Shown: piece by piece, positions 1 through 25,842 of the stretch
Position numbering within the stretch: the stretch's first letter is position 1
How the letters are laid out: every line of letters begins with the position of its first letter
Virus record (IMG/VR): IMGVR_UViG_3300042317_000788
Location: 1 to 25,842 of that record
Strand: one strand, 5' to 3'
From: a virus
Lineage: Duplodnaviria > Caudoviricetes
DNA: 25,842 nt
Translations under genes and position numbers: made by a program
The notes under the pieces: model-generated
Seen by the model: only the letters and a program-made list of their open reading frames with translations
Databases searched by the model: none
Told to the model about the DNA's origin: nothing

Positions 1-2538
1 GCTGTTACAGCAGTTAGTGCGCTTGCCCTGTCTGGAGTGTCTGTAATTACATCAGCCCCAGCCAATGCAGCAATTACTGGAATTCTATCAGTAGATACCG
101 TTCCAAACCGTTCATCATCATTATCTAATGGCGTTGCATCAGCAACTGCAGCAGATAACAAGGTCTCTGTTTCAATGATTGCTCTTTCAGATACATCTGG
201 GGCAAGCGAAACAGTAACTGTTCGTGGTCGTATTATTTCAAATCCAACACCAGCAACAGTAGACGCAACAACTCAAATTACAGTTGGAGACACTCTTGTG
301 GCTCTTGCAACTTTATCAAACAATACTGCAGCAACTGTTGTTCTAGGCGGAAGTGATGAAACAGTTACGGTTGATTCTGTAAGCGTTTTGTCAAACGCAT
401 TTAGAACTCCAGGAACTTATAAAATTTTATTATGGATTGACAACGTGGGAAACACAATTGGCGGAAACTCAACCATTGATGGTGGAGAGGCTTACTTTAC
501 CGCAGATGTTAAGGTTGGAGGAACTCCAGTTTCATTAGAAACAAGTTCTTCTTCTTTAGTAACAGCAGGAGATGTTTCAGTCGATCTTGGAATTACACTT
601 AAAGATACCAATGGTATTCCAACACTACTTCGTAATTCTCTAGAAAGAATTACAGTTTCTTCAACTATTGCAGTTGGATCAACAGAAACGTTAACTGTAA
701 CAAAAGGTAAGTTAACTGCTCCAGGAAGTGTTTTAACAACCGCTTCCCGATCTGGAACACCAACAACAAACACATTCTTAGAGTCAACAGACTCACTTAC
801 AGCATCAACAGGATCATATGATCTTCATGCTAAGCACACTGGTTCAACAAGTTCTACTCTTACATTTAACTTAGGTGGAATTTTAACTCCATCAGTTGCC
901 AAAGTCGTAACATTTACAACAAATCCAGTAGCAACTGCAACAAAGGTTGCTCTTTCAAGTGCCATCGGAGTTTCAACATCTACAGTTAAGTATGTTGCTC
1001 CAGTTGCAATTGAGACACCAACATCAACAACATATTTTGCTAGTACCTCTTCTGCATCAACACTTGGTTGGTCAATTAGCGGAACAGCAGGATCGATTGT
1101 TAATGCTAAGATTACATCTTCTAGCGTTGCTGGAATTACAAATGGAACATATCCAGTAGTTATTGGAACTAATGGAATTGGAACATACGTTACTTCTGCT
1201 ACTACTGCTAGTGGATCATTCACAATTACAGTTGCTCTAGCAACAGGAAACTCTGTTGTTACAGTAACCTATACTGCTCCTTCAGTTTCTCAGGGTGCAT
1301 TAGGAACAACTGGAATTTCTACATCATTATTAAGTGCATCAATTACAAACTCTGTAGTTAAAAGTGGAGATACCACAAGCCTTAAGATTAATGTAAAGAA
1401 TAACTTTGACACTCCTCAGCAATATTATTTTGTTACTGGAACATTGTCTTCTTCAAGCAGAAACTTTGGAACAACAATTGCAACTTCAGTTACTGATATC
1501 AATGGAGATGCAACGATTACATTTAAAGATTCAAGCACTTCAACAACAAACTTTGTTGATGCATTAACCATTCAGGTTACTGCGCCAGGAACTTCAACTG
1601 GTCTGCTAACATCTGCAAATGTTCTTACAGTTACCTATTCTGCAACGGGATCATATGCATCACTAACACTAACTGGTGGAAGCACAGAGACTGTTAAAGT
1701 ATTAAAAGATGTTCAAGCAACAACAGCAGGAACTGCATCTGCAGTAACTATTGCAACATCATTAAAGAATGCTTCAGGAACTTCTGTCTCTGGAGTAGCA
1801 CTTGTTGTTACTGCATCTGACGGAGTTGTTCTTAGAACTTCTGCACCTACTGTTCGTCCATTAACAGGAGATTTAAAGACTGTTACTATCGGAAGCGGAC
1901 AAGAATTTACAGCAATTGGAACGAAACCTGGACTTGCAACAGTAACTGTTGTTGGTGGAGGATTGACACAAACTGCAACCTTTACTGTTAATGATGCAGT
2001 TGCAACAACAGCAAGAAACATTACATTAACAACTGCTAGTGGAAAAGTAACTGCAACTGTTAAAGATGGTTGGGGAAATCCAGTTAAAGGAATTAGTGTT
2101 AACTTTGCAGTTGATTCTAAGGGAATCTTTGGCAACGGAGTAACTTCAACTTCAGCAGTAACTGATGCTAATGGAAATGCCTCTGCAATATTACAATCCT
2201 TTGATGGAAAACTTGCAGATGCTGGAATCATTGCATCTCTTGTAACTATTGCACAGTCAGCAGATATAGCAGACACTCCAGTAACTGGTTTTGCTAAAGG
2301 AGAGAGCACTGCAATTGCAACTGTATCTCTTCCAGCAGTTAACGTTATTGATTCAGTAGCCTCTGTTAAGGTAGATGTAGCAACTGCAAACGCAGCAGTT
2401 AAGGCTCTTGCAACACAGGTAACTGTGCTACAGGCCTCAGTTGCAACCTTGATCGATTCATTGACTACACAGATCGCATCTTTGATGAAGTCTGTTAGCG
2501 CATTGACCAAGTCTGTAGCAAAACTACAAAAGAAATAA
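1..2538 (+). CDS. Large secreted Thr/Ser/Ala-rich surface (S-layer-like) protein with Ig-like/Big-1 segments and C-terminal coiled coil; 5' end outside window
   Basis: Frame is open from base 1 (AVTAVSALALSGVSVITSAPANA|A, a signal-peptide h-region plus AxA cleavage site). Invasin/Big-1-like motif VTATVKDGWGNPVKGISVNF...TDANGNA. Heptad-like C-terminus AVKALATQVTVLQASVATLIDSLTTQIASLMKSVSALTKSVAKLQKK. Confidence 0.75.
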   Translation, partial: AVTAVSALALSGVSVITSAPANAAITGILSVDTVPNRSSSLSNGVASATAADNKVSVSMIALSDTSGASETVTVRGRIISNPTPATVDATTQITVGDTLVALATLSNNTAATVVLGGSDETVTVDSVSVLSNAFRTPGTYKILLWIDNVGNTIGGNSTIDGGEAYFTADVKVGGTPVSLETSSSSLVTAGDVSVDLGITLKDTNGIPTLLRNSLERITVSSTIAVGSTETLTVTKGKLTAPGSVLTTASRSGTPTTNTFLESTDSLTASTGSYDLHAKHTGSTSSTLTFNLGGILTPSVAKVVTFTTNPVATATKVALSSAIGVSTSTVKYVAPVAIETPTSTTYFASTSSASTLGWSISGTAGSIVNAKITSSSVAGITNGTYPVVIGTNGIGTYVTSATTASGSFTITVALATGNSVVTVTYTAPSVSQGALGTTGISTSLLSASITNSVVKSGDTTSLKINVKNNFDTPQQYYFVTGTLSSSSRNFGTTIATSVTDINGDATITFKDSSTSTTNFVDALTIQVTAPGTSTGLLTSANVLTVTYSATGSYASLTLTGGSTETVKVLKDVQATTAGTASAVTIATSLKNASGTSVSGVALVVTASDGVVLRTSAPTVRPLTGDLKTVTIGSGQEFTAIGTKPGLATVTVVGGGLTQTATFTVNDAVATTARNITLTTASGKVTATVKDGWGNPVKGISVNFAVDSKGIFGNGVTSTSAVTDANGNASAILQSFDGKLADAGIIASLVTIAQSADIADTPVTGFAKGESTAIATVSLPAVNVIDSVASVKVDVATANAAVKALATQVTVLQASVATLIDSLTTQIASLMKSVSALTKSVAKLQKK

Positions 2539-2553
2539 ATAATCCAACACTTT

Positions 2554-2584
2554 GGGCAGGGTAACATAAGTTCCCTGCCTTTTG
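2554..2584 (+). terminator. Intrinsic terminator
   Basis: GGCAGGG(2555-2561)...CCCTGCC(2573-2579) stem followed by TTTT, just after the stop codon. Confidence 0.8.
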
Positions 2585-2593
2585 TGTTATAAT
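2585..2593 (+). promoter_or_regulatory. Extended -10 promoter (TGnTATAAT) for hsp20
   Basis: TGTTATAAT directly after the terminator; the same motif recurs across the window. Confidence 0.7.
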
Positions 2594-2599
2594 AGTATA

Positions 2600-2649
2600 G
2601 TATCCGCCTAACGGGGATATAAAATAACTCGCTGAAAAGGAGAAAGAAA
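2600..2649 (+). promoter_or_regulatory. ROSE-like RNA thermometer candidate in hsp20 5' UTR
   Basis: Hairpin CUC-G-CU-GAAA-AG-GAG (2628-2642) pairs UCGCU with the SD AGGAG and leaves a bulged G. It is preceded by hairpin 2600-2620. Confidence 0.55.
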
Positions 2650-3066
2650 ATGGTAACAACGTTCGCTATGGATCTTTTCAAAGATCCTTTTTTTATTGGA
2701 TTTAATCGAGAATTAGATAGATTAAACCAAGCACATTCAATTAATGCAGGTGGATTTCCACCATATGATCTACTTAAATTAGATGATGACAATTATACTA
2801 TCACTCTAGCAGTAGCAGGGTTCAGCAAAGAAAGCCTTGATATTGCGGTAGATAAAGGAACATTAATCATCAAAGGAGAACAAACAACAGTAACAGATGC
2901 AGAAGTATTACATAAAGGAATCGCTGCTCGTAAGTTTACTCGTTCATTTGCTCTTGGTGAATATATGGAAGTAACAACTGCTGATCTAACTGATGGAATG
3001 TTAAACATTCAAGTTACACGTAATGTTCCAGAAGAAAAGAAACCAAAATCTATAAAGATTAAATAA
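2650..3066 (+). CDS. hsp20: Small heat-shock protein, Hsp20/IbpA family
   Basis: FPPYDL, LAVAGFSK, HKGIAARKFTRSFAL, DGMLNI and C-terminal PKSIKIK (IxI) motifs; SD AGGAG. Confidence 0.95.
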   Translation: MVTTFAMDLFKDPFFIGFNRELDRLNQAHSINAGGFPPYDLLKLDDDNYTITLAVAGFSKESLDIAVDKGTLIIKGEQTTVTDAEVLHKGIAARKFTRSFALGEYMEVTTADLTDGMLNIQVTRNVPEEKKPKSIKIK

Positions 3067-3067
3067 T

Positions 3068-3203
3068 TCCGTATAATATATAGTTATAGAGATTATGAAA
3101 CATTGATCGGCTATATTTAATACGGATGCTCTAAATGAGAGTCGTTAGGCTAATACCCGTGAACGATAGACCTGAGTAGTTGTCTATAAACTGCTCACTT
3201 TTT
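3068..3203 (+). ncRNA. Putative structured RNA with 3' H-type pseudoknot
   Basis: Consecutive stems 3068-3085/3109-3126, 3128-3132/3138-3142 and 3141-3146/3162-3167. Pseudoknot ATAGAC/GTCTAT plus TGAGTAG/CTGCTCA, then a T run. No ORF. Confidence 0.5.
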
Positions 3204-3210
3204 AATATAA

Positions 3211-3240
3211 TGTTATAATATAGTAGTCAACAGTGTTGAC
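3211..3240 (+). promoter_or_regulatory. Extended -10 promoter plus perfect palindrome at predicted TSS
   Basis: TGTTATAAT (3211-3219); GTCAACA-G-TGTTGAC (3226-3240). Confidence 0.65.
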
Positions 3241-3255
3241 CTAGGAGAAGGGAAA

Positions 3256-5373
3256 CTGAAAAAATCACTTAGATTCTTAATTGTTTTAGGCCTTGTCGTC
3301 GGGTCTTTATTTTTCGGGCACTCAGACAAAGCCCATGCAACAGAAGGTTTAACTGCAGAAGTCTATAGTGTGCAAGGTCAAAATGGTTCTCCCTATATAC
3401 CACAAGGAATGTCTCCAACTTTAGTAACAACTGTACCCAATATTGATTTTCAATGGAGTGGTGGAAGTGTTCTTGGTGGTCCAGCAGAAGATGTCATTGT
3501 AAGATTTACAGGATCAATACTTAGCAATACAACCCAAGAAATATCATTTTTAGCAACAGCAGATGATGGAACTAAACTATATCTTGATGGAACTTTAATA
3601 ACAAATGATTGGGTTGATAAAGGTGGTGGAGGAACTACAAGTGCTCCAGTTTCTTTTACAGCAGGAGTTCCAAAAACTATAGAATTGATGTACTATGAAA
3701 ATGGCGGGGGAGCAAATGTATTCCTTCACTGGGATCAATCTGGATCTATGGATATTATTCCAGCATCAGCATTTACTTCGCAGGCAGCCCCAGTAGTAAA
3801 TACTATAGGTGCTCCACAAAATTTAACAGTAGTAGATGGAGAAACATCAACAGTATTAACTTGGGAAGCCCCAAATACTGGCAATATTCAACCAGAAAGA
3901 TATGCTATAGGTCTTAATACTCAGGGACAAAATGGCTGGGGTATTGCAACTGGAAATGTTGGTGGCCCTAACTCCCTCAATACAACAATAACAATTAGCC
4001 ACTCATTACTTGAAAGTCTAATGCCAAGTGGAACAGTATGGTCATTTCATATTAGATCAGATAATGACACACTACCTTTATATTCTGAAAATTCAAATGT
4101 GGTTACATTAAAAATTGGTAAAACTGCAGAAGAAATTGCTGCAGAAGCAGCAGCAGCCCAAGCAATAATCGATGCAGAAAATGCAAGACTAGCAGCCATT
4201 GCTGCAGAAGAAGAGGCTATAAGATTGGCAACAGAGGCCGCAGCAGCAGAAGCCGCAGCAGCAGCCCAGGCAATCATCGATGCACAAGCAGCAGCGGATC
4301 AAGCCTCAGCAATTGCAGCACAAGTAGCAGCCCAAGCATCTGCACAACAAGCAGAAGCAGCAAGGATACAGGCTGAAGCAGCAGCGATGATCGCACAACA
4401 AGCAGCAGAAGCACAGGCGGAAGCAAACAGACTTGCAGCCCTTGCTGCAGCCAATGCAGAAGCAAATAGAATAGCAGCAGAACTTGCTGCAAAATTAGCA
4501 GAAGAAGCAGCAGAAATGGCTGAAGAGGCAGCAAGGATACAGGCAGAGATTGATGCAAATGCAGAGGCAGATCGTATAGCAGCAGAACTTGAAGCAATAG
4601 AAGCACAGATGAGAGCAGATGCACAGGCAGAAGCAGACCGTATTGCACAAGAAGAAGCAGATGCACAAGAAGAAGCAAATGCTCAAGCAGAAACAGATAG
4701 AATTGTTGCTGAACAAGAGGCTATGGAACAAGAAATAGAAAATGCTAAAGCAGAAGCGGAGGCAGCCATAGCAGAAGAAGAAGCAGAAATTGCAGAAGAG
4801 TTAGCGGAAATTGCAGAAGCAGAGGCTGTTGAGGCAGAAGAAGAAAAGGCTGCTGAAGAAGAATTAAAAGAAATACTTGAAGAGGCAAAAGATGGAAAAG
4901 AATTAACTGAAGAACAAAAAGAAATTCTTGTTGAGGCATTAATTGAAAATCTTAAACCTGGAGAATCAATATCAGCAGAACAAGTTCAGGCATCTGGAGT
5001 TTCATATGCAGACCTACCACCTGAAACACCAATTGAAGTTCGTACAGATGAGAATGGAAATGCATTGGTTATTACTGCAGAAGTTGCTGCAAATATTGAA
5101 TTAGTTGAAGATCCAGGTGCATTGGTAGAAGCAATATTTACAGATCCAGGAGCAGCACTTGCAGCAATTGGAAGTATTGGTGCTGACATGACTGAAGAAG
5201 AAAGAGAAGAAGCAACAGATATGGTTGTAGCAACAGTTGTAGCAACAGGTGCTGCAATTAACGCAGCAGCAGTAGCAACAGGAGGAGCCACAGGTGGCTC
5301 TACTAGCGGAGGAAGTTCTGGCGGAGGCGGAGGAGCCAATTCACCAGGTTCAAGAGGAGGAAGAAGATGGTAA
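3256..5373 (+). CDS. Secreted PA14 + fibronectin-III-like + long Ala/Glu helical stalk protein (probable CTG start)
   Basis: In-frame extension upstream of the ORF-track start gives (M)KKSLRFLIVLGLVVGSLFFGHSDKAHA|TEG. PA14 motifs IDFQW, VRFTGSI, ADDGTKLYLDG, IELMYYENGGGA. FN3-like APQNLTV..LTWEAP. A/E/Q-rich repeats and a Gly/Ser tail. Confidence 0.85.
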   Translation: MKKSLRFLIVLGLVVGSLFFGHSDKAHATEGLTAEVYSVQGQNGSPYIPQGMSPTLVTTVPNIDFQWSGGSVLGGPAEDVIVRFTGSILSNTTQEISFLATADDGTKLYLDGTLITNDWVDKGGGGTTSAPVSFTAGVPKTIELMYYENGGGANVFLHWDQSGSMDIIPASAFTSQAAPVVNTIGAPQNLTVVDGETSTVLTWEAPNTGNIQPERYAIGLNTQGQNGWGIATGNVGGPNSLNTTITISHSLLESLMPSGTVWSFHIRSDNDTLPLYSENSNVVTLKIGKTAEEIAAEAAAAQAIIDAENARLAAIAAEEEAIRLATEAAAAEAAAAAQAIIDAQAAADQASAIAAQVAAQASAQQAEAARIQAEAAAMIAQQAAEAQAEANRLAALAAANAEANRIAAELAAKLAEEAAEMAEEAARIQAEIDANAEADRIAAELEAIEAQMRADAQAEADRIAQEEADAQEEANAQAETDRIVAEQEAMEQEIENAKAEAEAAIAEEEAEIAEELAEIAEAEAVEAEEEKAAEEELKEILEEAKDGKELTEEQKEILVEALIENLKPGESISAEQVQASGVSYADLPPETPIEVRTDENGNALVITAEVAANIELVEDPGALVEAIFTDPGAALAAIGSIGADMTEEEREEATDMVVATVVATGAAINAAAVATGGATGGSTSGGSSGGGGGANSPGSRGGRRW
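4126..4890 (+). repeat. Degenerate coding repeats (AAAAQAIIDA x2; AEA[N/D]RIAAE-like units)
   Basis: gcagcagcagcccaagcaataatcgatgca (4147-4176) recurs nearly identically at 4255-4284; several QAEADRIA/NAEANRIA units. Confidence 0.75.
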
Positions 5374-5546
5374 GAATAATAAAAAATATCCTAAAAGATA
5401 TGGTAGACCAAGCATGGACCCTTCTCGGTATGTTTATTGCTTGGGTTGTTCTGGACGGAAGTGCAAAGACTATTGTTGGTTATGGAATCATGGCAACAAC
5501 TGCTCTTTGGATAATTACAAGTCCGATCAGAAATAGAAAGGAATAA
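5367..5546 (+). CDS. Small two-TM membrane protein, 59 aa (not in ORF track)
   Basis: MVRIIKNILKDMVDQAWTLLGMFIAWVVLDGSAKTIVGYGIMATTALWIITSPIRNRKE; SD GAGGAGG; overlaps the upstream stop and fills the gap exactly. Confidence 0.75.
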   Translation: MVRIIKNILKDMVDQAWTLLGMFIAWVVLDGSAKTIVGYGIMATTALWIITSPIRNRKE

Positions 5547-5548
5547 AG

Positions 5549-5839
5549 ATGGCAAGAACAAAGCAAGTTGAAGAGGCTACCCAAGTCGGATCAGGAGCAA
5601 TTGCAAGCATAAATAATATCTTTATGCGAATTGTTGCGGTATTTGCAGCATCAGGACTATCTGTAATAGGTGCTGGAGCAGTAGTAGGAATTAGCACAGC
5701 AAAGGCTGTTATCTTGGCTGGAACGTTAGGAGTTGCAACAGTAGTTGAGAGACTGGCTAGAGGGTTTCTTGACGATGGCAAACTCACGATTGAAGAGATC
5801 AATGCAGCATTTTCTTCAGTGGACAAAAAGGCTAAATAA
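5549..5839 (+). CDS. Small membrane protein (holin-like or anchor partner)
   Basis: Hydrophobic Gly/Ala-rich segments, C-terminal DDGKLTIEEI; SD AAGGA. Confidence 0.7.
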   Translation: MARTKQVEEATQVGSGAIASINNIFMRIVAVFAASGLSVIGAGAVVGISTAKAVILAGTLGVATVVERLARGFLDDGKLTIEEINAAFSSVDKKAK

Positions 5840-5854
5840 GGACAAAGACCTTCT

Positions 5855-5884
5855 TTGACATAGGACCCCTTTAGGTGGTACAAT
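5855..5884 (+). promoter_or_regulatory. Sigma70/SigA-type promoter
   Basis: TTGACA (5855-5860), 18-nt spacer ending in TGG, then TACAAT (5879-5884). Confidence 0.75.
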
Positions 5885-5911
5885 TAATGTATCTAACACT
5901 GAAGGGGTTTT
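5864..5911 (+). terminator. Long hairpin/terminator overlapping promoter and RBS
   Basis: GACCCCTTTAG (5864-5874) pairs with CTGAAGGGGTT (5899-5909); inner GTACA/TGTAT stem; short T run. Confidence 0.55.
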
Positions 5912-6622
5912 ATGGCTACTGTGCCTTATTTTGACAAAAATTCTAAACCACAAAAGTTTTTTTATAGAGATTTAAATATAGATTTAAAAGAAGCAACAAA
6001 AACTTTAGAGTTTGAGTATAGCAGAATTCTTAATGGTGAAATGTATGGAGTCAGTAAGTTTGATTTTGCTCATCCAGAAAATGAAATGTTTAAAGAGTCA
6101 GAATCTATATCTACAATAAAATCTAGAGAATATAATGCTTTTCAAATGTATTATCCTTTTATGCATGAACTTTATTCTTCTGTTGTTGACATGACAAGAG
6201 AAGCCTGTAGGTATTATGATATTGATTATAATAGTAATCAATTTGTTTGTCAAGCGTGGTTTAACATTAATAATAAAAATAATGGTGGAAAATTAAATTG
6301 GCATGATCATGTCACACCAGATAAAAAAATTCTGGGTTTTCATGGATATTATTCTGTAAGTGCAGAGCCATCTGAAACACATTATCAAATTAATGATGAG
6401 ATAAAAATAAACAATAATATTAACAATCGTGCATTGTTATCTTTGGTTGGATTTCCTCATGCAATGTCTGATTGGGATTTTGATGGTCCAAGAATTACAA
6501 TTGCCTATGATGTACTTCCAATAGAGATGCTTTTACAAAAAGATTTTCTTAGTTCTAATATGAAAAAGCATGAGGGATTTTGGGAACAGCACTATTTTCC
6601 ACTTCCAAAATTTTATGATTAA
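5912..6622 (+). CDS. Putative 2OG-Fe(II) oxygenase/cupin (HxH type), paralog A
   Basis: AWFNIN...WHDH...HGYY...PHAM...RITIAYD double-stranded beta-helix pattern. Confidence 0.7.
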   Translation: MATVPYFDKNSKPQKFFYRDLNIDLKEATKTLEFEYSRILNGEMYGVSKFDFAHPENEMFKESESISTIKSREYNAFQMYYPFMHELYSSVVDMTREACRYYDIDYNSNQFVCQAWFNINNKNNGGKLNWHDHVTPDKKILGFHGYYSVSAEPSETHYQINDEIKINNNINNRALLSLVGFPHAMSDWDFDGPRITIAYDVLPIEMLLQKDFLSSNMKKHEGFWEQHYFPLPKFYD

Positions 6623-6652
6623 TTATATTTTTATACAAATAAAAGGAGAAAA

Positions 6653-7177
6653 ATGACCTGCATTGCCGTTGTTCGTAAGGATGAAAAAATTTATATGTCT
6701 GGCGAAAGAGGCGTATCTGACGATGATATCATACTTCAGTGTGCTACGTCAAAAGTTTGGCAACAAGGTCCGTATCTGTTTGGATATGCAGGTAGCATGG
6801 ACGGAGATAGAATAAAACATAACTTCAAACCTTCAATTCCAACTGGAAACAATATTGAAAAGTTTATGTACACTAAATTTATTAAAGAACTTCGTGATTT
6901 TTATAATGAGTGGTGGGTAGATGTATCAAAAGATTCTGATTTTGGAATGATTATTTGCGTTAAAGGAAAGATCTTTGAACATAGTGCTGCAGATATGTCT
7001 TTGACACAATACACTGGAGACTATTTAGTAATGGGGTCTGGAATGCAATATGCATTAGGACATTTACATGCAACTGAAAATCAAAAAGATGCTCGTAAAA
7101 GATCTATTAATGCAGTTCAATCTGCTATTAAGTTTTCTACATCATGTCTTGGTCCAATTGATACAGTTAGTATTTAA
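6653..7177 (+). CDS. Ntn-hydrolase, HslV/proteasome-beta-like peptidase
   Basis: N-terminal (M)TCIAV nucleophile Thr, GYAGS, GSGMQYALG; SD AAGGAG. Confidence 0.8.
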   Translation: MTCIAVVRKDEKIYMSGERGVSDDDIILQCATSKVWQQGPYLFGYAGSMDGDRIKHNFKPSIPTGNNIEKFMYTKFIKELRDFYNEWWVDVSKDSDFGMIICVKGKIFEHSAADMSLTQYTGDYLVMGSGMQYALGHLHATENQKDARKRSINAVQSAIKFSTSCLGPIDTVSI

Positions 7178-7186
7178 GGATATAAT

Positions 7187-7387
7187 ATGTCTATAGATAA
7201 AACAGAAGAACTAGAGTTTGATATATGGCTTAATAATGGAATTGATCGGGGATGGATAACAGAACCATTTTGTAATACTCATGATGGAGATCCCTATATG
7301 ACTGAAGAAGAAGCCAAAGAATGGAATGATGGTGGAGATCCTTGTCAGGTTGTCTTTAAAATCATTGAAGATAAATGGCAACATTAA
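7187..7387 (+). CDS. Hypothetical acidic protein
   Basis: 66 aa ORF with SD AAGGA; C-x-x-H-D-G...DPC motif. Confidence 0.7.
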   Translation: MSIDKTEELEFDIWLNNGIDRGWITEPFCNTHDGDPYMTEEEAKEWNDGGDPCQVVFKIIEDKWQH

Positions 7388-7393
7388 AAAAGT

Positions 7394-7464
7394 GCCTCTT
7401 TAGCATAGTGGCAGTGCTTCCGCCTTGTAAGCGGATGGTGCAGGTTCGATTCCTGCAAGAGGCT
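7394..7464 (+). tRNA. tRNA-Thr (anticodon TGT), CCA not encoded
   Basis: Acceptor GCCTCTT/AAGAGGC, D-stem GCAT/GTGC, anticodon stem TCCGC/GCGGA with loop CT-TGT-AA, T-arm GCAGG-TTCGATT-CCTGC. Confidence 0.95.
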
Positions 7465-7468
7465 CAAC

Positions 7469-8125
7469 ATGACTGAACATAGACTTTTAAATAATATTTT
7501 AGGATCAGAATATTGGGTAAACTCTGGAAAAATTGATTTTTATGAAATTCAATCTGCATCTAATGTTCCAAGCAAGTGGACCGATATTAAACCAGTTTTA
7601 AAAAGTAAGTATAAAAATAAAATAATAAAACCAATAAATGCATATACTATTAACTTTGGAATCAAACCAGAATTAATTATAAAAGATAACCATATTATTT
7701 TAAGGCAATCAACACATGCAGATATTTGGGTTGAAGAAAAAAGAAAAAATACACTATATGCATTAGATAAAACTTGGATGAGGCAATTTTATCCATCTGA
7801 TCAAACCTTAGATGAGCAGAGTGGTTGTTATCTTGCACAATATAAATTTTATACTCCTTGGATTATTGATGACATAGTTGATGTTGAGATTAAAGGAATA
7901 TCTGAATCTCCATTTTTTGTATATCCTAATACTTTAACTTTTAATAAAATAAATATGGATCTACATCATATATATCCCAAATGGGTATATATTTTAATTA
8001 AAAAACAAAGCAGCATGGATAAAGAAGGATTTTTTGTTATTAAAAACAATACCCCTGCTTTTGATATAATAGTTAAAGATAAAAAAATTATTGAAAAAAT
8101 TATTAAGGAGTACAATGAAAAATAA
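7469..8125 (+). CDS. Hypothetical protein
   Basis: 218 aa AT-rich ORF coupled to the next gene; KFYTPWII...SPF and NTPAFDI loosely echo the downstream protein. Confidence 0.7.
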   Translation: MTEHRLLNNILGSEYWVNSGKIDFYEIQSASNVPSKWTDIKPVLKSKYKNKIIKPINAYTINFGIKPELIIKDNHIILRQSTHADIWVEEKRKNTLYALDKTWMRQFYPSDQTLDEQSGCYLAQYKFYTPWIIDDIVDVEIKGISESPFFVYPNTLTFNKINMDLHHIYPKWVYILIKKQSSMDKEGFFVIKNNTPAFDIIVKDKKIIEKIIKEYNEK

Positions 8126-8846
8126 AAAAATAGTTTTCACTTCTTCCGGTGGAGAAGCAAAAAAAGATGTTTTTGTTGCACCATCAGAGGCTATAAAATG
8201 TATTCCAGATTGGTATAAAAATCTTGCTCCATACGGTGGCGATAGTAATAAATTTAAAGATTTATCTCCAGTTAATGATAGAGGTGCAGATGGGAGCAAT
8301 GTTTCCACTAAACTTTGTCTTCCATTTTTTGATGCGTTAACAATGGGATATATGTATTGTCTTGAAGATGATCTAATTGTTGAATTAGATAAAAAAGGAA
8401 TCCCATCATTACATTGGAAAGAAAATATTGCATTGATGGATAAAAGGCCAAATGTAGATTTAGCAATACCATCAGACTGCCATCCAATACATTTTGGTGT
8501 GCGTATGAATTGGTTTTATGATACTCCAAAAGGATATTCAATATTAATTACGCATCCACTAAATAGATATGATCTTCCATTTTATGTATCTTCTGCTGTA
8601 GTTGATTCGGATGTTTGGGGACTTCCAGCCTTTATTCCCTTTTTTCTAAAAAAGAATTTTTTTGGGGTAATTCCAAAAGGAACCCCAATATGTCAAATGA
8701 TTCCTATAAAAAGAGATAACTGGGAAAAAGAAGTTATTACTACTAACCAAGCCTATGATAAAAAAAATATCTATGAGGAAAAACGAAGAACTGATATAAC
8801 TGGATACTATAAAAGAACGACATGGCAGAAAAAATCATACCTATGA
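8115..8846 (+). CDS. Hypothetical protein, DUF6065-like / dUTPase-like beta-clip
   Basis: SD AAGGAG before ATG 8115; PDWYK, CLPFFDA, TPKGYSILITHPLNR, IPKGTPICQMIP motifs. Confidence 0.55.
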   Translation: MKNKKIVFTSSGGEAKKDVFVAPSEAIKCIPDWYKNLAPYGGDSNKFKDLSPVNDRGADGSNVSTKLCLPFFDALTMGYMYCLEDDLIVELDKKGIPSLHWKENIALMDKRPNVDLAIPSDCHPIHFGVRMNWFYDTPKGYSILITHPLNRYDLPFYVSSAVVDSDVWGLPAFIPFFLKKNFFGVIPKGTPICQMIPIKRDNWEKEVITTNQAYDKKNIYEEKRRTDITGYYKRTTWQKKSYL

Positions 8847-8852
8847 TATACT
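8844..8852 (+). promoter_or_regulatory. Extended -10 promoter overlapping stop codon
   Basis: TGATATACT; its TGA is the stop of the upstream gene. Confidence 0.5.
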
Positions 8853-8877
8853 TATATAAACGAAATGGAGTTATTTA

Positions 8878-9501
8878 ATGACTAAAGACCATAAGTTCTT
8901 TGAAACATTTTTAGATGTTGATTTAAAAAGATTTCAAGGATATTTAATTAAACAGTATGAAAAAATTAATGATATTGAACTTAAAGGAATAACCCCTTTA
9001 GATTTAAAAAAAGATAATTTTGTTGAATCTCAAAGCATTTCAACAATTAAATGGAGAGAGTATAACGTCTTTCAGTTTTATAATACAGATATTCATAAAA
9101 TTTTTAAAAATTTATCAAAATTAATTCATGAGGCTTGTGAATATTATGAAATAGATTTTGACAGTCAGCAGTATATGGTTCAGGGTTGGTTTAATATCAA
9201 TTATACAAAAAAGGGTAAATTAAATTGGCATGATCATGGTCCACATCCAGCACCATTTTTTCATGGCTATTACTCAGTAAATGCAGAACCATCAATAACA
9301 CACTATAAGGTTAATGGTAAAGATGTTGAAAACCATAACATCAATAATAGAATGATTGTTTCTGAAATGGCACATCCACATGCGATGGCAGATTGGTCTT
9401 GGGAAGGTCCAAGAATTACCCTTGCATACGACATTGTTCCATTAAAAAGTTTATTAGGTAATGAACAAGCAATCCAACAGCACTGGATTCCATTGCTATA
9501 A
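8878..9501 (+). CDS. Putative 2OG-Fe(II) oxygenase/cupin (HxH type), paralog B
   Basis: GWFNIN...WHDH...HGYYSV...PHAM...RITLAYD; clear paralog of 5912..6622. Confidence 0.7.
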   Translation: MTKDHKFFETFLDVDLKRFQGYLIKQYEKINDIELKGITPLDLKKDNFVESQSISTIKWREYNVFQFYNTDIHKIFKNLSKLIHEACEYYEIDFDSQQYMVQGWFNINYTKKGKLNWHDHGPHPAPFFHGYYSVNAEPSITHYKVNGKDVENHNINNRMIVSEMAHPHAMADWSWEGPRITLAYDIVPLKSLLGNEQAIQQHWIPLL

Positions 9502-10352
9502 TGAAACAAAAAATCAATATTTTTATATATTCGTATAAAAATAAAAATTTATTAGATTCAATTAATAGTTTAATAAATTTATCTAGTAAAAACTTTTATT
9601 TAAAGTTTTTTATTTTTGACCAATCAAATGTTAGTAAAGAAAAAGACTATTATTCTTACCATAATATTACATATAGGTTTATAAAATGGGATGATTTTAT
9701 GGGAATTCCTTATTATAGAAATCAAATGTTAAATAATGAATGTGATTACTATTTAGAGATTAGCGATCAAATAACATTGACAGAAAATTGGGATCAAGAA
9801 TTGGTTAATTTTTTAAAATTAAATAGTAACACAGTTATATCTGGCAAAGGAAATTTAAGTTTAACATTAAATGATTTTGTAATTAAAAAAGAAGAAAAAC
9901 ATTCTGATAATTTTTATTTAAATAATTGGATAGATACAAATTTTTTGTTTTTACAACAAAATAATATTAAATTCTTATTATCTTTAGATATATTTAAATA
10001 CTATGGTCAAGATATTTTTCTTCTAACAACATTAATGAAAAATAATATTGCTATCTATTCTTGTCCATCTAATCTATATAGCATTAAAAAAACAAATAAT
10101 TTAGAAGATTCTTACTCTATGATTGATCTTTATTATAATTATAATAATGCTATAAAATATTTAAAACAAAATAGAAATCAATTAAAGGCGTTTGAGATTA
10201 ATAAAAATATTAATATTACTGACTTTTGTTATTTACCATTTGATAATACTGGGGTTCAATATTCAAGTGTTGTGTCTGATTTAGATCAAAAAACAAATAA
10301 ATATTTTCCAATAAGTACAAGCATTGTTATAAAGGAGAATGAAAATGTCTGA
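9501..10352 (+). CDS. GT-A fold glycosyltransferase-like protein resembling Gnt1/GT60 (Skp1 hydroxyproline GlcNAc transferase)
   Basis: INIFIYSYKNKNL, FIFDQ, GIPYYRN, DYYLEISDQITLTENWDQELV follow the IFV.IASYRD...G...AR...YYLQIDSH.RF...WD..LI pattern; the DxH motif is degenerate. Confidence 0.5.
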   Translation: MKQKINIFIYSYKNKNLLDSINSLINLSSKNFYLKFFIFDQSNVSKEKDYYSYHNITYRFIKWDDFMGIPYYRNQMLNNECDYYLEISDQITLTENWDQELVNFLKLNSNTVISGKGNLSLTLNDFVIKKEEKHSDNFYLNNWIDTNFLFLQQNNIKFLLSLDIFKYYGQDIFLLTTLMKNNIAIYSCPSNLYSIKKTNNLEDSYSMIDLYYNYNNAIKYLKQNRNQLKAFEINKNINITDFCYLPFDNTGVQYSSVVSDLDQKTNKYFPISTSIVIKENENV

Positions 10353-10989
10353 TTTTGAAATATTAGATTTAGGATTAGTTTATTTCAAGAATGCTATTAA
10401 AAATCCTCAGCAAATAATTATAGATTTAGAAAATTTAGATAAAAAAGTTTTACAACACAAACTTCCTAGTAATCAAACTAAAGCAGAAACTTGGAAACCT
10501 TGGGAAGACAATGGACAATTTTTTTGTTTACAGAAAAATTTGTTTCCATTAAAACAAATAAATAAAAAAGATTTTTTTTATGATGAATTAACAGATCTTG
10601 CTGACAAACTTTTTACTCCATTAGATGTTTTTATGAATAAATATAAAGAGATATACCCATTTTTAAGCATTAGATCTAGAGATGATATAATGCGTGTTCT
10701 TAAATATGAAAATTCGGGATATCTTCCAGCACATACGGATCAAGGAGTTAGCACTAGAAGTCTTTCAGTTTTAATATATTTAAATGATGATTATCAAGGT
10801 GGTAATATTGTTTTTCCAAATTCAAAAGTTTCTCTAAAACCAGAAGCAGGAAGTATGATTTTTTTTCCATCAAACTTTTTATATGTTCATCAAATAGAAC
10901 CAGTCACTAGTGGAATTAAATATTCTTTACCAAATTGGTATCATAATGTAGTAGAAGAAAAAAGATATTTTTCAACAGGAGAGGCTTAA
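10345..10989 (+). CDS. Prolyl-4-hydroxylase-like 2OG-Fe(II) oxygenase
   Basis: HTD...LSVLIYLNDDYQGG...H.IEPVTSGIKYSL; SD AAGGAG 7 nt before ATG 10345. Confidence 0.9.
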   Translation: MSDFEILDLGLVYFKNAIKNPQQIIIDLENLDKKVLQHKLPSNQTKAETWKPWEDNGQFFCLQKNLFPLKQINKKDFFYDELTDLADKLFTPLDVFMNKYKEIYPFLSIRSRDDIMRVLKYENSGYLPAHTDQGVSTRSLSVLIYLNDDYQGGNIVFPNSKVSLKPEAGSMIFFPSNFLYVHQIEPVTSGIKYSLPNWYHNVVEEKRYFSTGEA

Positions 10990-10992
10990 ATT

Positions 10993-11553
10993 ATGATTAA
11001 ACCATTTATTATTGATAATTTTATAGATCCACATGATGCAAATATTTTAATTCAAGAGATGAAAAACCCCTCTGAGGTCAATCCATATCCAGATTATTAT
11101 AAAACAAGGTTTGGTGGAACTTCATTTCCTTATAATAAAAAAGTTTTAGAACTTCAAAAAAAATATGCTTTAAAGTCAAGCAAAGTTTTACAAGAACTAA
11201 ATCCTAAAGAAAAAAAAGATATAAAAACTTTTAAATGTTTCGGGTCAATTTGGGGTGCAGGAGGATATGGGCAAGTACATATAGACGATCAAGATCCAGA
11301 AGAATTTATTGAATATAGTTCTGTTATATACTTAAATGATGATTTTACTGGTGGAGATATTTTTTTCCCCTGTTTTTCATTTACATACTCTCCTAAAAAA
11401 TACTCTGCTGTTTTTTTTATTAGTGATGGGGGCAAATGGAAACATGGAATAACTCCAATAGAGTCTGGTAATCGCATGACGCTTCTTTATATGCACACAA
11501 CACAAACAACACATCCAAAAGGGTTTATTACAATAGACCCAGACTTGAATTGA
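10993..11553 (+). CDS. Prolyl-4-hydroxylase-like 2OG-Fe(II) oxygenase
   Basis: HID...SSVIYLNDDFTGG...HGITPIESGNRMTL. Confidence 0.9.
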   Translation: MIKPFIIDNFIDPHDANILIQEMKNPSEVNPYPDYYKTRFGGTSFPYNKKVLELQKKYALKSSKVLQELNPKEKKDIKTFKCFGSIWGAGGYGQVHIDDQDPEEFIEYSSVIYLNDDFTGGDIFFPCFSFTYSPKKYSAVFFISDGGKWKHGITPIESGNRMTLLYMHTTQTTHPKGFITIDPDLN

Positions 11554-11559
11554 GAAAAA

Positions 11560-11727
11560 ATGGAATATGATACAATAGAAGGATTAAAAGCAGAACTTCG
11601 TTTTATGTATGCAAGGTATGAAAAAACCTGTATTGCTTACGGGGAATTAATAAAAAAGAACCTTGTAACAAAGACTGGTAATACTTTTCAAGAACAATTA
11701 AATTATAATGATAACAAAGGAGAATAA
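11560..11727 (+). CDS. Hypothetical 55 aa protein (not in ORF track)
   Basis: MEYDTIEGLKAELRFMYARYEKTCIAYGELIKKNLVTKTGNTFQEQLNYNDNKGE fills the gap; contains a TGATACAAT motif at 11568-11576. Confidence 0.55.
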   Translation: MEYDTIEGLKAELRFMYARYEKTCIAYGELIKKNLVTKTGNTFQEQLNYNDNKGE

Positions 11728-11728
11728 A

Positions 11729-12316
11729 ATGGCAGAAAAAGGTACAGTAGAAGCAATTATTGAAATTGCTAAGAAAGAAGTTGGAACTATTGAAGGTCCA
11801 AAAGATAATGAAACAAAATACGGCAAGTGGACAGGTGCAAACTTTCTTCCTTGGTGTCAATCTTTTGTTTCTTGGTCTGCATTTACATCAGGATTAGATC
11901 CAAAGAAATATCCAAAGTCTGCTTCGACAGTAGCAGCATCGGATTGGTTTAAGAAAAATAAACGATGGTCAGATGCTCGCAATGATGACCCAACACCTGG
12001 AGACTGGATTTATTTCGATTTCCCAGATGACGGAGTTAACCGAATTTCTCACGTAGGTTTGTGTATTAAAAATAATGGCGATGGAACCATTCAAACCATT
12101 GAAGGAAATACTGCCGGATCTGCTAAAGGAGATCAAAGAAATGGCGGAATGTGTGCCGAAAAAACAAGGGCATATGTAAAAGATAATAAGAAAAAATTAG
12201 TCAATACCATTGTTGGCTGGGGTCGTCCAATTTACAAAGGTGAAGAAGCAACTCCACTTGAAGTAAAATTAGAGCGTCCAGTCGCTAAAAAGGTTGCAAA
12301 GAAGGCTGCAAAGTAA
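11729..12316 (+). CDS. CHAP-domain peptidoglycan amidase (putative endolysin)
   Basis: PWCQSFVSW (catalytic Cys), SHVG (His), IEGNT; SD AAGGAG before ATG 11729; Lys/Ala tail. Confidence 0.85.
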   Translation: MAEKGTVEAIIEIAKKEVGTIEGPKDNETKYGKWTGANFLPWCQSFVSWSAFTSGLDPKKYPKSASTVAASDWFKKNKRWSDARNDDPTPGDWIYFDFPDDGVNRISHVGLCIKNNGDGTIQTIEGNTAGSAKGDQRNGGMCAEKTRAYVKDNKKKLVNTIVGWGRPIYKGEEATPLEVKLERPVAKKVAKKAAK

Positions 12317-12462
12317 TGTCATTTAAGGCTAAGACTAAGATTGGTTTTAATCACATGATCCTGCGTGATGGATATATCGTTGCATTGAATAAAGATGGTA
12401 CTGAACGATATAGAAAAGATAGAGTTACTGGAGAACCAGTTAAAACAAAAGGACAAAAATGA
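12316..12462 (+). CDS. Hypothetical 48 aa basic protein (not in ORF track)
   Basis: MSFKAKTKIGFNHMILRDGYIVALNKDGTERYRKDRVTGEPVKTKGQK; TAATG and ATGA overlaps with both neighbours. Confidence 0.7.
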   Translation: MSFKAKTKIGFNHMILRDGYIVALNKDGTERYRKDRVTGEPVKTKGQK

Positions 12463-13100
12463 AATCAAAAAATGTCTTAGCCTTATTATTAATTAGTTTT
12501 ATATTTACAAATTCAGCATATGCTTCAACAGGAAGCGCTATTTCATATAAGTCTATGGATGATGCTATCAAAGTACTTAAAGTTGCCCCAGAATCTCGTA
12601 CAGGCTATGTAAGGGCTAAGTTTAAGCATTGGGTTGGCGTTGGAAATGGTTGTGATTCACGTAAAGCAGTAATAATTTCAGAAGCATCTGTTCAGCCAAA
12701 AGTAGAGTCTGGGTGTAAAATTATTGGTGGTGAATGGAATAGCATTTATGATAGTGTTAAAGTAACTGATGCTGGAAAATTAGATGTAGATCATATGGTT
12801 CCATTGGCTGAAGCATGGGACTCTGGAGCATCTGCTTGGGATGATAAAAGACGTGAGTTGTATGCAAATGATCAAACTGATAAGATACATCTTATAGCCG
12901 TAACAGGTGCTTCAAATAGATCAAAATCAGATAGAGATCCAGCAGAATGGATGCCACCAAATAAAGCATATCATTGTCAATACATTACAAATTGGATATC
13001 TATTAAAATTAGATGGTCTTTGTCTGTAGATGAAAAAGAATTGTTAGCAATTAAATCTATTAAATGCCCTAAACGAAAAATAACAATATCATCACTTTAG
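12459..13100 (+). CDS. Secreted HNH-type nuclease (DUF1524/GmrSD C-terminal-like)
   Basis: Signal peptide ending AYA|S; LDVDHMVPLAEAWDSGA, NRSKSDRDPAEWMP, CQY..NW..IK.RW.L. Confidence 0.85.
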   Translation: MKSKNVLALLLISFIFTNSAYASTGSAISYKSMDDAIKVLKVAPESRTGYVRAKFKHWVGVGNGCDSRKAVIISEASVQPKVESGCKIIGGEWNSIYDSVKVTDAGKLDVDHMVPLAEAWDSGASAWDDKRRELYANDQTDKIHLIAVTGASNRSKSDRDPAEWMPPNKAYHCQYITNWISIKIRWSLSVDEKELLAIKSIKCPKRKITISSL

Positions 13101-13109
13101 GATTAAATT

Positions 13110-13295
13110 ATGCCAAAATATGAATACATATGTAATAGTTGTGCAATAAATATCACTAAAGAAAGATCTATCTTAGAAGATGAGCCTAAATATTTTTGTG
13201 AAAAATGCAACGGTGTCCTAACTAGACAATACACTCCATTTGGTGTACAATTTAATAGTAAGGGTTTTTATTCCACCGACAATAAGAAGGTATAA
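13110..13295 (+). CDS. FmdB-family zinc-ribbon protein
   Basis: MPKYEYICNSC...CEKC...GVQFNSKGFYSTD. Confidence 0.85.
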   Translation: MPKYEYICNSCAINITKERSILEDEPKYFCEKCNGVLTRQYTPFGVQFNSKGFYSTDNKKV

Positions 13296-13296
13296 T

Positions 13297-13551
13297 ATGA
13301 ATAGAATGACTGAGCAAACCGCTGAACGCAAATGGCTTCTTACACCCCTAGACAGGTGTGATTCTTGTCCAGCACAGGCATATGTATCTGTAACTGGAGT
13401 AAATGGCGAACTAATGTTTTGTAGCCATCATTACAATAAAATTATGAATGATCCAGTTGGAAAAGAAAAGATGATGGCATATGCGTATTCTTTTCTAGAT
13501 GAAAGAGAAAGACTTATTGAAAATAGACTACAAGGCGAGTCGTACCAATAA
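13297..13551 (+). CDS. Actinobacterial zinc-finger protein (DUF7455-like); start 13297 or 13306
   Basis: LTPLDRCDSCPAQAYV...GELMFCSHH. Confidence 0.7.
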   Translation: MNRMTEQTAERKWLLTPLDRCDSCPAQAYVSVTGVNGELMFCSHHYNKIMNDPVGKEKMMAYAYSFLDERERLIENRLQGESYQ

Positions 13552-14126
13552 TGTTTATTTATGATGATAGTTTTTTAACATATGAAGAACAGGTAGAATT
13601 TGCAAACAAGATTTTTGATGAAAAGGAAAAAAATTGGGCAGTTTGGAGAGCCCTAGAAGTAATGAATATTCCTGGCCAAAAACAAAGAATTCCTAAATCT
13701 TTGGTTTTAGTTGCAAAAGAATCCTATAATAATTTTCAAGTTGTACAGGATTTAAACAATAAAGAATATGAATATATTTTTGATAAATTTTGTACAAAAC
13801 ATAATATTAAACCAAAGGCAATTCTTCGTGCAAGAGTTAATATATTAACTAAGTCTAACTATGATAACTATAATTATCCACACGTAGACAATCCAATTGC
13901 TCACAACGTTTTTCTATATTATTTTAACTCTTCAGATGGAGATACGATTATTTTTGATAAAAAAATTGGAGAAGACTTATCAAATATTGACAATCTACCA
14001 ATTCTACATTCTATTAAACCAAAAATGGGTGCTGCAATAAAATTTGATGGAAGTTATTACCATTCATCAACACAACCAAAAGAATCAGAACTTAGATGTA
14101 TCCTTAACATTGACTATAGGGAGTAA
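13551..14126 (+). CDS. 2OG-Fe(II) oxygenase, phage type
   Basis: PHVD...FLYYFNSSDGDTIIF...FDGSYYHSSTQP...RCILNI. Confidence 0.8.
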   Translation: MFIYDDSFLTYEEQVEFANKIFDEKEKNWAVWRALEVMNIPGQKQRIPKSLVLVAKESYNNFQVVQDLNNKEYEYIFDKFCTKHNIKPKAILRARVNILTKSNYDNYNYPHVDNPIAHNVFLYYFNSSDGDTIIFDKKIGEDLSNIDNLPILHSIKPKMGAAIKFDGSYYHSSTQPKESELRCILNIDYRE

Positions 14127-14129
14127 AAA

Positions 14130-14456
14130 ATGGAACAAGAAGATTTAATATTTATAGACTTAGTTGAACAAGGTGCAATTGAATATGCTGGTTTAAATGA
14201 AGAAGGTGAAGCAATTTATAACTTTACCGACAAATTAAAAGATATTAATCCAGACTTATTTGACATACACCAAACACAATTAAACCGTGAGGTAATGTTT
14301 TTATGGGAGCAGGGTTTTATTACAGTAGACCTATTGCAAGATAATCCAGATGTTGGATTAACAGAAAAGTCTTTCGATGAAAAATCTGTTGAGATGTTGG
14401 ATGATATTTACAAAACAGTCCTAAAGGAAATCAAAAGAATTTTATCGCAACAGTGA
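14130..14456 (+). CDS. Hypothetical acidic protein
   Basis: 108 aa ORF with SD GGGAG. Confidence 0.75.
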   Translation: MEQEDLIFIDLVEQGAIEYAGLNEEGEAIYNFTDKLKDINPDLFDIHQTQLNREVMFLWEQGFITVDLLQDNPDVGLTEKSFDEKSVEMLDDIYKTVLKEIKRILSQQ

Positions 14457-14462
14457 TACAAT
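14454..14462 (+). promoter_or_regulatory. Extended -10 promoter for a leaderless transcript
   Basis: TGATACAAT, then 6 nt, then ATG 14469; no SD. Confidence 0.65.
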
Positions 14463-14468
14463 ATATGT

Positions 14469-14882
14469 ATGAATGAAATTGTTGTAACATTCTTGACAAT
14501 TTGTGGTATTTGGGCTATACTTTATACAGTAAAGAAAAACGAAAGTAGATCTTTACCAAAAATTAAATACAGTCAGACTAGAATACATAATATTCTTTCT
14601 GAGTTTTTGCCATATGGGTTAGAGGTAGAACGTATATCTCAGTCTACAAAACTCAAAGATAAGAATACTGTACGTGTTTTAGTTATTGGTCCAATTGCTT
14701 ATTGGGTTAGAAATAACATATTTTATGAAGCAGATGTAGAAGAGGGTGAAGTTGATAAAGAAAGTGCAAGAGCAATCAACTTTACTGATATGGATCAAAA
14801 AGAAGTAGTAAAAATGTTAGATATTTTAGACCACCTAAAGAATGGAAAAAGAAATGAAGGTCGTAGTACAAGGAACGAATGA
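14469..14882 (+). CDS. Hypothetical protein with N-terminal TM anchor
   Basis: IVVTFLTICGIWAILYTV followed by KK. Confidence 0.75.
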   Translation: MNEIVVTFLTICGIWAILYTVKKNESRSLPKIKYSQTRIHNILSEFLPYGLEVERISQSTKLKDKNTVRVLVIGPIAYWVRNNIFYEADVEEGEVDKESARAINFTDMDQKEVVKMLDILDHLKNGKRNEGRSTRNE

Positions 14883-15204
14883 GTTCAATGAGTATTCTAT
14901 TTTTCTTCGTGCTATGGGTGTAATGATATCTGGTTTAAAAGAAACTGATCATGAGTTTATAGTATATTCACTTGGACCATCAAATGTAAATGATTTTGCT
15001 TCTGAGTTTTGCAATGTTTCAGAACGAAACTTAAAGGCTAGAGGAATTAAAGTTAAGTTTATTAAGGTTCACTATACATGGGTTGAAGAAAATCTACATG
15101 AAGTTGATTACTTTGCTTACTTATCAAAACCAAACCAACCACTATCAAATATAGCAAAACTTGCACAAGCGCAAGATTTTGAATTTGGAACATTTCAATA
15201 CTAA
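14854..15204 (+). CDS. Hypothetical protein, SLOG/YspA-like N-terminus
   Basis: MKVVVQGTNEFNEY resembles MKVIIAGSRxFxDY; divergent. Confidence 0.5.
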   Translation: MKVVVQGTNEFNEYSIFLRAMGVMISGLKETDHEFIVYSLGPSNVNDFASEFCNVSERNLKARGIKVKFIKVHYTWVEENLHEVDYFAYLSKPNQPLSNIAKLAQAQDFEFGTFQY

Positions 15205-15213
15205 GGAGTTAGA

Positions 15214-15429
15214 ATGATTGTCAATAATTTAAAACAAATGGAAACCATTGTTTCTAATAACAGCAAGTTGTATTGGGATGGTTGGGATGTTCTTGAACTA
15301 ACGCCATTAGATTCTGCTGTTTTTCAAAAAAACGGAGTATATAAAAACAATAGATGGAATATTCAAAAACGATATGTGGCAAACCGTAATGGTTGGACAA
15401 TGCCAGATAAGTATAAACAATATGAATAA
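15214..15429 (+). CDS. Hypothetical protein
   Basis: 71 aa, SD AAGGAG, WDGW motif. Confidence 0.75.
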   Translation: MIVNNLKQMETIVSNNSKLYWDGWDVLELTPLDSAVFQKNGVYKNNRWNIQKRYVANRNGWTMPDKYKQYE

Positions 15430-15703
15430 ACATTTATGGAAAGAAAGCGCTGCCTGTAAGGATTTTGATACTAATTTATTTTTTGATAAGTATGAAGAAA
15501 CTCCAGATATTAGGCATGGTGTTGATAGCGTATGTCTTAAATGTCCAGTTGCATCAACTTGTTTTGCTGTTGGCATATCACAAAAAGAATATGGAATTTG
15601 GGGCGGTATTTATCTAGATAAAGGTAAAATTTCTAGAGAGTTTAATAGCCATAAAACAAAATCTAAATGGTCTGAAATATGGCAGAATTTGACAATGAAA
15701 TAA
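15422..15703 (+). CDS. whiB: WhiB-family Fe-S transcription factor
   Basis: W...AAC...LFF, C-x2-C-P-V-x3-C, EYGIWGG turn. Confidence 0.92.
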   Translation: MNKHLWKESAACKDFDTNLFFDKYEETPDIRHGVDSVCLKCPVASTCFAVGISQKEYGIWGGIYLDKGKISREFNSHKTKSKWSEIWQNLTMK

Positions 15704-16798
15704 ATGAAAAAAATTAACATATTAATTCCTATGGCTGGAAATGGTCAAAGGTTTATAGATGCTGGGTATAGTGTACCAAAATTTTTAATTGATATTTTTG
15801 GTAGGCCAATGATCGAGCATGTTGTTGATAGTTTAGGAATTAATGGAAACTACATTTATATTGTTCAAAAAACACATTACCTTAAATATAATCTTGAAGT
15901 GTTATTAAATTCAATTACTCCAGGATGTACAATCATACAATTAGATGAAAAAACTGATGGTGCTGCTAGAACAACTCTTTATGCAGAAAATATTATAAAC
16001 AATGACAACCCATTAATTATTTTTAATTCTGATCAAATTATTGAATGGGACAGCAAATCTTTTGAAAATTTTATTGATCGTGATTTAGATGGAGTAGTTG
16101 TAACATTTAAAGCAGAGGGCCCTAAGTGGTCGTATGTAAAAATAAATGACTTAGGTTTAATTGATGAAGTTGCAGAAAAAATACAAATAAGCAATGATGC
16201 AACTGCAGGAGTTTATTATTGGTCTAAAGGATCTGATTACGTTACTTCTGCTAAACAGATGATAGAAAAAAATATAAAAGTTAATGATGAGTTTTATGTT
16301 GCTCCTGTGTATAATGAGGCTATATTAAATAATAAAAAAATATATGCGCTTCCATTAAAAAAAATGTGGGCTGTCGGAACTCCAGAAGATTTAGAAATTT
16401 ATATTTCAAAACAAAAAGAATACTATTTTAATAAACCAAAAACAATTTTTTGTGATATTGATGGAACAATACTTAAACATGTTCATAGTTTTAATAATAT
16501 ATTTTTAACGGAGCCAATTCTTTTAGATGGAGTTATAGAAAAATTTAATGACTGGGATGCAAAAGGCTATAAGATTATACTAACTACCGCAAGAAAAGAG
16601 TCTGCAAGACAGATAACAGAGCAACATCTTAATAATTTAGGATTATGTTGGGATTATTTATTAATGGGCATAACAAGTGGTCAAAGATTTTTAATTAATG
16701 ATAAACTTTATATTGATGATAAAGATAGGGCAGTTTCTATAAATATTATTACTGATAGTGGATTTAAGAGTATAGATTGGGATAATTATAATTTATGA
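15704..16798 (+). CDS. Sugar nucleotidyltransferase-like domain fused to HAD phosphatase
   Basis: IPMAGNGQRF...PKFLI, EVAEK.QIS, EFYVAPVYN, GTPEDL; then IFCDIDGTI and LTTARK. Confidence 0.85.
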   Translation: MKKINILIPMAGNGQRFIDAGYSVPKFLIDIFGRPMIEHVVDSLGINGNYIYIVQKTHYLKYNLEVLLNSITPGCTIIQLDEKTDGAARTTLYAENIINNDNPLIIFNSDQIIEWDSKSFENFIDRDLDGVVVTFKAEGPKWSYVKINDLGLIDEVAEKIQISNDATAGVYYWSKGSDYVTSAKQMIEKNIKVNDEFYVAPVYNEAILNNKKIYALPLKKMWAVGTPEDLEIYISKQKEYYFNKPKTIFCDIDGTILKHVHSFNNIFLTEPILLDGVIEKFNDWDAKGYKIILTTARKESARQITEQHLNNLGLCWDYLLMGITSGQRFLINDKLYIDDKDRAVSINIITDSGFKSIDWDNYNL

Positions 16799-17223
16799 AA
16801 CTTATTTCTCATAGAGGAAATTTAATTGGTCCAAATGTTTTAGAAAATAGTCCAAAATTTTTAATACAAGCAATTGAAAAAGGTTTTGATGTTGAAGTAG
16901 ATATACGACTAATTGATAAAAAATGGTATCTTGGTCATGATAATCCAGAATACGAAATAACTGAAAGTTTTATTGAAGAAATAAATAACTTTACCTGGTT
17001 TCATTGTAAAAATTTAGAAGCCTTACATACATTTGATAAAAATAATCATAAATTTTTTTGGCATCAGACAGATGATTTTTCTCTTACTAGTAATGGGTAT
17101 ATTTGGACTTATCCAGGAAAACAAATTAATATAAAATCAATTATTGTTGATTTAAAAAAAATAAATTTAAATCAATATCAAAATTGTTATGGAATTTGCG
17201 GTGATTACGTTGAAATGGTATAA
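16795..17223 (+). CDS. Glycerophosphodiester phosphodiesterase-like (PLC-like) protein
   Basis: ISHRGN...ENSP...GFDVEVDI...LGHD...WFHCKN. Confidence 0.75.
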   Translation: MKLISHRGNLIGPNVLENSPKFLIQAIEKGFDVEVDIRLIDKKWYLGHDNPEYEITESFIEEINNFTWFHCKNLEALHTFDKNNHKFFWHQTDDFSLTSNGYIWTYPGKQINIKSIIVDLKKINLNQYQNCYGICGDYVEMV

Positions 17224-17224
17224 T
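17216..17224 (+). promoter_or_regulatory. Extended -10 promoter overlapping stop codon
   Basis: TGGTATAAT upstream of SD AGGAGG and ATG 17244. Confidence 0.6.
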
Positions 17225-17243
17225 GTAATTATAGGAGGTTTTA

Positions 17244-18338
17244 ATGGCTTTACATATTAATAATATTGAAGATAAAAAAGGATTTAGAAATTATGATTTT
17301 TTAGATAAAACTGCTCAACTGTTATATTTTAAAGAAGAAAAATTTATTCACGGACTTAATGATAACACTCACAGCATTGATAGTTTATTGTCTCGTTCTT
17401 TTTATCCAATTCAAGTTATTGAAAGAAATACATTTGAATCAAAACATATTTTTTCTAAAGCAGAAAGAATTGATCTTAGAGATAATAGATTAAAACTTTT
17501 TATTCCTAGTGATTCTATTTTTTATCATTTTTTTCTTGAAACAATTCCACAAATTATGTCATTTAATAAAAAATTTCCAGATGCTTTAATAGTTATAGAT
17601 TCTTATCGTGTTGTTTCTAGAAAAGGTGGACAGCCTTATCTAGATTTTCTTAAAAAATGTTTAGATAATAATAATATCAAATATCTTTTTTTAGAAAATG
17701 AATGTGTTGTTGCAATAAATAATTTTTATTTTTTTGAAGGCCTAGATGGTTCAGATGGCAAGATAAATATCATTTATAATACTGTTAAACAATTCGTAAA
17801 ATCAATTAATACTAATCCAACTAAAAAAGTATATGTAAGTAGAAGATATATTTCTGGAAAAAGAAATAAATATTATTTAAACGAAATGTTAAAAAGAAAT
17901 AAATGGATAGAGCAAGATGAAATAGACTTTATTATAACAGATTTTGATATTAGAATGCATAATGAAGAAATTTTAGAAAATTTTTTTAAATCCTGTAATT
18001 TTGAAATAGTATATCCCGAAAACTTTAATAGTTTTGAAGAACAAATAAATTATTTTAATGATGTAAAAACAGTAATCTCAACAACATCTTCGGGATTAGT
18101 TAATACTATTTTTATGCCGCCAGGAGGAGAGGTTATTGAATTGTTGACTCCTAATATATCTGGATCTGAAAGTGGCTTTGAATTATATTGTTTTCAATAT
18201 TTAGCAATCTCATATGCTAAAAAACATTCTTATTTAGGAATACCAAGTAAATTTGATGGCAGTTTAATGGTAGAATATTTATATAATAATAAACAACTTT
18301 TTAACTTTTTGTGTGATGGCAACAATGTACACAGATGA
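17244..18338 (+). CDS. Glycosyltransferase family 61 (DUF563)-like
   Basis: FYHFFLETIP, KVYVSRR, RMHNEE.LE, FEIVYPEN..FEEQI, SSGLVNTIFMPPGGEVIEL. Confidence 0.8.
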   Translation: MALHINNIEDKKGFRNYDFLDKTAQLLYFKEEKFIHGLNDNTHSIDSLLSRSFYPIQVIERNTFESKHIFSKAERIDLRDNRLKLFIPSDSIFYHFFLETIPQIMSFNKKFPDALIVIDSYRVVSRKGGQPYLDFLKKCLDNNNIKYLFLENECVVAINNFYFFEGLDGSDGKINIIYNTVKQFVKSINTNPTKKVYVSRRYISGKRNKYYLNEMLKRNKWIEQDEIDFIITDFDIRMHNEEILENFFKSCNFEIVYPENFNSFEEQINYFNDVKTVISTTSSGLVNTIFMPPGGEVIELLTPNISGSESGFELYCFQYLAISYAKKHSYLGIPSKFDGSLMVEYLYNNKQLFNFLCDGNNVHR

Positions 18339-18555
18339 AATGAAACGAGCCGTTAGATCTTTGACTCCTCCAAGTGGATTTGGCGTAGACATAATTGACA
18401 ATGAGCATTTTATTACAGTAAGAGCAGATGAAAAAAGTTTTATGAGTTTGTTTGACAGAGACAAGAGACTTGCTGTAGAATATATGGTAAGAGTTAAAAA
18501 AGCCTTAGAAGAAAATGGGGCTATAGTATTCCTAGTTAGGACTGGTGGAAAATGA
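18325..18555 (+). CDS. Hypothetical protein
   Basis: MYTDEMKRAVRSL...; overlaps both neighbours. Confidence 0.7.
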   Translation: MYTDEMKRAVRSLTPPSGFGVDIIDNEHFITVRADEKSFMSLFDRDKRLAVEYMVRVKKALEENGAIVFLVRTGGK

Positions 18556-18674
18556 TTATTAAAAAACTCTTGTGTAAGATCAAGGGACACATACTTGCAA
18601 ATGCTGGTTCATGTCCATTTACTGGTAATACTTATTTAGCATGTACTCGTTGTAAGGTTCTAAAGGCTATTTGA
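18552..18674 (+). CDS. 40 aa Cys/His zinc-binding microprotein (not in ORF track)
   Basis: MIIKKLLCKIKGHILANAGSCPFTGNTYLACTRCKVLKAI; ATGA and TGATG coupling on both sides. Confidence 0.7.
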   Translation: MIIKKLLCKIKGHILANAGSCPFTGNTYLACTRCKVLKAI

Positions 18675-19177
18675 TGCAAACATTTCTTCCGTCTAGTAAC
18701 ATTTCATATACCGCAAAATCTTTAGACAATAAAAGACTTAACAAACAGATCCTTGAGGGGTATCAAATACTCAAGGTGTTGTCAGGAGAGTCACCATCTG
18801 GAGCATGGCGTAATCATCCAGCAGTGCTTATGTGGAAGGGCTATGAGACTGGTCTATGGTCTTATATACAGCATATGATAGAAGAGGCTAAAGTTCGGGG
18901 TATTAAAACAATCAATAATGAAAATAACCTTAACGATCTTAAAGAAAAATGTTCGGGTAGATGGGGAAAAACTCCGCCAATGTTTTGGCTTAATGACAAT
19001 AAAGTAATGCGTATTACAACAACACATAAAGCAAATCTATTTAAAAAAGATCCTATTTTTTATAGTAAGTATCAGTATGCAGTAAGCAGTCCATACAATA
19101 AACCATGTTGTGAAAAATGCAATTATTATTGGCCAACACACGCACAAAGAAATGAGTTGCTAAATGCAGTTAGTTAG
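18674..19177 (+). CDS. Pyrimidine-dimer DNA glycosylase-like (MSMEG_6728/DenV family)
   Basis: MQTFLP...LDNKRLNKQILEGYQIL...WRNHPAVLMWKG...HKANL..KDP.FY...YYWP. Confidence 0.85.
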   Translation: MQTFLPSSNISYTAKSLDNKRLNKQILEGYQILKVLSGESPSGAWRNHPAVLMWKGYETGLWSYIQHMIEEAKVRGIKTINNENNLNDLKEKCSGRWGKTPPMFWLNDNKVMRITTTHKANLFKKDPIFYSKYQYAVSSPYNKPCCEKCNYYWPTHAQRNELLNAVS

Positions 19178-19568
19178 TTTAATTACCTTTACTGGTTTAT
19201 TTTTAAGTATCTGTGTAATTATATCTTTATCTTATAAAGTTCATCTATTAAGAACTGCATTAGGACAATCTATTTTAGACAACAAAGTTGTGTCTTCAAT
19301 TGCAGATACATTAAAAGATCAATTATCTTTTATTAAAGATGAAACTGATGAAACACAGGAACATTTTATAAAATTTTTATCAGATTCAAGACAAGTGGCC
19401 TATGATTATATTGAAGAAACAATCAATGCAATTAATGAAATTATCTTATATTGTGAACAACAAATAGATCAACCTAAACTGGCAGATCTTTATTCAGATG
19501 CTAAACTAAAGTTTATAGTAGATAAACTTAAACCCCTCGTTGAGCAAACAGCAAAAGATTTATCGTAA
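19164..19568 (+). CDS. Hypothetical protein with N-terminal TM
   Basis: Hydrophobic N-terminus; FIKFLSDSR..AYDYIE. Confidence 0.7.
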   Translation: MQLVSLITFTGLFLSICVIISLSYKVHLLRTALGQSILDNKVVSSIADTLKDQLSFIKDETDETQEHFIKFLSDSRQVAYDYIEETINAINEIILYCEQQIDQPKLADLYSDAKLKFIVDKLKPLVEQTAKDLS

Positions 19569-19603
19569 TCTACGATATAATAGTATATGGAAGAGGTGAT
19601 TAA

Positions 19604-19888
19604 ATGAATAATGAACAACTAAAAGCAATGCTTTCAAGTTATGGTCGATCAGTTCTTGCAAGCGTAATTGCTCTATACACCGCTGGAATCACAGATCCTA
19701 AAGATATGTGGGCAGCATTTGTAGCAGCATTAGTTCCAGTTGCACTTCGTGCAGCCAATCCAAAGGATAAATCTTTTGGAAAATTTGATGCAGTTGCAAA
19801 AGATGTAGAGATTGCACTTAAAAATGTTAAGCCAGTCAAAAAAGCAGCAAAGAAAGTTGCCAAGAAATCAACAACTGTTAAAAAATAA
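19604..19888 (+). CDS. Small two-TM holin-like protein with Lys/Ala tail
   Basis: SYGRSVLASVIALY...AAFVAALVPVALRAANPKD.SFG; tail KKAAKKVAKK; SD GAGGTG. Confidence 0.6.
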   Translation: MNNEQLKAMLSSYGRSVLASVIALYTAGITDPKDMWAAFVAALVPVALRAANPKDKSFGKFDAVAKDVEIALKNVKPVKKAAKKVAKKSTTVKK

Positions 19889-19897
19889 TAATAAGTT

Positions 19898-19933
19898 ATA
19901 GCAGGGTGGTGTAATTACTGCCCTGTTATTTTT
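19898..19933. terminator. Terminator hairpin between convergent genes
   Basis: ATAGCAGGGTGGTG-TAAT-TACTGCCCTGTTAT followed by T run; G-U pairs favour the + strand. Confidence 0.8.
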
Positions 19934-20231
19934 AATATTTTACAGGAACATTTTTTCTTAAAACAGCAACTTTAACATTATCGTTAGGTGTTATTAAATA
20001 TAAGTGATCTATTAATGTTGCAGTTGTAATCCTTATTGATTCATTTGGACCCAATCTGTGTCCAAAATTATCAAAGGTTAACTTTGAATATTGATGATTA
20101 GTTCCAATATAAACATATCCGTAATCGCTAATATTTTGTATGTAGATATTCATCCCATTATGCTCTACGGTTGGAGTAATTTGTATTGGTTCTGAAGTTT
20201 TTGATACATTATAAACTTGATGGCTTGACAT
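19932..20231 (-). CDS. Hypothetical beta-rich protein, leaderless
   Basis: 99 aa, IYIQN...YVYIG...FGHRL; its own TGATACAAT lies 6 nt before the ATG. Confidence 0.75.
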   Translation of the reverse strand: MSSHQVYNVSKTSEPIQITPTVEHNGMNIYIQNISDYGYVYIGTNHQYSKLTFDNFGHRLGPNESIRITTATLIDHLYLITPNDNVKVAVLRKNVPVKY

Positions 20232-20237
20232 AAAATA

Positions 20238-20260
20238 ATTGTATCATAAAATGCTATAAT
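20238..20260. promoter_or_regulatory. Back-to-back divergent extended -10 promoters
   Basis: Minus strand TGATACAAT (20246-20238); plus strand TGCTATAAT (20252-20260). Confidence 0.7.
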
Positions 20261-20278
20261 TAATAAAAAGGAATAAAA

Positions 20279-20968
20279 ATGAACTTTGTATACATATGTA
20301 AAGATGGTGAAAACGAAGAACTTAGATACTCAATTAGATCTGTTGTAAAAAATACTAATGATCCAAAAATTTGGGTAGTTGGTGGAAAACCAGATTGGTA
20401 TGTTGGAAATTATATTTCAGTATTACAAGATCAACATAAGTATCAAAATGCACTTAATAATCTTAGGGCTGCCTGTGCATCTGAAGAAATACCTGAAGAC
20501 TTTATATTAATGAATGATGATTTCTATATTACAAATAAAATAGATGAAGTAAAAATATATAACAATGGATCACTTGAAGATCAAATAAATCAGTATCATA
20601 ATCTTGGGCTTAGGTCTACTTATTTACACAGACTAGGAAAAACATATGCCTATCTACAAAGAAGAGACATACCAAACCCTATTAGTTATGAAGTTCACGT
20701 GCCAATGCCAATGAAAAAAAGCAAACTAATAACTATTCTTGAAGAAAATTATTCAACACTTTGGAGATCAAAGTATGGAAATACATTTAACATTGGCGGA
20801 GAAACAATAAAAGATGTCAAGGTTCACAAAAGTGGTGGGTTAGTTGCACTTTCATATAATCAGGACCAAGAACAAATTCCTTACTTGTCTAGCGCAGATA
20901 GTTCTTTTATGTTTTTGTTAGATTATTTAACTACAAACTTTTCAGAAAAATCTACATATGAGCGATAA
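20279..20968 (+). CDS. Stealth-like (hexose-1-phosphoryltransferase CR2-like) protein
   Basis: EELRYSIRSV, IWVVGGKPDW, EDFILMNDDFY, HVPMPM. Confidence 0.7.
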   Translation: MNFVYICKDGENEELRYSIRSVVKNTNDPKIWVVGGKPDWYVGNYISVLQDQHKYQNALNNLRAACASEEIPEDFILMNDDFYITNKIDEVKIYNNGSLEDQINQYHNLGLRSTYLHRLGKTYAYLQRRDIPNPISYEVHVPMPMKKSKLITILEENYSTLWRSKYGNTFNIGGETIKDVKVHKSGGLVALSYNQDQEQIPYLSSADSSFMFLLDYLTTNFSEKSTYER

Positions 20969-21992
20969 GGTCTAAGTACTTATCCTTTAAATTATTTTTA
21001 GCAAAATGATTTAATCCTATTTGTAATGCAGAATCTTTCATTTCACGCTTATCTTTGTTATCCATATACTCATCAACAATGGCTGCTAAATGTTCTGGAT
21101 TTCCATCATATACATCTACTAACGATTTGGCTTGAAAACTATTGATGTGTTCAGATTTTACTAACCATTCTTTAGGAAGAATTAAATTGTTTGGCGATAT
21201 GTCCGTCATAAATACTGGTAGTCCACTAATCAATGCTTCATTCATTGGAAGACACAGACCAGCATACCTTCTTGGCAAAAGCATAGCATCAAACCCATTA
21301 TAAAGTTCTTCCCTATTTTCTGGGTTACTATTATTAAGTGTAACTCTTGAATCTTTTAAATCTAATTCTGGAAACTTTTGTGTTGTAATTACTAACTCAT
21401 AACTTGCCTTTGAATACTTAAGCATTTGCAAAACAGTATCAGTTCCATTTCTATCCTTTGCTGCAAACTTTCCACCAACGTGCAATAATCTATTATGATC
21501 TTTTGACATATTGTTTTGTCTAACATTTTCAAACAAAGTTGAATCAGTTGGAGGTGGAAGATGGATTACTTTACATCTGCCATTAACCATTTTTTCAATT
21601 TGATCTATATTCCATAAACTTGGGGCAAGTAAAACATCTGGAAGTTCTGCTTCTGGAACAGACATATTAAGTAAGAATTCAAAATTATATTGTAAGATTG
21701 TTTTAATACCTCTTCGTTTAGCATAATGTAAAAAATCTTGTCTATAAAAAGTTTCACAACTTAGGACTACATCTATACCTCTTAAAAATTCTATTACTTC
21801 TGGTTTTGTTGGAAACCCGCTTAGTGTAGTTGTTACATTATAATCTTTATACCATTCTGGATGTTGTTCATTGCCATTGAAATGTTGTGAGTCAATCAAT
21901 AAAATTTTGTCGGGATTAAGCATCTTAACTAACTCCCGTGTTTGATTTCCTAGTCCAGTATTATCAGATCTAGCAATAATTCCAAGTGTCAT
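20952..21992 (-). CDS. GT-B glycosyltransferase (GT4-like)
   Basis: TGLGNQTREL, LLHVGG, ELYNGFDAMLLPRRYAGLCLPMNEALISGLPVFMTD. Confidence 0.85.
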   Translation of the reverse strand: MTLGIIARSDNTGLGNQTRELVKMLNPDKILLIDSQHFNGNEQHPEWYKDYNVTTTLSGFPTKPEVIEFLRGIDVVLSCETFYRQDFLHYAKRRGIKTILQYNFEFLLNMSVPEAELPDVLLAPSLWNIDQIEKMVNGRCKVIHLPPPTDSTLFENVRQNNMSKDHNRLLHVGGKFAAKDRNGTDTVLQMLKYSKASYELVITTQKFPELDLKDSRVTLNNSNPENREELYNGFDAMLLPRRYAGLCLPMNEALISGLPVFMTDISPNNLILPKEWLVKSEHINSFQAKSLVDVYDGNPEHLAAIVDEYMDNKDKREMKDSALQIGLNHFAKNNLKDKYLDLIAHM

Positions 21993-22750
21993 CCAGTATA
22001 TCCCCTAATCTCATCATCGCTTGTATATTTACGTGTTCCTTTACGACCATCTAAATGGTATGATCTTTTAATGTTTCCTTCTGGATGATATATCCAAAGT
22101 TTGTGTTTTTCCCATCCTTCTTCACTAAAACTATCATAAGGCAAAATGTCATCTTGAATTATTCCATGAGTCCTATCTTCAATAAAAGCACATTCATCAA
22201 GTGGTGGCAAGATTACATTTCTATAATATGAAACCCTACTTAAATGTGGCCTTTGACTCCATTGAGCAGTTTGTAAAAATTCATCTTCTAATTTAAACAT
22301 TAAGTGTTTGTGTGGTTCTGGAATAGATGCTTCAAAATGAAATCTTATCGTATTTGCTTTTTCATACTCAATCATATCCAAGCATTTTTGCCAATCAATC
22401 TCTATATCTGGAGTTAGTGGAGTATCTCCTTCAACGTATAAAAGCAAAGATGTTTGTATTTCACTTATTGTTTCTCTCATCATTGTTGTTTGATGGCTGT
22501 GTTGATCAAAAATAATTGGTAAAATATTTTTATATTCATGCAAGCATTTCCAAAGTATACGATTTTTATATTCATCGTAATCATTTTTTCTATGCAACTG
22601 TTCTTTTCTCAACCCATCAATTTGCATAATGATTTCATTATCTGGAAAATGTGCCCTAATACTATTTATTGTTTCTTCAATCATTTCTGTATTTGGATGG
22701 TCTGGAATTATAGATGTTGCTAAAATTATTGTCACATCATTTTTGTGCAT
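21989..22750 (-). CDS. GT-A glycosyltransferase-like
   Basis: VTIILATS, IIMQIDG, LLYVEGD, WSQRPHL, HLDGR. Confidence 0.65.
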   Translation of the reverse strand: MHKNDVTIILATSIIPDHPNTEMIEETINSIRAHFPDNEIIMQIDGLRKEQLHRKNDYDEYKNRILWKCLHEYKNILPIIFDQHSHQTTMMRETISEIQTSLLLYVEGDTPLTPDIEIDWQKCLDMIEYEKANTIRFHFEASIPEPHKHLMFKLEDEFLQTAQWSQRPHLSRVSYYRNVILPPLDECAFIEDRTHGIIQDDILPYDSFSEEGWEKHKLWIYHPEGNIKRSYHLDGRKGTRKYTSDDEIRGYTG

Positions 22751-23597
22751 TGATTTGCCTCATTAACTTAATTCCAAAATCTCTTTTGTATTTGATCCAC
22801 CAGCATACCACAGTATGCATATTGTTTGGATAATCTTTTAATAAATTTAATACAATAGCAGGCAATTCATTCCAGTCTTTTGTTTTATGAAATGGAACTG
22901 TTTTGTTAAATACACGTTGATAAAAATCATCTTCTAAACCACTTGAATCTCTAAGATCTGCTATTGGCAAAGACATCATTTCTATTGCTTCAAACAATCT
23001 AAAAGAATCAATTGCTACAGCCCCTGCAGGGCAAGGAGCAATTCTTGAACTCATTAGGTTGTTGTAGTAGTCAATCGGCTTATCTCCCTTAGCAAAGCCA
23101 TCTGTAGGCTTGTATAGGGCATTTTCAATCAATGGCATTACTTCTGCTAATTGCTGCCTCCTTTGATGTGTAATTTGTCCACCAAAAAATGCATCATATA
23201 TTTTATTCTTATAATTAGGCAAATTATTTTTTAAATGCTGTGGCACACCAATCGGAAATTTATTATACTGCTCATGTTTTTTATGAGGGTATTGAATCCA
23301 AATCTCAGCATTAGGATGATCTATTCTATCTATATCAAAGACTCCTTCTTCATCCCCTGTTATAAATAAAACTAATCTAGATATATTTTTTAATTCTTTT
23401 GATATATGTTTTTCATGTCCTATATTTTGTGGTCCAGGAATTACAACAAACGCTCTATCTGTTATAGGTAAAGAGTTAACTTTAATTTGTTCTATGTTAT
23501 GGTTATCAAATATTTCTTTTAGAAGACCGTAATCCCATTTGTCAGCAGCACAATCTTCTTCATTAAAAGAATATAAATAACAGTTAGATTGCTTCAT
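22737..23597 (-). CDS. Exostosin/GT47-like glycosyltransferase
   Basis: FFGGQITHQRR, YYNNLMSSRIAPCPAG...DSFRLFEAIE...PI; likely start MKQSN at 23597. Confidence 0.7.
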   Translation of the reverse strand: MKQSNCYLYSFNEEDCAADKWDYGLLKEIFDNHNIEQIKVNSLPITDRAFVVIPGPQNIGHEKHISKELKNISRLVLFITGDEEGVFDIDRIDHPNAEIWIQYPHKKHEQYNKFPIGVPQHLKNNLPNYKNKIYDAFFGGQITHQRRQQLAEVMPLIENALYKPTDGFAKGDKPIDYYNNLMSSRIAPCPAGAVAIDSFRLFEAIEMMSLPIADLRDSSGLEDDFYQRVFNKTVPFHKTKDWNELPAIVLNLLKDYPNNMHTVVCWWIKYKRDFGIKLMRQINAQK

Positions 23598-24297
23598 AGA
23601 ATAAATGTACCTCATGTTGATAATCAATAAGAGTTTCTTGATATCCAATACCTTTAATAAATTGTCTTAAATCGTGCAAATATTCTTTCCAATACATCAT
23701 CATAAATTCTGGATGACCTGATAACCAAATTTTTGGTCTAAATTCTCTCATTGTTTTTTCAGCACCACCAAGTACACGCCATTCACTACCTTCAACATCC
23801 AATGAAATTGCGGTAGGTGGTTTTATTCCTTTTTCATAAACAAGTGTGTCAATTTTTGTTTGACCATATTTATCTGCTTCATGTTGAAGTTCTTTAAAAC
23901 CATGTGCTGCTTCAATTGGTGCATCTGCTTCTGGTGGAAATTCATTATAATAAATACGTGCAAGTTTATTATCTTTATCTGATGCAAAACCAGGTATACA
24001 AACGATTGGTTTTTCTAAATTATTTGCACTCCACAAAAGAGGAAAATGAGACCAAACTTTTGGATTGGGTTCAAATAAAACAACTTCTGCTCCCCACATT
24101 TGACACAAAGCAGGCATTTCTCCTTCTTCTGCACCAACATAGTAAACAACATCTCCTTTACCAATGTTTTCATGCATTGATTTAAGTCTTAGTTTTTCCC
24201 AACCATGAGGTTGATACCACTCAGGTCTATCTGCACGATGCTTTGGTAACATAATTTCAAAATCTCCATTAACTACTGCTTTGATCATTTCTGTCAT
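23584..24297 (-). CDS. FkbM-family SAM methyltransferase
   Basis: VYYVGAEEG, VLFEPNP, LDVEGSEWRVLGGA; start coupled by an ATGA overlap. Confidence 0.85.
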   Translation of the reverse strand: MTEMIKAVVNGDFEIMLPKHRADRPEWYQPHGWEKLRLKSMHENIGKGDVVYYVGAEEGEMPALCQMWGAEVVLFEPNPKVWSHFPLLWSANNLEKPIVCIPGFASDKDNKLARIYYNEFPPEADAPIEAAHGFKELQHEADKYGQTKIDTLVYEKGIKPPTAISLDVEGSEWRVLGGAEKTMREFRPKIWLSGHPEFMMMYWKEYLHDLRQFIKGIGYQETLIDYQHEVHLFYEAI

Positions 24298-25190
24298 TTT
24301 ATTGCCCCTCTCATGAGCCATTCTTTTAATGATACTTTTGGTACCCATCCAGTTAATTGTTTAAATTTTTCATTAGACGCAAGAGTTTCTTGCACTTCAC
24401 CAATTCTTGACGGTATAAAATTAATATCATCTGAAATCATGTTGGCAATATCAAGTATAGCGTAATTACTTCCATAACCAATGTTATATACTTCGCCAAA
24501 TCCATTTTCAACTTCAGAAGCAAGAGTGTTTGCTTGAACTACATCTGATATATGTGTAAAATCTCTACGCTGAGATCCATCACCAACCACTGTTAATGAT
24601 TTTCCTTCTTCGTGTTGCTTTAAAAACAAACCTATTACTGGCGCATATTGACCTTTTAATGGTTGTCTATCTCCATAAACATTAAAATATCTAAGGGATA
24701 TGGTTTGTAATCCATAAAGGTTGTAATAAACTCTTGCAAGGTTTTCACCAAAAACTTTAGCAGCAGAGTATGGGGTTAATGGATCGGGTGATTGTGTTTC
24801 TTGGTTTGGAAGCAAAGCCTTTTTACCATAAGAAGAAGATGTGCTTGAATAAATTAGTCTATTCACTTTGTTAACCCTACAAAGTTCAAGAACGTTGGCC
24901 GTTCCTACTGCGTTTGATTGAATAGATTTTTTAGGATTTAATATTGCTGGTTGTATTCTTGCATCAGATGCAACATGAAACACGCAGTCAATATCTTTAA
25001 AAAGTGGTGCAATTAAATCATAATCACAAATGTCATACTTATAGTTTTGTGCTTTATCGTTCCAATAGAATTGTTCATGACATTCTGCAGACTCATCATC
25101 AATACAAATAACATTGTGACCAAGACTAATTAACTTATCAACAAGGTTTGACCCAATAAAACCAGCACCACCAGTAACTAAATATTTCAT
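24294..25190 (-). CDS. NAD-dependent nucleotide-sugar epimerase/dehydratase (extended SDR)
   Basis: LVTGGAGFIGS, SSTSSSYG, PYSAAK, LRYFNVYG, GDGSQRRDFTH. Confidence 0.95.
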   Translation of the reverse strand: MKYLVTGGAGFIGSNLVDKLISLGHNVICIDDESAECHEQFYWNDKAQNYKYDICDYDLIAPLFKDIDCVFHVASDARIQPAILNPKKSIQSNAVGTANVLELCRVNKVNRLIYSSTSSSYGKKALLPNQETQSPDPLTPYSAAKVFGENLARVYYNLYGLQTISLRYFNVYGDRQPLKGQYAPVIGLFLKQHEEGKSLTVVGDGSQRRDFTHISDVVQANTLASEVENGFGEVYNIGYGSNYAILDIANMISDDINFIPSRIGEVQETLASNEKFKQLTGWVPKVSLKEWLMRGAIK

Positions 25191-25842
25191 TTTATGTTTA
25201 AAGTTTCTAATATGCTTGCCCATCTATGAACATATGTATGTTCTTGTTTAGTTCTTTCATGACCATTTAATCTAATTAGTTCCCTTGTTGAATTATCATC
25301 AAGATATTGATCTACCTTAGATTTTAGATCTTCAAGATTGCCATGCTCGTAAAAAACAATTTCTTCTCCATCAATAAAATATTCTTCAAGACCTTTAATA
25401 CGAGGGTAGATAGTAAATCCACCACGACCAGTACTTTCAAATAACCTATCACTTGTATAGTATGGATAATTAAAATCAATGTTAAGACTATCACCAACTG
25501 CTATTCTACTTTTTGCATAAATTCTATTTAAATCATTGCCACGAACGGTTCCAGTGTCTCCATCTCCACCAACGTGTAAAAATCTTTTACCATAGATTCG
25601 TCTTAAAAAGTCTATTAATTCTGCACGGTATTTATGTTCATGATGATACCTTTTACTACCAACAAATATTACATCATACTCAAACTCATCTTTATTATAA
25701 TCCTCATGGATGTAACACTCTTTATCATATACCCCAGCAGGTAAGAAATGTCCTTTAACATTAGTGTTCTTATTAAACCAATCAGCCATTAGTTTATCTG
25801 TTGCAAAGAAGTGCCCAATTGTTTTATAAAAATCATCTTCTT
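25187..25842 (-). CDS. CgeB-like glycosyltransferase (5' end outside window)
   Basis: DVIFVGS, YTSDRLFESTGRGGF, EHTYVHRW; frame is open to the window edge. Confidence 0.8.
   Translation of the reverse strand, partial: EDDFYKTIGHFFATDKLMADWFNKNTNVKGHFLPAGVYDKECYIHEDYNKDEFEYDVIFVGSKRYHHEHKYRAELIDFLRRIYGKRFLHVGGDGDTGTVRGNDLNRIYAKSRIAVGDSLNIDFNYPYYTSDRLFESTGRGGFTIYPRIKGLEEYFIDGEEIVFYEHGNLEDLKSKVDQYLDDNSTRELIRLNGHERTKQEHTYVHRWASILETLNIK

Follow-up and report, generated by a model that had tools for sequence, protein, structure and literature searches.

A structured RNA of two layers behind hsp20 in a phage contig, capped by a portable H-type pseudoknot that may act as an exonuclease barrier

RNA folds that resist exonucleases have been described from eukaryotic RNA viruses (PMC10520033, PMC10321173). 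Coremin xrRNAs, which occur in beny-, cucumo- and other RNA viruses, stall Xrn1 as well as scanning ribosomes (PMC10520033), and a flaviviral xrRNA also blocks RNase J1 (PMC5760640). The coremin loop follows the consensus YG(N)nAD, in which a G at position 3 is no substitute for the G at position 2; the second pair is naturally swapped from G-C to C-G, and loops of up to 8 nt are tolerated (PMC6546385, PMC10520033). Another fold, xrRNA-WCC, needs G as its first loop base, and the substitution G5C abolishes resistance (PMC10321173). A 3'-to-5' block by coremin is not reported in the available portions of PMC10520033 or PMC10321173. Stable folds are also known from ribosome termination structures (RTS), whose signals peak at the ribosome-shielded edge (PMC7518266). 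Our literature searches returned no report of exonuclease-resistant RNA folds from phages.

The stretch of DNA analysed here, hereafter the window, is an entire record, a 25.8-kb virus contig. It encodes WhiB, Hsp20, 2OG-Fe(II) oxygenases and glycosyltransferases, a gene content from which we infer a phage of actinobacteria, and the sequencing runs that contain part of it carry the labels lake or fresh water. The structured RNA is located between hsp20 and a PA14-domain gene (Table 1). The region 5' of hsp20 (2546-2625) holds a terminator-like hairpin with a U run (about 2554-2584), the promoter-like site TGTTATAAT and a small leader hairpin, and the site at 2585-2593 is the likely start of the transcript bearing the RNA element. 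The PA14-domain gene probably begins at CTG 3256 behind AGGAG; the CTG start codon is kept in close relatives, and one relative (L127) has TTG at a similar place. The gene downstream of the element varies, as relatives have other genes where the window has this one. Further along, a lone tRNA-Thr(TGT) gene is present at 7394-7465.

The RNA at 3066-3203 is a real, uncatalogued structured RNA of two layers. Its predicted four-part fold of about 135 bases, in which three hairpins are followed by a capping H-type pseudoknot (hereafter the knot), was confirmed. The region has a folding energy of -35.7 kcal/mol (z = -3.15), which 0 of 200 shuffles equalled, and for 3066-3203 the + strand gives a more stable fold than the - strand (-35.9 vs -26.8), in agreement with the + strand RNA proposed earlier. 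The original prediction, made from the letters of this stretch, had described a long stem, hairpins, a knot, a U tract and a TATAAT, all of which lie where it placed them; its 18-bp imperfect stem (3068-3085/3109-3126) is paired at 16 of 18 positions, and the inner hairpin is present. Two details required revision. The element had been given a start at 3068, but the conserved unit begins at 3066 with AUUCCG. Similarly, the pairing of AUAGAC (3166-3171) with GUCUAU (3182-3187) as P1 is present, with one change to the 6-bp stem that had been drawn: because hairpin 3 and P1 compete for A3166 and U3167, P1 in the family is a stem of 4 bp with an optional 2-bp extension. Past the AAA linker, CUGCUCA (3191-3197) is complementary to the loop UGAGUAG (3173-3179).

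Table 1. Features of the RNA element and its surroundings in the window.
Feature	Coordinates	Strand	Basis or remarks
Extended -10 promoter-like site TGTTATAAT, 5' of hsp20	2585..2593	+	Sequence; putative function
hsp20 gene	2650..3066	+	PF00011, E=4e-19; phrog_432; last stop-codon base is first base of RNA unit
Hairpin 1	3066..3127	+	Near-invariant base UCCG/CGGA; upper stem variable, lengthened here; inner hairpin 3091-3108
TATAAT within hairpin 1	3072..3077	+	This lineage only; probably not the unit's promoter
Hairpin 2 (CUC/GAG, longer in relatives)	3129..3139	+	Two-sided changes in 4/5 pairs; 90% of cells paired
Hairpin 3	3141..3167	+	6-bp lower stem, A opposite GUG internal loop, GG/CC upper stem; adjoins P1
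H-type pseudoknot	3168..3197	+	P1 3168-3171/3182-3185; L1 C3172; P2 3173-3179/3191-3197; linker AAA 3188-3190
U5 tract 3' of knot	3199..3203	+	Sequence
Second TGTTATAAT promoter-like site, putatively serving downstream gene	3211..3219	+	9-mer identical to the one before hsp20
PA14-domain gene, downstream	3256..5373	+	PF07691; open frame with signal-peptide-like start

The region had been treated as one RNA, a view that does not hold, as the knot is a separate and far more widespread module. The strict pattern supplied with the original prediction matches an estimated ~2,600 stretches in IMG/VR, from which 120 loci were taken (112 distinct), and in most of these 112 the upstream sequence is unlike that of the window. 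A motif-independent sample was drawn from the best 80 of 592 Hsp20 relatives, which gave 67 distinct downstream regions. Using a pairing descriptor, the knot was found in 56 of the 67 hsp20 loci, and in 59 of 67 using a looser pattern; the remaining eight carry a different element instead, and on controls the descriptor gave 0/67 on the reverse strand and 0/67 in coding sequence. An alignment of 43 hsp20-anchored copies, with near-duplicates dropped, revealed two-sided changes in 7 of 10 pairs across both stems and 92.8% of cells paired, against 49% at most in slid controls; these counts lean in favour of covariation because the descriptor required pairing and kin share changes. Covarying homologs, sought both by the earlier pattern and via the Hsp20 protein, were thus found, with covariation in both knot stems. 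The unpaired bases C7, C8, A14 and A24-A26 (alignment numbering) are invariant.

A stricter knot pattern matches about 160 stretches in GTDB genomes (122 taken), with labels that include Lactobacillaceae, Patescibacteria, Cyanobacteria, Alphaproteobacteria, Chloroflexota, Bacteroidota, Planctomycetota and Methanobrevibacter; some of these carriers are probably mis-binned phage contigs. Records labelled Bacillota, Cyanobacteria, Patescibacteria, Alphaproteobacteria, Chloroflexota and Methanobrevibacter have an identical 26-nt core. Such breadth suggests that the fold is intrinsic and does not depend on a host-specific partner. The knot is also carried by cultured phages, with 27 records for one variant, and carriers include Lactobacillus phages KC5a, Lj771 and phig1e, Anoxybacillus phage A403 and Cylindrospermopsis phage Cr-LKS4. 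A search of 5,426 E. coli genomes, a weak test with a single variant, gave no match. Two or three knot copies lie close together in several loci (L017, L047, L061, L074, L154, L389 and L407), some with covaried stems, and the crAss-like phages cr124_1 and cr7_1 have weak knot matches, one of them at a tRNA-Val gene (E=0.1). At L438 and L439 (CP054675.1), a genome without an RNase J match, the knot sequence occurs in 3 of 16 complete CRISPR spacers, and the conserved knot may be a broad-range CRISPR target.

Comparison with coremin xrRNA-C revealed a common short first hairpin closed by C-G (43 of 43 knots) and a loop beginning with C, along with the natural swap of the second pair from G-C to C-G (PMC6546385). 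The window also has the AAACU of the coremin spacer A15-A16-A17-C18-U19-A20, with G in place of A20, and some copies have AAAAG. However, position 2 of the knot loop is U in 42 of 43 copies and C in one, where coremin needs G, and 5-7 Watson-Crick or wobble pairs join the loop to the 3' strand. A second hairpin of -3 kcal/mol or better follows the knot in 29/112 and 33/120 copies versus 22-24% in shuffles, and is thus not enriched. Moreover, coremin occurs in RNA viruses, whereas the knot occurs in DNA phages and prophages. As the loop G and the second hairpin of coremin are missing, resistance cannot be carried over from it; the phage knot is not a coremin member, and by analogy it may work alike. 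Like xrRNA-WCC, the knot is of H-type and formed by loop and spacer (PMC10321173), and the G8-C18 foot pair that stem 2 of that fold requires corresponds here to G3179-C3191, with G present in 70 of 73 copies of the whole unit described below. In contrast to xrRNA-WCC, short phage knots lack a G-C foot pair and have mostly A, U or C there, the first loop base is an invariant C, stem 2 is twice as long and there is no second hairpin.

Luteovirus-type frameshift knots combine a 2-nt L1 that has an invariant C with a 1-nt L2 and an A-rich L3, and are placed 5-6 nt from the A-site codon. The phage knot resembles them in size, L1/L2/L3 layout and spacing from the A-site codon, but differs from them in having a stop codon in the A site, no shifted frame downstream and only non-coding copies. 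Three other identities were considered and rejected. Tymovirus-type tRNA-like structures have a pseudoknotted acceptor stem ending in NCCA; ACCA follows the knot in only 6 of 216 copies, and ARAGORN and Rfam gave no tRNA at the element. The boxA consensus is UGCUC followed by UUUA, with the sequence kept, whereas TTTA follows in 6/216 and the UGCUC bases change with their P2 partners. Lastly, a weak match to the GP20-b RNA motif (RF03003) overlaps the knot in Lactobacillus prophages; its 20.8 bits are below the gathering threshold of 36.2, the model pairs only the P2 strands, and the window has no match.

The position of the knot relative to coding sequence was analysed in 216 copies. This revealed that in 82 copies (54 of 116 from genomes and 28 of 100 from viruses) a sense frame of at least 150 nt ends 4-10 nt before the knot, and in one copy 0-3 nt before it; a frame ends inside the knot in 13, and no frame end lies within 60 nt in 61. 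The spacing of 40 terminator-like hairpins from the same loci differs, with five at 3 nt or less and one at 4-10 nt (Fisher p=7e-4, relatedness not corrected). The near-absence of knots from the 0-3 nt gap after stops suggests that the knot must stay folded on translated mRNA. Such sharp spacing could also mean that the knot, at the mRNA entry channel, faces the terminating ribosome, stops sliding after termination and insulates the next gene in an RTS-like manner. A stable fold just 3' of stops, at the edge where RTS signals peak (PMC7518266), and the stalling of scanning ribosomes by coremin (PMC10520033) would be in keeping with this. However, RTS are a genome-wide folding-energy signal, whereas the knot is conserved in sequence and in the window lies about 100 nt past the hsp20 stop, with hairpin 1 at 0 nt. 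In addition to the 61 copies mentioned above, some knots follow tRNAs or promoters, frames behind the stop have no long continuation, readthrough or shift in any frame (median 3-13.5 codons), and a passive exclusion zone predicts the same spacing, such that we regard an action on ribosomes as unlikely.

Knots are also found at other positions. In 21 of 35 stop-proximal hsp20 copies, which come largely from one clade, TATAAT precedes the start of P1 by 7-8 nt, and 11 of 219 copies lie behind a terminator-like U tract; a ribosome-binding site with an ORF follows within 60 nt in 37/112 and 30/120 copies. A tRNA is located 3-14 nt 3' of the knot in 4/216, and a hammerhead core of type III layout lies within a few bases 3' of it in 5/216 contexts, with none upstream. 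In these five (L005, L324, L366, L386 and L405) the order is stop codon, knot, hammerhead core, ribosome-binding site and next gene; such neighbours are few and four look related, and with Rfam one tested alone reached 14.7 bits vs 48.5, and the three covered by a separate scan were not listed. In three Saccharibacteria-labelled loci (L356, L409 and L435) a conserved hairpin follows the knot, with a tRNA-Met 57 nt downstream in L356 and L435. Before a hammerhead or tRNA, cleavage would leave the knot as the 3' terminus of the upstream product, and knots before such cut sites argue against a purely 5'-to-3' block.

Knots at predicted 5' ends, in turn, argue against a terminator. A pseudoknotted intrinsic terminator or pause site, in which P2 beside the U tract releases RNA polymerase, was considered since U5 directly follows P2 in the window, at least five T are present in the 9 nt after the knot in 58 of 72 whole-unit copies, and no other terminator lies between the knot and the next promoter. 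However, the U5 follows P2 and not a simple hairpin, fewer than half of the copies have a U-rich tail (43/112 viral, 51/120 genome), and termination would be senseless for copies between a promoter and a ribosome-binding site or right after another terminator, making this explanation distinctly unlikely. A two-way nuclease barrier, as judged from position, fits all position classes.

The second layer is the whole unit of hairpins 1-3 plus the knot. A pattern for hairpins 1-3 matches about 270 IMG/VR stretches, of which 119 were taken (73 distinct including the window), and 106 metagenome stretches. The knot follows in 143 of 146 contexts of sufficient length, two more having a covaried knot; the remaining one (L496) was discarded as a chance pattern match. 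In an alignment of 36 members, 97.5% of cells are paired and hairpins 2 and 3 each have four pairs with two-sided changes, while the lower stem of hairpin 3 has two-sided changes in 4 of 6 pairs and is 100% paired; the internal-loop A and GUG of this hairpin were set by the search pattern. The base of hairpin 1, which is paired in the MFE of 34 of the 36 members, has 100% of cells paired with one C-G to U-G change and no two-sided change, and together with the knot it hardly varies across the alignment. Members differ in the sequence and length of the upper part of hairpin 1, which refolds nonetheless. Loops resembling T-loops are common in hairpin 3 of relatives and absent from the window's lineage. 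Searching with model R1 among 94 sources gave no distant whole-unit homologue, just weak scores driven by the knot. One 222-kb metagenome contig carries two whole-unit copies about 112 kb apart (L449 and L473).

A TA[TC]AAT hexamer is positioned 5-8 nt 5' of AUUCCG in 67 of 72 distinct copies (56 at 7 nt), a spacing that holds also where the upstream sequence is not hsp20, suggesting that in relatives the unit is a portable promoter-plus-RNA module. The independent transcript that had been proposed is therefore retained for relatives only, as a separately promoted unit of ~115 nt. Of 141 contexts, 93 have hsp20 upstream of the unit, and the remainder have a different or opposite-strand sequence there. 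Together with the constancy of the knot behind hairpins 1-3 and a second promoter often present between unit and next gene (a -10 hexamer lies within about 35 nt 3' of the knot in 50 of 72 relatives), this mobility is what would be expected of a stable decoy for a host or phage protein, bound via the hairpin-1 base and the hairpin-3 internal loop, with the knot just a cap. Against such a decoy, which we likewise judge to be unlikely, the hairpin loops vary in length and sequence, the invariant bases are partly fixed by the search pattern and their carriers are close kin, other hairpin modules take the site of the unit, and the window lineage has lost the promoter.

In the 235 nt behind hsp20 (L121-L200), the gap between promoter and knot holds several interchangeable structured modules. 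Among the 67 hsp20 loci, eight have the unit described here, nine a CUGCA...GCAG hairpin, ten a second small knot-like element with an AAAUA linker and eight a closed-stem element in place of the knot. Despite having the same Hsp20 protein, L121 and L122 differ in module and downstream gene, and L127 and L128 have the knot and promoter in common without the hairpins. Such exchanges could indicate that phages retain the conserved 28-mer chiefly as a DNA homology island at which they swap gene cassettes. The two-sided changes, G-U pairs in both stems and strand-specific placement require a constraint at the RNA level, however, and largely refute a swap island as sole cause; we consider it highly improbable in that role, and possible as a by-product.

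At the 12 loci of the window's lineage that were checked, the final base of the hsp20 stop codon is the first of AUUCCG, and hairpin 1 contains TATAAT; one member has a C-G to U-G change in the hairpin 1 base that keeps the pair. According to the original prediction, a transcript without the first arm could start from TATAAT 3072-3077. This proposal was not upheld: the family 5' end, AUUCCG, lies upstream of TATAAT, the -10 hexamer of relatives sits before AUUCCG and not inside hairpin 1, and the proposed short transcript refolds such that the hairpin 3 base is lost in the MFE. The 3072 site is also without the TG common to the TGTTATAAT sites at 2585 and 3211. As judged from sequence, the window lineage is without the upstream family promoter and its unit is fused to the hsp20 stop. 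The position of AUUCCG, the flanking TGTTATAAT sites and the TG-less 3072 site suggest that the unit here forms the 3' end of the hsp20 message.

Contigs assembled from 8 of 24 listed sequencing runs were compared over this region. The RNA-library contig X7 (3013-3158, depth 3.8), an assembled contig, bridges hsp20 into hairpins 1-2, which is compatible with an hsp20-fused message and does not show a transcript. Contig X6 (3143-3489, depth 2.65) runs through the knot into the next gene, as does X12, which is probably DNA. In X1 and X2, both from one study, cover ends at 3139 after a depth of 41-45, and X8 and X11 gave no contig over 2960-3440. As X1, X2, X6 and X7 are assembled contigs, no RNA end, strand or level follows from them.

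The claim that the element matches no Rfam family was borne out by Rfam 15 scans of the window and of the loci of 34 relatives. Rfam gave only a tRNA elsewhere on the whole window and no family at the element, nothing above chance on 2950-3350 (best 10 bits, E=5.7), only tRNA and tmRNA on 20 knot loci, and no family at the element in L212, L131, L135 and L136. Full-text literature searches with motif strings gave chance matches only, among them a tombusvirus text match that is an unrelated 3' end (bioRxiv 2024.06.23.600130). Topic searches over titles and abstract starts returned no paper on the motif, and the part of the PMC10690425 supplements that was covered contained no match. A new class of ligand-binding (riboswitch) or self-cleaving RNA could be imagined for a compact knot of aptamer-like size that has invariant unpaired bases and occurs beside ribozymes. 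However, there is no Rfam match, known core, visible expression platform or common theme among the varying downstream genes, and at sites that seem to require cleavage a hammerhead or tRNA accompanies the knot. The ligand-binding and catalytic functions offered with the original prediction are thus left unsupported, and we consider them very unlikely.

The explanation that we tentatively prefer, at somewhat less than an even chance, is that the knot is a protein-free exonuclease barrier and, in the window, caps the hsp20 message at its 3' end. Transcripts started at the hsp20 promoter (2585-2593) would run through the unit, the RNA beyond the knot would end by weak termination at the U tract or by a downstream cut, and trimming by 3'-to-5' exonucleases would then stop at P2, fixing the 3' end of the message. 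The necessary rigidity might be provided by packing of the AAA linker in the P1 minor groove and by contact of the invariant loop C with the near-invariant P2 G, an analogy taken from A-linker packing and the loop-C contact in luteovirus-type knots. At loci where it occupies a 5' position, this fold would protect against 5'-to-3' decay (RNase J), resulting in two-way punctuation of transcripts, and relatives in which the unit has its own promoter would make it as a stable small RNA of ~115 nt.

A barrier is supported by knot-stem covariation in copies found through the Hsp20 protein and not the motif, by contexts in which the knot would cap a 3' end (hammerhead, tRNA) or a 5' end (TATAAT, U tracts), and by the hairpin-1 geometry and AAACU common to coremin xrRNAs, which stall Xrn1. 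Against it count contigs X6 and X12, which run through the knot into the next gene such that no RNA end at the knot is shown, and the invariant bases of hairpins 1-3, whose retention it leaves unexplained. Among 50 hand-picked host genomes (50 of 122 loci, chosen for breadth), 31 have a full-length RNase J, one a partial match and 18 none, a tally weakened by MAG incompleteness and mis-binned phage contigs. Small knots protect the 3' ends of engineered guide RNAs. The available portion of PMC9978821 contained no confirmation of such protection. A bolder proposal, which we consider rather unlikely, is that viruses infecting many bacterial phyla, and possibly archaea, share this 28-base protein-free RNA knot as a prokaryotic equivalent of the xrRNAs of eukaryotic viruses, a two-way mechanical insulator against exonucleases parked at the entry channel of terminating ribosomes, with which freshwater actinophages cap swappable small structured RNAs, that of the window included.

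The analysis of the window adds a stop-codon spacing measured with a comparator, together with the hammerhead neighbours of the knot, and the window itself contributes a natural variant in which the unit, minus its promoter, is fused to an mRNA. As the RNA is short enough for synthesis and cultured carriers exist, the proposal is directly testable. If true, the knot would be a very small part for synthetic biology. It would also extend the exonuclease-resistant folds described from eukaryotic RNA viruses by a 28-nt example present across many phyla, one that would let phages set message ends and per-gene expression levels without a protein.
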